A stretch of 64,000 nt of DNA, the filler included, from Globobulimina sp. (taxonomy: Eukaryota): the NCBI GenBank assembly GCA_003354225.1. It is 40 parts of 40 records of this genome, joined end to end, with 100 filler letters (N's around TTAATTAATTAA, not from the genome) between each part and the next. Parts side by side here need not be neighbours in the genome. Positions count along the whole stretch, not along the records: positions 19,237 to 20,739 come from PIVH01015650.1; 39 more parts are not named here. One strand, 5' to 3'. Position 1 is the stretch's first letter, and each line of letters starts with the position of its first letter. Positions 1 to 64,000 of this stretch are shown piece after piece. The position numbers and the translations under genes were made by a program. The notes below the pieces were generated by a model. That model saw only the letters and a program-made list of their open reading frames with translations, searched no databases and was not told where the DNA came from.

Positions 1-82
1 TAAATGCATTTATTTTAAGGGTCAGAGACAGCGTGTTCCTGCGAACAGATTCCTTACATGAAATTAAAATTTGTTCAATTAA

Positions 83-1378
83 CTATTTTATTTTTTCAGT
101 TTCATTGCCGATTTCATTGCCGATTGCACCCCCAACATCACTCGATTTTATTATTTTTATATCACTGTCAGAATTTAGATTGTCAACATCTGTATCCATT
201 TTTTTATCCATCGTTATTGCTTTACTACGTCTTAAGTCAACAACGTCCTTCGCATTCCTTGCAATATCAGTCACATTCACAGCATCAAGCACTGCTTTGC
301 CGAGTTTTCCTGCACTGTTCCTCATCGACAACCTATTCTCATTAACAGCATAGACCTCATCATAACCAAAACGAAAATGTAAAGGATTGAACGCATAATG
401 ATGAGCAACTGCAAAACAAAACATTTCAATACAAATAATAAAATCCTGCAACGAATTTGCAATGTCATCAGCAGTCCATAGGGAATTCACCATATCATCA
501 TGAATAATATTGAAATAAACTAAAAAAGCAATACCAACGGATTGCCAATAGGTAAAAAACACAACGCCTTTGATACAAAGAAACTTTAATATTGGTTTCA
601 TTTCCACGAACCGAACATAAACAGAATCGGTGTTGTTGTCAATGTTTTTAATCGAATAATAAAACAACACCAAACAATATATGGCATATGTTTGGGATAA
701 GGTTAATAAGCCCACAAAGTACGGATAACCCACAGTCCATTTGTACTCCCCATCGCCATAAACATTACAAACTTGCAATATGAAAATTATAATACAACTA
801 AAAATTTGACAAAAACAATATTGTAACACACCAATTGTGCAATTGCGAAAGAATGGATTCGAGCGCGGGTTTTGATACTGGAAAACCGATGATTTCTTTC
901 TCAATAAAAATTCTTCTTTGGTATCATTACGGTTTTTGTTGCTGTTGTTATTGTTATAGTTATAGTTTGCGACATCATTCCCGATAAATGTCCATGGTTT
1001 GCAGCAACATTTAAACGGAAACATATGCGGGAATTCCTGCTTCTCATTGCTGTGTTGCAATGATGCACTGACTTCACGGAAGCCACCCAATGAATTGGCC
1101 AATAACTGATAAAACGAATAAACTGTGACGGCTTCGTAAAAATCGCGTATTGCATTCAGGTACACGGATGAGTTGGGATATAATATTCCGAACCAACTTT
1201 CAATGGCGTAAACAGGGACCATTAATAAAATACGGATAATATAGCGTCGAATATATTTGTGATGATCATAAAGAACATGTCTGTAAATCTGATAAAATGA
1301 TATTGCTGTCGCGAGGAATGCAAAAACTCCACCTATAATCCAAGCCCATGTATGGTCGTGAATACCAAACAAGCCCAT
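83..1378 (-). CDS. Organic solute transporter alpha / TMEM184 family membrane protein
   Basis: Motifs IIRILLMVPVYAIESW, IRDFYEA, GVLQY, PILKFLCIKGVVFFTYWQ, LQDFIICIEMFCFAVAHHYAF; multiple TM segments. Confidence 0.9.
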   Translation of the reverse strand: MGLFGIHDHTWAWIIGGVFAFLATAISFYQIYRHVLYDHHKYIRRYIIRILLMVPVYAIESWFGILYPNSSVYLNAIRDFYEAVTVYSFYQLLANSLGGFREVSASLQHSNEKQEFPHMFPFKCCCKPWTFIGNDVANYNYNNNNSNKNRNDTKEEFLLRKKSSVFQYQNPRSNPFFRNCTIGVLQYCFCQIFSCIIIFILQVCNVYGDGEYKWTVGYPYFVGLLTLSQTYAIYCLVLFYYSIKNIDNNTDSVYVRFVEMKPILKFLCIKGVVFFTYWQSVGIAFLVYFNIIHDDMVNSLWTADDIANSLQDFIICIEMFCFAVAHHYAFNPLHFRFGYDEVYAVNENRLSMRNSAGKLGKAVLDAVNVTDIARNAKDVVDLRRSKAITMDKKMDTDVDNLNSDSDIKIIKSSDVGGAIGNEIGNETEKIK

Positions 1379-1503
1379 GATGCTCTGAAGATGGGTGGAC
1401 TCCGGCTAGTGTAACTGCAAAAGTCAAATCTGTGAATTTAAAATTAGAGCAAATAAACTTTTACATTAGGGGTCTCCGATAAGTACTGATTTTTTCAAAA
1501 ACT

Positions 1504-1603
1504 NNNNNNNNNNNNNNNNNNNNNNNNNNNNNNNNNNNNNNNNNNNNTTAATTAATTAANNNNNNNNNNNNNNNNNNNNNNNNNNNNNNNNNNNNNNNNN
1601 NNN
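1504..1603. other. Artificial contig linker N44-TTAATTAATTAA-N44; first of about 39, recurring roughly every 1.6 kb
   Basis: The same 100-nt spacer with stops in all six frames recurs through the window; flanking contigs are all about 1500 nt. Confidence 0.98.
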
Positions 1604-2101
1604 AAAAATAAAGAAATGTATTGAGTAATTTTTTTGCTTTTTGTTGTTGTGTTGTGTTGTGTTGTTGTGTATGGTTTATATATTATATTTTTTTCCTGAC
1701 GAGATAACGTATCAAATTAAAATTGAATACACCAATCTGATTTTTTTTTATTTTATTTTATACGTTTTTTTAAATTTATATTTTTAGTTTCGAGTGCATT
1801 TGGAGCATTTGTAAGCATTTATTTACAACCAACTTAATTCAGTAAGTACTACTGTTCGTGTGTTGGGTTTTCATTGTATACTCTGTATACTGTGTTGTCT
1901 GTGTTTTTGTCTTTTTTTTTTCTTTTATTGTATACTAACAAACTAACATTAATTTAACTCAACATCTTACTTTAACTTAGATCCGACTGATAAACTACTG
2001 ATTTCTTCAAATTTATATTTCAGTTTGAACGTTGTGTAATATTTTTGTTAAGCCAAGTAGTTTTTTCTTAAATAGCATCCTCTGCTAAGCAAATTACAAT
2101 A

Positions 2102-2833
2102 ATGACCTCTCGTCAAAGAATAAGGTTCAAAAAAGCTGTTGATCCACCACATACTGTTATTACTGTAGCAACTAAAAAGCATTCGTATATACTGCCACAC
2201 CAAGTTTCTGATGAGAAAACACAAAAAGTGGTTTCCGGATTTATCAGAAGAATTTATTCCAATTCCAATGAAAGTATTCGATTTGCTCCATCAATGGTTA
2301 TGCTTTTATGCATGAATTATTACTTTGATCTCGAATCATTCAGTTGTGTAAAATGCGGTGAAAAAGGTGATATCATTGAAAAAGGCAGATCAAGGGCTTA
2401 CGGAACATTCAAAATCGATGCTTCAATGTCTAAATGTTTCGCCGCATTTAAAATTGTTCGTAAAGTAGCACAACCGCAAGGCGGCAGTTGTCAGAATTTT
2501 TGGGCTGGAATGGGAATTGCAATATATTCACATAAAGAATCGAGCGACTATTGGTGTAAAGGTCAGAAATGGTATAAATATTACGCTAAAGGCATGAAAG
2601 CCTCCTCTCGCCATGATTATCACACAGGGTTTGGTCGGACATTCACAAGTGGTGACATTGTGTGTTTATATTTAGAGACAGATGGTTCTTTTTGGAGTTT
2701 AAGTTTCTCGGTGAAAAATAAAATGAACAAGAAACTATTTTATAGCAAAATTTCTAAACATTTTGATTATTATATTGTTGCAGAATTATATATGAAAGGA
2801 GACGAAATTGAAATTATCCAGAATAGATTTTGA
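2102..2833 (+). CDS. SPRY/B30.2-like domain protein with N-terminal helical motif
   Basis: Complete 243-aa ORF; C-terminal GRTFTSGDIVCLYLE...LSFSVKN pattern typical of SPRY; N-terminal VSGFIRR...P..V..LC..YY. Confidence 0.55.
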   Translation: MTSRQRIRFKKAVDPPHTVITVATKKHSYILPHQVSDEKTQKVVSGFIRRIYSNSNESIRFAPSMVMLLCMNYYFDLESFSCVKCGEKGDIIEKGRSRAYGTFKIDASMSKCFAAFKIVRKVAQPQGGSCQNFWAGMGIAIYSHKESSDYWCKGQKWYKYYAKGMKASSRHDYHTGFGRTFTSGDIVCLYLETDGSFWSLSFSVKNKMNKKLFYSKISKHFDYYIVAELYMKGDEIEIIQNRF

Positions 2834-3206
2834 GAAATTGGTTACTTGGTTTTAACTGGTTTTAACCACATACATTTATATTTTGCTTGTGTTTGATTAC
2901 TTTGATATCAACGTTGTGGACTATGTCATTGTTAAATGTGTAGAATCCAACTTTTAATCGATTCATTCATTTGCGTTTTGCATCAATCGCAAATTAAATA
3001 GCTAATTATTACCTAAAAACGCCATAAAAGTAACTTTATTTGCTGTTTTTTGCTATAGCCAGAACTGTTTTATTTAATAAAATAGAAACGAAAAACACTT
3101 TTATTTNNNNNNNNNNNNNNNNNNNNNNNNNNNNNNNNNNNNNNNNNNNNTTAATTAATTAANNNNNNNNNNNNNNNNNNNNNNNNNNNNNNNNNNNNNN
3201 NNNNNN

Positions 3207-3783
3207 TTTTCCATTTTATTTCTACATTAAATATTTTATTTTGTTTCTCTGAAATCTCTTCGCCAAATAAACAAATGGAACTGCTCCTATGTCGCCCAAT
3301 TCGTGTAACACTTCTTTCAGTCACAAGTAAGTTATCCATTGGAGTATGGAAATCTGTATTAAATGAATAATTATCATCATAATACAATAAAATAACATTT
3401 GTAATTTCTTGCGGTATATCATATATAAATGAATTATAGTTTATTTGTTTGGAGAAACCAATGATAAGATGTTTAATACCTTGTGATATCCCTTTTAATT
3501 TATGACATATTTTTTGTTCTGCAGTCAGCTTAATTTTAACTTTGATTGGCCGTATATAATGACTGTATCTTTGTATCTCTTTCATTGCTCCGTCATATTG
3601 CACTTTAAACCATTCCTCCTGGATCCTGAAGAAATGGGTATCATGCCATGCACCATCGCAAATATCGATACTTGTAATTTGTCCAATACACCATTTTGCT
3701 CTCGAATTTGAATATATTTCACATAAATCGCCCCTTTTCCATCTACTCTTATGCAAATATTCTTCACTCGACCAAAACGACAT
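3207..3783 (-). CDS. Tudor/Agenet-like domain protein, 3'-truncated
   Basis: WKRGDLCEIYSNSRAKWCIGQI...WFKVQYDG...IRP resembles a royal-family beta-barrel; followed by IIGFSKQ...IPQEITNVILLYY. Confidence 0.5.
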
Positions 3784-4269
3784 CCAAAATTAGAGTTTTT
3801 TCAAACACAGTTTATTTTCTGTGGTATTATGTTTTTCATCACCTTTGACATGTCTGACAATGAAGAGATAAAACCAAGACACACACTCGGGAGGTTCGAG
3901 ATTACAAATATCATCAGAACACCGTCTACGTTCTGAGAACCTCTCATTTGATATCGATATTTACATTTGACTTTTTGCTTCCTGCAAAATGGTCGATGGA
4001 AACGTACAGTTTTCTGCAGTTTTCCAAAAGCTTTACTGAATATTCACCAGCATAAATCTAAATGCACGGCTCACTAATTACGACAATGATGAATGCCTTG
4101 CGTGATGGATGATGATGTGTACGTATTGGTTGGGTGGATCAGATATATGAAAGAGAAGATGTTTGAGTAGGATGAAAATGGATTACAGACTGCTGAGGGT
4201 CATAAGAATTAAAGGGTGGTGGTGATGATGGTGGTGCATATGCATGGTATATATTCGGATGTAAGAGGC

Positions 4270-4430
4270 TGTTGCATACGAAAGGAGAAAAAAATCGGAG
4301 AGAAAAAGGGGAGAAAAGGGAGATAAAAAGGAGCGAGAAAGGAGAGAAAAAGGAGAGATATGAGAAGGGGTAGGAACAAAAGGAGATATATGTCGATAAC
4401 AGATTCAATAGATAGAGACCATAGGAGACG
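4270..4430 (+). repeat. Purine-rich (GAGAAA/GGAGA) low-complexity tract
   Basis: Almost entirely A/G sequence. Confidence 0.6.
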
Positions 4431-4809
4431 CACTGGTTCAGGTACGTACGGTCACTGTGATAGCTGACTGGTCACCGAAATGAGCTGATCGATCAGGTTA
4501 TAATTACCTTAATTAAATGCATCAAATCAAATCTGATCTGTATTAAATGCATATAATGAATGTACGTTGTTATACATGTGGTGTTGTTATCATATCACTA
4601 TCAGAATGTGGTATATCATATCACTATTTTTTTTAAATATATTATCTACTAATATATCGAGGGCGTTATGCAACCCCCATCGTCCCCCGCATTCAGAAAT
4701 ATGTAAACTNNNNNNNNNNNNNNNNNNNNNNNNNNNNNNNNNNNNNNNNNNNNTTAATTAATTAANNNNNNNNNNNNNNNNNNNNNNNNNNNNNNNNNNN
4801 NNNNNNNNN

Positions 4810-4905
4810 AGTAGGAAAAGTTTTATTTTTGGGTTTCACAAAAATAAAGTAGGAAAAGTTTAATTTTTGGGTTTCACAAAAAAAAAGTAGGAAAAGTTTT
4901 ATTTT
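4810..4905 (+). repeat. Tandem repeat, about 38-nt unit (agtaggaaaagttttatttttgggtttcacaaaaa), about 2.5 copies
   Basis: Visible directly. Confidence 0.75.
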
Positions 4906-5115
4906 TACGAATTCCATTAAACCATTTTCTATTAAGTAGTGTGCCCATATTTTTAGTATTGGTACCAATCAGATCGCATTATGAAGTGCAGTCATAAAAG
5001 TGCCTTTGTTCGGTGCGACCGACTCACCAACACTACGTAGTAGCTGCAAAAAACCTCAAAATCATTTAATGCTGTGCACCTTATCATTTTTTTAGACCAA
5101 AAACCCCAAAGTGTC

Positions 5116-6161
5116 ATGTCTCACAAGGTGACTTCATTACTATTTAGCTTAGCCCTATTAATAATCCCCTCCGCATGCCAAGAATATCGCCTACCACAGA
5201 CCATATTACCCCTAAATTATGAGCTGACACTACATCCAGATTTCGTAAACGATGTATTCTCTGGCGCAGAAACCATCGAAATTGACATCCAATCGGCCTA
5301 TTTTGACGACCCAGCTACTAATTTTGAGGTAAAATTTAATTTCTATCCCTCTCAAACATTCACCTCCGTGACATTACTCGTGGTGGGCCTTAATGGAGGC
5401 ACCTATGGCTTAGCCGTGCCATTAATCACCGACGACGCCACTCAGATCGCCACTGCCCAATTTGATATCCTTTCCAGCACCGTGGAAACTTTAATAGCCG
5501 CCAATGACTTCTTTATCGATATTGTATATGATGGCGCACTTCGAGGTGGTTCAGACTTGGCCGGTTGGTATAAATCGCAGTATGAGAATAACGGCGTGAC
5601 GGTCACCAATTTAGTGACGCAGTTCCAACCCACCGATGCACGCTCGGTCTTCCCTTGTTTCGATGAGCCAGACTTTAAAGCCACGTTCGATGTGACCTTA
5701 ATTGCCCCCGTTGACGCCGTGACATTGTCCAACATGGAAGCTGTTGCGTATACGTATGCTATATTAGTATATTTTGTATGTCCTCGACCTTGTACGCAAT
5801 TTCGCATCTAAAATAAATAGGAATTCGAGTGAAAGTGTATGTACTTGGACCTCGCCGCAGGGCGACATTAAAGATGACTGTGTGTCAGTAACCTTCGCGC
5901 AAACCCCTGTGATGTCTACGTACTTATTAGCGCTCGTTATTGGCGGCTATCTATCGGTGGATGAAGTGGATAATAATGCGGATCCAATACAGACGGTGTA
6001 TTATCCATATACGTTCGATGAGGGTCGCGCTGAATTCGCATTAGATGAATCCGTGCAAGTGTTGGAATTCTTTGGTGGTTCGGATGCCTTCGACATCCCG
6101 TTTACAGACAGCGGTCTCGACAAATTAGACTCAATTGGCGTCAATGATTTTGCCGCTGGGG
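5116..6161 (+). CDS. Secreted M1 family aminopeptidase N, N-terminal part; intron 5754-5820
   Basis: Signal peptide; YRLP...NYELTLHPD; TQFQPTDARSVFPCFDEPDFKATF; TPVMSTYLLA; KLD...DFAAG where GAMEN is expected next; a phase-2 GT-AG intron joins the two ORFs. Confidence 0.9.
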
Positions 6162-6647
6162 GTATATTATATTATATATATATACTTATATTTTATCCAC
6201 GTTTCACTTTCCAGCTAATTTAGTTTGCAAACACTGTACAAAAAACAAAGTCAGAATACACCTTTTACCCTTTTTTTTTTATAGGGTAAATTGATTTTTT
6301 TTTCAAATTGATNNNNNNNNNNNNNNNNNNNNNNNNNNNNNNNNNNNNNNNNNNNNTTAATTAATTAANNNNNNNNNNNNNNNNNNNNNNNNNNNNNNNN
6401 NNNNNNNNNNNNGGCTGGCTTGTGGGCTCCAAGAGCTAATCCCCAGCTAAATCTAGGATTTGGGATGCCAAAATGGCCCCAAGACTGGCCCCAGCATTGA
6501 AATTTGAAAGGGGGAAGTTTGGAATTTTAAAAACTTTGAAGTTAATTTCAAAACTCTTCAAAACATCAGATTGCACATAATCGTTGCTATAACTTGAAAA
6601 TAAATTGCATAACGTGTCATTTTGAAATTTTTAATTCTCCAAAACAA

Positions 6648-7086
6648 ATGGCAAGTATTGAAAAAGATGATAAAAAATCACAAGAATCGACAGGTATATG
6701 TGCACATATTTATATCTGAATTCCTTTTCTTTATATAAAATAATTACTAATTTACAGATAAAAAAGAAATGAAGAATTGTACTGTTGATGAATTAATAGA
6801 GATTTTAGAGAAACACATATTTCAGAAAATTGTTAATGATAAAGATTCAGCAGATCTATTACAAGTAAATAAATGGCAAACAAATGTTGTATGTTGGTTT
6901 GAAGAGGAACAAATTGATGGAAACGCTTTAATAAAAATTTTCGAAACCGACGAAACATTAAAAAAAGCAGTGTTTGATTTAATGGGTTATTTAGCCAAAG
7001 GTCGAGGTCGCATTCGTCGCGGTGTAACAATGTTATTCAAATGGCTCAAAGAAGCAAACGTTGAAAAAATATTATCTGAAAAATGA
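6648..7086 (+). CDS. Small two-exon hypothetical protein, possibly SAM-like
   Basis: ATG at 6648, GT-AG intron about 6693-6757 in frame with ORF 6769-7086; WFEEEQIDGNALI resembles the SAM-domain IDG motif. Confidence 0.45.
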
Positions 7087-7095
7087 ACACCTCCT

Positions 7096-7171
7096 AACTA
7101 TTATACTTAATTGTTTCATATTGTAACTATTATACTTAATTGTTTCATATTATAACTATTATACTTAATTG
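7096..7171 (+). repeat. 29-nt tandem repeat (taactattatacttaattgtttcatattg), about 2.6 copies
   Basis: Visible just 3' of the stop codon. Confidence 0.8.
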
Positions 7172-7657
7172 TGCATGCACTCAAACATAATTATAAACAT
7201 CCGAAAATGTATAGTTTTGGTAACACAAATCATTTCATGCAAATGTTTGTAGACAAATATTTATTCAATATTTATTCAACTAATTCGGGATATTGATACG
7301 GTAACAAACGCACAAAAACGCAATAACGCGTACTTTGTACTGTTGTTTTAGGTCTTCACCTATTTTATTGATTTGTATTATCAAACTGTTTTTTTTGTGT
7401 TAGAAATATTTAAATTTGTTTGTGTGCAGCAACCTTAATTCATAATACTAGTATTTGCATGTGTATCGAATTGAAAACATGGTTCAAAAAGAGTATCTGG
7501 TGAATGTGCATTTTTAATCTCCGCATACATTCCATACACCCGTTTTCTGAACGTATACATACCATCATGCCGTTTCTCGAATCTCGATACAGTTTCCCAA
7601 GGCAGCACAAAGTTTAAAATCACAAAACACCACTTACAACCTTATTCAGTTGCAACC

Positions 7658-7916
7658 ATGGACTCGTTAATCCCTAATCTTATGAAAATGGGATACTCTG
7701 AAGATAAAGTGCGCCGTGCATTAGAATTAGCAAATAATGATCCTGTTAAAACGTTTGATTTTCTCGTTAATGTATGTAATCAATTCTTATTTGTTTTTGT
7801 TGCAACACATCTGTAACAATCACATAAGTGATAAGTGCTGACTGAAACACTGTCAATTTATAAATAGGGCTTACCACCACAACCAGCTCAAGCTCAACCA
7901 AATATTGACATAACAN
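7658..7916 (+). CDS. UBA-domain protein, N-terminal exons
   Basis: MDSLIPNLMKMGYSEDKVRRALELANNDPVKTFDFLVN, then a gtatgt...aaatag intron, then GLPPQP; MGY motif of UBA; absent from the ORF track. Confidence 0.7.
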
Positions 7917-8388
7917 NNNNNNNNNNNNNNNNNNNNNNNNNNNNNNNNNNNNNNNNNNNTTAATTAATTAANNNNNNNNNNNNNNNNNNNNNNNNNNNNN
8001 NNNNNNNNNNNNNNNAGTCGAGTATTAGTATATTCCATCCTTATTTATCTATGTTTGTTCGTGCTATTTAAAATCTCATTTGTGTTTATTTCATTAGAAT
8101 GTACAATTAAATTTGTTGTGCCAGTTTGCACTATTTTAAAGTGTTCAATTTTAGATTTCAGATTTATTACTTTCGGTTCTCACCAACTCAAAAATAACGA
8201 GTATTCTGAATTAATATTTCAAAAATAAAACATCTAAAAAATTCTAAAGAAAAAACACTCTGAAAACAAATAGAACAATCTGACAAACAATAGAACAAAT
8301 TCTAAATTAAAAGCACTCTGGAAACAAATAGAACGATCTGGCAGGCAGTCAGGCACTGGATCTCATTTTACAACCATTGTATATATAA

Positions 8389-9323
8389 TCAGTATATATA
8401 TAAAACAATTGCAAATAAGACGAATATGAATCCCCTATGACTTTTTATCTCTGCACCATCGCCATCAGCTGTTGTTGTTAGAGTGTCAAGGCTACAGACA
8501 CTTGTATTCAACACATCTTCTCCATCACGAATACATTCCAAAACCTCACCATATAAAGAAATCCCTTTCACACTGAAAAAAAAACCACATCCAATACTTG
8601 CATTAGCACTGTGAATGCTTAGTGGCGAATCACTTGGCATACATTCCTCGCCAATAAATGTCACCGTCGATGTTCCACATTCATCACAATAGTTTCTACA
8701 TATATATTAATATAATTTATAAACATGCCACTTACAACTATTTATATGTAATTTACATACATTTGGCTGAGTTGGTAATAATCTGTAGCGAGACCATCAA
8801 AATTCCCTAAATTGCCTGTTAAATTGGACAGGTTTAAATATTTATAGCAAACCTCTGTAGCGGACCATAAAATTCCAACACTTACATCGCATCCAAATAC
8901 ATACATATCTCTTACAATTGCATTGAATTTCCCAGCACAGTTAAAATCGCCTTGATAACCCTCGGTTATGCTGGCATCCATTGTATAAGTCACAGCAGTC
9001 TCAGTTTCTGATCCAGTGCAATGTTCATCACTTGGACCATAGACATGTTTGGTAATGCTTTGGTAATCATCGCTACATTCAAACACTGCGAAGTTGGCAC
9101 CTATTCCTGTTGCAATACAAATATCTGTCGGGTACGCAATGGGAAGTTCATATCCAAATGCAACTACATCTAGAACGCTTATGAAATAATTCGATCCATC
9201 CTAGTTTTGTGTTTATATAATCAGAGAAATGAACAAGTCAAAGGGATGAAGATATACCGGATCATTGAGCGCAAATAAGACATGGATTGATGCTGTTAAT
9301 ATTGTCAACTGTAACGCTAACAT
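8389..9323 (-). CDS. Secreted Cys-rich surface protein, possibly GPI-anchored; three exons
   Basis: Signal peptide MLALQLTILTASIHVLFA at 9323; GT-AG introns link ORFs 8742-9086 and 8389-8664; Thr-rich spacer and hydrophobic C-terminus FIFVLFAIVLYIY. Confidence 0.6.
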
Positions 9324-9824
9324 GGTTTGTCGAATGTTGATAAATGATGAATGCGTATGGTTTTTTGTTTTGTTTTTATAATATTTTTTCTATTAATTTT
9401 GCAGCGTCAGAACTTTTTCCGACACGGGAAATTACAATTGCATCAGATCCAATATTTTATTAAAAAAAACTAAAAACACCCGTATATATTTTCTACAAAA
9501 TACCATATTTCCTCCAATNNNNNNNNNNNNNNNNNNNNNNNNNNNNNNNNNNNNNNNNNNNNTTAATTAATTAANNNNNNNNNNNNNNNNNNNNNNNNNN
9601 NNNNNNNNNNNNNNNNNNGGCGTACAATTCATTTGTAGGATCCCAGAGCGTCTGTAGTGGTGTGAGATACAATGAATAAGTTCTTGTAAAAATGTTTTTG
9701 AACTGAGTGAAAATTCACCACTACTACTATTCGAAGAGTTGTTATTAAGTTTGAATGCTCCCTTAATCACTCAATCTTGTAATCCAACGAAAGCACCATC
9801 ATTGTACAACCACTATCATTAACA

Positions 9825-11121
9825 ATGCCTGGCTATGGTGTAACTCGAGGCAATGGATATTCATCCTCCGAATTTGAATATAATCCATTACGAGGCAACA
9901 ACCACAACCAAAACAAGGACAATTATTCAGCATTATACTACAAATCAAAGCAATCAAATCACCAACAACACCAAAACCCCAACCACCACAACCATATCAA
10001 TAATACCTCATCCTTGCGCTCCGGATCCGTGAGCAATAACTTATCCTCCAATCCCTACCTAGCACTCAACAACAGCACTGCCAACATCTTGCCCGACCTA
10101 ACCATACCACGCAGGCGACCCCAATTAATCAGCACACCGCAACGACGCACGGCCCCCGCTACCACACAACCGACCGACAACGAACACGAACACGAAACCA
10201 AAGAAAACTCCAAACACACTACAAATGGTTGGAATCTGAGTGCCTTTGGATTTATAAAATCTGCCTGGTCCAAATTAATCGGTACACCATCCAAAAAACG
10301 TACCGCCTCAACCACCACTAACACACACAAATGCATGTCTCAACCACCTCCGCCACGACCAACCCATAATCCATACGCATTTACACCCAGCAAACCACCA
10401 ATAAACCACAGCGCCAATCCAGTCATTCCAGTGACACCACCCTCACAAACCCGTCCATCTATGGCTGATTTAATCACACAAACACGGACCCAAACTGAGC
10501 ACAAAAACGACCCAAACCATCCCAAAACGCAACCAGCCAAAAACGACGCATCCACCGTCATCTCCATCCACAATCTCCTACAAAAAACTAAGTTATCCCC
10601 GGACGACGCGGCCTGGCTACACTCCAAAATCGACGCCGTCACACATGACAAATATGACGGTTCCTTGTCTTACATTGGTCCCATGCCACATACCCATACC
10701 GGTCGTGAACGTGCGGCGTCTCAATCATTAATCCAACATTTAAATTTTGATGATTCAGCCACTGACAATTCATGTAACACAAACAATATATACTCTCCTT
10801 TGCGACCGACATCATCGAGTCATCACTCTATCATTCCCTCCTCCATTCCTTGTAGCAGATATATGCCACATCCGGGCGGCTTCCATAAGAAAAAAGTGGA
10901 CTCCTCGCGGACTGTGCGCCCACCGCTACGGCGGAAGAGACCTCGGAGGGAGGTGTTTGACGATGAGGATGACACTCAATCACAGTCCCACTCTCAGCTA
11001 CAGTCGCAGGCACGAAAGCGAATAAGACTGGCGAAGTCTGCCTATGCTTCTCGGCGGTTCAAGGATAACTATTTGCGGCCGATCAATTCGTTGCATTCTG
11101 CGTTGTCGGACCATTTCAAAC
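9825..11121 (+). CDS. Low-complexity disordered protein, possibly Nup1/Nup153-like N-terminus; 3'-truncated
   Basis: Long ORF; amphipathic FIKSAWSKLIG, helical LLQKTKLSPDDAAWLHSKI, basic NLS-like RRKRPRR; family call is weak. Confidence 0.35.
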
Positions 11122-11221
11122 NNNNNNNNNNNNNNNNNNNNNNNNNNNNNNNNNNNNNNNNNNNNTTAATTAATTAANNNNNNNNNNNNNNNNNNNNNNN
11201 NNNNNNNNNNNNNNNNNNNNN

Positions 11222-12724
11222 AGTTTCTTGTTTGATATATTTGCGAACATAGATGGTATTTATATGCATTTGGGCAGATCTTATACAACAATCATAATGG
11301 CCCACATCTAAAGGAAATATATGATTGGATAAGATCTCTTCTTTCAAATTTGCATACTTTGATTCTATATAAAAACCATCAAATTCTGGATTGTTTTTAT
11401 AAAAGGGCCAATAATAAAACTTATATCCAAAGTCTTTGTCTCTGAAATCATTTACAAATTTATTATTCTTTATTCCATCGACGCCGTCGCCGCCGCCGCG
11501 AACACGACACAATTCAAAGTATTTACTGCCTAATGAGCTATGCAACTCTTTTAATCTCTGGTCATTGTATGATTCTTCATCTTTATTCTCATTCTCATCA
11601 TTACATACTATTCGCGATCGATATCCAGCATCAAAGGAATGCAGCAGATGAATATGAATTGTATCCAACAAATCGACGTAAAAATTTAAATATTTATCCT
11701 TATCTCTAGATCTCCCAATAATCTGTGTATTGCCTCGATTTCGGTTATTTCGAATATATGCATTACAACTCTTTAAATCGCAAACTATATTAAACATTTC
11801 ATAAAGCATTGTAAACGTTGCGTCGTTTTCTTGTGAAGAAGCATTCAAATGAGCAGATAAAATATGATGATAATCATTTAATAAATGGTGGTATTTGCGA
11901 CAATAAGTGGTTAGAATATGATTTTTATGGTGCATTTGATTTAGTATTTGCTGATAGAATTTTAATAATATCTTAATACGTTTTATGGATAAACATTTAT
12001 TTAATAAATGGCATTCATTTAATGGTTCTTTCTCAATCTGTAACTCATCCAATTCGTGGTATGCATCCTTTAAATACTGTGATGGCGGCGGTGCAGAGGG
12101 CCGATTTGGTTTACTCCCTTTACTCCGTCTTCGAGTGATCAATGTTTGAGGCGATGGCGATGGCGATGGCGGTGGCGGTCGCCGCGGCGGTACAGACTTA
12201 CTTCGATTAATACTTATTGCCATTTCTTCCTCTTCCTCGTCCTCTTCCTCTTCCTCTTCCTCTTCCTCGTCATATGCTTCCTCTTCACCTTCCTCTAACT
12301 CCTCTTCTTCCTCCTCATTAATTCTTATTTTATATTTGGATGAAAATGTGATTTCAAAATCACTCACACATTCTCTTTCTTCTTTTTCTTTTTCTTTTTC
12401 TTTCTCTTCATCACTGGATTCTGACTCTGACTGTGACTGTGACTGTGATCGATGACTATTTCTTCTTCGTTTAAATTTTGTTTTTTTTTTCCTTCGCCTT
12501 TTTTTTTTTAATTTTCGACTTTGATGTTGTGCGATTCGCGCCGACTGTCTTCGTTTTTTTTTCTCTTTTCTTCTTTTCAATTTATTTGAATTGGAATGAT
12601 GGGATTTCCTTCTTCTTTTTTCTTCTTTTTTGCCTGTTTTCAATTTATTTGAATTGGAATGGTGAGATTTCCTTCTTCTTTTTTCTTCTTTTTTGTGTGT
12701 TTTCAATTTGTTTGACTGAGAGTG
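11222..12724 (-). CDS. Charged low-complexity protein with His/Cys-rich domain; paralogue of the ART-family gene at 60.9 kb; truncated at both ends
   Basis: K/R, E and P tracts; HLLNDYHHI..H...CDLKSC..Y.RN.R...LDTIH..L.H; FGYKFYYW...YIESKYANLKEEILSN matches FGVRFYFW...YINGNYPDLKQEMLQN in ORF 60935. Confidence 0.65.
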
Positions 12725-12826
12725 NNNNNNNNNNNNNNNNNNNNNNNNNNNNNNNNNNNNNNNNNNNNTTAATTAATTAANNNNNNNNNNNNNNNNNNNN
12801 NNNNNNNNNNNNNNNNNNNNNNNNAA

Positions 12827-13129
12827 GAACTTCAAACTATTGTTGATAGTTTTATTGCAAAGATAAACTCCATTAAACCAGAAGAGTATGACAATGTTCA
12901 TACGATCTGCAATTTAGTCAATGGTAATCAAATTTCTATACCTACATGGTACTTGATGTTCCAGGGGCATGACCTTGAAGGCTCACTAAAATCTATTTTT
13001 AAACCACTTCAAAAATTTCAAAGAGAAGGTGATTTGAAAAAAGACATAATTAGAAAAATATTTGATGATCTTCCAGGATTAATATCCCAAGATTTCATCA
13101 CATTGTTTGAAAGTATTCGTAGTAGCTGA
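12827..13129 (+). CDS. 3' end of a hypothetical, possibly bacterial DUF4435-like protein
   Basis: 101 open codons from the contig edge, ending FQGHDLEGSLKSIFKPLQKF...IFDDLPGLISQDFITLFESIRSS*; GHDL motif recalled from DUF4435-type proteins. Confidence 0.35.
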   Translation, partial: ELQTIVDSFIAKINSIKPEEYDNVHTICNLVNGNQISIPTWYLMFQGHDLEGSLKSIFKPLQKFQREGDLKKDIIRKIFDDLPGLISQDFITLFESIRSS

Positions 13130-13509
13130 TGTAACAAACGACATATTGCTTTGCCGATGAATGGGCATTATCGATACAAAAACTAATCCGAATTCAATTC
13201 TAGTAGGTTAGTGCTAAGGTCGGCAATGTGGTATTAGTGAATATTGAATAATGCAATTAGTAAGGGAGCGATCATGATTAATTTATACGTATTTTGTCTT
13301 TTAATGTTATACGCTTTGTAATTGGAACTTGTTAATATAAATTGAGGAATGTTTTTTTCCGAAAAACAGCGTTACAAAACTGCGGCTAATCATCTCTTAT
13401 TAATTATTCCCTCAGCAGCTACTATGCGGCGATATAAATTAAATTATAATTTGAAGAGTTATCCTTCGTTGCTTTTTTGATTATTGATTCAAAAGCATAG
13501 AATTAAGAG

Positions 13510-14327
13510 ATGCCTGCAATAAAAATTAATTTTGAATTTGATTTAAATAAATTCCAACAAATAACGGAGCATTCAAATGAGCAGAGCGTGCAACATGACA
13601 TGAAACAAAGATTGCAATTCTCGTTAGAAACATTTCAAGCAAAACTAAAAGGAAATACCCAAATTGGTACTCTTCGCTGTAATTTATATGCTGCGATTCA
13701 TAAAGCAAATCCCCAGCTTTTTGCTGGATGCAAAGGGATCAACATATCATTTAAAGGAGTTACATTAGATTCAGACTCCCTCACTTTGATCGATATTGGC
13801 TGTCTATGGAATAATTCGACGTTGACTGTTTCTCCGACAATATCTGTCTTAGATTTTATTTCTACATTCTTAGATTACTCGGATTTAGCACAAAACAAAC
13901 ATTTGTTTCACTTTTTAATTTGGAATGTAATGCACGAATCTGTCAAAGAAAAAGATTTACGAATTTGGGATATATTTTGTTCGTTGGTATTAATTTTCTG
14001 GAGTAAAAACAAACGTTTTTTCAGCGAGAAAGCAAAGATTTTTTTAAATTATTTATTACATTTTGATCCAGATCCATTGAGACAATTTTGTGGATGGAAA
14101 GTATTGAATGTTGCAATGGGAACGGAATTAAGTTTGTTTATTCTGGAAAAGTTGTTGATTGACGAAAATATGTTATTTGAAACAGATAATTTCTCAACAA
14201 ATGGTTTGATGCATTGCATTTTAGAAAGTGATATGAAAGCATTTGAGCATATTCTTGAGTTTGGAATCGATTTAAAAGAAGACATTGATGCAACAAATAC
14301 GGTCAATGATTTTGTTTCCATTTATGG
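13510..14327 (+). CDS. Ubiquitin-like domain protein with possible ankyrin-like C-terminus; 3'-truncated
   Basis: TQIGTLR...ISFKGVTLDSDSLTLIDIG...STLTV fits a UBL pattern; NGLMHCILESDMKAFEHILEFGID resembles an ankyrin repeat. Confidence 0.5.
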
Positions 14328-14428
14328 NNNNNNNNNNNNNNNNNNNNNNNNNNNNNNNNNNNNNNNNNNNNTTAATTAATTAANNNNNNNNNNNNNNNNN
14401 NNNNNNNNNNNNNNNNNNNNNNNNNNNA

Positions 14429-15930
14429 GCGAGCATCATTAAAACCATTACAACTTCATTTTTTTCATATGACACCAAAAAACCACAACAATTAAATACG
14501 CGTAAAGTGCAAAGGAGAGTTTTTAAAGCACCACAACATCGAATAATGGGCTCAACGAATAACAAAGTTATTATGATAGTGGGTCAAACTGGCGCTGGCA
14601 AAACAACATTGATTAATTCTATGATGAATTTTATTTACGGTGTGGAATATACAGATCCCTATCGATTTAGATTAATTCAAGAAAAAGAAAAAGAAAAAAA
14701 ACAAGCGGAAAGCCAAACCGATCATGTTTCAACATATCATATCAAACACGAGGATGGCTGGCGAATTCCATACGATTTAACTATTATAGACACGCCAGGC
14801 TTTGCAGATACGCGCGGAATTGAGAAAGATAAGCAAATTATATCCGATATTAGATATTTTTTCGAGAAAATATTAGACGGCATAGACGGTGTATGTTTTG
14901 TAGTCAAATCAACAGAAAGCAGATTGACTGGATCACAAAATTATGTATTCAATAATGTGTTGAATTTATGGGCAAAAGATTTATTGGAAAACATATTTGT
15001 TTTATTGACATTTTGTGATGGTTCAAGACCTCCGGTATTGGACGCATTGGCACAACATCAAACATTAAAACATTGTCAAAGATTTAGATTAAACAATTCT
15101 GCATATTCCGAAGATCCAACTAACCGTAACCCACTCGAAGATGATTCATTTAATGAAATGTTTTGGGCGATGGGCACCAAATGTTTTGATAAGTTCTTTA
15201 AATCCTTACAATTAACACCAACAAAATCAATTAATGAATGTCGCGAAGTACTTAAACAAAGAGAGGCCATTCAAGTCAAAATTGAAGACATTTCCTACAG
15301 TGTTGACAATGCATTAGCAAAGCAGCAAGATATTGCTGAGCAAGAACGTTTAGTTAAGGCTAATAAAGAAAAAGTCAATCAAAATATGGAAGTATTCCAT
15401 GAAAAAAAGGACAAAAAATGGGTGAAAGTACCATCAACGAGTTCGATTATTACCACATGCCTTCATTGCAACAAAACATGCCATAAAGGGTGTTCTGTTT
15501 TATTGAAAAAGGATTGTTGTGTGATGAATGACGATTATTGTTGTACTGTTTGTGATTGTCATGTGAATGAACATGACAATAGACCTTATTATTATGAATG
15601 GCAAATAACTACTAAACAGGAAAGTAACTGGGATGAACACATAACAAAAAAAGAGCTATATGCTGCAGCTCAAGCAGGTGTATCCAAAGCACAATTGATA
15701 TTGAAAAACTTAGCAAAAGAAAAACAACGTTTAGAAACGGAAGTACATGGAATGATTGCTGCTATATTGGGTTATCGTAATTATTTAGAAGAAGTAGCAT
15801 TGAGACCTTCATTATCGACGGTTGGCGATTATATTGATCAATTAATACAAAATGAGGAAGATAGTCCAACCAGAGATAATAAGAAAATTAAACAATTAAT
15901 GAAATGCAAAGACCAGGAATTAATGATTCA
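14429..15930 (+). CDS. Septin/AIG1-like P-loop GTPase with Cys/His-rich insert and coiled coil; truncated
   Basis: G1 GQTGAGKTT, G3 DTPG, G4-like TFCD; TTCLHCNKTCHKGC...CCTVCDCHVNEH; coiled-coil flanks. Confidence 0.85.
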
Positions 15931-17129
15931 NNNNNNNNNNNNNNNNNNNNNNNNNNNNNNNNNNNNNNNNNNNNTTAATTAATTAANNNNNNNNNNNNNN
16001 NNNNNNNNNNNNNNNNNNNNNNNNNNNNNNTTGGAAAACATCTATATTCTCCCTTTTTGATGCAGTATCTTGTAAACATTAATGGCACCGGTGGGTTTTG
16101 GAAGTTTTTTGCCGAATATCGTTTGTGGTTTTTGGATGGCACGGCTTGCATCACTCTGTTTCTGTATGAGTCGACCACTAATTCTCCATTTTTATATTTA
16201 TATGGCTGGAAATGCACAGTCTTGTTGCAGATATTTTGGATAATGTTTTTAAATTTTCGGGTTGTCACTGATAACTTTCCATTGCCTCAATTTATAGCTG
16301 CTGTCAATATATACTGTTTGTAAGATGATAAATTTAATAGGCAATACTGAAAATAAAATATTGCAACATTACACTCACGTCGACATCAAAATCAATAAAC
16401 TGATTCCTACTAATAAAATAAATCGATATTCAGATTTCTGGCGACTCTTAAAATGAGATAAAATATTTCGACGAATGTATTGCAATATATATGGATGATA
16501 TTTCGTTCTTTTTGATGGCAAAATAATTTCAGAATCAATATTTTGATGCCGCAGTGGTTTATATAGTATTTTTGATTCTGTTTTATATATCAACTTCCTT
16601 TTCTCATCCCTCAACTCATGCATCTTTGATTTATAAAATATTTAAAGTTTCTGCTTTGGATATATTTCTGTTGTCTAACATGTCTTCCTCGCATCTTTAA
16701 CTTATTTATATTAGTTGAAAGAGATATTATATTAGTTGCGCACTATGCCCGCTCTGTCAATGCAGATCACGCCGCAGCCTTTTCTATAAATCAGGAACTC
16801 GCGGTGGCAAATAATGTCTTCTCCAGACACATCCAGATCGGAACCGACATACAACTCTAAAAAATACTCGATTCCCGCAAAGCAAACGTCGTATTTTACT
16901 CTCCGTTTACTGCGCTCAATGCGCGACATCTCATTGCTCAGCTCATCGGCGCCCATATTTAAGATCAATCGCAGCATAAACGACAAAATCAGACATAAAT
17001 TCACATTCTTTTTCACCAACTCTTCTTCAAACAGTAACACGTCGGTCAGCAAAAAGTTTCGTATTTGGAGCGATGTCTTGGTTGTTGCTCCACGAAAAAT
17101 AGATAATTATTGATTGAAAACGAATGTAC

Positions 17130-17378
17130 CGCACCAACCGAGCAGTGTCAATGTAACGGATTTCACACAGCAAAGCCGTGATGCCAACATAATGCATATA
17201 CAGAATGCCAATGTGATGGATTTAAGGCAGCCAATCAACATAATATACTGCACGAACCCGGGAGTGCCAATGTAACGGGTTTAACGCAGCCAAGCTGTGC
17301 TGCCACAATAATGAATATACAGCACCAACCCAGGAGTGCAAATGTAACGGATTAGACTGCAAAAACCCGGGAGTGAAA
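17130..17378 (+). repeat. Imperfect tandem repeat with core tgccaatgtaacggatt, about 4 copies at about 60-70 nt spacing
   Basis: Core near 17146, 17206, 17266 and 17337; intervening sequences are related to each other. Confidence 0.6.
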
Positions 17379-17533
17379 ATGAAAAATGAAATGAAAATGA
17401 AAAAAAATGAAAAATGAAATGAAAAAAAATGAAATGAAAATGAAAAATGAAATGAAAATGAAATAAAAATGAAAAATGAAATTAAAAAAAATGAAATGAA
17501 AATGAAAAATGAAATGAAAATGAAATAAAAATG
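17376..17533 (+). repeat. (GAAAAT/GAAAT)n microsatellite
   Basis: Visible directly. Confidence 0.9.
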
Positions 17534-17849
17534 NNNNNNNNNNNNNNNNNNNNNNNNNNNNNNNNNNNNNNNNNNNNTTAATTAATTAANNNNNNNNNNN
17601 NNNNNNNNNNNNNNNNNNNNNNNNNNNNNNNNNGATATGTTTATCATACCCAAATATTCTTCCCGCCAAAATAGGAAGATATTTATTCAAATATAGCTTG
17701 TCAACAAATGGATATATTCCTTTCTCACTGCCTTCATTTTCTAAATATATATATGATGTAAATATTCATCAATGTTTTTATCATCTAATGTCAATGTTTT
17801 GCCATTATTTGTACACCAATATTGTATCATCATTTCATCGTATAAATAT

Positions 17850-18241
17850 GGATAGGATAGGATAGGATACGATAGGATATGTCTATGATATGTCTAGTAT
17901 AGTATATGATAGGATAGTATAGTATAATATAAAATAGTATAGTATAGTACAGGATAGGATAGGATAAGATAGGATAGGATAGCATATGATAGTATAGTAT
18001 ATGATAGGACTGTATAGTATAGTATAGTGATAGTCTAGTATAGTATACGATAAGATAGGATACGATAAGATAGGATAGGATACGATAGGATACGATATGA
18101 TACGATAGGATAGGATAGGGTAGGATAGAATAAGATAGATAGGATACGATAAGATACGATAGGCTAGGATACAATAGAACACGATACGATAGTATAGGAT
18201 AGGATACGATATGTCTAGCATAGGATAGGATAGGATAGGAT
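17850..18241 (+). repeat. (GATAG/TATAG)n pentanucleotide microsatellite
   Basis: About 390 nt of degenerate 5-mers; produces spurious ILSYP ORFs. Confidence 0.92.
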
Positions 18242-18247
18242 CCTCAC

Positions 18248-18473
18248 ATTTATAATATACGTTATATTCACTGACTAAGATGTAATGAATTGGCGTACTG
18301 CCACCAGATCCAATACCATTGATTCCTGATAATATAATCAATGTCCAAAATGATGTATTTTTGTCTGTTAAATAAACAATAAATAGTGTGGGTAAACATA
18401 GAATTATTGTTATTGTCAGTAATATCATTCGTTTATTATAAATTTGACACAAATGATGTACAAAAAGTAACAT
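18248..18473 (-). pseudogene. MFS transporter-like exon fragment
   Basis: RMILLTITIILCLPTLF...FWTLIILSGINGIGSGGSTPIHYILVSEY resembles MFS TM3-TM5; flanked by microsatellite and duplicated sequence. Confidence 0.45.
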
Positions 18474-19828
18474 TATCGTTCATTGAAATTACTGAAAAAT
18501 GATGTACAAAGTAACATTATCGTTCAAATGATGTACAAAAATTGATTATAATGAAATTACTGAAAAAAGAGCGAATGATCAAATATTATATAATCATAAA
18601 TTAAATGAAAAAATATTGCAAATTGAATCAAATGATAAAACAGCTGGTTTATTTCGGGAATCTATGTTGGAAATATTTGATACTTTAAAATTTAGCGACA
18701 TTCATGGTATGAAAATATGGTATATTGCATATTATATTTTAAATAATGAAGCAAAACCAGATCCAGCCTAAATTCCTCGTTCTAAAGAAATTAGAAAATT
18801 ATACAATCAATGATTTATTTGTACATTAATTGTTATTTATTTTTATGTATATTCTTTTTGTACATCATTTGTAAATAAACATAAATACTCTGAATAACTT
18901 ATCTATGTTGTAAGATTTTTCATTCTATTCTCCTTCTTTGTTAAATAAGTTTCTGCATGTTTGTATTTTTCAATGCAATTATACAAATTGTTGTTTTTAT
19001 TGCATTGAAGATTACGACCTTGCAATTCATTTTAACATCACATTGTGATTAATATTTATCTAAAGAGTCTACAAAAAAATTATCAGACCAATTGATCGTG
19101 GTTTCCGACTCATGAAATTTAGTGATTTGTCATTACNNNNNNNNNNNNNNNNNNNNNNNNNNNNNNNNNNNNNNNNNNNNTTAATTAATTAANNNNNNNN
19201 NNNNNNNNNNNNNNNNNNNNNNNNNNNNNNNNNNNNCTAGTTCCTAGCTGTCGTTAATTGTAATGACTTGTAATAACTAGTTTTTGCAAACTAGTCACTC
19301 AAATATCAATTGTAATAAATTGTAATTGATGACACCTAGGTCCTAGGTATCAATTCTAATTACGTAATACTAGAACATTCCCTAACCTGGCGAGCAATAT
19401 ACTGCGTTTAGTGAGGAAAAGTATGTTGAATAATTCTTGATTTGTCCGATGTATTGCCAGTATTGTGTCATTTGCAATTGCATACAGAATTGACTGTTCT
19501 TTGAAATATTATTGTACTCTTGAAAATATGTTCCCATAATTCTAGTGTTATGAATATGGAAGAATATTAATACTGCAATCACAACAAATTCAAGAGTAGC
19601 GAAACAATTCTCATCTTGTCTCATTGGATCGCATATTCGCATATTCTAGTCCCAACACTCTATAAACACAACTATTGAGCTAATTTTCATAGTGGTGATC
19701 GGACTTCAACTTTTGGAGTTAATCGCGCACCACAATGATTAGTAGTTTTCTAACTTTGCATCATATGTTCAAAAAAGTTCCGATCAGCTGCATCTTCTTA
19801 ATTTATGATTGAAATCCATTGAGCCATC

Positions 19829-20737
19829 TTAATATGGAAAATGACATAAATTACATTGACCATTTTCAAATATATGTATTCCATTTGGATCAACGCATTT
19901 AATGACACGATTAAAAAATTTAGACATAAATGCAAAAAAGCGATGACAATCACGGCACATTTTCATTGTTATTGTTACTGATAAATTACTGTTAATATTA
20001 TCAACATCTAACAATATCGCCAATGCTTTCTTTTCAGCATGATATTTTAAGTGTTTTTGTCTTGCTTTTTTATTAATTAATGATCCGTTACAAACAGAAT
20101 AATCAATATCATAACCACTCAAACATATTAATTTATTAATTTTATCATCATCGGCATCAATATCATTGGATCCATTGCATATTATCATTTGTTTCCCATT
20201 TAAAGTGAAAAATGCCACCATATTCGTGTCCAAATGGTGGTGCTCATCATTACCATTCTCCAAATTCAATATTTCCGATAAATGTATTTGTAATTCTTTA
20301 TCATTACATTTTGTAGCTCCACGATATAATGCAATACATTGATATAAATCCAATCCATTAATATCAAAACAATTAGCATATTCATTATCATTTTCATGCT
20401 TTTTAATGACACAATTTGTTTCATTCAATGTCTGTTTTGCAATGCATTGATTATTAACATTATTATAGTATTTGCATAAGGAACATTGATATAAATATAC
20501 ATTTGATTTGATTATATTCATTAAATCATTTAGTTTTTCATTTCTGTTTTCATACTGCAATAATATATTCAATGCACAAATGTCATGGTTTCCTGTTTCT
20601 GTCATTATCTTATCATAAACCAATCGCATTTCATTCAATTTATTTAATTTGCCGCAGCCTGTTATTATTTGATGAAATGAGGTCGGATTTACATTTGAAA
20701 TGCTTTGTAATTGAGTTACTAACTTTTTATTATTCAA
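19829..20737 (-). CDS. PPR protein with C-terminal DYW-type cytidine deaminase domain; 5'-truncated
   Basis: PPR-like NPTSFHQIITGCGKLNKLNEMRLVYDKIM; GYDID...LKYHAEKKALA (HxE), MKMCRDCHRFF (CxxC), RVIKCVDPNGIHIFENGQC. Confidence 0.85.
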   Translation of the reverse strand: MNNKKLVTQLQSISNVNPTSFHQIITGCGKLNKLNEMRLVYDKIMTETGNHDICALNILLQYENRNEKLNDLMNIIKSNVYLYQCSLCKYYNNVNNQCIAKQTLNETNCVIKKHENDNEYANCFDINGLDLYQCIALYRGATKCNDKELQIHLSEILNLENGNDEHHHLDTNMVAFFTLNGKQMIICNGSNDIDADDDKINKLICLSGYDIDYSVCNGSLINKKARQKHLKYHAEKKALAILLDVDNINSNLSVTITMKMCRDCHRFFAFMSKFFNRVIKCVDPNGIHIFENGQCNLCHFPY

Positions 20738-20839
20738 TANNNNNNNNNNNNNNNNNNNNNNNNNNNNNNNNNNNNNNNNNNNNTTAATTAATTAANNNNN
20801 NNNNNNNNNNNNNNNNNNNNNNNNNNNNNNNNNNNNNNN

Positions 20840-21672
20840 TTAATATTAATAGGAAGTATGTCCTCAACATATTCGACATCATTCACATATATTGGAGCAG
20901 GCGTTATATTTTGTATATTATCTGACCATTTAATAGGATTACCGTCGCTATTTGTTTTCTTATGTTTCTTGCTTGAAATCATTAATATGTGGCTATGCTG
21001 GTAATTATTACTATAACTTAATGACGGAATAGGTGATAGCTCCGCCGTTGGTGTGCAATCCAGAGGTATCGGTGTACGTGAAATATTTACCGATTGCACT
21101 TTCAAGGTTGGCGATGTGTTGGCGTAACATGTTGGTATATATTGGTCATAAGCAGACAGTAAACGCGTTTTCAGTTTGCGGATATGTTCATCCTTTTGAA
21201 ATAATTCGTTTCTCATTCTGTATATTTCTTGGATTTGCATATTGCTGTTTTGCTCCATTTTCGATATATCACAAATATAATTTTCCATTTGACGTTTGTA
21301 TGATTTTAATTGTTTGGTATGTTGGATTTCTTTATTGATTGATTGTTGTTGATAATGTTTCAATTTATTCTGCATACAATTTTGTTTACTTTTATGATTT
21401 TGGATTTGTTGCTGTAATTGATTTATTACACTGATATATTCATCTTTTTTTTGGCTATATTCGACCTGTAATTGCGCTTTAATTTGTTCGTACTGTGATT
21501 TATGTTGTCGACATACAATATTTAGAATGGTCATTTTTTGTTTTAGAATGGTGTTTTCTGTTTTGGTGGAACGGAGTTGTTTCAATAGCTCTCCCTTGTC
21601 ATCGGTGGCAATATTTTTACAATTGGTATGATCCGCATTGCTGTACATTACTGAAACAGTAGCCATTGTCAA
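20840..21672 (-). CDS. Coiled-coil hypothetical protein; 3'-truncated
   Basis: Long Q/K/E-rich helical ORF. Confidence 0.5.
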
Positions 21673-21842
21673 GTAATGTAACTCAAAGTAAAAAATGTTT
21701 GCTGAGTTTGCTATACTAAAAGTTCGCTATACTAAAATTGATCTAACATATTAAGCAGAAAGGGGAAGAAAAAAAGATGATAAAAAAGAAATAAAAAAAT
21801 AAAGAATAATAACAATATAGTTATATAATACACAATTATACA

Positions 21843-22342
21843 TCAAACAAACAAGCGAGATCGATCGACATCATCTGTTGATTCAATTGCAAAATTTACG
21901 CGATTTTTCCAATATTGATTTATTGTCTGCGCATCCATTAATCCACACTCACTTTCATGACTTTGATCAGTGTACTTCGGAGTGTCATTGTCCTTTGTGG
22001 TCACACCAACATTTGTACTCACTGTGTCGGCAAAGGACATCACATCATCATCATGAGCACGTTGCAATTGTACTCCTTTCTTTTTATTACTAACTCCTTC
22101 ATACACAAAATGGCCAAGTATTTCATGATAATATTGCAGCTGTTCTTTACCCGCAGCCGTCTCACTAATTGCTCTTCGGAGTGATAATAATTCATTGTTC
22201 ATACTCATAATGTCCGTTCGATTAATAATTTGCGACCTTCTCCCATCCAAATTATATTCAAACCTCTCAGTGTCGGTTACTTCCGTCACCGATGATGTAT
22301 CTTTCCGTATGTTGTCATTCTTATTTTCGTCATTAATACATT
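21843..22342 (-). CDS. Hypothetical protein, C-terminal part
   Basis: Open frame with protein-like composition, ending at a stop followed by AT-rich UTR. Confidence 0.4.
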
Positions 22343-22442
22343 NNNNNNNNNNNNNNNNNNNNNNNNNNNNNNNNNNNNNNNNNNNNTTAATTAATTAANN
22401 NNNNNNNNNNNNNNNNNNNNNNNNNNNNNNNNNNNNNNNNNN

Positions 22443-23945
22443 ATGTTTTGTTGTCCGATCTTTTAATGTTTTGTTGTCCACGTTACACGTTGCAGTGAAT
22501 CGATTGATCTTTTAATGTTTTGTTGTCCACGTTGCAGTGAACCGACTAATCTTTTAATGTTTTGTTGTCCACGTTACACGTTGCAGTGAATCGATTGATC
22601 TTTTAATGTTTTGTTGTCCACGTTGCAGTGAACCGTTTGATCTTTTAATGTTTTGTTGTCCGCGTTGCAGTAAACCGTCTGATCTTTTAATGTTTTGTTG
22701 TCCCCGTTGCAGTGAATAGTCTTTTAATGTTTTGTTGTCCACGTTGCAGTAAACTGACTGCTTGTTTATGTTTTGTTATCCACTTGCTGTGAACAGACTG
22801 ATCTTTTAATGTTTTGTTGTCCAAGTTGCAGTGAACCGACTGATCTTTTAATGTTTTGTACTTGCAGTGAACAGACTGATCTTTTAATGTTTTGTTGTCC
22901 ACGTTGCAGTGAACCGACTGATCTTTTAATGTTTTGTTGTCCACGTTGCAGTAAACCGACTGATCTTTTAATGTTTTGTTATCCACTTGCAGTGAACAGA
23001 CTGATATTTTAATGTTTTGTTGTCCACGTTGCAGTGAACCGACTGATCTTTTAATGTTTTGTTGTCCACGTTGCAGTAAACCGTCTGATTTTTTAATGTT
23101 TTGTTGTCCCCGTTGCAGTGAATCGACTGGTCTTTTAATGTTTTGTTGTCCACGTTGCAGTAAACTGACTGCTTGTTTATGTTTTGTTTTGTTGTCCACG
23201 TTGCAGTGAACCGACTGATCTTTTAATGTTTTGTTGTCAATGTTGCAGTAAACCGACTGATCTTTTAATGTTTTGCTGTCCACGTTGCAGTGAATCGATT
23301 GATCTTTTAATGTTTTGTTGTCCATGTTGCAGTGAACAGAACAGACTGATCTTTTAATGTTTTGTTGTCCACGTTGCAGTGAACCGTCTGATCTTTTAAT
23401 GTTTTGTTGTCCGCGTTGCAGTAAACCGTCTGATCTTTTAATGTTTTGTTGTCCACGTTGCTGTGAACTGACTGATCTTTTAATGTTTTGTTGCCCATGT
23501 TGCAGTAAACAGACTGGTTTGTTATGTTTTGTATGTTTTGTTGTTCACGTTGCAGTAAATTGTTTATGTTTTGTTGTCCACGTTGCAGTAAACCGACTGA
23601 TCTTTTATGTTTTATTGTCCACGTTGCTTATGTTTTATTGCCCAGACTGATTTGTTATTTTTTTATGTTTTGTTGTTCACGTTGCAGTAAATTGTTTATG
23701 TTTTGTTGTCCACGTTGCAGTGAACCGACTGATCTTTTAATGGTTTGTTGTCCACGTTGCAGTAACCCGTCTGATCTTTTAATGTTTTGTTGTCCACGTT
23801 GCAGTAAACCGACTGATCTTTAATGATTTATTGAACAAGTTGCAGTGAATCGATTGATCTTTTAATGTTTTGTTGTACACTTTGCAGTGCACTGTCTGAT
23901 TTTTTTACTGTTTTGTTGTCCACGCAGTAACCCGACTGATCTTTA
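22443..23945. repeat. 42-nt satellite (ttttaatgttttgttgtccacgttgcagtgaaccgactgatc) filling the contig
   Basis: About 35 head-to-tail units with substitutions and short indels; no unique spacers. Confidence 0.95.
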
Positions 23946-24361
23946 NNNNNNNNNNNNNNNNNNNNNNNNNNNNNNNNNNNNNNNNNNNNTTAATTAATTA
24001 ANNNNNNNNNNNNNNNNNNNNNNNNNNNNNNNNNNNNNNNNNNNNCAGTGGATTGTGATTGAATAATTGGATGGTTTTAGATTTTAGAAGCAATAATGAT
24101 AACTGTTGTCACCAAATATTACAGTACTTAAGTGTTAATTTTGTATCGATCATTCAAATAACTCTATTAATGTAATTTATACATTTAAAATTTATATAAT
24201 TATTAGTATAAAATTGTATTGACGCTTCTAAAACCATCCAATTCTCCACACCCAATCCACTGATTATTATTTTACGATTTCTGTACGTATTTTAATCCAA
24301 ACAGTTATAATTATGATAAGCCAAAAAAAAAATGCATATTTATCCAAAAAATACACAATAC

Positions 24362-24578
24362 CTTCAAGGTTAAATACATATTTATCCAAAAAATTCGAAT
24401 CATTATTGATATGTTGAATCGCTAACCAATGACCTCCCGTGGTTTGTACACTATCATCACTTAAATTATATTTATTTGTGATTGCGAAGATTGTAACCGA
24501 TATTTTATTGTCTGAATTCGTACAAATCAGCGTGATAGTTAAACTTAATAATATCAGTAAAATAACAACAGTTGACAT
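24362..24578 (-). CDS. Signal peptide plus start of an ANF-receptor/Venus-flytrap-like domain (class C GPCR-like); first exon, may be degenerate
   Basis: MSTVVILLILLSLTITLIC signal; HWLAIQHINNDSNFLDKYVFNL matches the A..HIN....L..Y.L pattern; GT donor after the exon. Confidence 0.45.
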
Positions 24579-24652
24579 GATTATTGGTGGCTACTATTAA
24601 ACATGGAAGTTGCTGAAAACACAAAGATTTATTAAAAGCAGTCTTTGGTATA

Positions 24653-25548
24653 TTATGAGACATATTCAAGTAAATCGTCAACAGTTGACAACAAACTTTT
24701 TTTCTCATTCTTTAATATTTTACAGTGAAATCGTATATGATCTTCAATATATGTGGCGATGTGATCATAACCATGGCCATAACCATCATTATACCTCACC
24801 TTAATTTTAATATCATTCTCTTTACAAACTTGTTCAAATTGAGCTATTCTTAGTTGATTATGATTATCATCGCCATGTTGCAAAGCAAAATCATTCGTTC
24901 CTTGATCAATCATAATTATTTCACTCATACTTTTCTTTTCCTTTTCCGATAAATTTCGAATCAATTCCAATGAATCATATTTAAGCCATTCTTCAGAATT
25001 AAAATTCTCTTCTTTTGCTCCTAAATAACCACTAAATGCTTTATGTCCCCATTTACATAAAATTGGATTACAAATTGGTGCAAATGCACTGCACGACTTA
25101 TACGCAAATATATTTCGTAAATAAATCATTAAAGCACCATGACCGCCCATTGAATGTCCCATAATTGATACTGAGCCAAAATCAAATATATTTGCAAATC
25201 GATCAATCGACGCCAATGTTGATGGCAATTCCTTTACAATGTAATCATAATTATTATAATAACTGGACCATGGTTTTTGTGTCGCATTTACATAAAAACC
25301 AGCACCTTTTCCAAAATCCCTGTGTGTTAATTATTTGTTATGGTATCTGAGTGCAAGGATTATTATAAATTACATTATGCATCAAAACAAACCAATGATT
25401 GGAATCTCCATCAATATCAATGCCACGCGGTGAGGTATCAGGACATATTAAAGCAATGCCACATTTTGATGCATATTGTGGTGCGCCCGATTTCGTAATG
25501 AAGTTATCTTCGGTACAAGTTAAGCCAGATAAAAAATATAAAATTGGT
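24653..25548 (-). CDS. ESD: S-formylglutathione hydrolase (esterase D); intron 25320-25392; 5'-truncated
   Basis: [38 protein letters not shown] across the intron, [40 protein letters not shown]. Confidence 0.93.
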
Positions 25549-25648
25549 NNNNNNNNNNNNNNNNNNNNNNNNNNNNNNNNNNNNNNNNNNNNTTAATTAA
25601 TTAANNNNNNNNNNNNNNNNNNNNNNNNNNNNNNNNNNNNNNNNNNNN

Positions 25649-26842
25649 TGTTTTACTTTTACAACATTCGCAGGTGAATCTATCAAGTGATTCCATTAAA
25701 TCAAAACTATTCTTCTTTTTATTTTTATTTTTCCGATTATATTTATCTAATTTCCGTTGATAATATTTACGTTCTTTTTTACCTTTTGAGCAATAACAAA
25801 ACTGTTTATATTCTATATCCTGTTTCATATCAACATCATCGTCAATATTAATATTAACATTACTGTCAATATCCATCTTTATTTTATCACCTTTTTCTTT
25901 AACTTGAGTTTGTGTCATGTTTTGAAAATATTCCACAATATCTATGCTTTCAAACAAAACATGACATTCATTAAAATACTTTTTATTTGATAATTGATTA
26001 ATAAATGCATTCGTATAGTGCTGGAATGCAAATGTTGACGGTTCCAACCCGTAGACCACCTACAATGCAAAATAAATATTAAAGCATATACATTATAACA
26101 TATTTGAACATAACTTTTGGTTGAAATGTTTTAACAAAGCCATCCAACATATTGCCTTTACCAAATCCAAAGTCAGCAATATTTGCGATGCTCTTAAGTA
26201 TTCGCTGTTTTTTCATAAAATAATAACAATACTCGGCATGTTCAATTCCATTATCCTCGCCATCCATATATTTTTTCCACTCCTTCGGGTAAAGGTGTGT
26301 CCAATAATTGTGTGGGAATCCTTTTCTTCCTAAATTTTGATTTTTTTTATTAAATCTTCGAAAACTGTCAACCAATTTAAATGCTTCTTGACTTAATCCC
26401 GATGAATAAATCCATTCATCATATTGTTTCGGCCATTGTTTCCATCGGATTTTAAATTGTATGTCTTCATCGTCGGATTCCTGTTTTTCATCCAATATGC
26501 ATTCAATGTCAAACGTTACGACAAATCTCAATTTCTTTGATGCTTTGCTTGCTGTTTTGGATGCAAACGCCATAATATATTCATGCCATTCTGTAATTAA
26601 TTCCTTACTACAAAATTGTTTCATTGGTAGTGCTGCATCGACGGATAATATTTGTTCCATTGATTCCCATTTTTTTTTGCTTCGTTTGGTTCTTTTCACC
26701 GAATATTGATCAATAAATGGAGATGAACTATTTGGATTCTTACGATGTTTGTATATACCGCAAATCTGGTTAATTCATTTGGAATTTGTCATTGATTATT
26801 GAATTAAAATAGACTCAACGTAACTTGCCCATATTCTTCCAT
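25649..26842 (-). CDS. Tandem chromodomain - class I SAM methyltransferase fusion; introns 26766-26824 and 26060-26114; 3'-truncated
   Basis: Spliced MEEYGQICGIYKHRK...QYSVK...KWESMEQI (chromo-like 1); FDIECILDEK...FKIRWKQWPKQYDEW (chromo 2); IADFGFGKGNML (motif I) and VYGLEPS (post-I). Confidence 0.7.
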
Positions 26843-27252
26843 TGATTGTAATATGTCTTTGTATCAATGTGCGTTGAAGTAAACAATAAAATAATTTATT
26901 TGTACGTATACTTTGCTGAGGCAGAAGCAGTTCAAAAAAGAGCCATTGGCTAAATTTAAGAAACTGCAAGTTTTTATATTATTTTCTTGTCAACGGTGGA
27001 CATCACATCAATAAAACCAACACATTGTGAATTAAATTTGTGAATTAAATGTGAACGTTTCTGGTTTGTCAGATCGTGAACACGGTGTACAAACTTATGA
27101 AAATATTGCAACCAAAATGAAATTTTATTATTTTCAATAAATTCTAGAATTNNNNNNNNNNNNNNNNNNNNNNNNNNNNNNNNNNNNNNNNNNNNTTAAT
27201 TAATTAANNNNNNNNNNNNNNNNNNNNNNNNNNNNNNNNNNNNNNNNNNNNC

Positions 27253-28754
27253 AATAAATCAAAAACTAAATCAAATTCGCCTAAAACAGCAAATAAAAAA
27301 AAACACACAGCACAAACACCCAAACCGCGTACGCCTAAATCTGCAAAAAAAATAAATTCATCAAAACCACCACCACCGCCAACTGTAAACAAAAACGTTT
27401 TAAATCAACCAAAACCCCCCAAAAAACAAAAAAAACCACCACCACCAAACAAAATAAATAGCGTTCCTGCACCACCCAAAAAAACACAGTCAGAAAACGC
27501 AAAAACACCAAACCACCCAAAGCTTCCCGATTCAGTCAATAAAAAACCAAATCCACCACAATCTCCAAAAAGACCAAAAAAAACACCACCACCAAACAAA
27601 AGAAATAGCCTTCCCGCACCACCTAAAAAAACACAGTCAGAAGACTCAAAAACAGCAGACCCAAAGCTTTCAAATTCAGTGTGGGCGCCACCAAAACGCG
27701 TATTTTTCAAATCAATCAGTGTCACTACATCCGAACCCCCGCTATTTAGGCAAAATGCTTTGGCGCAAAGCAAATCTAAATCTGTCCCCACCGATCATCG
27801 CAAAAGTTTGTCAACATCAGCTGTAAAACTGCCGCATCCTCCACCGAGATCACAGAGATGCAACAAACCGAGCACAGCAACAAAGTTTATACCTTCTACG
27901 GATGAAAAGGAATCCGCTCAGTTTATACCGTCTGGCGCTGGCAATGCAAAACCGTTTATGTGTCGAGTAAACTATGAATGTAAAACTCAAAAAGGCAAAC
28001 AAGAAATATACGACGCATTGAAATTATTAGCACCAAATCCTGGCACCATTACGTATCATTTTACTGCTCCAAATGCTGTCAAATATCCATTGAAATTGGA
28101 ATTTATTGAATTGTATTATGACGAAAACGCATATTTCAAACAGTTGTATTATTATACAAAAGCACCGCAATTTGAAAAGGCATATTTCAAACACGTCAAA
28201 TCAAAAACGGTTCTGACGATTGGTGAGCATTTAAGCGATAAAATTAGAAAGATAATTGGCATTAAATTTAAATCACGTTTTGGACAAAGCGAAGCTGGAT
28301 ATTTATTTCATGAAAATTATTTAAAATCGTTGGATTATACGGATGCTACAAAGCTAATGTTCAAATTTCATGTCATTGTGCCTGGGAAGGAAGAAAATGT
28401 TGCATTGTATTTTAGTATAATGGATCGATTGGGAGTATATGCAAAGGAATCGTATGCATTGATGTTTAATTGTCATCGATTGGATGTTGAAGTGTATCCA
28501 AATTATTTGGAATTGATATCAATTTGGCCAAATATTGAATGTTTATTGGAGTTTTTGCAAAAGGATAAAGTGCAAATTATAATGATGGAATTTAAACAGT
28601 TAATGATTAAACAAACTGATAAAGTTAATCGGAAAAATCATGTTTTGTGTGAATTGTATGCTGAAAATGAAATTAAATGCGAGGTGATGCAAATGATTCA
28701 CATGGTTTTTGATGACATTGGTTATACGCAACAACTTAAAACTGATGCTGGTTA
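27253..28754 (+). CDS. Pro/Lys-rich repeat protein with unknown globular C-terminal region; truncated
   Basis: Internal duplication at about 27419-27537 and 27565-27680; long ORF 27679 onward. Confidence 0.55.
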
Positions 28755-28891
28755 NNNNNNNNNNNNNNNNNNNNNNNNNNNNNNNNNNNNNNNNNNNNTT
28801 AATTAATTAANNNNNNNNNNNNNNNNNNNNNNNNNNNNNNNNNNNNNNNNNNNNAATAAAACAGCATTCAGTTTTATAGGCGTTTTTATAG

Positions 28892-30357
28892 AATTGAAAT
28901 TATTACCCAATCTTCTTTATGATTATAACCTTGCTTTGCTTTAAAATCAATTTGTATCTTTGCTTTATTCCATGTTTCCATATTCAACGAACAAAATAGA
29001 AACTTCAAGCCACCATAATCTGCATAGGAATCACAGACAATATCTTTAATTATCACTCTTTTAAATGATTGAGGCAATAAAGTGACGACATTTCGCAAAT
29101 CGCGGGATTGGGTTAATTATAAGAAATTGATCATGCAATATGACTTAATCGAGTCTCCCTTTCTTGATTCTGATACAAATAAAAATAGAAATACAAATGT
29201 ATCCAATGATAATGCGGCGGAGAATGGCAACGAGGATGAGGAGGTAGCTGAGATTGACAAACAAATCACTTTAGACGCAGCGTTTGACCTCTCTCAGCAT
29301 CAAGACTTTGATGTTACTGGTTCGCACTCACAACGTTCCAACAAAACCCTTCTCGATATCTCTGAAGACAGTGATGCAGCGGATACCAAAGAATCCGACA
29401 AAAAGGAACGAGATGACGTTACTCCAGGTTCTCCCAATGCAAATCCTGCAAATCCTGCCAAACCGACAAATCCTGCAAATCCAACAACGCGCCGACAGCA
29501 ACGCAAACAGTCAGACAGTATACAAACAATTCGTACCATACAAACCCAAGGAACCATCCAAACCCAAGAAACTAACACAAATACTAACCAACAACACCCT
29601 TTTTACACTACAGATAAATCCCAATTTATTATCAATGAATCTCCAGTACGTCCTCCGATGGAATTTAATGTCGACCCATTTGCCGAATACGCACCGACAC
29701 AACAAATTGAGTCATTCGATCCGGAGCTGACGGTCAACAAATATTTATTCAAAAATGTGGTATACTCTATTTTATCCAATAAGAAATATGTCTTTTTTAA
29801 GAACGAAAAAGTCCGCAATGACGCCATGAAAGTATTGAATTTCTTGCATTCCCGTCAGAAACTGTTGAATGCGCTGAATCCTACCGCCAATTTGATAAAT
29901 TTATATGTATCCGCCCGCAAATTCTTTACCAATTTGTTAACGAATATGGACGAAATGGTAAATGCGGGTAAAACCGTACACGAAACGTTGCGATTTGCCT
30001 CCACAAACTTTCTTAACATTCGAGGCACCATTAAAAGTTTGAGCCGTTACACGCGGGCAAATGGGGATTGATGAAATAGAATTCTTTATATTAAACTCTA
30101 TTTCCTCTGTTTCAATTAATATTATTTTATAATATTATATTGTTTTCCCGTTTGTTAAAACTGCTGTAATTGACCCAATTTAAATTAAATTAAACTAATA
30201 TTATCTTTCCGTATCTCTTGCACCTTTTGTTAGTTAAATTATAATTGAAATTATTACCCAATCTTCTTTATGATTATAACCTTGCTTTGCTTTAAAATCA
30301 ATTTGTATCTTTGCTTTATTCCATATTTCCATATTCAACGAACAAAATAGAAACTTC
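28892..30357. repeat. 115-nt direct repeat at both contig ends (28892-29006 and 30243-30357), 1 mismatch
   Basis: Compared directly; offset 1351 nt; single G/A difference at 28974/30325. Confidence 0.9.
29082..30071 (+). CDS. Hypothetical protein with acidic/NPA low-complexity region and helical C-terminus
   Basis: 329-aa intronless ORF between the direct repeats. Confidence 0.55.
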   Translation: MTTFRKSRDWVNYKKLIMQYDLIESPFLDSDTNKNRNTNVSNDNAAENGNEDEEVAEIDKQITLDAAFDLSQHQDFDVTGSHSQRSNKTLLDISEDSDAADTKESDKKERDDVTPGSPNANPANPAKPTNPANPTTRRQQRKQSDSIQTIRTIQTQGTIQTQETNTNTNQQHPFYTTDKSQFIINESPVRPPMEFNVDPFAEYAPTQQIESFDPELTVNKYLFKNVVYSILSNKKYVFFKNEKVRNDAMKVLNFLHSRQKLLNALNPTANLINLYVSARKFFTNLLTNMDEMVNAGKTVHETLRFASTNFLNIRGTIKSLSRYTRANGD

Positions 30358-30563
30358 NNNNNNNNNNNNNNNNNNNNNNNNNNNNNNNNNNNNNNNNNNN
30401 NTTAATTAATTAANNNNNNNNNNNNNNNNNNNNNNNNNNNNNNNNNNNNNNNNNNNNTCTGTGTCGTAATATTCATCAAACACAAAACCGAACAGGTATA
30501 ATATATATATGTATACACTGAAAACCTATAACAAACCTAAAAAATACCGGTTTCAAGAGATTT

Positions 30564-31849
30564 CAAGAAGCCTTAAAAGATATTAAATCGCAGCAAAATG
30601 CGAAAAAAAGCGAAGAAATAACAGACATGGACGGTGCTGTAATATCCATCGAGCCGATAAATACAAATATCCCTTCACATTTAATGAGCATTGACCATGG
30701 TTTAAACACAGTGAATGTATTAAGTGATGATGACGGCAATGATCCCATCAAACTGTCACGAAACAAATTAGCATTGGCTTTCATGCCTGAAATGAACAAG
30801 CAACAAATGGGTGATTTAGCGAAACATATTGATACTAAATCTCACAAAAGTATGCAAAGTTTGAGTGCCAAAGAAAGCATTCGTATGAATAAACATACAA
30901 ATTACAACAGAAATAACTCAAAATCGATGCATATCATTATGCCAAATAGGAAAAAAAGGAAAAAAAAAAGAAAAACAGAAACAAACATCCAAAAAAAGAA
31001 AGGCACTCTGTTACGGTTAACCCGCTCGCACGGCAACAATACGCAAAACGCAAAAGTATGCCAAATAATAAACGCTCGCAAAGTAAACCCAATTTACGGG
31101 GAAAACACAAGCGTAATAAATATAAATATAACAGGGCCAAATTGCAAGCAACGCACTCTGATCACATACGTGGGTCACAAGTAAATATTGCACATAATGT
31201 CGCATTGTCGTTACACAGTCGTTCAATGCATAATTTATCGCGGATTCCCATGGAAAATGCGCAAAGTTTAAGTACGCAGTCGTTGCATGTGCGTAAAATT
31301 AAAGTGCCGCAACCAAATGCACATATTCATCCATATCAACCCAATGCTATTACATATGAATGGGACTCCGAACCGTCCAAATCCTCATCGCATGGCATTA
31401 TCGGTGGTGTCTCCACTACGAAAGATGCACCGTTACCAATACTAGATGATAGGTCCAATTCTGATGCGCATAGTGTTGAGATTAATAAATATTCCTCAAT
31501 ATCTACAGTGGAGGACGAGAATGCGCAGAATAAAAATGTGAATGTGTATAAAGTTATGCAGTCTGACGAAGAGAGGGTTACTTTGACACAGAAAATACCA
31601 CCCAATGGTCAGCAAATCGCCATACCGCCACCACCGCCACCACCGCCACCACCGCAGCTAATTTCCATACATATAAATCCGATGAATTCTATAAGTCCGA
31701 TACAGCGGGTAAAAGGAGATGAGAATCATGAAATGTATGAAAATGGAGCAAATAATAATGAACGTTATGATAATAAACAAGATAACGATGCTTTGTCGGT
31801 AATTGCTGTCCACACAAATGTATCGTTGCCCTATGAACCAAATGTTTGA
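30564..31849 (+). CDS. Low-complexity protein with polyproline tract; apparent frameshift in poly-A at about 30951-30969
   Basis: ORFs 30627 and 31058 join if one indel is corrected in the A-run; the downstream frame is open back to that run. Confidence 0.5.
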
Positions 31850-31922
31850 AAAATTGAAAATATATTTTTTATTTTTATTATATTTATAATTTTAATCTTT
31901 TTTTTTTATGTTTTAATTTCCT

Positions 31923-31953
<31 letters not shown>

Positions 31954-32061
31954 CTTTTTTNNNNNNNNNNNNNNNNNNNNNNNNNNNNNNNNNNNNNNNN
32001 NNNNTTAATTAATTAANNNNNNNNNNNNNNNNNNNNNNNNNNNNNNNNNNNNNNNNNNNNA

Positions 32062-33426
32062 TTTAAGCGCTGCGAACACGGCCAAACAGAATGTTTGAAT
32101 ATTCCAATTGGTACACAAGAATACGTAATAAATTACATGCTGCCAAAGATTGAATCTATTCATAAATCATTATTACGCGTCACAACTTTCGATAACACCC
32201 AACTCGGACACAAAATATTTAAGGACTATGTATGTGTATCACAAATTATTTATTGGTTACGACGTTTAGCACCAAAACAATCGATATTCATCGCAAGAAA
32301 ATTCGACAATATGTTGAGAGAACAAGTCAATAATTTGTGCGGTTTCAATTTGACACAACTACAATGGTTACAATGCACGCTCTCAATCAACAAATCAGGA
32401 TTAGGTATACGGACAGCGACTGATAAATTATATGCGATTTATTTGCCTGCATTGATGTCAGCACTGAAAATCATTGATCGCTTGGCAGATCCTGACGTCA
32501 TCCAATTATTCGATAAAGAAATCAAACTCCGAATCGATCGATGTATTTCTAACTACAATGCATCAGTGTCAGATCGACACAAAATTAGCGAATTTGACAT
32601 TAACATCCATACAACAAAGTGGATGACAAAGAACATTCAAAATAAACAATTTAACACATTAATCCATTGTAAAACAGATAAGAATAAAGCCGCATTATTT
32701 GCACAGCGGAATAAAAACTCTGGCTCTTTTTTTAATATTGCAATGCGCAGCGGATATGGACAAATATACACAAATACAGAATATAGAATTATTATCAAAA
32801 AACGTTTACGCGTCGAGATGATTGCTGCCGGTGAACAATGTCTGTGTTGTTTTGAAACATTGGACTTATTCGGCGACCATGCAGCAGTGTGTAAATTTGG
32901 CAAAGGCATTATTTTTAGGCATGACATTGTGGTTAAAGCAGTATCTACGTTATTAAACCAGGCAAAAATCAAACATTCCATCGAACTCCGCCATCTTTTC
33001 GACGACAAACAATTAAAACCGGCAGATATTTTTATTAAGAATTGGGGCACAAAAGGGGAAGAATATGCATTTGACATTGGTATCGTTTCAGTCTGCGCGG
33101 ATAGTAATTATTCAGCAGCAAGTAAGCATTTATTAGCGTCAGCAAACAAATTTTATAATCATAAAGTGAATAAATACAAACAATATGTCGATGACAACAA
33201 AATCAATGTACGTCAATTAGTGTACGTACCCATAATCATCGAAGATTATGGCGGCCTCCATCGCGAAGCTGTGAAATTAATTAAGCAAATTACAAATCGC
33301 CGAGCATCAAATATGAATCTCGACGTTCCTGAATCCATCGGATATTGCTTTCAATATATCAGTTCATGTCTGATGAAAGCGAATGCGATCGCCATTTTAA
33401 ACCATTACAACATCTATTACACATAA
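32062..33426 (+). mobile_element. CRE-like non-LTR retrotransposon: RT C-terminus, CCHC knuckle and restriction-like endonuclease
   Basis: QCTLSINKSGLGIR, CLCC...DLFGDHAAVC, RHDIV, KPADIFI, FDIGIV, KVNKY, YVPIIIEDYGGL. Confidence 0.88.
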
Positions 33427-33662
33427 ACCAATTAAATTAATCCTATTTTCTGACACAATGACTAGAACTAACTGTTCTTGCCACAATCTGATACTTTTTG
33501 ATTGTTTGGCTAAATTTCTTTTTGTTTTTATTTTGTCACAATTTATCCATTTTTAATGTCTANNNNNNNNNNNNNNNNNNNNNNNNNNNNNNNNNNNNNN
33601 NNNNNNTTAATTAATTAANNNNNNNNNNNNNNNNNNNNNNNNNNNNNNNNNNNNNNNNNNNN

Positions 33663-33727
33663 ATTTAGAATTAAGAAATCTCTTATAAACCCTAGATTGA
33701 ATCACTTCGTTAGATTCCTCTAGGGGA
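33663..33727 (+). repeat. 65-nt hairpin-forming dispersed repeat, copy A, upstream of the LINE ORF
   Basis: 64/65 identical to 51774-51838; stems CCCTAGA/TCTAGGG and GAATC/GATTC. Confidence 0.85.
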
Positions 33728-33898
33728 TAAAAACACAATACTCTACTTTAACCGAACTAGTTTTTGTTTTTAATTTCCTCACAATTTTACAGTCTATTTT
33801 ATTAATTCAATTACAATTCTGTTTATATTTTGGCAAAAAAACGTACAAAAAACTTACAAAAAACTACTTAAGAATTCACAAAACAAAAACTATACAAA

Positions 33899-35164
33899 AT
33901 GGTTAAATATAATATATTGCAATATAACATAAATGGAATGATAAATCCAACAAAAATGTCACAATCAGAAAAATGTAATAAAATTTATCAAATAATGCTG
34001 TCAAAACAAATTGATTTTGTTTTACTCCAAGAATGGAGTGCAACATTGAGATATGCCGTAACTCCGAAAAATCCGAAATATATTGACAACAATAACAAAT
34101 CCCATACCATAGAATTCCCAATAAACCTATTCCCAAAATATAAAGTACATTTCACTGGCACAGAAACAGCAATTCTGTACAGAGAAACTCTCCTAATTAC
34201 TCCTCTAAATTCCCCTATAAATTATAATCGAAATAACCGCACAAGAAACTGCCACATAACAAGTGTGATCCTCCACTGTGGCAACCAAGATATAGGCGTC
34301 CATTCCTTGTATAATTGCCCTAGAAACCCCAATATTGACCAACTCTTTGATTATCCATTAAATGTTGATAAAAATATAATTGCGGGGGATTTCAATGTCC
34401 CGAATGTGATCTGGGGCAGTAATCGCTCAACAACTGAGTCAAATGACTTTGTTGATGGCTTAAACCACCTTGAAATGCAAATATTAAATCTAAATAATCC
34501 ATCATATACTCATATCCATAAATCCTACGGAACGAAATCCTCCATTGATTTAACATTAATTTCCAATAATTTGAAGCATACAAAGTGGAGTATCCTTCAC
34601 TCCCTATTTGACCCAAACTGCTCCGATCACATTCCCATTATTACAACCTTTGAAGTAGAGAACGTTTTTGGTTTTAGTGAAACAAAGAAAACCTGGAACC
34701 TCTCAAACCAGAAAAAGTGGAATAAATATACAGAAACGTTAGAAACAAACATAAATGAAACAACTTTTGACCCAGCACCAAATATTTATACTGAACAATT
34801 AACATATCTTATTTTGTACACTGCTGAACAATCAATTGGATATAAACACTATTACAGAGGTCATAAACCATGGTGGAATAATAAAATTAAGAAACTAAAG
34901 AAAAAATGTAAACGATTAAGACGTAGAATCCAAAGAATAAAAAGGAATGCAAAACGACTACAAACAGATTTCCATTTGTTCCCAAAATATATCCGATTGA
35001 AAGAAAAGTTAAACAAACTCCAATCCAAGAAATGTAAATCTATAATAACAGCGAAAAACGATTATAATGTCCGATTAAATAAATACATACAAACGTGCAA
35101 GGACTATGGCAGACGTTTTTGGCGTACAATATCATGCAATAAATCAAATGATATCAGTACCAAT
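33899..35164 (+). mobile_element. LINE-type non-LTR retrotransposon ORF with APE-like endonuclease; RT region lies beyond the contig end
   Basis: ILQYNING, LLQEW, LYNCP, IIAGDFN....WGS, SSIDLTL, SDHIPI, then WN..., KPWWN and FWR linker motifs. Confidence 0.9.
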
Positions 35165-35587
35165 NNNNNNNNNNNNNNNNNNNNNNNNNNNNNNNNNNNN
35201 NNNNNNNNTTAATTAATTAANNNNNNNNNNNNNNNNNNNNNNNNNNNNNNNNNNNNNNNNNNNNTCATATGAATTTAATACTTAATTGGGTTAAATTCAT
35301 TAATGGAAAACCGATTCAAAGTTGGCAGACTAAAGCGTAAGTGCCATGTAATTAACTTTGAAAGTATTAGCACTCAGAAAAAAGTTAGTTAGCACTAGTC
35401 TAATATGTAGAAATTGGTAAAACAAAAATAAAGGAATATGGATGAAAGAATATAGATAGATGGAATAATAAGCAATGTAATGAAAAATAAATGTAAATAT
35501 AATATGGATTCAAGAGAGAGATTATAAGTCACACAATCAAAAGGATTACAAATACAATAATACACAAAAATAATTTAAACATAATAA

Positions 35588-36762
35588 TCAATTAAGAATG
35601 TGGAAAAAATGAAAATATATTCGACCAAAATCGGAGTTTTGGGATAAAGGAACTAATGGTTGTTGGTCGGAAGAGAGCTGATGCTGTGATTGTGCAATAT
35701 CAGATGAATGCAATCGTGGGGCATCACTGGTAACGTCGCCATCACCCAATATATTGTCGCGAAATTGGGCAAAGGCATTGTGTAGTTGAAGGGATGTGTT
35801 ATGTTGTAATGTGATGGAACTCGTAGGAATAGATAGGGGCTCTAAACGAGTCAAACAGGACGGTGACAACGTGAGTGTCTGAATGATATTTACAGTGTTA
35901 ATGGTACCATCGGATAACAAGCGCCGTGGTATAGATAGCTTTGGGATTTGAATGGATGGTGGTCTGTTGGCGATTTGTTGGGAAACTGTTGGGTCCTCGG
36001 CAATAAAATCCAGATACAATACATTCACGCCCTTGGATGGTATAAATCGGAGTGAACGCGGCCTCTCATCCATATCATGAACTTTATTGACGTTATCACT
36101 GTGGATGGTAATGTCAAGCGGGCGTTGTTGTATGTCAATGGTTTGTGAGCTCGCAATGGGCGATAAATGATTTGATAAATTGACGTTCAGATTATCAGAG
36201 ATATTATCATCTGACATTTCATGTGGATCGCGTTTGTGGGTCTGAGGGATGGAAGGGTTGAATGCAGCAAATAATGAATCAGTAAGCTCGGAGTTATCAT
36301 GACAAAGAAATAAATCCATTAATACTTGTTTCTCCTTTGTCGATGGGGATAAAATCGCCGATAAATCATTTTTAAGTAACTGATTATTAATTATTTCGCG
36401 TAATTGGTGTTCATCAAAATGAGATAGATCATCATTGTGTAGTGTGTCAAGAATAATTTGATTCTTGTTTTCTAAATGGGTCAATTCCGCATGAAATGTA
36501 CCGATATCTCGTTGAGGGGATTGAGTAAAAGGATGTATATAATCGGAATGGCGCATTGGAAGGATCGATGGATGAGATCGATGGATGAATGGTGAGATTG
36601 AGGGATATCAATGGGTGGAGGGTCTAAAACAGGGATAGTTTTATCGTCGACCAATGTCTCTGTCAAAGTCGCAAACGATGCTTTGAACAGATCTGAAAAA
36701 ATAATTTGATTATCATCCAAATAGTGCCGTAAACGATTAATATTTCTGGTAAAGTTGAGCAA
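35588..36762 (-). CDS. Hypothetical low-complexity protein, two frameshifted ORFs
   Basis: Overlapping ORFs 36481-36762 and 35588-36556 with similar composition; no recognisable domain. Confidence 0.35.
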
Positions 36763-37046
36763 CGATNNNNNNNNNNNNNNNNNNNNNNNNNNNNNNNNNN
36801 NNNNNNNNNNTTAATTAATTAANNNNNNNNNNNNNNNNNNNNNNNNNNNNNNNNNNNNNNNNNNNNGCCAAACATTTAATTAATTATGAAAGTAATCAAC
36901 AAAGTTCGAACGATGAATATGAAGAAACGAATGTTTTCATCAATTCAAATAATACGAATAATTTTGATCTTTGGGAGGATAATTATAAACAATTATTTTT
37001 ATTAAATAATGGCAATTATGATGCATACAAATTAATTAATGAAATA

Positions 37047-38368
37047 TTGGATGGAAATGCACAAATTAAAGATATACATGTTATGACTTACAGTCTATTA
37101 CACAATTATTGTGGAAATGTGTTTGATTTTTTAGGTCAAACAACAAACGATTACATAACACATGAAACCTTTGTCGAAGAAGTAGTTACTTATTTGGGTC
37201 AATTGCAAAATGTAGTTACAGTAATTGCACATAATGAAATTCCGATTGTTGATAAAAATGGCACATTACGGGTTGGCATAAAAGGCATTGAATCAACGGA
37301 TGAATTCGAAACATGTTCATTTGCACAGAAATTAATATTATATGATCACGGTAGCATTGAGGAGCAAATTGAGAGCGCATTACAAACCATCACAAGTGAT
37401 ATGCATCAATATAACATTCGTACATTTGATATTAAAATGGATATGTTATTGCAACAACATTGCGGTGGAATGGTAATGCAGTTAGAAACGCATCAAGTTT
37501 ATCATGGCAATTTCCGTGATAATTTATATAAAATGAGCGATAATTTGATCAATAATCACGGCGAAATATCCAAGCATGAAAAATATTTTATTAATGTAAT
37601 GAATGGTGACATTATAAGCAATTTGAAATCAAACGAATACCCAACAAATAACATGGTTGAATGTCAAGCAATCGACAAAATGGTGGAATTACATGGTTTT
37701 GATATTATTAATCATCTTAATTCTGTTTCAGATTATAAAATTTCAGATTTTGAGCAGCATTCCAATTTTGTTTCGCAATATCAATATGCTCAACAAATGT
37801 TGGAATACAAAAACAAAAATGATTTTGCAAATTTAAGGCATGTTGTTGGAGAAGCAATTGATGCATTTTACCATGATGAAATTAGTGAATTTTACCATAT
37901 GGAGCTGCAATACAACTCAATCATGCAAACGTTATCTGCGTCGATGGAACAATATATCATTGATTTAAATGCAACCAATTCGAATAAATCAACTTCAAAT
38001 GTAATTGTTATGGATATAACCTCTGGAATCATTATTGATGCATTTTCAAAAGCTAAGGTAAAAACGTTGGGATATAATTGGATGGAAATTGAGGTATTAA
38101 CCACTTTCAAACAATTATATATCGCACAAGAAAATGTAGAAATTGTTACAGATAAAAAAAGAAATGTAGAAAATGTAGAAATTGTTGGAGAGATAAAAAA
38201 AGAAATGAATAATGATTCGAATTCCAATATTAATTCCGAATTGGTGCATTTTGTTGATATGTTATGGAATGATGTTACAAAACTTAATGATTCTGATAAA
38301 ATTGTACGTGGATTTGATGAGGATATTATTTATGGATTAGAGAGATATTGTAAATCTATGATGGATGT
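37047..38368 (+). CDS. Hypothetical protein; truncated
   Basis: Uninterrupted ORF of more than 430 codons in AT-rich DNA. Confidence 0.6.
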
Positions 38369-38976
38369 NNNNNNNNNNNNNNNNNNNNNNNNNNNNNNNN
38401 NNNNNNNNNNNNTTAATTAATTAANNNNNNNNNNNNNNNNNNNNNNNNNNNNNNNNNNNNNNNNNNNNTTTGCGAGGGTTTAGGTTTAGGGATTGTAAAG
38501 TTAAGAGAGGAAGTGAGGAAAGTTTTTGTTTAATCATGTGTCTTAAAGATTTTTATAAATTATTATGAGCGAGATATTATTCTTGACGATTATGTGTGAG
38601 TTAACAATAAGGTCGCGCATGTGTTGCGCCGTGGTCGTGGATGGTATGTTATTATATGGGTAGTTTGTTTATGATTTTATTACTTTCAAATTCAGCAAAA
38701 TTCAAATTAAATCGTAATTTACAAAAAACAGAAATGGATAACTTCGATCAACAGAAAACCTGTTACGGCACAAATATTAAAATTTGATTATTTTGTATTT
38801 TCTTGCATTTGTATATAGACTTATTATGAGAGTTCTTTTGTACGCAATAATTCAGTATGTACACAAATATGTACATTTATTGCTGTCATTTTGTACATTT
38901 CTTGAGCTTGAATGTAAAATTAAAAAATAAACGTATATATTTGTGTAGATCGAAATAAAATTTAGAGAGTGTAAAT

Positions 38977-39969
38977 TTATGATAATACAATGGTTGATTT
39001 ACCAGTCTCACTCCCCAGTTCATCATCCTCCTCACAATCAGATGGGGTCTGAGATGGTTCATTAAATGAATATCTTTTACCGCTTTGATTAACCATAACC
39101 AGTAACTTCCTCAATGGACACAAAATAATCACTAATTCAAGTATCCCCAATCCCGCGGCAATTAAAAATGTTATAAATTCCAACGCATGTTTTGACAAAA
39201 ACTCGTATATTAAAGCAAAAAATATGGGTGCTACAATCCAAGTGATTGCTCGGATTGCAAATATTATACCAAACCCAATCCCTTGCTCAGATTTCATCAA
39301 ATATTTGGTGACCAATCCATTTGAAACCGGACCTGATATCATTCCCAATGTCAACAATATGCCACTTATTACCACAAATACCAAATGCGGCAAAAATGAA
39401 ATGAGTGACATAAAACCAAATGCAATCACGGATAATAGACATCCAATGCATAATATATTGATATCGGATACATTCAATTCTTGCAACTTTGGTAAAATAT
39501 AAAGATTCCCAACTAATAACCCAACAGCGGCAGAAATTAAGAAGACACTGCTTACAATCATGGATTGGGAGTCATCATTCACATCCATCGCATCTAAAAT
39601 AAACGAGATAGAAATGTCTAACACTCCCGTTTCTGGCAAAGAAGCAAAAAATTGAACCACACCAATCCATGCCACAACGGGATGCGCTGTCATTTTGCAT
39701 AATACCTTTAAGGGATTCAATAACTTTTTTATATCATATTTTTGAGTACGTTCCTCTTTTATTAATGATTCTTTGACGAAAAAATGAATGTAAATGATTT
39801 GTACCACATTAATGGCTGTGATTATGACGAAATTTAATTCGGTATAAAAAAAATATTGAATCAAAATTGCAGTGACAGTGGCAAATAATAAACCAATCGC
39901 AGCAATACCATATGTTACACCATACGCCGTCATTCTGTGACCTTTCTCGAATATATCTGCGATATAAGA
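38977..39969 (-). CDS. MFS transporter (DHA1/TetA/HIAT-like), C-terminal two thirds
   Basis: YIADISEKGHRMTAYG, FFVKESL, repeated TM helices, EQGIGFGII.AI..ITWIVAP. Confidence 0.82.
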   Translation of the reverse strand, partial: SYIADIFEKGHRMTAYGVTYGIAAIGLLFATVTAILIQYFFYTELNFVIITAINVVQIIYIHFFVKESLIKEERTQKYDIKKLLNPLKVLCKMTAHPVVAWIGVVQFFASLPETGVLDISISFILDAMDVNDDSQSMIVSSVFLISAAVGLLVGNLYILPKLQELNVSDINILCIGCLLSVIAFGFMSLISFLPHLVFVVISGILLTLGMISGPVSNGLVTKYLMKSEQGIGFGIIFAIRAITWIVAPIFFALIYEFLSKHALEFITFLIAAGLGILELVIILCPLRKLLVMVNQSGKRYSFNEPSQTPSDCEEDDELGSETGKSTIVLS

Positions 39970-40492
39970 ANNNNNNNNNNNNNNNNNNNNNNNNNNNNNN
40001 NNNNNNNNNNNNNNTTAATTAATTAANNNNNNNNNNNNNNNNNNNNNNNNNNNNNNNNNNNNNNNNNNNNATCTATCTGTACTTCTTGTGATATGGTTTT
40101 GATCCTATTTGGCATACTGTGCCCTTTATTAATCAATCTAATACTCTTTAATATCTTTTTTAATTTTGTTTTATATCTTTAATCAAAATTTCTATGTACG
40201 GATGTATGTAGTCATGTGATCATATATAGATATATCTTAATAATATCTTAATAATAGCTTATTGATAGATTATGACACTGTGTCAGCATACTAAGCGGAA
40301 TATTCAGACAGGATACTTAATGATTCAACGCTTGAGCAATCACGATTAAAAATACAACCGCTTGGATAGACCCTTTTGACGCCGTGACACATTGGCATGA
40401 GTTGAACCGCAGACAACACGAAAATAATCCATAAACTAAATACATTCCATCCAATAAAAACACTCAACCATATAGCAGACAATTACAAAGAA

Positions 40493-41572
40493 ATGAACAT
40501 ATATGAATCCGATGAATTAGCAGACTATGTCAAGAATCCAATGGGCGAAGCCTATCGAGATGTGTTCTACAATTTTAACACTAAAAACAGACATTCAAAA
40601 CTTGTTAAATATATTTTAAAAACAATAATATCGCAAAGTATATCAACTTTGCGTACATTAGAAATGAGTCCCTATGTTTGGCGCATCAGTGATTATGCGG
40701 TGAGACAAGCGGCTACATTCAATTTGTTATTATTTATCATGACTGAATTTCATCATTTACCCCTCACAAATCTGATATGGCATAGTGATATTTTTAAACC
40801 ATCACAAAAACTGGACATTAATGTACAGCAAATTATCATGCAAATTAAAGCAAAAATAATAACACATTTCCCACAGCTCAAACATTTTCAATTTGGAATA
40901 ACTTTGCCTGGCTTTGCTGTTCCAATGGTGGACACCCCTCAGCTATCCACATTGACTCAATCTATCATTATTCCTGTACTTAATAATTACAATGCATTGG
41001 AATCATTGACTTTAAATTGTCGGCGTTGGAATGTATTGCACAGTCAACACGCATTAATTCCTTTGATTGCGGCAAAAATGAAGAATTTAAAAACATTTTC
41101 AGTCACTTGTCTTGTCACAATAGATACAGATCGAGATATTGATAGCAGCAGCAATGTTGACCGCTGTTTATCTGTTCAAGAATTGAATGTATCATTGGAG
41201 AGAAGTAGAAAGCCCGCATATACATTACCAGTCTGTGCAAAATACGCTCAGCTGCTATTAAACAAATTATTTTCATGTTTTATTGGAATTAAAATGTTTA
41301 CATTTGATTATGAATATTCATTTACTGACGTTTCAATTGATTGGCAACCTGTATTTAAACATTTGTTGGGAAATAAAAGAATTCATTGCATCAACAAGCC
41401 ACCAATATCAACATTACAATCATTGGCGTTTAAAAGAATGACATATGAGAATAGTATTAATATTTTGAAATCATTAACAAATTTAAAACATGAAATATTT
41501 TTTGAGTTAAAGACATTTGATATTCAAACACAATATTTTTGGCATTGGCAGGAAAGGCACCGGCATGATATT
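40493..41572 (+). CDS. Hypothetical LRR-like protein; truncated
   Basis: Recurring FPQLKHF, ALESLTL, NLKTFSV, TLQSLAF units. Confidence 0.45.
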
Positions 41573-41672
41573 NNNNNNNNNNNNNNNNNNNNNNNNNNNN
41601 NNNNNNNNNNNNNNNNTTAATTAATTAANNNNNNNNNNNNNNNNNNNNNNNNNNNNNNNNNNNNNNNNNNNN

Positions 41673-41823
41673 CCAGTGTTTTTCGGTAAGAATTAAGGAA
41701 GTTGTTGTAACCGTAGTCACAGGTGTTGATCGTTTGTCCGTCCTCTTTGTATCCTTCAGGATCGGTACCAACTAAGAAACAGCCTGTAACTATTGAGTTA
41801 AGGTCAATAATTAATTTAGGCAT
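41673..41823 (-). CDS. Prokaryote/phage-like hypothetical protein, N-terminus
   Basis: ATG at 41823 with GAGGAG 4 nt upstream; open to the contig edge. Confidence 0.6.
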
Positions 41824-41827
41824 TGTA

Positions 41828-41833
41828 CTCCTC
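41828..41833 (-). promoter_or_regulatory. Shine-Dalgarno sequence GAGGAG
   Basis: Minus strand reads aacaagaggagtacaATG. Confidence 0.6.
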
Positions 41834-41857
41834 TTGTTTGTTATCGTGTGGTTAGTT

Positions 41858-41887
41858 AAAAAGGCTACCTCAGAACGAGGTAGCCTT
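41858..41887 (-). terminator. Rho-independent terminator
   Basis: Perfect 11-bp stem AAGGCTACCTC/GAGGTAGCCTT, 5-nt loop, T-tract; about 15 nt after the TAG-TAA double stop of ORF 41905-42192. Confidence 0.75.
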
Positions 41888-41904
41888 AGTCATGCAAGCG
41901 GTTA

Positions 41905-42201
41905 CTAGCCTTCTGCTGATTTGAACTCAAACATGGTGAAGTCGTTGCTTCCAAAAGATTTCGCCTTAGCTTCAATACGAATCTTAGCAGCTTCTTCTTC
42001 TGTAGCTTTACCAAGCTTAATCTTCATTGTAGTCTGAAGCTTGTAGCGTTCAAAAGCCTTTACAGACATAGGAGAGAGCGAGAACATAACCATGTTTCCG
42101 ATCTCTTCGTGGTCTACATCAGCGTCTTCAAGAAGAATAATTAACTCAACATAGCGCTTTGAAGATGCCTTTGGGTATGTTGGGTGCAACAAAGGAGCTA
42201 G
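41905..42201 (-). CDS. Prokaryote/phage-like hypothetical protein, C-terminal part (5' end lost at the junction near 42200)
   Basis: Intronless, with GCT/AAG/TTC-rich codons unlike neighbouring genes; double stop, then terminator. Confidence 0.55.
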   Translation of the reverse strand, partial: LAPLLHPTYPKASSKRYVELIILLEDADVDHEEIGNMVMFSLSPMSVKAFERYKLQTTMKIKLGKATEEEAAKIRIEAKAKSFGSNDFTMFEFKSAEG

Positions 42202-42225
42202 CTAGGCAGACCTGACATTGCCAAT

Positions 42226-43174
42226 ATGATGTACAAATTCTTGATTAGTAATGGTAATAAATCCAAACACAAGAAGGAGATCACATTGATTAGAATGGAG
42301 ATTATTGTGAGTTTATTATCCAATTTAGATAACACCAAACAATCGCAGCCACAGTTACCCATTCAACAACAGATGAACACATTTGCGAATTCGAATATGA
42401 GTCAAAAGCATGGCAAGAACCGGAAACATCACAATAAAGTCAAACGGCGCTCGTTTATTAGTAAGAATAATGGGGTGATGCAAGAATATTTTAATAAAAA
42501 GTCTCAGTCCAAATCAAAGAGTAAGAGTAAGAGCAAAAGTAAAAGTAAATCTAAATCAAAAAGTAAGAAATCAAAGTCAAAATCGAAAAGTAAATCCAAA
42601 TCCAAATCAAAGTCATCCTCGCCAAGTATTAAGAGTAGAGACAATAATACGGCGTTCCAAGAGATTATGAAAGGAGCAGCCTCGGTATCGGTGGCTATGA
42701 CCAATCCACATCGGAAACCTCCACAGATCCGGCGCATTAATAAGAAAGCCGCCAAAGTTGGACATTTGTATGATATAAAATCTCCCAATTCAATGTCCAA
42801 TTTACCGCCTCTGCCGCCGACACCATTGAAACAGAAACGAATCAGTATCCTTAGCAAAGAAATGAATCATATGAAGATGAGTATGGATGAATATAATGAC
42901 TGGTTACTGATATGTTTTAAAAACAGTATTATTGATTCGTTGATGGAGCTATTACACAATGATGAGTTACGAGTCTATGTCTTTGACCATACCATGATAT
43001 CGCACCATATGATCGGCAATGACATATTATCGGCCATTGAGTATCTGTTTGAGTGCCAGTTTGCATTTATGAGCAATGGTTCGGCGTATTTGGATTTTAC
43101 CGGATTTGCGGCGGGAATGAATAAATGTAATAGCCATGTTGAAACTCCACCCATTCCCATTCCGGTAAGATTTG
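42226..43174 (+). CDS. Eukaryotic low-complexity protein with (SK)n dipeptide tract; truncated
   Basis: Long ORF with a long SK repeat and Pro-rich LPPLPPTP. Confidence 0.55.
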
Positions 43175-43459
43175 NNNNNNNNNNNNNNNNNNNNNNNNNN
43201 NNNNNNNNNNNNNNNNNNTTAATTAATTAANNNNNNNNNNNNNNNNNNNNNNNNNNNNNNNNNNNNNNNNNNNNGCTTCTCAACGTGGCAACTCATCCGC
43301 ATGCCATACTGGCTCCGTTCTTACGGTTTAAAGGTCATTGCGCTGCGGCACCTTCTGGTGGTAGTGAGCTCGAAGCAGAGCGTGTTTGGCCCCCGATCGT
43401 CATCCATGTGATCTGACCTTTCGCTATGATTCCAACTCTGCACATTGAGACATTGAGAC

Positions 43460-44323
43460 ATGCCTTTCAGTGCTCGCATATATCCATCCATTCGGTTGTC
43501 CGCATTGCGAGTCAACGCATCCAAACAGAGATTATATTCGTCATCGAAATCAAGATTAAAATCGTCAGAAACTTTACGAAGATCGAGATCAAGAAATAAC
43601 AATAAATATTATCCAAAGCGAAATTATCGAAATAAAGCAAATAATCGAAATAAATCCAATAATCGAAAGAAAAAAATAAAAACAAGAACACATACAAATA
43701 ATTTATATAATAAATCCAATAAATCGTATAATAATAAATTCCATCGATCTTCATCGGCGCCGCGATTCCAAAATAAAGGGAAATATTTAAGTCGTTCCCG
43801 TTCGCCGTCAGTCAGATTTGACCCAACTGAATGGGCAAAAAATAGGAAAGACAAAATCCAGAAAGCAAAAGCGTTAAAAAATACATTTGGAAAATCGCGG
43901 AGTCCGTCACCTTTTAGAACCTCCCGATCTGTCTCACCAATAAATTCTATAAAATGTCCGAAAAAAAGGAAAAGAAACAATAAAAGAAGGGATAGATCAA
44001 ATTCACGCAAACGGAATTCATTCGGATCCACAATATCTATATCACCGATGGGGAGAAAACGGAATAACAGCAATAAAAGAAGATTGCCACTGCATCCAAA
44101 TGCGAATTATTCACCGACCTCAACAGTCAATGATGAAAACGATTTAAATTTAATAAATTCAATGGAAAAGAGACAAAAACGAATATTGTCTGTCAATGAT
44201 GATGAGTCTGACGATGATGATGATGCTGAGAGTACTTTTAATCCAACCAAAGAAATTGAGAGTATAGATTCCAGATTAAATGCTTTACAAAAATTCTTAA
44301 GAGCTGCTAAATCATCCTCATAA
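43460..44323 (+). CDS. CCDC61: CCDC61/VFL3-like centriolar protein, C-terminal region
   Basis: RFDPTEWAKNR and terminal EIESIDSRLNALQKFL match the conserved CCDC61 RFDPT and EIDARLKALQ motifs; RS-rich linker. Confidence 0.7.
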   Translation: MPFSARIYPSIRLSALRVNASKQRLYSSSKSRLKSSETLRRSRSRNNNKYYPKRNYRNKANNRNKSNNRKKKIKTRTHTNNLYNKSNKSYNNKFHRSSSAPRFQNKGKYLSRSRSPSVRFDPTEWAKNRKDKIQKAKALKNTFGKSRSPSPFRTSRSVSPINSIKCPKKRKRNNKRRDRSNSRKRNSFGSTISISPMGRKRNNSNKRRLPLHPNANYSPTSTVNDENDLNLINSMEKRQKRILSVNDDESDDDDDAESTFNPTKEIESIDSRLNALQKFLRAAKSSS

Positions 44324-45081
44324 CATAACAAATTCTATAATATATTTTATTTATTGAAGGGGACTATTTTCGAAACTTTTCTGCAAAGAGCTTCACTTTT
44401 TGACTCAACATTTCACACATTGTCAAAAAACATTTTTGAATAATTTGGCATTATATGGTCTTTTTTTTTAAAGGAGAGGGAAACAAGGCTTTGTAACTTG
44501 TGTTAATTAAAGTCGGGGGGGTCGCATCTTTTTCGGCTTGTCTCCAGAAAGGATTTAACGGCCAACACTTTCCCCCCAACATACCACAAACATAACAATA
44601 AATAAACAAATAATAAAAAACCAAATAATAGAATAAAATAAAAACAAAACAATACATATAATCATAATCGGGCAAAATGAGTTTTGTAAATGATAATCGG
44701 GCAAAATGAGTGAAAAAATGAGTTTTATAATTTCTGCGATTTGCCATCGCAGAATGAATTAATCCGTGGTCCTATTNNNNNNNNNNNNNNNNNNNNNNNN
44801 NNNNNNNNNNNNNNNNNNNNTTAATTAATTAANNNNNNNNNNNNNNNNNNNNNNNNNNNNNNNNNNNNNNNNNNNNTATATTGCGCAATATAATTTGGTT
44901 ATTGCAATTTATTGCAATTTAGACCTGCGTTGTAGGCTTTTAACGCAAGCTTATTTAGCAACAATATGGATCACAGACAAGTCTCGAGTTATTGCAATTA
45001 AGGATATATAAGAACAACCCCGTAAATGAGTGTTTAAGTGAAGTAGTTATAGATACAAAAACCCCTTTTCCAGTTGTGACT

Positions 45082-46378
45082 ATGTTCTTTTTTGTGGGTT
45101 GGCCAAAGGTTGTTCCTCTTAAGAATTCAGAGGTTGTAGATATTCAACATAATGCATCTAAAGTATGGAGTGTTATTTTAACCAAAGATTGGATCTCTGT
45201 ATGGACATTTGCATTGAATGAAAATATTTTATTGGGATTCTTGAAACGATCCGATATTGATAAATATGGTGAAAATCATTTCATTTTATGGTCGTATGAT
45301 TCTCGTAAAATTGCTGTCATCACTACAAAACTATGTGTTTATTTATATAATATCGAAGAAATAAATGAATTTGTTATCACAGCAACTAACCACATCAACA
45401 ACACCAACAATGTAAACATCAACTCATTAATACCAAAAGTAAACAAAATCCGCATTATCCCATATAAATTATTACATTTAATGAAATTGCCGCCATATTC
45501 CACCATTACACGGTATGTACTCCCCACTCCTCACTATGTAACAGTGGCAGTGCAAGGATATAAACACTAAAAAAAAGAGCATGTCATCTGACCAACGATG
45601 TCTTTGTAATATCCACAAACTACGCGCAATTTATCCATATTCATTGGAAAGGCAATGTAGAATTAACCTGCCAGCTTAATCTAAAAAATAAGCCACCAAA
45701 CAGTGGCAGCAACGACAACGACACTGACTCTCCAATCACGCCAACCAAACTCAAGGATAATCCCAATGTATGTGAGCTATATAACATTATCTAAACACAT
45801 ATCACTCGACAATAAAACAGTGGGGTCGGCCTAAGGCCTCCTTGCCCTTAACACGGACACGCGACCATGAAAACGACTCGATTGGCATTGTTGACCTCTG
45901 CATGTCCTCTAAATTGGGCATAATGGTCGTCGTATTTGAGAGCGGTTCGTGTTGGCTTATCCCGCTGCAAAAACTGTGTAAAAACGTGTCCAGACACAAT
46001 CTGAGTGTGAACCAAACGACGTATGTCAATGAGTACGAAAATGTGACCTGCTGCGATATCTGCGATAGATTTCATTTTTTAGCGTTAGGATTGTCGACTG
46101 GCAATGTTATTATTTATCATTTGAATTTGGAATTTATTCAATCAACAGAGAGGAAGTTACAATTTGGATTGCAGCTATTGCTGATTTTCAGTGCGCATAA
46201 ATACAATTTAATTCCACAGACATTTGCTTTGGACGATGTCCGCGAAGTGTCGTGGAGTGACAGTGGAACTTCGTTGGCCATCTCATGGAAGAAAGGCGTT
46301 GTCGTATATTGTGTGCGTGGATTGGTTATATTTTCAACGCTGCACAACCAAGTTGAGCTTGAATTCATTGGGCAAATA
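45082..46378 (+). CDS. RIC1: RIC1 (Rab6 GEF complex subunit), N-terminal WD40 region; multi-exon, truncated
   Basis: Start MFFFVGWPK like RIC1 MYF..GWPK; FLALGLSTGNVIIY; VSWSDSGTSLAISW..G. Confidence 0.72.
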
Positions 46379-46903
46379 NNNNNNNNNNNNNNNNNNNNNN
46401 NNNNNNNNNNNNNNNNNNNNNNTTAATTAATTAANNNNNNNNNNNNNNNNNNNNNNNNNNNNNNNNNNNNNNNNNNNNTTTATCATTTTTCTTTTTTTTT
46501 ATATTTTTAATTACAACAAAGTACGAAAATATTATCAAAACGCAAACAATTTTTATGATAGCAGACTTGTTGTATTTTTAGCAAATAATAAAAAAGTATT
46601 GTAATCATCAAAAAAGGTATTAAATCAAAACAAAAAATCTGTAGATAAATAATATGTAAAAAGTGATTTTAATTCAGCGATATCAACTTTTGTCGGCGAT
46701 ATTAATTAGAAAGTGGTAATTTGTAATAAACTTTTATCGGCGATATCAACCAAATATTGTGCGCTTTTTGTTTATTGTAATCGATAGCAACAGCTGTACT
46801 TACAGGCAGTTACAGCTACATACCGATTGCGTGTAAAAATAAAAATACTAACCATACGCATTTATTTTGGACTTTTTTCACTCCAGTTTTGAGACTTTTG
46901 ACA

Positions 46904-47865
<962 letters not shown>

Positions 47866-47868
<3 letters not shown>

Positions 47869-47926
47869 TTTGAGAAATTCATACCAGATTCAAATTTGTC
47901 AAATCTCTCATGAATTTCTCAAATCA
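47866..47926. repeat. 17-bp perfect inverted repeat starting at the Rab2 stop codon
   Basis: tgatttgagaaattcat (47866-47882) and atgaatttctcaaatca (47910-47926). Confidence 0.75.
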
Positions 47927-48128
47927 ACTAGTTTGTCTGAATTATGTGATTCATAAATTTCTCAAATCTATCAAATCTATNNNNNNNNNNNNNNNNNNNN
48001 NNNNNNNNNNNNNNNNNNNNNNNNTTAATTAATTAANNNNNNNNNNNNNNNNNNNNNNNNNNNNNNNNNNNNNNNNNNNNTATAAAATTAAAATTAATCA
48101 AAAAACAAATACATTATACATATTTAAA

Positions 48129-48525
48129 GGAAGGTTGGATGTTAAAAAAACCGACAAATCATTTTTTTTTAAGGAATAAAAACTATAAAAGAAGATATTT
48201 TAAATTATCCTCAGAATGGAAATTATGGTATTTTGTGCATCAAAATGATTTATATAATAAAGATATGATTGATTTAAATTTTTTAACTTCGATCAAAAAA
48301 AAATATCAAAAATCATTGGAAATTTATGAAACAAAAGGAAGGAATCAATGGTTATTTGAATGTGATTCGGAACAAGAGAGAGATGAATGGTATGATCTCA
48401 TGTTATTAGCATATCAATCAAAACAAAAGAAAGACGAGAATGAGTCGGATGAACCGGAGGTTGTTCAACCCAAAATATGGCAATTTAAAAAACAACAAAC
48501 GGTGTATGGTAACGATCGATTGTAA
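48129..48525 (+). CDS. PH-domain protein, terminal exon
   Basis: GWMLKK...YKRRYFKL...LWYF...IDL...FECDSEQERDEW. Confidence 0.8.
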
Positions 48526-48663
48526 TATAATTTTTGTTTTTTAAGTATTATCGTCAGATATTAACCTCTAACGACTGAACATGAACAATGAGCTTAACAT
48601 TTTTTATTTGAGGTTACTAGAAGTGTGCTACATTTTGTTTGTTTGTTCAATTAATCCGAGAGC

Positions 48664-49582
48664 ATGGAAACTACACAAGCCAACGATGCAGATTCAATAA
48701 AAACATCTGTGATGAACAAAGCCGGATATGTTTTCAATACCAAAGTCTGTGGCACCATGCAAGGTACAATGTATTCTATTCTATTGTGGCATGTTTTTTT
48801 TGTTGAATATATGTATACGTATATTGATTAGGCGAAATATGGCAATCCGTTGAAAAACTAACTGGTAAAAGAGTTGTTATCAAAGCAACAAATATAGGCT
48901 TACATGAAAATGGCATTACTTTCGTGAACGGAGCACCAATAAAAGTGCAAGAGAACATTGTATTGGAAAAATCAATTTTAAAATATCTGTCAGATGATAA
49001 CAAATGTCCTAAATCTATCGTGAAATATATCGATTCCTTTAAGAGGTACTGTATATATCGACTCATGTACACACAGCATATTTTAAATAACTTCTCAAAT
49101 ATGTACAGCAATGATTATTATTTCCTGGTGATGGAACATGGTGGATTTCGTCTTTTTGATTTCATTGTGAATGTTCACCGTTTTATAAGCAGCGGAAGAC
49201 TGTCCATTTCTGAATGGCATAAATTGGCCAAAATAATATGTAAACAAATGATAGAATGTGTTGCATATTGCCACTCTAAAAATGTTGTTCATTTCGATAT
49301 TTCTTTGGAAAACTTTTTGGTGAATGACATTCAAATTGATGTGCATAAAAACGGCAAACAGGAAAAGATTACATTTTGTATTGACGAAAAAGATTCGGTT
49401 CAAATTAAATTATGTGACTTTGGTTTGTATGTTCTGTAGAAAATATATGTAACACATTGCGGTAAAATGTTATTCTATACATAGGGTTGGCGCAGTTATT
49501 CAAAAATAAACATTCCAAAGCTAACGATATACGTTTTCATAGCAACAAATTTTGTGGGAAAGAAAATTATCAATGTCCAGAA
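48664..49582 (+). CDS. Divergent non-RD Ser/Thr protein kinase; four exons, truncated
   Basis: VVIKAT, LVMEHGG, HFDISLENFLV, IKLCDFG|LA, FCGKENYQCPE; GT-AG introns join the frames. Confidence 0.85.
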
Positions 49583-49838
49583 NNNNNNNNNNNNNNNNNN
49601 NNNNNNNNNNNNNNNNNNNNNNNNNNTTAATTAATTAANNNNNNNNNNNNNNNNNNNNNNNNNNNNNNNNNNNNNNNNNNNNGGTGGAACTAAAGATAAG
49701 AATAAAAAATCAACAGAAACTGATAACACCAAACACTGCAAACATCACAAATCTCATTTAACATATACGAGATCAAAAAAAAAAGTTTGTATAAATTGTA
49801 AAAAAATCATTCAATCAAAATCAATCATGCAGTAACTA

Positions 49839-51171
49839 TCATTTTTTAACATTAACATCTTGTTTCTCTTTATCCGCACTCTTCACCTTAACATATGAAT
49901 CATCACTGCCGTTTGTACCCACATCTGCAGCATCATCATCCTTCTCTATTTCACCATTATCTCTCTCAACTTCCTCCTCCTCCTCCTTCTCCTCCACCTC
50001 CGCCTCCACCTCTTTCCTATCATCATCACATTGTTTTACTTTTATACTTTTTGATTTATTTCTATTTTTAATACAAGGCACAATCTCCAAATCAACCGGA
50101 TCCGCCACAGTGCAGTAATTGCCGTCCAATACATCATTCTCAATATCCGCAGTATATCCATATTTAATCGGCAACTCACAAGTACCGCCGTACGCCTTTG
50201 GTATCTGATCCAATGCTATTTTCTTCTTCAAAGTATTGATATAATCACTGCCCAAAATGTCAATCTTTGCCACGGTGATGGGATGCACAAAATTACTGAT
50301 AATTTTCCAGGCGAATCTAAACGGCCACGGCGCGTTTATAATGTACATTTTCTCCAAAGTGTTGGGCCACAAATTGCTTTCATCGCCGATGATGTCGCGG
50401 ACCAAATTCCTATACTTCGCCGTCAAACACCGCGCGTAAAAATTCTTGATATCCATCACGATGCAATGCTTAGTAATCGCATTCAAACCTTTTTTAAAAA
50501 ATATATTAACTCCTAACACAAAAAAAAGCAGTTAAAATACCTCCTTTGTCGTTGACAGAGCCATCGTAGGAATATCGCATAGTTTGTATTCGTTTGGTGT
50601 TATGTAAGCGGCGTAGTACGCGGAACCGAAAGGTTTTCAATTTCCTCATTTTATGCTCAAAACAGGTGTCCAAATCGGCGGGATTACTGCAGCCAATCTC
50701 GTCGTACATGATGGGATGTCCTTCGTTGTCGTAGCCATAAATAAAAACTGGCCACGCTTTATGCGATTCATTCTCCTCATTTGCAGGCATTGGAGCGTCT
50801 AATAACTGTTTGAAATCGTACTCGTTTGGATTTTGTTGAGGGGTAAAGCCGCGTTTTAAGAGTTCGTCGATGTGTTTGAACGTTTCGACAGCTCTTTCTT
50901 TTTCGTGCGAGTATCCTTGCACAAAACGGGTGGTGTCATCTGAGTAGAAACAGGATAATGCATCGCCGTATTTTTTATGGATTTTGTCAAACATTTCCCA
51001 GTCTGAAGCATTAAATGCTAAGAGACATTCATTTGGTGTGTTTATTGGAGGGATGGAGGCGTTGATTGGTTTGGGTACGGATGATGGTGCTGGATGGCGT
51101 CGAGTTGGGTATTGGATCAGGTGGTTTAGATCGTCACTTGATTTCTTTTCTTCTTTTTTTTCTTCTGCCAT
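49839..51171 (-). CDS. CRAL-TRIO/Sec14 lipid-binding protein; intron 50489-50540
   Basis: IYGYDNEGHPI, IVMDI, WPNTLEKMYIINAPWPFRFAWKII..F..P.T..KI, DQIPKAYGG; a phase-1 intron joins the ORFs. Confidence 0.88.
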
Positions 51172-51443
51172 GGAGCTTAACACGNNNNNNNNNNNNNNNN
51201 NNNNNNNNNNNNNNNNNNNNNNNNNNNNTTAATTAATTAANNNNNNNNNNNNNNNNNNNNNNNNNNNNNNNNNNNNNNNNNNNNTGTCATCAATAATACC
51301 GTCAGACAGTGAGGCAGTGAGTAAAGTGAGTCTAGTGTAGTCATAAATAGTCAAAAAATTGATTTGAAACACAATAAATGTAACAAATGTCAATTTTCAT
51401 CAAATCAGTCAACTTCAGTCAAAAACTTGATGTATGAATGAAG

Positions 51444-51504
51444 AATACATCATCATCATCCTTGTACAAGTATCATACTGCGGGATGCATGATGATGATG
51501 TATT
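51444..51504. repeat. 16-bp perfect inverted repeat
   Basis: aatacatcatcatcat (51444-51459) and atgatgatgatgtatt (51489-51504). Confidence 0.7.
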
Positions 51505-51773
51505 GAAATAGGGAAAAAGCACCCTTATATTTCAGGGATATTTCCACGAGCAAACGAAACTAAAAATAGCCACAGAATAGAAAGAAAATGACTTTTCCGC
51601 AATGATTGTTCCATAAAACATAGCAAAAACTCCGCAACTATGTTCCGCAAAAATAGTGCCCTTATATTTCAGGGATATTTATGAACCAAATACATTTACA
51701 TTATGTTTGAGGATATTTATGAACCAAATGACTAAATAAAACACCGAACTTCGTGGTTGTGTTTCAAAAATTA

Positions 51774-51838
51774 ATTTAGAATTGAGAAATCTCTTATAAA
51801 CCCTAGATTGAATCACTTCGTTAGATTCCTCTAGGGGA
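51774..51838 (+). repeat. 65-nt hairpin-forming dispersed repeat, copy B
   Basis: 64/65 identical to 33663-33727. Confidence 0.85.
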
Positions 51839-52505
51839 AAACAAATATAGCTCATTTTCAAAAACGTTTTCGCTCTTCAATATTTCATACCAAAATTGTT
51901 TGGCGCCACATTTTGAAAAGCCACACTTTGAATATATGATATGGAAATGCGAATGGATTGGAAGGGTTTATGTGCTTCAAATGTGGTCTTTGTGGTATAA
52001 AAATTCAACAAAATTTCAGTTGATTCAATGGTGTGACAGGCACAGATACAATTTCAGTGAAATTTCATTGTTATTTTGTTGAATTTTATACCACTCACCT
52101 TTGTAGTCTTTGTTTTGGGTAAATGTGTCTCGTTTGTAATGCAAACACTTTCAAAACAGTAAACCAATGCGGCAATGCAGTCATATTTACACCAATTGGC
52201 TGGTGGAAATAATTACCAATTTTGAAATAGTTTCTGTGACTCCAATAAAGAGTGGCTGAGCATTTGCATGTCAGACTCAAAAAAGGCGACGAATTAAAGT
52301 GTCTCATTTCGGGTTTGAATTTTCTATTAAATCATGTCAGTGAAAAATTGTATTATTTGTCCTCGCCTGCTTCCAAACAGCCCTCGCCAAAGATATCTAT
52401 GAATATTAAGGTATGAACATTTTCGGATTTTTCAGATTTTAATTTCAATACGTTTTTTCAGAACGAAGGGAATATATTCCCGTATTTATTCATTAATGTC
52501 TGCTC

Positions 52506-52786
52506 ATGAGTGAGTATCTTAAAAGTGGACATTGGAAATACTTGGCATTTGACGACAATGGATATAAGTTGTGTGGAGGGAGTAACACTCTTTGTGGGTT
52601 CAATCACAGCGCAAATCTCAGCGAAGAGAAGCGGATAGTGATAGCAGCGAATTATGACTGTTATTGGCACAAAGAAAATGATATTTTGGAAATTGTTTTG
52701 AATTTAAATGAGCGAACACTGGGCTTTATTGTCAATGGAAAAGATTATGGAATTGCATTTGCAAATGTGAAACAGACAAGTTATCG
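52506..52786 (+). CDS. SPRY-like domain fragment, possibly a pseudogene
   Basis: NDILEIVLNLNERTLGFIVNGKDYGIAF is a typical SPRY C-terminal strand pattern. Confidence 0.55.
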
Positions 52787-53336
52787 NNNNNNNNNNNNNN
52801 NNNNNNNNNNNNNNNNNNNNNNNNNNNNNNTTAATTAATTAANNNNNNNNNNNNNNNNNNNNNNNNNNNNNNNNNNNNNNNNNNNNCAGCAACAATTAAA
52901 TTGAAAAATATCTGTTGAAGTCTAGATCTGTGCGAACTTTTTTGCATTTTCTCATAGAATGTGATCCATCATATAAGTCCATATCAGACATATGTGAAAA
53001 AGATGTGTGCTGCATCATCATCAATAGTGACGAAAATTGGATCAATTTTCTAGTGCAATTAGCATCATCCATACTTGCATCGTGGGGTATTGTTAAATCT
53101 GTGGGATACTTTATATCAAAATATGATGATGAAGTTATTGAGCAAGAAGAGGAGGAACAAAATTATTGAAAACATCATAGACCCACAAAATTGTTCGTTT
53201 CCCAGCCTACAAAAAAATGGCTTTTGTTTGTGTTGAGCATGCTTATTTTCTCTTGTTTGTGTTGAACAGTTCATGTTAAAAAAAATCACAATTACTAAAA
53301 ACTTTTACTTTGCGTGAAACAATTTCAACGTTCCTA

Positions 53337-54359
53337 ATGGGAAATCAATTTGTAAGCAACGAGGTTAATCATTCATGCCTCGACGTATCATTTAAGAAAC
53401 AATCGAAGCGTAAAATAAACAAAACAAATACATGCCAAGCTGACTTTATTATTAAATTGCATCGAAAACAAAGAGCAAATGGAATTACCACCAATTTATT
53501 GGATCAAAGAAGAGTTGTATTTATCTCATTAATTGGTTTATATCAGACATGGTCTTTGTGCCCGACGCCCGTTTTATACTCAGCAATTTTTATGTTACCA
53601 TTAAAAAAGAAATGGATATATTATCCAAAAGTGTATGAAGATGAGATCGGAAAAACGATCCTGACGCAAACAAACATATTTAAAGGTCTGTAATCCATAT
53701 ATACAGACATAATATGTACATAATCTGCGACTCTGCGTATTGTTTTTTGTTTCTTGGTTTCTTGTGCAGATCCGACAGACTTTGAGCAATTTATAATGCT
53801 CTTAAAATGGAAAGACAGTCAAAAATTGGTATTTTGGATGCTTGATCAATATGAAAATGAGCTGACTGACCCAACAGATAATAATTATTTGATATCTCCA
53901 TTTTGGAAGAATTTTAGTAATAATTTAACAAATTTATATGACCCAATTACAAAATCAAAATATAAACCAATTAAGTTTAGTGAAAAATGGTGGCAATTTA
54001 GCTATGATAAATTGGTTAAATCGCAACATAATGTGCCATGTTGTAAAATATTGAGTGAATTATATTTTGGAACGATGGAATTTAAATTCATTCAAGAAAT
54101 ATTGTATCAGTCAAATCCGCACTCTTTAAATCCAATTTTATCGTATAATGCAACTCCGAAGCAAGTCTCATCAAATGTGTTGAGTTTTGTTTCCAGCCAA
54201 AAGACAAAAATGAAGGATCATTATGGTTTTGTTTCGTTTGAACATGGATGTTGTCCTGATATTGATGATGAACTATGCAGCGATGGTGAGGGAGTATGGA
54301 TGGTATCGGCAGATTATAATGAATATGATTTAGAGGGCATGGATGTTAATAGTATTTAG
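53337..54359 (+). CDS. Hypothetical two-exon protein with possible N-myristoylation start (MGNQFVS)
   Basis: ORFs 53310-53693 and 53754-54359 bridged by a gtctgt...gtgcag intron of about 85 nt. Confidence 0.5.
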
Positions 54360-54635
54360 CTCCGTTTTTTTTTCTGGTATATTACATCNNNNNNNNNNNN
54401 NNNNNNNNNNNNNNNNNNNNNNNNNNNNNNNNTTAATTAATTAANNNNNNNNNNNNNNNNNNNNNNNNNNNNNNNNNNNNNNNNNNNNAATGCTGAGTGG
54501 TTGTATACAGTTTCAGTGTTATAAATAATCAATTACAAAAAGAAAAAAACACAATAAAACACATTTAAAACAGTCAGTGAGTCAGTCACATTTAAAACCA
54601 TCTCACTCACTCAGTCTCAGTCAGTCCCAATCACA

Positions 54636-55412
54636 ATGTCTTCGTCGAATCCTTCCCCCCAACCATCTCAGTCTCCGCCAGACTATCGATATGAAGAGTC
54701 CGCATCGGCGGCATCAACAGTAATCGTAGGATGTGGAGTATTAACGCCAGGCCCCCAATCATCGACGGATTCTTTTTATGGCCTGGCGATCGAGTGTCGC
54801 AATACCGGGAGAAAACACCGATTAGTATTTGATCATGGAGATGGCAGTGATGTGGAGTATTGGACAGTGGAAATACCGCCGTATGAACCGACGGAATCGT
54901 CGGAATCGTCGGATAATGCCGCATCCGGTGCATCGACAGAATCGGATCATTCGGATGGCAGTGCCGCATCCGGCGCATTGACAGAATCGGATGGTAGTGC
55001 GGCCAGTGCCGCATCGTCAGAATCGGATGGTAGTGCGGCCAGTGCCGCATCGACAGAATCGAATGATATGGCTATGTCGACAGAATCGGAAAATGGCGGT
55101 GTCGGCGGTGATGATGATGATGAAATGGAATCAGAGCCAGAGGATAAGTCGCCGCGGCCACGCAAAAGACGGCGCAAAAGGGATAGTTATGATAGTATGT
55201 CGCCGCCGCCACGCAAAAGACAAAGATTATGGGGAAATTATTCCCATACTGATAATTTGGCATATTGTCGGAGTATGGAGCATTGTCGGCGGAATCACCC
55301 GCATCATCAACAATCACCCGCAATGCAAGAATGGCGCCGCAATCACAATCACAATAATACGAGTCAGCCGACGTCGTTTATTGTTGGTTCAGTTTATAAT
55401 GAACGGACTTAA
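54636..55412 (+). CDS. Ser/Asp-rich protein with 36-nt internal repeats and basic NLS-like motifs
   Basis: ESDGSAASAAS repeats; RPRKRRRKR and PPPRKRQR; higher GC than flanks. Confidence 0.55.
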   Translation: MSSSNPSPQPSQSPPDYRYEESASAASTVIVGCGVLTPGPQSSTDSFYGLAIECRNTGRKHRLVFDHGDGSDVEYWTVEIPPYEPTESSESSDNAASGASTESDHSDGSAASGALTESDGSAASAASSESDGSAASAASTESNDMAMSTESENGGVGGDDDDEMESEPEDKSPRPRKRRRKRDSYDSMSPPPRKRQRLWGNYSHTDNLAYCRSMEHCRRNHPHHQQSPAMQEWRRNHNHNNTSQPTSFIVGSVYNERT

Positions 55413-55661
55413 TGTCATGTGACATAAATTTGTTTTTTTTTGTGTTTGTTTTGTGTTTGTTTTTATTGATTTTCTTATGCGAATTTGCGACATTTTATTG
55501 TGATTATTTCTTATTTGATTGTGATTATTTGTTATGCGAAATGCGAATTTGCGACTTGTTTTTTTTTTAATTCATTGTTTAATAATTTAATTACATTTAA
55601 AACACATTTAAAACACATTAAAATGATTAAATAAATAATATAACAATGAACAATCACATAA

Positions 55662-55990
55662 TCACAACTTAAATTTATGTGGAAATTTACTTTTATTAAA
55701 TAGTTTCTTTATATCTTTCGCTTTACGTTTGATCACTTTATTTTGATCCAATGAACTCGCCACATCCTCTACAATTAATTTCTCCATGGCATCAACACAA
55801 ATATTAAACTTTTCAATATCGCCCTCATTATCCAATTTAATTAAACATAAATTAATACATCCATGGTTACGATTATTCGCTTTGTATCCATTGCCCATAA
55901 TATCTCTACAAAATTGTACCGAATACCTTGATTGAATTTGTATATTATACGAATCCATAGTTTTATTATTACGGCCTCTCCGATAACCAA
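55662..55990 (-). CDS. Hypothetical protein, C-terminal part
   Basis: Open frame from near the contig edge, converging on ORF 54636. Confidence 0.4.
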
Positions 55991-56382
55991 NNNNNNNNNN
56001 NNNNNNNNNNNNNNNNNNNNNNNNNNNNNNNNNNTTAATTAATTAANNNNNNNNNNNNNNNNNNNNNNNNNNNNNNNNNNNNNNNNNNNNTTTCTATTTT
56101 ACAGCACGTACAAAAAGTGTTATTCGTTTCTATTTTACTACAACTAGGCGGTTTGTAAGCTTAGGTTTGTTGTAAATAAAACAGTTTTACTGGCGTTTTT
56201 TTTGGTAAATTGAGATAAAAAGCAAAATGCAATGATTAACTGTAACTTGGTTACGCGGTGTTTCATTGAGAAAAACAGTTTTTGAAATTGTGAGTGTAAT
56301 TGTGCAAGGATATACAAGTACAAATGACAAAATTAATAAAATATAAATCCTAATTATTTATACATGCATCGTATATTTATAA

Positions 56383-56840
56383 TTAAACACTATTTGTTCT
56401 TACATAATCACTATGCTGTTTTGTAACTTCTCCTCTGTTATTTACTTCGGACCGTAATTGTATGCCCGTACAACAAGGACAACAACAAGTGGCCACAATA
56501 TCACCTAAACAGGTTCCATCAATTCCATATCCCTCACGTACAATATTTCTGATTGCAACTGGACCCAAACAAAATAAATTAAAAAAACAATTGGACGCAT
56601 CAAACATTGTTCGAGTTCTGTGGTTTATTTCCTTTGAATTTTAATAAATTATATAAATATAAATTCAATTCATCACACCTTGCCCAATAACACTGTGTGT
56701 AATTTATCATTTTATTGTTGCTTTGATCGATGGGTGCAAATTAATTAAAACTAAACTGGTAAACAAAAGGTGGCGCATAAACAACCACCAAAGCCATCAG
56801 CGCATATATCGCATTTTCCGTTTCCAAATTCTTGAGACAT
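56383..56840 (-). CDS. PLAC8/cornifelin family Cys-rich protein; three exons including a 14-nt micro-exon at 56679-56692
   Basis: Spliced MSQEFGNGKCDICADGFGGCLCATFCLP-CYWAR-TRTMF...R..VREGYGIDGTCLGD....CCCPCC..IQL..EV. Confidence 0.85.
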
Positions 56841-56944
56841 AATGACGTACTATAACCGCAAAAATAAATGCCCAGTGATTAGAGTATGTTTTTGTGAGTA
56901 AGGTACTTTGAGTTCGAAATTGTTTTTAAAACATGTACAAAGAA

Positions 56945-57592
56945 TTATTTTGGCAAAATAGGTGTCAATGTATTAATATCACACTGAGCGAGCATCATAA
57001 TATTCCATGCAATTGCATACTCCACCAACCATAATGTTTGATTAGTTGCGTATGATTCAATTTGTTTTTGTGTCTCTCCACGTATCGGACAGTCATTATA
57101 CTCACATTCCACTTTACCATTTGCATCGATTTGAAGTAAATTTTTGTAAATACAAACATCAGAATTAAACATAAAATATGCACTGTCGCTTCCAGTATGC
57201 TCCCATTCATACAAACCATTTGTAACTGCCTCTTTTTGCACCCATGGAAAGCCAATAATTTCAGTATAGAATGTATTGTCTAAAACTGTTGGCGTCACAG
57301 TCCATGGAAGCGTATCGAATCCAGATGCTGTGGCATGTGCTTTGCCCAATGTATGGCCCCCAATAAGTGCAATGTATTGCGGTTGAGTCAAATTAAACAC
57401 TTCTCCAAAAAATTCAGACTGAGCGGATAAACCTTTTATTGGATCTGGGAAATCATTCTTTTATATTTCATAGATACAGTATTATATAACAGATATAATA
57501 TAATTACATATACAATATAGACATACCATTAATGTTTGATTTGGTGAGGTACGGCCCGCTTTTCGTCCACTCCAGAACTTAAATTGCGGAAC
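56945..57592 (-). CDS. Non-animal heme peroxidase (APX/CcP-like), C-terminal half; intron 57458-57526
   Basis: FWSGRK, FPDP, IALIGGHTLGKAH (proximal His), SGF..PWT.TPT.LDNTFY, MFNSD, YA.NQ..W..EY..AW..M. Confidence 0.88.
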
Positions 57593-57704
57593 NNNNNNNN
57601 NNNNNNNNNNNNNNNNNNNNNNNNNNNNNNNNNNNNTTAATTAATTAANNNNNNNNNNNNNNNNNNNNNNNNNNNNNNNNNNNNNNNNNNNNGCTCCAAT
57701 ATAT

Positions 57705-58523
57705 ATGCGTTCAGTAGGTCCGCGATTGGGAATGTTAGGTCTTATCAATTTATTTTCTGCTTCTAATAACATACCAAACCGTCCTCCTGCTCCACGCCCA
57801 AAACCACACTCAAATTACCCATATTCAATGTGTTCACAGCCACAAAACAAAACCGTTATCATTGATACATTAAAAAAAGGTTTCATGGAAATAGAACACC
57901 ACATATTATTCAAATATTATCGCAACAAATATTTTTTATTAAAATCAGACTCAAAACTTTATTTCTTTTCTGCTCCAAACAATATCCATTCGAAAGCAGA
58001 CGGAATGATTGATTTATTGCATGTTATTTCGCTTAAAAAATTGGATAAAAATATGTTGGAATTGCAAGTAAATAATAAATCTGCTGCGGGCAATGTGGAT
58101 ATTGTTCAATTACTGACAGCCGACACTACTCTGTGGAGATTGAAGTGCATTGACAATGAGATTAGGAATGATTGGTTTGATTGCATTGCTTGTCTGGTCT
58201 CACAAAATAAGAATGTGGCTGTTGTGGAGAGGGAGAAGGAGAAAGAGAGCAAAATGGAGGATGATGAATGGTGCGTTGTGGAGAAGAAAGAGAATGGAAT
58301 ATTTAGCAAAGTCTTGTCAAGAAAGAAAGTGTTTGATAATGGATTGGATTTAGATGCCATTCAACCGGAACCCGGAATGAATGATGAATTTATAGCGCCA
58401 CCTGCTTATGCTCCACATTATGATGCAAATGGAAATTTGAATATTAATATGAATATGGAAGGGAATCATGGCGGTGATGGTGTAGTGGACTATGGCAATG
58501 AGGGAAAGGTTACATTGCAATGA
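57705..58523 (+). CDS. PH-domain protein
   Basis: LKKGFM...YFLLK...LYFF...GMIDL...RNDWFDCI; PPAY motif in the tail. Confidence 0.78.
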   Translation: MRSVGPRLGMLGLINLFSASNNIPNRPPAPRPKPHSNYPYSMCSQPQNKTVIIDTLKKGFMEIEHHILFKYYRNKYFLLKSDSKLYFFSAPNNIHSKADGMIDLLHVISLKKLDKNMLELQVNNKSAAGNVDIVQLLTADTTLWRLKCIDNEIRNDWFDCIACLVSQNKNVAVVEREKEKESKMEDDEWCVVEKKENGIFSKVLSRKKVFDNGLDLDAIQPEPGMNDEFIAPPAYAPHYDANGNLNINMNMEGNHGGDGVVDYGNEGKVTLQ

Positions 58524-58639
58524 GGTTTTATTTCATATTATTTTTGTGTTGCAACTGTTGCATTGTTTAATTTAATTTGTGTCTTTGTATTGAATGTAAT
58601 TATACCTGCTATGCTTTTTTGGAATGAAATAAGCAAAAA

Positions 58640-58927
58640 TCATGTTATACAATTCAATGTTAATGATTTACATGTTTCTGCATTGTCACAATTGATAGTG
58701 GCAGATAGACGGTCCTGCCATTCACTGCAAATTATCGTGACATCGGTGGCATTATTTGAATTAATTACAGCAAAACACTCTAGATTGCACGATTCGTTTT
58801 GGTTGTTGCAACTACAATTTGTGCCTAATGGACCACAATCAACAGTTTCACTCTGTGATGCGTTAAATAGTAGAATTAATAGCGCTACTGCCGCTGCAAC
58901 TAAATACGATGTGAAGTGGTGAATTAT
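58640..58927 (-). pseudogene. Secreted Cys-rich protein-like frame with no ATG
   Basis: 96-codon frame IIHHFTSYLVAAAVALLILLFNASQSETVDCGPLGTNCSC...NCIT*; signal-like helix but no in-frame start. Confidence 0.4.
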
Positions 58928-58974
58928 TTCTGCAGTTTTTTTTTTGCTTCAAAACAGCATATTCAAAATAATAA

Positions 58975-59194
58975 TGTCACTACTACCAACTATTATATGG
59001 TTCTTTTTATTAAGTCTACAATCCACCAACACCCAAAGAGCACCCATCATTGATCTTTGTGACCCGGTTGATAGAATTGATCCTGCCTTGGACTATTTGA
59101 TTCCAGCAAACCCGAATCAAACCTATGATATGAAAATTCTTATCAACCCGATTTTGGATGGCGCTGAGTTTTTTGAAATACAACCTCTTTTTGC
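58975..59194 (+). CDS. Acyl-CoA carboxylase carboxyltransferase (PCC beta-like) internal fragment
   Basis: DPVDRIDPALDYLIPANPNQTYDMK.LI..ILDG.EFFEIQP.FA matches the mid-region of propionyl-CoA carboxylase beta. Confidence 0.6.
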
Positions 59195-59294
59195 NNNNNN
59201 NNNNNNNNNNNNNNNNNNNNNNNNNNNNNNNNNNNNNNTTAATTAATTAANNNNNNNNNNNNNNNNNNNNNNNNNNNNNNNNNNNNNNNNNNNN

Positions 59295-60452
59295 ATAACT
59301 CGCCTCCAACACGTTGCCTTCTTCTCTGGCAAAAATATTAACAAAATTGTTTGTGGACAATATTACACGATTTACGTTGGAGATGATGACGAATATTGGT
59401 GTTGTGGCGTAAACTATGACGGCGAATTAGGAATTTCCATATCAACTGCACCTGTTCAACAAGCAAAACAATTAAATTTCTTCAAGACAGCGCTGCAACG
59501 GATAAAAATAAAGAAAGTATGTGTCAATGTAGGTGGTTCAGTTACATTTTGGATATCGCAGCGCAATAAAACCGTGTTTGGAAATGGTTGCAATAGTTTC
59601 AATCAATTAGCAAAAGACGGTGACATATTACATAGTTCATCTCCGCTGCAATTGCGTGCTTTGAATAATAAAAATATAATAGATATGAAATCTTCATATA
59701 TGTATTGTGTAGCTTTGGCATCTCCGAATATTACTATTTTGGTGAAAGAGTATTGGGGAAATATCAATGTGCCAGCTGCTATTATTAATTTAATAGTGTT
59801 TTTCCATGGTTTCTACTGTGTGTATTCGAGGGGAAATGACACGACCGGTGGCTGTGGGCATGGCGCACAGTTTAATTTAAAATGGACCGCAGTTCAGACG
59901 TTTGTGAATAGGAAAATCATTAAAATTGCATGTGGTGCGCGACATTCATTGTTTTTGGAGTCAAATGGGATATTATGGGCCGCCGGAGATAGTGATCGCG
60001 GCCAATTAGGTTTAGGCGATTTTAAAAATGATTCGTCAATGTTACCCACAGCAATATCGTATTTGGTGGAGAATGGGATAAAAATTGTGGATATTAAATG
60101 CGGTTTGCATCATAATTTAGCAATAGATGAAAATGGAAATGTTTATGCGTGGGGAGATAATTCAGAGGGACAATGTGGAGATGGTACATTAACGGATATA
60201 AATGTACCAAAATTAATTGATTTAGGAATAGGAATTAAAACTGTAGAATGTGGTGCATTTCATTCCTATGTCGGAAGTGTGGATGGCAAACATTTTCTAT
60301 TTGGATATAATAAGTACCGCCAATGCCTGGTGTTTCATGATGCAGCTCAAATAAAGAAACCTTTTTGTATCAATCAAGCAATTGCCAAATATAAGAAATG
60401 CATCAAATCAGTGTCATTGGGATATGACGAAACATATTTTGTTTTAGATTAA
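59295..60452 (+). CDS. RCC1-repeat protein; 5'-truncated
   Basis: Repeated IACGARHSLFL, GDSDRGQLGLG, IKCGLHHNLAI, AWGDNSEGQCG; frame open back to the contig start. Confidence 0.9.
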   Translation: MTRLQHVAFFSGKNINKIVCGQYYTIYVGDDDEYWCCGVNYDGELGISISTAPVQQAKQLNFFKTALQRIKIKKVCVNVGGSVTFWISQRNKTVFGNGCNSFNQLAKDGDILHSSSPLQLRALNNKNIIDMKSSYMYCVALASPNITILVKEYWGNINVPAAIINLIVFFHGFYCVYSRGNDTTGGCGHGAQFNLKWTAVQTFVNRKIIKIACGARHSLFLESNGILWAAGDSDRGQLGLGDFKNDSSMLPTAISYLVENGIKIVDIKCGLHHNLAIDENGNVYAWGDNSEGQCGDGTLTDINVPKLIDLGIGIKTVECGAFHSYVGSVDGKHFLFGYNKYRQCLVFHDAAQIKKPFCINQAIAKYKKCIKSVSLGYDETYFVLD

Positions 60453-60492
60453 ACATACATATAATATTGGCCACATTGTATTGTATGTCGTA

Positions 60493-60681
60493 TCAACATT
60501 TCGAAGCAATGTAAAAATATTCATATAACCGAATAATAGCATTGCTTGAATGTACATGTGTGATCCCTCGCTTTTCATAATGAATTAAATGTTGGTGTTT
60601 GTATAAAAATATAGTGAGGAAAATAAACAGTGGTAAAGCAATTACACAACAACCAATTGCAACAAAATGAGCAGCTGACAT
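60493..60681 (-). CDS. Short membrane-protein fragment (7TM-like first helix)
   Basis: Hydrophobic helix followed by HYEKRG; no continuation found. Confidence 0.3.
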   Translation of the reverse strand: MSAAHFVAIGCCVIALPLFIFLTIFLYKHQHLIHYEKRGITHVHSSNAIIRLYEYFYIASKC

Positions 60682-60934
60682 TGTTGATCTGAAGAAGATA
60701 TAAGAACAACCCCTGGCTCAACATACAGAAAACATTTTTTAATTAAAGGAGCTCGCTGTCTTCGTACACTTCAAACATGGACGCCGCAGACATTAANNNN
60801 NNNNNNNNNNNNNNNNNNNNNNNNNNNNNNNNNNNNNNNNTTAATTAATTAANNNNNNNNNNNNNNNNNNNNNNNNNNNNNNNNNNNNNNNNNNNNCAGG
60901 GATTATAATTAATGGGTTATATCCTCAGATTGAA

Positions 60935-62398
60935 TTGGCTCAATTTAAACAAATCGCAGCCAAATTAAAGCTCGATGGCAATATATTTGTTAGAGGCACT
61001 CCAGAGTTTAGAAACAGTACTAAATTTGCCAAAGAATTCAAATCAATCAATGGTTATAATAAGAAACATTTGGCTGAGATATATACAAAAATCAATACTG
61101 GCAAATGGATAGTAACCACACCCAAAACAGTTGTTGTTGAGGAAAAAGAGGTGATTGCAGCTCCAGACTGTGATGACCACAAATCACACGATGAAGAATC
61201 AAAAGTTGATGACAGCAAACGGACTCAACACAGAGTTATTTATGAATTCGGAGTTCGATTTTATTTTTGGCAGTCAATGAAAGATCATAAACATTATATT
61301 AACGGAAATTATCCAGATTTAAAGCAAGAGATGTTACAAAATAATTTGATTGAGTTTGATATTGAACGATGGCAATATTTAGCCAACGAAGCAGAGGTTG
61401 ACTTAAAAACTGATATAGTGAAGAAAGTCAAAGCAAATGGTTTTTATACAACAACATATAACATTGAAAAAGGTGATATATTCTCAATGGAACATATTTG
61501 TGCATTAAAATTATACACTGCATGATTATACCAAAGAATGTGGTTTATTTTGTTCCATTTTACGATCAGAAAATGTAACCCAAATTGCAGAAATTTGCAA
61601 TTGGGCCAAATTATTATCAGAATGTGTGCAATGTTATGGAGCACAACTAACAAAAAGGAAATATTATCGAGGCGTGAAGAAAATATTTAATTTTGGAATG
61701 TTCGCCACAAGATTTAATTTACCGACAAGTACAACTGCCAATGTATGTTTTATCTGTATATTTGATTTAATTTAATTATTATATTTGATATAGTTTACGC
61801 GCGCTGCACTATTTTCAGGTGGATCGGGAATGGTATTAGAACTAAAAAGATATGAACAATACGACGTATTTAAATTTGAGTGTTGGAAATTATCCGCATT
61901 CCCGCAAGAAAGAGAAACATTATTTTATGGCGGAAATACTGTGTTAAGAATTGCAGCAATCCATCAATGGCAAGCTATTGATCGCAAATGGTGGAATTAT
62001 GCAAGATATATTGGGGCAATGAATGTTATTTTGAGACTGATTCATGGATTAACTGTCAATAAACATACAATTTTATCCAATGATAAACAGCAATTAATGA
62101 TGTTTGAATTGGTAAATCATATTTTTTGTACTTTCAATTCACACAAAAGTATGATGGCATTACCTCCATACATTGATGAATTATTACGATATCAGGTATC
62201 AAATGAGATAATTAAGTTAAACTTCATTGAAGTAAAGAATAAATATGAATGGATGCGCTCAATATTTTTAAAGTGGAATGATAATATTAATATATCAAAT
62301 GATATTATTTATATATCAAATATATGTAAACTGTTTGCTAACTCCGATCAAATTATTTTTATGATGCCACAACATTATATTTTAAGTTTTGACGAATG
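60935..62398 (+). pseudogene. R-S-E (ARTC-type) ADP-ribosyltransferase family gene with a 4-nt frameshifting insertion at 61520-61523; intron 61743-61793
   Basis: Corrected reading: ALKLYTDYT...KYYRGV (R at 61668)...FNLPTSTT...A.LFS...GMVLEL...LSAFPQERETLF (ExE at 61908-61916). Confidence 0.72.
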
Positions 62399-62498
62399 NN
62401 NNNNNNNNNNNNNNNNNNNNNNNNNNNNNNNNNNNNNNNNNNTTAATTAATTAANNNNNNNNNNNNNNNNNNNNNNNNNNNNNNNNNNNNNNNNNNNN

Positions 62499-63735
62499 AA
62501 TTAACATATTTGTTTCTGAATCAAGCTGTCCATTTTCTGAATCATCACTGCCACTCCATCGAGAAACTATAATTTTCTGTGTGGACTCACCTTTCTTTGC
62601 CAACAGATCATTGTTTGAACTGTCTGTGGAAGACTTGCGACCAACAACACCTCCAATAACCTGCTTATGTCTAAATGCCGTTATTCCATCATAATGCAGT
62701 TGAGGTTGTACTGCATGACGACGATATATTTTGTTTCCAGTTTCATGGTCAATGGCAACAACACCTTTTGAATATTCATTCTGGACTGTACTGGTTACAA
62801 AATATCTGCAACAGATGCCACAGCCACAGATCACATCGCCAAATAAACAGATTCTGTTCAACAGAAACGGGTTGTAATCAATCAAGGACATAATACATAA
62901 AACATGGACCAACATATTCAGACAAAGTGCAAGATGCGATAAATTGTGAAAGGCTGGTTTCACGGCGACGATACACGTCATACAGGCTATGGAGAGAAGT
63001 AATGTGACTGTGATGTTCCATGTGTTTCGAACCATTTTTTGTAATTCGTCACATGAAATAAGCGTGTTTGCAACGTATGTTTTCGGACTGTTCCTGAGGT
63101 ATTTCTGAGTGTGGTATTTAATGTGAATATGAGCTGAATGCGCTAGATATAGATATATTACATTGAGAGTTAAAAACGAATCCGATAATATCCATAGATT
63201 GAAGAGAGCTGCGCTGTAAAAGAAAGCAGGAATAATTGCCATGAGAGAGAGGGTTAAAATTGGCAGCGGCAAAATAAAAAACGAAATTATGATCAATGTG
63301 TTGTAATGTTTGGATCTGTTGCAGTTTGAGAGTGATAGTTTGAGGCTCCACAAAAATGATGCTTTTGTTTGTAATGAGTTGCATTTAAAGTGTTTTTGTA
63401 TATTTTGCTGCATAGTGTGTAAGAACTAAACTGATTGTTAGAATGTGGCCGATTGAATATAGGATCATGACAAAGACTGAGAATAACGCATAGATAATAT
63501 CTGGAACGTCGTCGTTTAGAATGTAATATAAAACATTCATGATAAATGATAAGGAAATTGCGGCGACAAGGCATGATATTGAAATAGATGCAAGTTGGAG
63601 ATAGTGTTTATGGCTAATAAAATACCAAAACATCATCCATGAGAATATGAATATGATCGCAATGAATATCAGCAATATGTTACCTATAATTAATGAATCT
63701 GAATGTTCGTAAATAAATAAAGAGCCAAACGACAT
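62499..63735 (-). CDS. Multi-pass (7TM-like) membrane protein with an apparent 1-nt frameshift near 63395
   Basis: ORFs 63385-63735 (about 3 TM) and 62451-63413 (about 4 TM) join if one A is removed from acaaaaacac. Confidence 0.55.
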
Positions 63736-64000
63736 GTTCGGAAAACATTAACTGGTCACAATGTTCCAAAATGTAAACAGTTGAATAGTCACGGCACTCC
63801 TGCCAGCCACATGAACAGAATTTGAGTGTTGTGGATGCGAAGACATTGCTGATTTGAGCCCGTTGCATGAGATTGAAGCTATACACAACAGAGTTTGTTG
63901 CAAGCTGTGCAACGTCGGTCGGCTGGCAATGGCATTGAAAGAGAAAGAAGATTGCTGCGGATTTATGTTTGTAATGTATTATTTTGTTGTATTGTTTCGC

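Follow-up and report, generated by a model that had tools for sequence, protein, structure and literature searches.

On the minus strand of the window, by which we mean the whole stretch of 64,000 nucleotides that was analysed, lies an open reading frame of 302 codons whose product ends in a DYW-type deaminase domain. A scan for N runs and linkers resolves the window into 40 unrelated contigs, each 1503 or 1502 bases long and ordered by length, with joints made up of 44 N, TTAATTAATTAA and a further 44 N that repeat every ~1603 bases. As the window consists of unrelated contigs joined together, the "genes" that flank the DYW reading frame are not its genomic neighbors. The frame and its contig are located as follows:

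19237..20739, host contig of the DYW reading frame, 1503 bases, GC 0.29, with artificial 100-base linkers on both sides
19829..20737, minus strand, DYW reading frame, 302 codons and a TAA stop (19829-19831), running open at the contig's end

The span given by the initial annotation, 19829-20737, reads on the minus strand as 302 sense codons followed by TAA, and no intron is apparent in this frame. At the base composition of this contig the probability of 302 open codons is 6.6e-13, and the longest open reading frame over 1000 shuffles of the host contig has 173 codons; an open frame of this length in DNA of 29% GC therefore argues for a gene under selection. Because the frame is not yet closed where its contig stops, the N-terminus is missing; what remains encodes only the C-terminal portion of a longer product and shows no PPR array. 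Searching the window by tblastn with seven proteins of the family for a second locus matched the DYW reading frame only. A 602-base contig of sequencing run X3 begins at 20578, overlaps the stretch with just its initial 162 letters and continues for about 440 letters beyond 20739. The four sequencing runs compared with the stretch consist of contigs, so their depth is uninformative on expression; pieces of the coding part, identical or nearly so, are found in contigs of runs from two studies.

The deaminase domain and the region upstream of it

DYW deaminases catalyze organellar C-to-U editing in plants, and work is under way to turn them into RNA base editors. The C-terminal part of the query belongs to this family, and the presence of a DYW-family deaminase domain with a complete ligand set and catalytic Glu is confirmed by profile, sequence and structure comparison. 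Pfam DYW_deaminase (PF14432), the profile that the initial annotation had proposed as a check, matches residues 221-296 with an E-value of 5.8e-12 and 45.7 bits, above the cut-off of 24. In a phmmer search of the PDB all three matches at E ≤ 0.01 are DYW domains, namely that of OTP86 (7o4e, E 2.9e-8), a synthetic PPR-DYW protein (9kfx, E 2.5e-7) and DYW1 (7w86, E 7.2e-7). The features of the domain are, all on the minus strand:

19832..20224, minus strand, complete DYW-type deaminase domain, residues 172-302 (Pfam, VIA-align, Foldseek)
20033..20041, minus strand, HAE: zinc-1 His H233, A234 (Ala where plant DYW:PG proteins have Ser893) and catalytic Glu E235
19970..19972, minus strand, I256, aligned with the autoinhibitory Lys of plants (OTP86 K915), from column counts
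19943..19957, minus strand, CRDCH: zinc-1 Cys C261 and C264 and first zinc-2 His H265, from the alignment and the OTP86 ligand list (PMC7611903)
19844..19876, minus strand, equivalents of the remaining zinc-2 ligands, H288 and C295-N-L-C298, with CxxC spacing, followed by the HFPY end

The domain is laid out as a PG-box-like beta hairpin (residues 174-187), a gating-domain region, the HAE helix, CRDCH, and a C-terminal zinc-binding tail. The structural match rests on a predicted model (AlphaFold, mean pLDDT 81.6) and not on a solved structure; in this model, residues 173-300 align to residues 826-959 of the OTP86 DYW domain (7o4f_D) with a VIA-align Z of 17.0 and an rmsd of 2.4 Å over 120 residues, and the alignment places the deaminase fold with its gating-domain insertion in the predicted structure. 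Foldseek with the deaminase domain gives an E-value of 2.8e-5 and a TM of 0.70-0.73 by target length, and the synthetic PPR-DYW protein is matched over model residues 3-300 with a Z of 19.5.

The zinc-1 signature HxE(x)nCxxC is found as H233, E235, C261 and C264, aligned to H892, E894, C920 and C923 of OTP86. The positions of the second zinc site are filled by H265, H288, C295 and C298 (OTP86 H924, H947, C954 and C956), which are predicted ligands with the Cys spacing CxxC, not CxC; the metal-ligand roles of all these residues are taken from the OTP86 structure paper (PMC7611903). Among 50 aligned relatives, H233, E235, K236, C261 and D263 are invariant, and C264, H265, H288, C295 and C298 are conserved to at least 90%. 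With E235 invariant and the fold matching OTP86, the earlier reading of an intact catalytic Glu and HxE...CxxCH site is borne out, and the motifs on which it was built are all in place: MVAFFTLNGK at residues 173-182, GYDID at 209-213, HAEK at 233-236, CRDCH at 261-265 and the terminal HIFENGQCNLCHFPY at 288-302.

Upstream of the deaminase domain the contig supplies 171 residues, which contain three features, again on the minus strand:

20492..20698, minus strand, two helix hairpins, residues 14-82 (18-30/34-48 and 53-62/66-79), PPR/TPR-like and kept across the clade
20396..20488, minus strand, four-Cys insert (CxxC...C...C), residues 84-114, modeled with low confidence (pLDDT 44-54)
20258..20365, minus strand, third helix hairpin, residues 125-160 (131-143/147-156), directly before the deaminase at the plant E2 position

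The initial annotation had seen a PPR-like helix pair here. This is partly confirmed: hairpins at residues 18-48 and 53-79 are predicted with pLDDT above 90 (93-96 across residues 14-82), but the Pfam PPR, TPR and E-motif profiles have zero matches at E ≤ 1 in the 302 residues. In structural comparison, model residues 1-172 match PPR proteins best, with Z scores of 8-9.6, which the tool rates as ambiguous for helical repeats. A first linker-hairpin profile contained plant rows and was partly circular; rerun with 21 clade rows only, the hairpin profile gives a weak signal of four sites in upstream PPR arrays at iE ≤ 1e-3, one of which falls on the Pfam PPR_2 site of the relative P0047, and has 0 matches in shuffled sequences. 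The profile of residues 125-160, also partly circular in that it includes plant rows, matches plant-like rows ~140 residues from their C-terminus. Another protein, P0045 (2110 aa, nine matched stretches), was considered as a relative for the N-terminal repeats and dropped, its Pfam matches being unrelated low-complexity ones. The four-Cys insert is seen in P0001, P0154 and P0002 and missing from the other eight rows of the alignment shown; the query shares it only with its two closest relatives, P0154 and P0002. It may form a small zinc-binding loop.

Relatives and the organism of origin

A word-indexed protein search at similar length returned 0 of 771 candidates, and the family surfaced in an exhaustive search of 1.84 billion representatives, with 353 proteins at E ≤ 1e-3, and in "longer" searches. 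The closest full-length relative, P0154 (1058 aa), is 47% identical over 100% of the query, which aligns by tblastn to its residues 762-1058 with no large gaps, and combines PPR_2 (E 1.7e-25) with DYW. Both PPR and DYW are likewise present in P0009, P0155 and P0047 of the foraminifer Nonionella stella. The designation "PPR-DYW" in the initial annotation is thus carried by the PPR arrays of relatives, from which it is inferred, and by none on the contig.

In the tree the query falls within a six-row group (SH-aLRT 98) nested in a 44-row group (97, stem 0.8), which contains all five N. stella rows of the query's type and stands apart from a 36-row plant-like group (95). Clustered at 50% identity, this clade contributes at least 44 representatives to the rows under analysis. 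The query is 47-55% identical to clade members, versus 17-22% to plant-like rows over the whole alignment. When the query alone is forced into the 36 plant-like rows, a group named after the tree had been seen, the log-likelihood drops by 16.96 units, and the AU test does not reject this placement (p-AU 0.275). Among 19 clade proteins looked up, the named ones are all from N. stella (5/5), and it is because all five come from this foraminifer that the proposed rhizarian origin is supported; a housekeeping protein encoded elsewhere in the contig chain agrees, its nearest proteins being those of N. stella, Bolivina argentea and Reticulomyxa filosa. Within the N-terminal 40 residues, 9 of 20 relatives are basic and poor in acidic residues, a count to which we give no weight, as it is not validated as a targeting prediction and many of the models are truncated.

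Function and direction of editing

What does this protein do? Our best explanation, which we regard as probable, is that the reading frame is the C-terminal part of a PPR-type protein ending in a DYW cytidine deaminase, and that this protein edits C to U in mitochondrial transcripts of a foraminifer-like rhizarian. The contig would then cover the 3′ portion of one of this organism's nuclear genes, and the gene product would be a helical-repeat (PPR-type) RNA-binding protein with a terminal DYW-type zinc cytidine deaminase. Judging from the PPR-DYW proteins of plants and protists, the upstream repeats beyond the contig would recognize a single organellar transcript or a few, most likely mitochondrial, and would bring a target cytidine to the active site of the deaminase. 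At this site the water of zinc-1 (H233, C261, C264) would be activated by E235 and C converted to U, and a second, structural zinc (H265, H288, C295, C298) would hold the C-terminal tail. We infer the RNA substrate, the C-to-U direction, the mitochondrial location and the PPRs in the missing N-terminus of the query gene from the relatives and from better-known lineages: PPR-DYW genes occur together with mitochondrial C-to-U editing in Naegleria and Physarum, and paradinid rhizarians have both PPR-DYW proteins and mitochondrial C-to-U editing (PMC11946409).

The domain departs from the plant DYW:PG type at several positions. The plant-type Pro-Gly start is replaced by N172-M173; in these two columns the 44-row clade has mostly N (26) and V (34), and the 36 plant-like rows P (22) and G (27). 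The C-terminal Asp-Tyr-Trp is absent from the clade, the query ending in ...CNLCHFPY. In OTP86, K915 is the autoinhibitory Lys, tethered by S828 and S893 (PMC7611903). This lock of S828, S893 and K915 corresponds to A175, A234 and I256 in the query, and the autoinhibitory-Lys column holds Lys in 31 of 36 plant-like rows, in 0 of 44 clade rows and in 0 of 31 other rows; the non-plant domains in the public data that we examined, the query included, are therefore uniformly free of the Lys/Ser lock (Lys in 0/75 rows). With the lock residues replaced, the enzyme would not be autoinhibited in the plant manner.

These departures bear on whether the domain still edits. As it has neither PG nor the DYW tripeptide, and CxxC at zinc 2, its activity is assumed by analogy. 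Alternatively, the DYW-like domain may have ceased to edit, and the organellar RNA-binding protein may have a structural, RNA-processing or partner role; in our estimate this is unlikely. The C-terminal Trp and the PG box are both missing from the query: W960 is essential in two plant proteins (PMC7611903), and the PG box matters for plant editing activity according to PMC13386178. The zinc-2 Cys spacing is altered as well, and for foraminiferal mitochondria the retarian mitochondrial genome paper, in its accessible part, makes no mention of C-to-U editing and describes only a conserved cox1 frameshift in Miliolida. Speaking against a dead enzyme, the seven metal ligands have all been retained together with the catalytic Glu and vary little or not at all among the 50 relatives, which would not be expected if activity had been lost; the clade, moreover, is large.

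The DYW:KP subgroup carries, as its name says, a KP-type replacement of the PG box. The initial annotation had linked HAE, together with a non-DYW ending, to U-to-C editing in hornworts and ferns, and a reverse or dual-direction enzyme comparable to the DYW:KP proteins found in hornworts, lycophytes and ferns is the next reading to be weighed; we judge it very improbable. The tie of HAE to this subgroup is in print: according to PMC9478123, HAE, here given by A234, is specific to DYW:KP among plants, and KP domains convert U to C both in E. coli and in human cells. The query also has neither the DYW tripeptide nor the PG dipeptide, and the plant autoinhibition residues are absent from it, in line with the suggestion in PMC7611903 that U-to-C editing may not need strong autoinhibition. 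A step from HAE to direction, however, is not supported, since the same paper states that the middle residue of HxE does not separate the two reactions, and since Ala is what most non-plant DYW-like domains have at this position. HAE is found in 23 of 44 rows of the foraminifer-holding clade and in 24 of 31 other non-plant-like rows; with Ala in 47 of these 75 rows it is not diagnostic outside plants. Ala and Ser even alternate among close paralogues of the clade (A in 23, S in 17 and C in 4 of 44). The position of the PG box, moreover, is N-M and not K-P, and editing described in protist lineages with DYW proteins is C-to-U in the sources as far as consulted. The idea of U-to-C editing by the query is thus not supported. 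Still less probable is a foreign origin of the contig, from a plant, an alga or another protist, which would make it uninformative on a rhizarian: the assembly is very fragmented, the window being a chain of 1.5-kb contigs, the AU test tolerates a plant-like placement, and the named relatives stem from a wild-collected foraminifer transcriptome that possibly contains foreign sequences, but against this stand the far higher identity to the clade, the diagnostic columns (N-V/M for P-G, no K915 Lys, CxxC tail), which agree with the foraminifer-holding clade rather than with the plant-like group, a GC of 0.29 within the 0.27-0.46 range of the other 39 contigs, the other contig with foraminiferal nearest proteins, and the matching coding pieces in runs from two studies.

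With this fragment, a foraminifer-like organism joins the DYW-bearing protists, whose patchy distribution bears on the origin of the system. The editing system was called undescribed in the initial annotation, which is too strong, as rhizarian PPR-DYW proteins have already been published (PMC11946409 and PMC13386178). In a 2026 survey (PMC13386178), Rhizaria account for 31 DYW domains, some of which may be foraminiferal; searching the literature for DYW with foraminifera, Reticulomyxa or Rhizaria, we found no paper describing foraminiferal DYW proteins. PMC11946409 groups the paradinid and the fungal sequences on the basis of a two-residue deletion common to both. As a more speculative extension, which we put forward tentatively, Foraminifera and perhaps all Retaria would have an expanded, undescribed DYW subtype (N-V box, no Lys lock, CxxC tail) beside a plant-like type (N. 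stella P0115), driving unreported mitochondrial base-conversion editing. If true, the enzyme, free of the plant autoinhibition triad, may be constitutively open; its domain would then deserve consideration as a small RNA base editor that is not regulated and possibly works in both directions. A testable prediction is that foraminiferal mitochondrial transcripts differ from DNA at specific C positions; foraminiferal mitochondrial genomes have been at hand only since 2023. The query is in any case a real member of a known enzyme family, and it provides no evidence for reverse editing.

Comparison with known systems

The true family of the query consists of the unannotated PPR-DYW-like proteins of N. 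stella in EukProt (P0003, P0009, P0155, P0025 and P0047) together with the metagenome proteins P0154 and P0002, each of the latter two 47% identical to the query over the whole fragment. All share the linker hairpins, H[A/S]EKK, MCxDCH and a GxCxLC end. The full-length relatives carry PPR arrays, whereas the query is a fragment; the N. stella proteins are without the four-Cys insert of the query, P0154 and P0002, and the source organism of the query, which is AT-rich, differs from N. stella.

With its putative PPR array, the query resembles the systems of Naegleria gruberi, Physarum polycephalum, Acrasis kona and the paradinid Ascetosporea (Rhizaria), in which a PPR array is combined with a DYW-type deaminase and mitochondrial C-to-U editing has been found. 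With the plant DYW:KP proteins, which are confined to three land-plant groups according to PMC9478123 and PMC13386178, the query has in common HAE for HSE, an altered PG box and an altered C-terminal triplet; it differs from them in the N-M pair, and its clade mixes HAE and HSE.

The plant DYW:PG proteins OTP86 (7o4e/7o4f) and DYW1 (7w86) belong to the same family and have the same fold (Z 17.0 and 14.8), and the order of parts is alike, from the beta hairpin through the gating region, the HxE helix and the CxxCH helix to the zinc-binding tail. In both the plant type and the query the zinc-1 and zinc-2 ligand positions are all occupied and a helical-repeat region, putative in the query, lies ahead of the domain. 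The query differs in having N-M instead of P-G, A175/A234/I256 instead of S828/S893/K915, CxxC instead of CxC and HFPY instead of DYW; it has no Pfam E-motif match, and it is 26% identical to the OTP86 DYW domain over the aligned residues.

A DYW deaminase gene fragment and its contig

The open reading frame studied here is a genuine and apparently functional piece, from the C-terminal end, of a DYW deaminase gene of the foraminifer type. Its 302 sense codons are followed by a TAA stop; so long an open frame has a probability of 6.6e-13 at the composition of its AT-rich contig, and the longest in 1000 shuffles was 173 codons. The frame is unclosed at the contig end and therefore lacks its N-terminus. 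A contig of one sequencing run extends about 440 letters past this end, so the gene continues beyond the contig.

Every motif quoted in the initial annotation was found where it had been placed, and its identification of a DYW-type deaminase holds. Pfam returned DYW_deaminase at E 5.8e-12 (45.7 bits, where the family cut-off is 24) and no other family at E <= 1 over the 302 residues. Among PDB sequences, phmmer matched DYW proteins only: Arabidopsis OTP86 (7o4e, E 2.9e-8), a synthetic PPR-DYW protein (9kfx) and Arabidopsis DYW1 (7w86). A protein-atlas look-up gave exclusively DYW/PPR clusters, with a highest score of 0.95.

Features of the window
19237-20739: contig with the fragment, GC 0.29
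19829-20737 (-): DYW deaminase fragment
20396-20488: four-Cys insert (CxxC...C...C), residues 84-114
19307-19386 and 19667-19736: putative repeats past the stop codon
20740-20839: linker, 44 N + TTAATTAATTAA + 44 N
33872-35164 (+): frame with endonuclease matches
11222-12724 (-), 27253-28752 (+), 36867-38366 (+): fully open contigs

The window joins 40 contigs, each either 1503 or 1502 bases long and ordered by length, through such linkers. TTAATTAATTAA is a six-frame stop word that recurs with its N runs about every 1603 bases (1602 where contigs have 1502 bases). Gene order read across linkers is invalid, and the frames flanking the fragment lie on other contigs and hence are no neighbours. 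Those other contigs encode ordinary eukaryotic proteins, including an Ostalpha transporter, RCC1 repeats, a septin-like GTPase and a non-LTR retroelement endonuclease. The last of these has Pfam matches to endonuclease/exonuclease/phosphatase and "endonuclease-reverse transcriptase" (E 4e-17) and is a non-LTR retroelement fragment on a separate contig. Three contigs are open end to end, with 500-501 codons each; Pfam gave nothing at E <= 0.001 on them, and they are long coding sequence, lineage-specific or repetitive. In the two intervals past the stop codon of the fragment, summed contig depth reaches hundreds to thousands, against about 5 over the coding part, and many contigs continue there into unlike sequence; these intervals are probably dispersed high-copy repeats of the genome.

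Active site, fold and upstream hairpins

The catalytic glutamate and both sets of zinc ligands can be matched to OTP86 by alignment and by the structure paper (PMC7611903).

Active-site residues of the fragment and of OTP86
Zinc 1 ligands: H233, C261, C264; OTP86 H892, C920, C923
Catalytic Glu: E235; OTP86 E894
Zinc 2 ligands: H265, H288, C295, C298; OTP86 H924, H947, C954, C956

H233, E235, K236, C261 and D263 are invariant across 50 aligned sequences, and the remaining zinc ligands are at least 90% conserved in the same alignment. An AlphaFold2 model built from it (mean pLDDT 81.6, pTM 0.65) retrieved the synthetic PPR-DYW protein first in Foldseek (E 3.7e-9), followed by the DYW domains of OTP86 and DYW1. 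VIA-align gave Z 19.5 for residues 3-300 against 9kfx_A, Z 17.0 for residues 173-300 against the active-state OTP86 domain (rmsd 2.4 A, 120 residues) and Z 14.8 against DYW1. The segment previously described as PG-box-like (residues 172-187) forms a beta hairpin exactly at the PG-box position.

N-terminal of the domain, the model contains three helix hairpins (18-48, 53-79 and 131-156). The four-Cys insert lies between the second and third, is modelled with low confidence, is shared with two metagenome relatives only (P0154 and P0002) and might form a small loop that binds zinc. In structure, residues 1-172 match mainly PPR proteins, at Z 8-9.6, a range in which helical-repeat matches are flagged as ambiguous. 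In upstream PPR arrays, a profile of residues 14-82 from 21 clade members picked up 4 sites (iE <= 1e-3), one of which overlaps the Pfam PPR_2 match of a Nonionella stella protein (P0047), and 0 sites in shuffled sequences; describing the hairpins as PPR-like, as had been proposed, is therefore reasonable. An actual PPR array is not within the contig, and if present is beyond its end.

Relatives and phylogenetic placement

Exhaustive HMMER searching of 1.84 billion representatives yielded 353 proteins at E <= 1e-3, of which 49 reached 1e-10 or lower and 4 reached 1e-30 or lower. Among the best 150 of the 353, which we examined, P0002 (757 aa) matched best, with 47% identity over residues 2-298. 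A word-indexed search among longer proteins found P0154 (1058 aa), 47% identical over 100% of the fragment, which combines strong PPR matches (PPR_2 E 1.7e-25) with a DYW domain. The match list also includes the chrysophyte Dinobryon (P0070) and the green alga Tetraselmis (cluster of P0068).

A complete domain was present in 113 of 155 proteins (the remaining 42 were either not long enough or without the motif), and removal of two cluster-mates left 111 aligned rows. In a quick IQ-TREE analysis (LG+C20+F+G4 by PMSF, 158 columns), the fragment pairs with P0154 (SH-aLRT 81) in a 6-row group (98) nested in a 44-row clade (97, stem length 0.8), and plant-like rows form their own 36-row group (95); the rows are best matches to the fragment, so plants are thinly sampled and labelled DYW:KP sequences, the plant U-to-C type, are absent. 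An AU test moving the fragment alone to the plant-like rows did not reject that position (log-likelihood 16.96 lower, p-AU 0.275). The clade assignment therefore rests as much on identity (47-55% to clade members vs 17-22% to plant-like rows) as on the tree, together with the diagnostic columns.

Names were sought for 27 DYW-related proteins, 19 of them in the 44-row clade; the five named there (P0003, P0009, P0155, P0025, P0047) are all EukProt Nonionella stella. A housekeeping protein on the first contig is closest to unnamed proteins (47%), then to N. stella and Bolivina argentea (41%), Reticulomyxa filosa (37%) and a cercozoan MAG (30%). The source is therefore rhizarian, as initially supposed, and most likely a foraminifer or close relative. 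Identities this low show it to be a species other than N. stella, B. argentea and R. filosa.

The N. stella transcriptome also includes P0115, which groups with the plant-like rows: it reads HSEKL, has Lys where OTP86 has K915 and terminates in CSCNDYY. Over 440-560 residues, its PPR array shares 27-28% identity with the arrays of P0154 and P0009 (E ~1e-49). Unless P0115 is a foreign sequence in that transcriptome, foraminifera may thus have both DYW types.

Departures from plant domains and editing direction

Residues at OTP86 columns in 111 rows (plant-like, 36; clade of the fragment, 44; rest, 31)
P826: P 22; N 26; mostly gaps
G827: G 27; V 34; mostly gaps
S828: S 31; A 31 / S 10; A 19
S893: S 34; A 23 / S 17 / C 4; A 24 / C 6
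K915: K 31; V 36, K 0; V 25, K 0

According to PMC7611903, S828, S893 and K915 lock the catalytic Glu of OTP86 in an inactive state. By these counts the lock set is confined to the plant-like group; the fragment has A175, A234 and I256 instead, and it is noteworthy that the residues of plant autoinhibition are missing across the clade. Within the clade the two serine positions co-vary (A/A in 22 and S/S in 10 of 44 related rows, so that the counts are not independent), and Ser at the S828 position is accompanied by Ser at the S893 position in 10/10 such related rows. This co-variation persists without the Lys that both tether in plants.

Also noteworthy is the CxxC zinc tail. Plant-like rows end in GxCSCxDYW, whereas the fragment ends in CNLCHFPY; the top ~30 matches end in GxCx[LS]C and then 0-4 residues or a longer tail. 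PMC13386178, a 2026 survey, describes the PG box and DYW tripeptide as variable in non-plants.

The initial annotation took the HAE motif, together with the non-DYW ending, as a hint of U-to-C editing. For plants the link from HAE to DYW:KP is correct: PMC9478123 gives the Ala as specific to DYW:KP and reports U-to-C editing by designer KP proteins. According to the same paper, however, this residue does not tell the two editing directions apart. For the fragment we found no evidence of U-to-C editing, and Ala is the common state outside the plant-like group (47/75 rows).

In the literature on DYW with foraminifera, Reticulomyxa or Rhizaria, as far as accessible, we found no description of a foraminiferal DYW protein; the 2026 survey puts the number of rhizarian DYW domains at 31, its main text leaving species names to the supplement. 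The parts covered of a retarian mitogenome paper mention neither base-conversion editing nor PPR proteins. The fragment is a further member of an established deaminase family, and it predicts as yet unreported editing in foraminiferal mitochondria. Judging from its family, from how well the ligands are conserved and from the precedent that other protists set, its most likely function would, on balance, be site-specific C-to-U editing of mitochondrial RNA. PPR-DYW proteins together with mitochondrial C-to-U editing are established in Naegleria and Physarum (cited in PMC4758236) and reported, in PMC11946409, for the rhizarian paradinids.

What the first reader, a model, noticed from the sequence alone, without database searches (positions are those of the whole stretch)
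25649..26842. Tandem chromodomains fused to a bacterial-looking class I SAM methyltransferase
Seen: three exons joined in frame by GT-AG introns (26766-26824, 26060-26114) encode a degenerate chromodomain, a second clearer one (FDIECILDEK...FKIRWKQW...YDEW), then GF...YW..LY.....DG..N..EHAEY...IADFGFGKG.ML..F...F.PK.VYGLEPS. Known: chromodomains read methyl-lysine, and DxGxGxG followed by an acidic residue at the end of strand 2 is the Rossmann SAM-binding signature. This is not a SET domain, and no DNMT PC motif appears in the visible part. The MTase portion resembles, from memory only, an uncharacterised bacterial family such as Leptospira-type small methyltransferases. Inference: a horizontally acquired methyltransferase recruited as a chromatin-targeted reader-writer.
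Basis: partly seen in the sequence, partly recalled or inferred. Interest (0 to 1): 0.78.

Follow-up and report, generated by a model that had tools for sequence, protein, structure and literature searches.

The report
Foraminiferal chromodomain protein with bacterial-type methyltransferase
A short contig from a foraminiferan carries the front part of a real, spliced gene that joins a histone-mark-reading chromodomain to a methyltransferase otherwise found as a small stand-alone enzyme in Leptospira-like and predatory bacteria; this fusion has apparently not been described and its target is unknown.

Summary
On the minus strand of a 1503-base unplaced contig (25649-27151), three exons with GT..AG introns at exactly the stated coordinates encode three parts. 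First comes a conserved N-terminal beta+helix module. Second is a canonical chromodomain with an aromatic F/W/W triad. Third is the first part of a class I SAM methyltransferase, cut off by the contig end. Both introns are missing from contigs of public runs.

Full-length relatives (425-599 aa) are rare: 18 hits among 1.84 billion representatives. Every named one is from Foraminifera (Ammonia, Bolivina, Nonionella, Globobulimina, Reticulomyxa).

The catalytic domain belongs to an uncharacterised ~222-aa bacterial family. It was found in 104 of 151 sampled genomes of the Leptospira class and 16 of 121 of the Bacteriovoracaceae phylum. In the tree the foraminiferal copies form one long-stemmed clade between two bacterial clades.

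The foraminiferal enzymes carry a 100-476-residue charged insert, usually with a CxC...CxC pair. The substrate could not be assigned, because fold and profile matches are generic. The first "chromodomain" is chromo-like in topology only.

Best reading: an ancient bacterial methyltransferase tethered to methylated chromatin.

The parts
25649..27151 (.). One unplaced 1503-base contig, flanked by N..TTAATTAATTAA..N linkers. Neighbouring contigs are unrelated.
   Evidence: 40 segments of 1502-1503 bases; no other part of the gene in the window
26843..26960 (-). 5' untranslated region, at least this long
   Evidence: X3 record 17 runs from 26563 over the exon 2/exon 1 joint to 26960
26825..26842 (-). 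Exon 1: start codon plus 5 codons
   Evidence: orthologues P0003 and P0004 start alike
26766..26824 (-). Intron 1, 59 bases, GT..AG
   Evidence: joint 26765->26825 in X3; loose end in X4 equals the end of exon 1
26115..26765 (-). Exon 2, 217 codons: N-terminal module, chromodomain, methyltransferase lid and motif I
26550..26765 (-). N-terminal conserved module (three strands, short helices, long helix). Chromo-like topology, no aromatic cage, basic residues instead.
   Evidence: pLDDT 92-96
26337..26522 (-). Canonical chromodomain with an aromatic triad F/W/W
   Evidence: PF00385, E 2.1e-5; CDY1 6v41, E 1.8e-4; Rhino Z 7.9, HP1 Z 7.8
26115..26324 (-). Methyltransferase N-terminal lid (YW, DG..N..H..Y) and SAM-binding motif I DFGFGKG (26154-26174)
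26060..26114 (-). Intron 2, 55 bases, GT..AG, phase 0. The position is shared with unnamed relatives P0005 and P0006, whose predicted proteins read into it.
   Evidence: joint in X2, X3, X4
25649..26059 (-). Exon 3 (open, cut by the contig end): strand 2 with its acidic residue (26036-26056), strand 3 (25937-25963), then a charged insert with CxC at 25790-25801 and 25664-25675
25649..25656 (-). Possible start of a third intron (GTAAAACA). The last three codons depart from all orthologues.
   Evidence: inference; not tested

Best explanation
SHOWN. This is the 5' two-thirds of a spliced nuclear gene of a foraminiferan. The protein has four parts:
1. A conserved N-terminal beta+helix module.
2. 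A canonical chromodomain whose three aromatic positions are kept in all relatives.
3. A class I SAM methyltransferase that keeps the residues invariant in a ~222-aa stand-alone bacterial family (Leptospira class, Bacteriovoracaceae and others).
4. A charged insert between strands 3 and 4 of the methyltransferase, usually with a CxC...CxC pair.

INFERRED.
- An ancestor of Foraminifera took the methyltransferase from a bacterium and fused it to chromatin-reading modules.
- The chromodomain docks on a methylated lysine of a histone tail, of the H3K9me3/H3K27me3 kind.
- The basic first module and the lysine/arginine-rich insert add nuclear import and/or nucleic-acid contact.
- The tethered enzyme methylates a nearby chromatin component.

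My guess for the substrate: a protein, histone or other chromatin protein, about 40%; DNA or RNA about 30%; something else about 30%.
For: Gene and splicing.

Chromodomain:
- Pfam E 2.1e-5 in the window. Orthologues score 26.4-37.5 bits, above the 25.1 cut-off.
- CDY1 chromodomain E 1.8e-4, with F/W/W aligned to F/W/Y.
- VIA Z 7.0-7.9 at rmsd 1.4-2.1 over 51-59 residues to Rhino, HP1, Chp1 and Polycomb.
- All rows of A4 that cover these columns have aromatic residues there.

Methyltransferase:
- AF2 model of the Nonionella orthologue P0147: pLDDT 82.3, pTM 0.78.
- 50 class I methyltransferases at Z 16.2-13.7.
- 25 columns at least 90% conserved across 83 foraminiferal and bacterial rows. The 14 of them that lie before the contig end are all kept in the window.

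Distribution:
- 18 hits at E<=0.001 among 1,835,955,588 representatives.
- Every named fused form is from Foraminifera.
- The bacterial family has 217 hits. All 13 rows that carry an organism name are bacterial.
- 104 of 151 genomes and 16 of 121 genomes hold it.

Tree: the 8 foraminiferal rows form one clade, SH-aLRT 100.

Constraint: of 34 differences in related contigs, the folded parts show 14 synonymous to 7 non-synonymous, and the insert shows 4 to 9.
Against: - No activity or binding was tested.
- The substrate cannot be read from the fold. The structural list is flat. Profile hits to solved structures are generic and cover only the core motifs: FPP methyltransferase, Rickettsia PKMT2, bacterial Hen1, BpumL.
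- The bacterial relatives live without histones, and their gene neighbourhoods are not consistent. The ancestral substrate may therefore be a small molecule.
- Chromodomains can also bind non-histone partners; cpSRP43 appears among the matches.
- The tree has no outgroup. The foraminiferal stem is long (1.16) and sits between the two bacterial clades, not inside one.
- The search for other eukaryotic carriers of the catalytic domain was limited. The exhaustive search used only its first ~70 residues.
- The window copy lacks strands 4-7.
- The run kinds are unknown, so a processed DNA copy is not formally excluded.
Confidence: 0.55

Rival explanations
1. Nucleic-acid methyltransferase aimed at heterochromatin. 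The chromodomain brings the enzyme to marked nucleosomes. There it methylates DNA or nascent or structural RNA, with the basic insert and the basic first module holding the nucleic acid.
For: - The insert is 18-28% Lys+Arg.
- The first module has basic residues where the cage aromatics would be (reading).
- RNA methyltransferases (bacterial Hen1, HEN1, BCDIN3D, a tRNA cmo5U34 enzyme) are among the generic matches.
- There is precedent in plant chromomethylases; the ZMET2 chromodomain matches at Z 6.0.
Against: - 0 of 11 foraminiferal sequences carry a [DNS]PP[YFWH] motif.
- No DNA_methylase family match.
- At the columns where Hen1 has E..EH, the family has S..QY.
- There is no target-recognition domain in the 222-aa bacterial form.
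Confidence: 0.25
2. Not a chromatin enzyme. The chromodomain serves protein-protein docking, as in cpSRP43, and the enzyme keeps a bacterial-type metabolic substrate, a small molecule or lipid.
For: - The Pfam families of the bacterial relatives (Methyltransf_25/12/23/11) are dominated by small-molecule enzymes.
- The closest structural rows include UbiG, histamine, phosphoethanolamine and natural-product methyltransferases.
- cpSRP43 chromodomains appear among the matches.
Against: - The chromodomain's best matches are all readers of methylated histone tails, and its aromatic triad is conserved.
- The insert is rich in lysine/arginine runs of the kind used for nuclear import (inference).
Confidence: 0.12
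3. Catalytically dead scaffold: the methyltransferase fold is kept only as a structural or SAM-sensing module.
For: A 100-476-residue insert splits the fold between strands 3 and 4. Pfam methyltransferase matches in the foraminiferal proteins are below threshold.
Against: Motif I, the acidic residue after strand 2 and 25 family-wide conserved columns are kept between bacteria and Foraminifera. Synonymous changes prevail in the folded parts.
Confidence: 0.05
4. Part of a mobile element (chromovirus-like retrotransposon or viral insertion) rather than a host gene.
For: - One weak hit (P0018, E 3.3e-4) looks like the chromodomain tail of a retroelement integrase; that label is my reading of the sequence.
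- A 2026 preprint reports retrotransposons that combine chromodomains with prokaryote-type DNA adenine methyltransferases (passages read).
Against: - No reverse transcriptase or integrase family in any of the full-length orthologues.
- Spliceosomal introns at conserved positions.
- Orthologues are present in at least five foraminiferal genera.
- The preprint concerns a different enzyme family.
Confidence: 0.03

Closest known systems
Uncharacterised ~222-aa class I SAM methyltransferases of Leptospira/Leptospiraceae, Bacteriovoracaceae and other bacteria (e.g. MCB1143849.1, named only 'class I SAM-dependent methyltransferase')
   Same: Whole catalytic domain, including the N-terminal YW...DG..N..H..Y lid, motif I, the SV.QY stretch after strand 4 and the C-terminal LESK region; 25-35% identity.
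   Different: The bacterial proteins stand alone. They have no chromodomain and no insert between strands 3 and 4. Their function is unknown too.
SUV39/Clr4 histone H3K9 methyltransferases (chromodomain + SET)
   Same: A methyl-lysine reader fused to a methyltransferase, the logic of reading a mark and writing nearby. The SUV39H1 and Clr4 chromodomains match the second module.
   Different: The catalytic fold is class I Rossmann-like, not SET. The substrate is unknown.
Plant chromomethylases (CMT3/ZMET2)
   Same: A chromodomain joined to a methyltransferase of bacterial ancestry. The ZMET2 chromodomain matches at Z 6.0.
   Different: There is no C5-DNA methyltransferase family match, and the chromodomain is N-terminal rather than embedded.
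Double chromodomains of CHD1/CHD4
   Same: Best Foldseek matches to the N-terminal 150 residues span both modules: E 1.8e-3 to 3.9e-3 over 165-258 columns, and E 7.5e-5 with the full-length orthologue.
   Different: Rmsd is 14-17 A. The first module alone finds no chromodomain and gives no sequence match. There is no ATPase.
Class I protein methyltransferases acting on chromatin or N-termini (NRMT1/NTM1, PRMT1, Rickettsia PKMT2)
   Same: Same fold. NRMT1 scores Z 15.1 and NTM1 Z 14.8, with the longest alignments (200-201 residues). PKMT2 has profile E 7.2e-6.
   Different: They are tied with dozens of small-molecule and RNA enzymes, and no family-specific motif is shared. THW is present in 0 of 11 foraminiferal sequences.

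Membership tests
Chromodomain (Pfam PF00385): second module | Sequence match to the family profile | tested here: met
   Window: E 2.1e-5, 24.8 bits, which is 0.3 bits under the curated 25.1. Orthologues score 26.4-37.5 bits, above it. CDY1 chromodomain E 1.8e-4.
Chromodomain (Pfam PF00385): second module | Three-stranded sheet packed by a C-terminal helix | tested here: met
   AF2 strands 87-94, 103-108 and 117-120 and helix 128-138, pLDDT mostly 82-94. VIA Z 7.9-7.0, rmsd 1.4-2.1, 51-59 residues aligned to Rhino, HP1, Chp1 and Polycomb.
Chromodomain (Pfam PF00385): second module | Aromatic cage for methyl-lysine | tested here: met
   F, W, W align with F, W, Y of CDY1 and are aromatic in all rows of A4 that cover them. 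Which positions form the cage is recalled from the literature, not computed.
Double chromodomain (CHD1/CHD4 type): first module | The first module is itself a chromodomain | tested here: inconclusive
   - No Pfam or PDB sequence match.
- The topology of three strands plus a helix is predicted with pLDDT above 90.
- Foldseek pairs both modules with CHD1/CHD4 tandems at E about 2e-3 to 4e-3.
- In VIA the first module alone gives only Z<=4.4, to unrelated small barrels; cpSRP43 CD2-CD3 gives Z 6.4 at rmsd 11.
- By eye, its cage positions are not aromatic.
Class I (Rossmann-like) SAM-dependent methyltransferase | Motif I (acidic-x-G-x-G-x-G) and an acidic residue at the end of strand 2 | tested here: met
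   DFGFGKG at 26154-26174 and the E of VYGLEPS at 26036-26056. In the model of P0147 these lie on strands 215-218 and 238-242.
Class I (Rossmann-like) SAM-dependent methyltransferase | Seven-stranded alpha/beta fold | tested here: met
   Shown for the orthologue P0147 only: VIA Z 16.2-13.7 to 50 class I enzymes, 160-202 residues aligned. The window copy ends before strand 4.
Class I (Rossmann-like) SAM-dependent methyltransferase | Match to a Pfam methyltransferase family above threshold | tested here: inconclusive
   Window pieces: none. Foraminiferal full-length proteins: Methyltransf_25 at E 0.004-0.055, below the cut-off. Bacterial relative P0017: Methyltransf_25 at 32.5 bits, above the 27 cut-off.
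Leptospira/Bacteriovoracaceae-type 222-aa methyltransferase family (unnamed) | Homology over the whole domain with shared family-specific conserved columns | tested here: met
   - phmmer with only the first ~70 domain residues finds P0017 and P0019 at E 3.1e-4 and 4.5e-4.
- 25 columns at least 90% conserved over 83 rows.
- One tree with the foraminiferal clade joined to the bacterial clades.
- The best Atlas cluster is a 225-aa Bdellovibrionota methyltransferase, score 0.98.
SET-domain histone methyltransferase (SUV39 type) | SET domain | tested here: not met
   No SET family in the window pieces or in 7 foraminiferal relatives at E up to 1-10.
C5 DNA methyltransferase / chromomethylase | DNA_methylase family match | tested here: not met
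   None at E up to 10 in P0001-P0003 or at E up to 1 in P0004, P0008, P0013 and P0014.
Amino-methyltransferases (N6-adenine/N4-cytosine DNA, HemK type) | (D/N/S)PP(Y/F/W/H) motif after strand 4 | tested here: not met
   Present in 0 of 11 foraminiferal sequences and 5 of 123 bacterial ones, counted anywhere in the protein.
Hen1 RNA 2'-O-methyltransferase | Acidic/histidine cluster after strand 4 | tested here: not met
   The profile alignment to bacterial Hen1 3jwi puts S..QY of the family opposite E..EH. That these residues bind the metal is recalled.
Chromovirus-type LTR retrotransposon | Reverse transcriptase / integrase in the same reading frame | tested here: not met
   None in any full-length relative. 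Introns are present.

The most novel reading that the evidence does not exclude
Foraminifera possess a lineage-wide chromatin writer built from a bacterial enzyme family that no other eukaryote is known to use. Guided by a heterochromatin-type methyl-lysine reader, it lays down a methyl mark that none of the classical SET, DOT1, PRMT or DNMT writers make. The target could be a histone, another chromatin protein or a nucleic acid. It may be tied to the unusual nuclear cycles of these giant single cells.
Probability: 0.3. Interest if true: 0.8.

Novelty: new variant of a known kind. Interest (0 to 1): 0.58.

Why it matters
Reader-writer fusions such as SUV39 and the chromomethylases are central to how heterochromatin spreads. 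Here the same logic appears with a third, unrelated catalytic family of bacterial type, in a major but molecularly almost unexplored eukaryotic group.

It offers three things:
- a defined candidate for foraminiferal epigenetics;
- a probable old bacterium-to-eukaryote transfer that was wired into chromatin;
- a handle on an uncharacterised enzyme that was found in about two thirds of the sampled genomes of the Leptospira class.

The substrate is open, so the value is that of a testable lead, not of a solved mechanism.

Tried and rejected
- Own genome: none is held, so copy number and the missing 3' end could not be sought. No other contig of the window holds the rest of the gene.
- Rfam on the window: 0 matches.
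- A number in a EukProt name was tried as a taxid and gave a cloning vector, which is irrelevant.
- RNA evidence: no RNA holder is listed for the contig. The laid runs are of unknown kind.
- Substrate from structure: Foldseek and VIA lists are flat across small-molecule, RNA and protein methyltransferases. The profile search of solved structures covers only core motifs.
- Substrate from bacterial gene context, in 13 loci:
  - 6 share an abutting upstream ~438-aa ORF with no family.
  - 4 share a downstream ~1043-aa ORF with a sub-threshold PD-(D/E)XK match (E 3.9e-4).
  - 4 have aconitase upstream.
  - No consistent operon emerged.
- Atlas lead 'pseudaminic acid biosynthesis-associated methylase' (score 0.96-0.97): not backed by NCBIfam, which listed no such family at E up to 1.
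- Mobile-element origin: rejected (see rivals).
- Literature: six full-text searches found no description of this fusion or of the bacterial family. I read passages of two preprints. One concerns DNA adenine methyltransferases in retrotransposons; the other concerns foraminiferal life-cycle expression and does not mention this gene. Supplements were not seen and might list it.
- Earlier findings of this scan: nothing.
Full report
WHAT THE WINDOW IS. The 64-kb window is not a chromosome stretch. It consists of 40 segments of 1502-1503 bases, each separated by N runs around a TTAATTAATTAA linker. These are unplaced short contigs sorted by length. The finding lies on the segment 25649-27151 (30% G+C). 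Neighbouring segments are therefore no context; one example is an esterase-family fragment at 24653-25330. The low coordinate of the finding (25649) is simply the contig end. No whole genome is held, and no other segment of the window holds more of the gene.

THE OBSERVATION.
- On the minus strand an ATG at 26842 opens six codons. A 59-base GT..AG intron follows (26824-26766), then an exon of 217 codons (26765-26115), then a 55-base GT..AG intron in phase 0 (26114-26060). A third exon stays open to the contig end.
- Contigs of public runs confirm both junctions to the base.
  - A joint that skips 26060-26114 stands in one contig each of X2, X3 and X4, which come from three studies.
  - A joint that skips 26766-26824 stands in X3, in a contig that runs on to 26960 and so defines a 5' untranslated region.
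  - A contig of X4 ends at 26765 with a 12-letter loose end that equals the reverse complement of the end of exon 1.
  - X1, from the same sample as X3, carries both introns.
  - The kinds of these runs are not on record (X4 is only a guessed RNA run). Transcripts are the plain reading, but a processed DNA copy is not formally excluded.
- The chromodomain and the SAM-binding motif I lie in the same exon, so the fusion does not depend on splicing at all.
- The last three codons before the contig end depart from every orthologue, and the sequence there reads GTAAAACA. A third intron may begin at 25656. This is inference.

RELATIVES.
- An exhaustive phmmer search of 1,835,955,588 representative proteins with exon 2 gave only 18 hits at E<=0.001, and 7 at E<=1e-30.
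- Word-based searches added few more: 3 proteins among 411 candidates and 6 among 8000 scored.
- Full-length forms are 425-599 aa. They match the window product from the first exon to the contig end at 49-61% identity.
- Every relative with an organism name is from Foraminifera:
  - Ammonia sp.: P0004, P0020;
  - Bolivina argentea: P0003, P0145, P0007, P0149, so at least three forms;
  - Nonionella stella: P0147, P0009;
  - Globobulimina turgida: P0011;
  - Reticulomyxa filosa: ETO21908.1, P0013, a fragment with the catalytic part only.
- The others are unnamed metagenome or run assemblies. Two come from G+C-rich sources: P0010 has both N-terminal modules, and P0012 has the chromodomain plus the start of the methyltransferase.
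- Several named forms are from transcriptome sets, so the fused reading frame is expressed in other genera.
- Two unnamed predicted proteins (P0005, P0006) read into an intron at the same position as intron 2.
- The window's organism is thus a foraminiferan whose own protein is not in the collections.

THE N-TERMINAL HALF.
- The second module is a textbook chromodomain.
  - Pfam Chromo gives E 2.1e-5 in the window: 24.8 bits against a cut-off of 25.1. Orthologues score 26.4-37.5 bits.
  - The CDY1 chromodomain matches at E 1.8e-4.
  - In an AF2 model of exon 2 (16 rows, mean pLDDT 76.8, both N-terminal modules above 90) it superposes on Rhino (Z 7.9, rmsd 1.9, 57 residues), HP1 (Z 7.8, rmsd 1.4, 53), Chp1, Polycomb, CHD4 and SUV39H1.
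  - The residues aligned with the F/W/Y of CDY1 are F/W/W. They are aromatic in every row of alignment A4 that covers them. That these positions form the methyl-lysine cage is recalled knowledge.
- The first module (exon 1 plus exon-2 residues 1-72) is strongly conserved among Foraminifera and is predicted with pLDDT 92-96 as three strands, two short helices and one long helix.
  - It gives no sequence match to Pfam or to solved structures.
  - Foldseek's best hits for the model are the tandem chromodomains of CHD1 and CHD4: E 1.8e-3 to 3.9e-3, probability 0.95-0.99, 165-258 columns, but rmsd 14-17 A. The full-length orthologue's model gives the same at E 7.5e-5.
  - In the VIA search the first module alone reaches only Z<=4.4, against unrelated small barrels. 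cpSRP43 chromodomains 2-3 give Z 6.4 with 97 residues at rmsd 11.
  - By eye, basic residues sit where the cage aromatics would be.
  - 'Tandem chromodomains' is therefore half shown. One module is certain. The other is chromo-like in topology only and is probably not a methyl-lysine reader by itself.

THE CATALYTIC HALF.
- The AF2 model of the Nonionella orthologue P0147 was built from 83 rows of foraminiferal and bacterial sequences. It has mean pLDDT 82.3 and pTM 0.78.
- It shows a class I fold from about residue 165 to 465, with motif I on strand 1 and the acidic residue at the end of strand 2.
- VIA against 48,161 chains lists 50 class I methyltransferases at Z 16.2-13.7. The list is flat. 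It mixes small-molecule enzymes (UbiG, histamine, phosphoethanolamine, natural-product enzymes), RNA enzymes (CmoA, HEN1, cap N7) and protein enzymes (NRMT1, NTM1, PKMT2). No substrate class can be read from it.
- A profile of 76 bacterial members against solved structures hits only the core motifs: FPP methyltransferase E 3.4e-6, Rickettsia PKMT2 7.2e-6, bacterial Hen1 2.8e-5, BpumL 2.9e-4.
- Opposite Hen1's E..EH the family has S..QY.
- None of 11 foraminiferal sequences has a (D/N/S)PP(Y/F/W/H) or THW motif.
- No SET or DNA_methylase family matches.
- Between strands 3 and 4 the foraminiferal enzymes carry an insert of 100-476 residues with 18-28% Lys+Arg and 15-18% Asp+Glu. A CxC...CxC pair is present in 9 of 11 sequences, one half in P0014 and none in P0013. 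The insert is modelled as low-confidence helices. A zinc site and a nuclear import signal are guesses.

THE BACTERIAL FAMILY.
- Even with only the first ~70 residues of the domain in the query, the exhaustive search found two stand-alone ~222-aa proteins. One sits in a cluster named 'class I SAM-dependent methyltransferase [Leptospiraceae bacterium]'. The other lies on a Bacteriovoracaceae contig.
- A profile of them retrieves 217 proteins at E<=0.001, of which the best 120 are listed. All 13 rows that carry an organism name are bacterial: 9 Leptospira or Leptospiraceae, 2 Bacteriovorax, 1 Deltaproteobacteria, 1 Rhizobacter.
- One match at E<=1e-10 or better is present in 104 of 151 sampled genomes of the class of the Leptospiraceae genome. 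A match at E<=1e-20 is present in 16 of 121 sampled genomes of the phylum of the Bacteriovoracaceae genome.
- Across 83 aligned foraminiferal and bacterial rows, 25 columns are at least 90% conserved. They include the N-terminal Y-W, D, N, H, Y set, motif I, S-V-x-Q-Y after strand 4 and several C-terminal residues. The window keeps all 14 of them that lie before its end.
- The family has no curated name or function.
- Its gene neighbourhood is not consistent.

ORIGIN.
- A quick maximum-likelihood tree was built from 128 rows: 8 foraminiferal catalytic parts and all 120 distinct bacterial rows held, over 224 columns. I left out near-identical cluster members P0024-P0026 and the fragments.
- It puts the foraminiferal rows in one clade (SH-aLRT 100) on a long stem (1.16). 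The stem joins at the branch between a 37-row clade that holds the Leptospira-named rows (97) and an 83-row clade that holds the Bacteriovorax, Rhizobacter and Deltaproteobacteria-named rows (92).
- There is no outgroup, so the tree does not give a donor or a direction.
- The distribution makes one old bacterium-to-foraminiferan transfer the economical reading: many bacteria of at least two phyla, against Foraminifera alone among named eukaryotes. Its presence in Reticulomyxa as well as in rotaliid genera points the same way.
- The search for other eukaryotic carriers of the whole domain was not exhaustive.

CONSTRAINT. Related contigs (90-99% alike) differ from the window at 34 listed coding places. 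Classed one by one, the folded parts (residues up to 239) show 14 synonymous and 7 non-synonymous changes. The insert shows 4 and 9. This fits purifying selection on the modules and a freer insert. The contigs may be alleles, paralogues or sister species, so it is only a rough indicator.

MECHANISM. The shown facts are the architecture, the conservation of reader and catalytic residues, the splicing and the phyletic pattern. The rest is inferred:
- the chromodomain docks on a methylated histone lysine, since its nearest structural relatives read H3K9me3 or H3K27me3;
- the basic first module and the insert help with nuclear import or nucleic-acid contact;
- the tethered enzyme methylates a nearby component of chromatin.

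I put about 55% on this chromatin-tethered active enzyme. Within it I lean slightly to a protein substrate over DNA or RNA. The rivals are a nucleic-acid enzyme, a non-chromatin metabolic enzyme with a docking chromodomain, a dead scaffold and a mobile-element gene. They are listed with their tests.

COMPARISON AND NOVELTY. It works like SUV39 or the plant chromomethylases, with a reader fused to a writer, but it is a member of neither. The catalytic domain is a member of an unnamed bacterial class I family. Six full-text searches found no description of the fusion or of the bacterial family. In the two preprints whose passages I read, one treats other enzymes and the other does not mention this gene. 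Supplements were closed. I rate it a new variant of a known kind, of moderate to good interest. It is a clean, testable lead into foraminiferal chromatin biology, and its substrate is unknown.

Noticed in passing
window 1-64000: The whole window is 40 unplaced contigs of 1502-1503 bases joined by N runs around a TTAATTAATTAA linker, G+C 27-46%. Any finding in this window that relies on neighbouring genes across a linker is void.
   Followed up: yes
window 24653-25592 (minus strand, contig 24046-25548): Fragment of an esterase-family gene (Pfam Esterase PF00756, E 8.4e-26) with what looks like an intron around 25331-25380. It lies on a different contig and is unrelated to the finding.
   Followed up: partly
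window 22443-23945: A contig filled with a repeated ~14-residue peptide unit (…NVDNKTLKDQSVH…) open in several frames on both strands, probably a tandem DNA repeat.
   Followed up: no
window 27252-28754 (plus strand): Open frame across the whole contig: a proline/lysine-rich repetitive N-terminal part, then about 290 residues with no Pfam family.
   Followed up: partly
L001 4684-6000 and 6672-9803; also L003, L005-L008, L010, L011, L015: In Leptospiraceae the bacterial methyltransferase gene often abuts an upstream ~438-aa ORF with no known family (6 of 13 loci). In 4 of 13 loci a ~1043-aa ORF follows, with a sub-threshold PD-(D/E)XK nuclease match at its C-terminus (E 3.9e-4). This is a possible but unproven functional link.
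   Followed up: partly
P0010 and P0012 (unnamed ENA contigs): G+C-rich relatives with the same N-terminal modules; P0012 also has the start of the methyltransferase. Either G+C-rich Foraminifera or another lineage carries the fusion.
   Followed up: no
window 25700-25760 and 26465-26515 in runs X2 and X3: Short contigs at very high depth (up to 255) and long loose ends lie on the low-complexity lysine-codon stretches. These are likely unrelated repeats rather than this gene.
   Followed up: no
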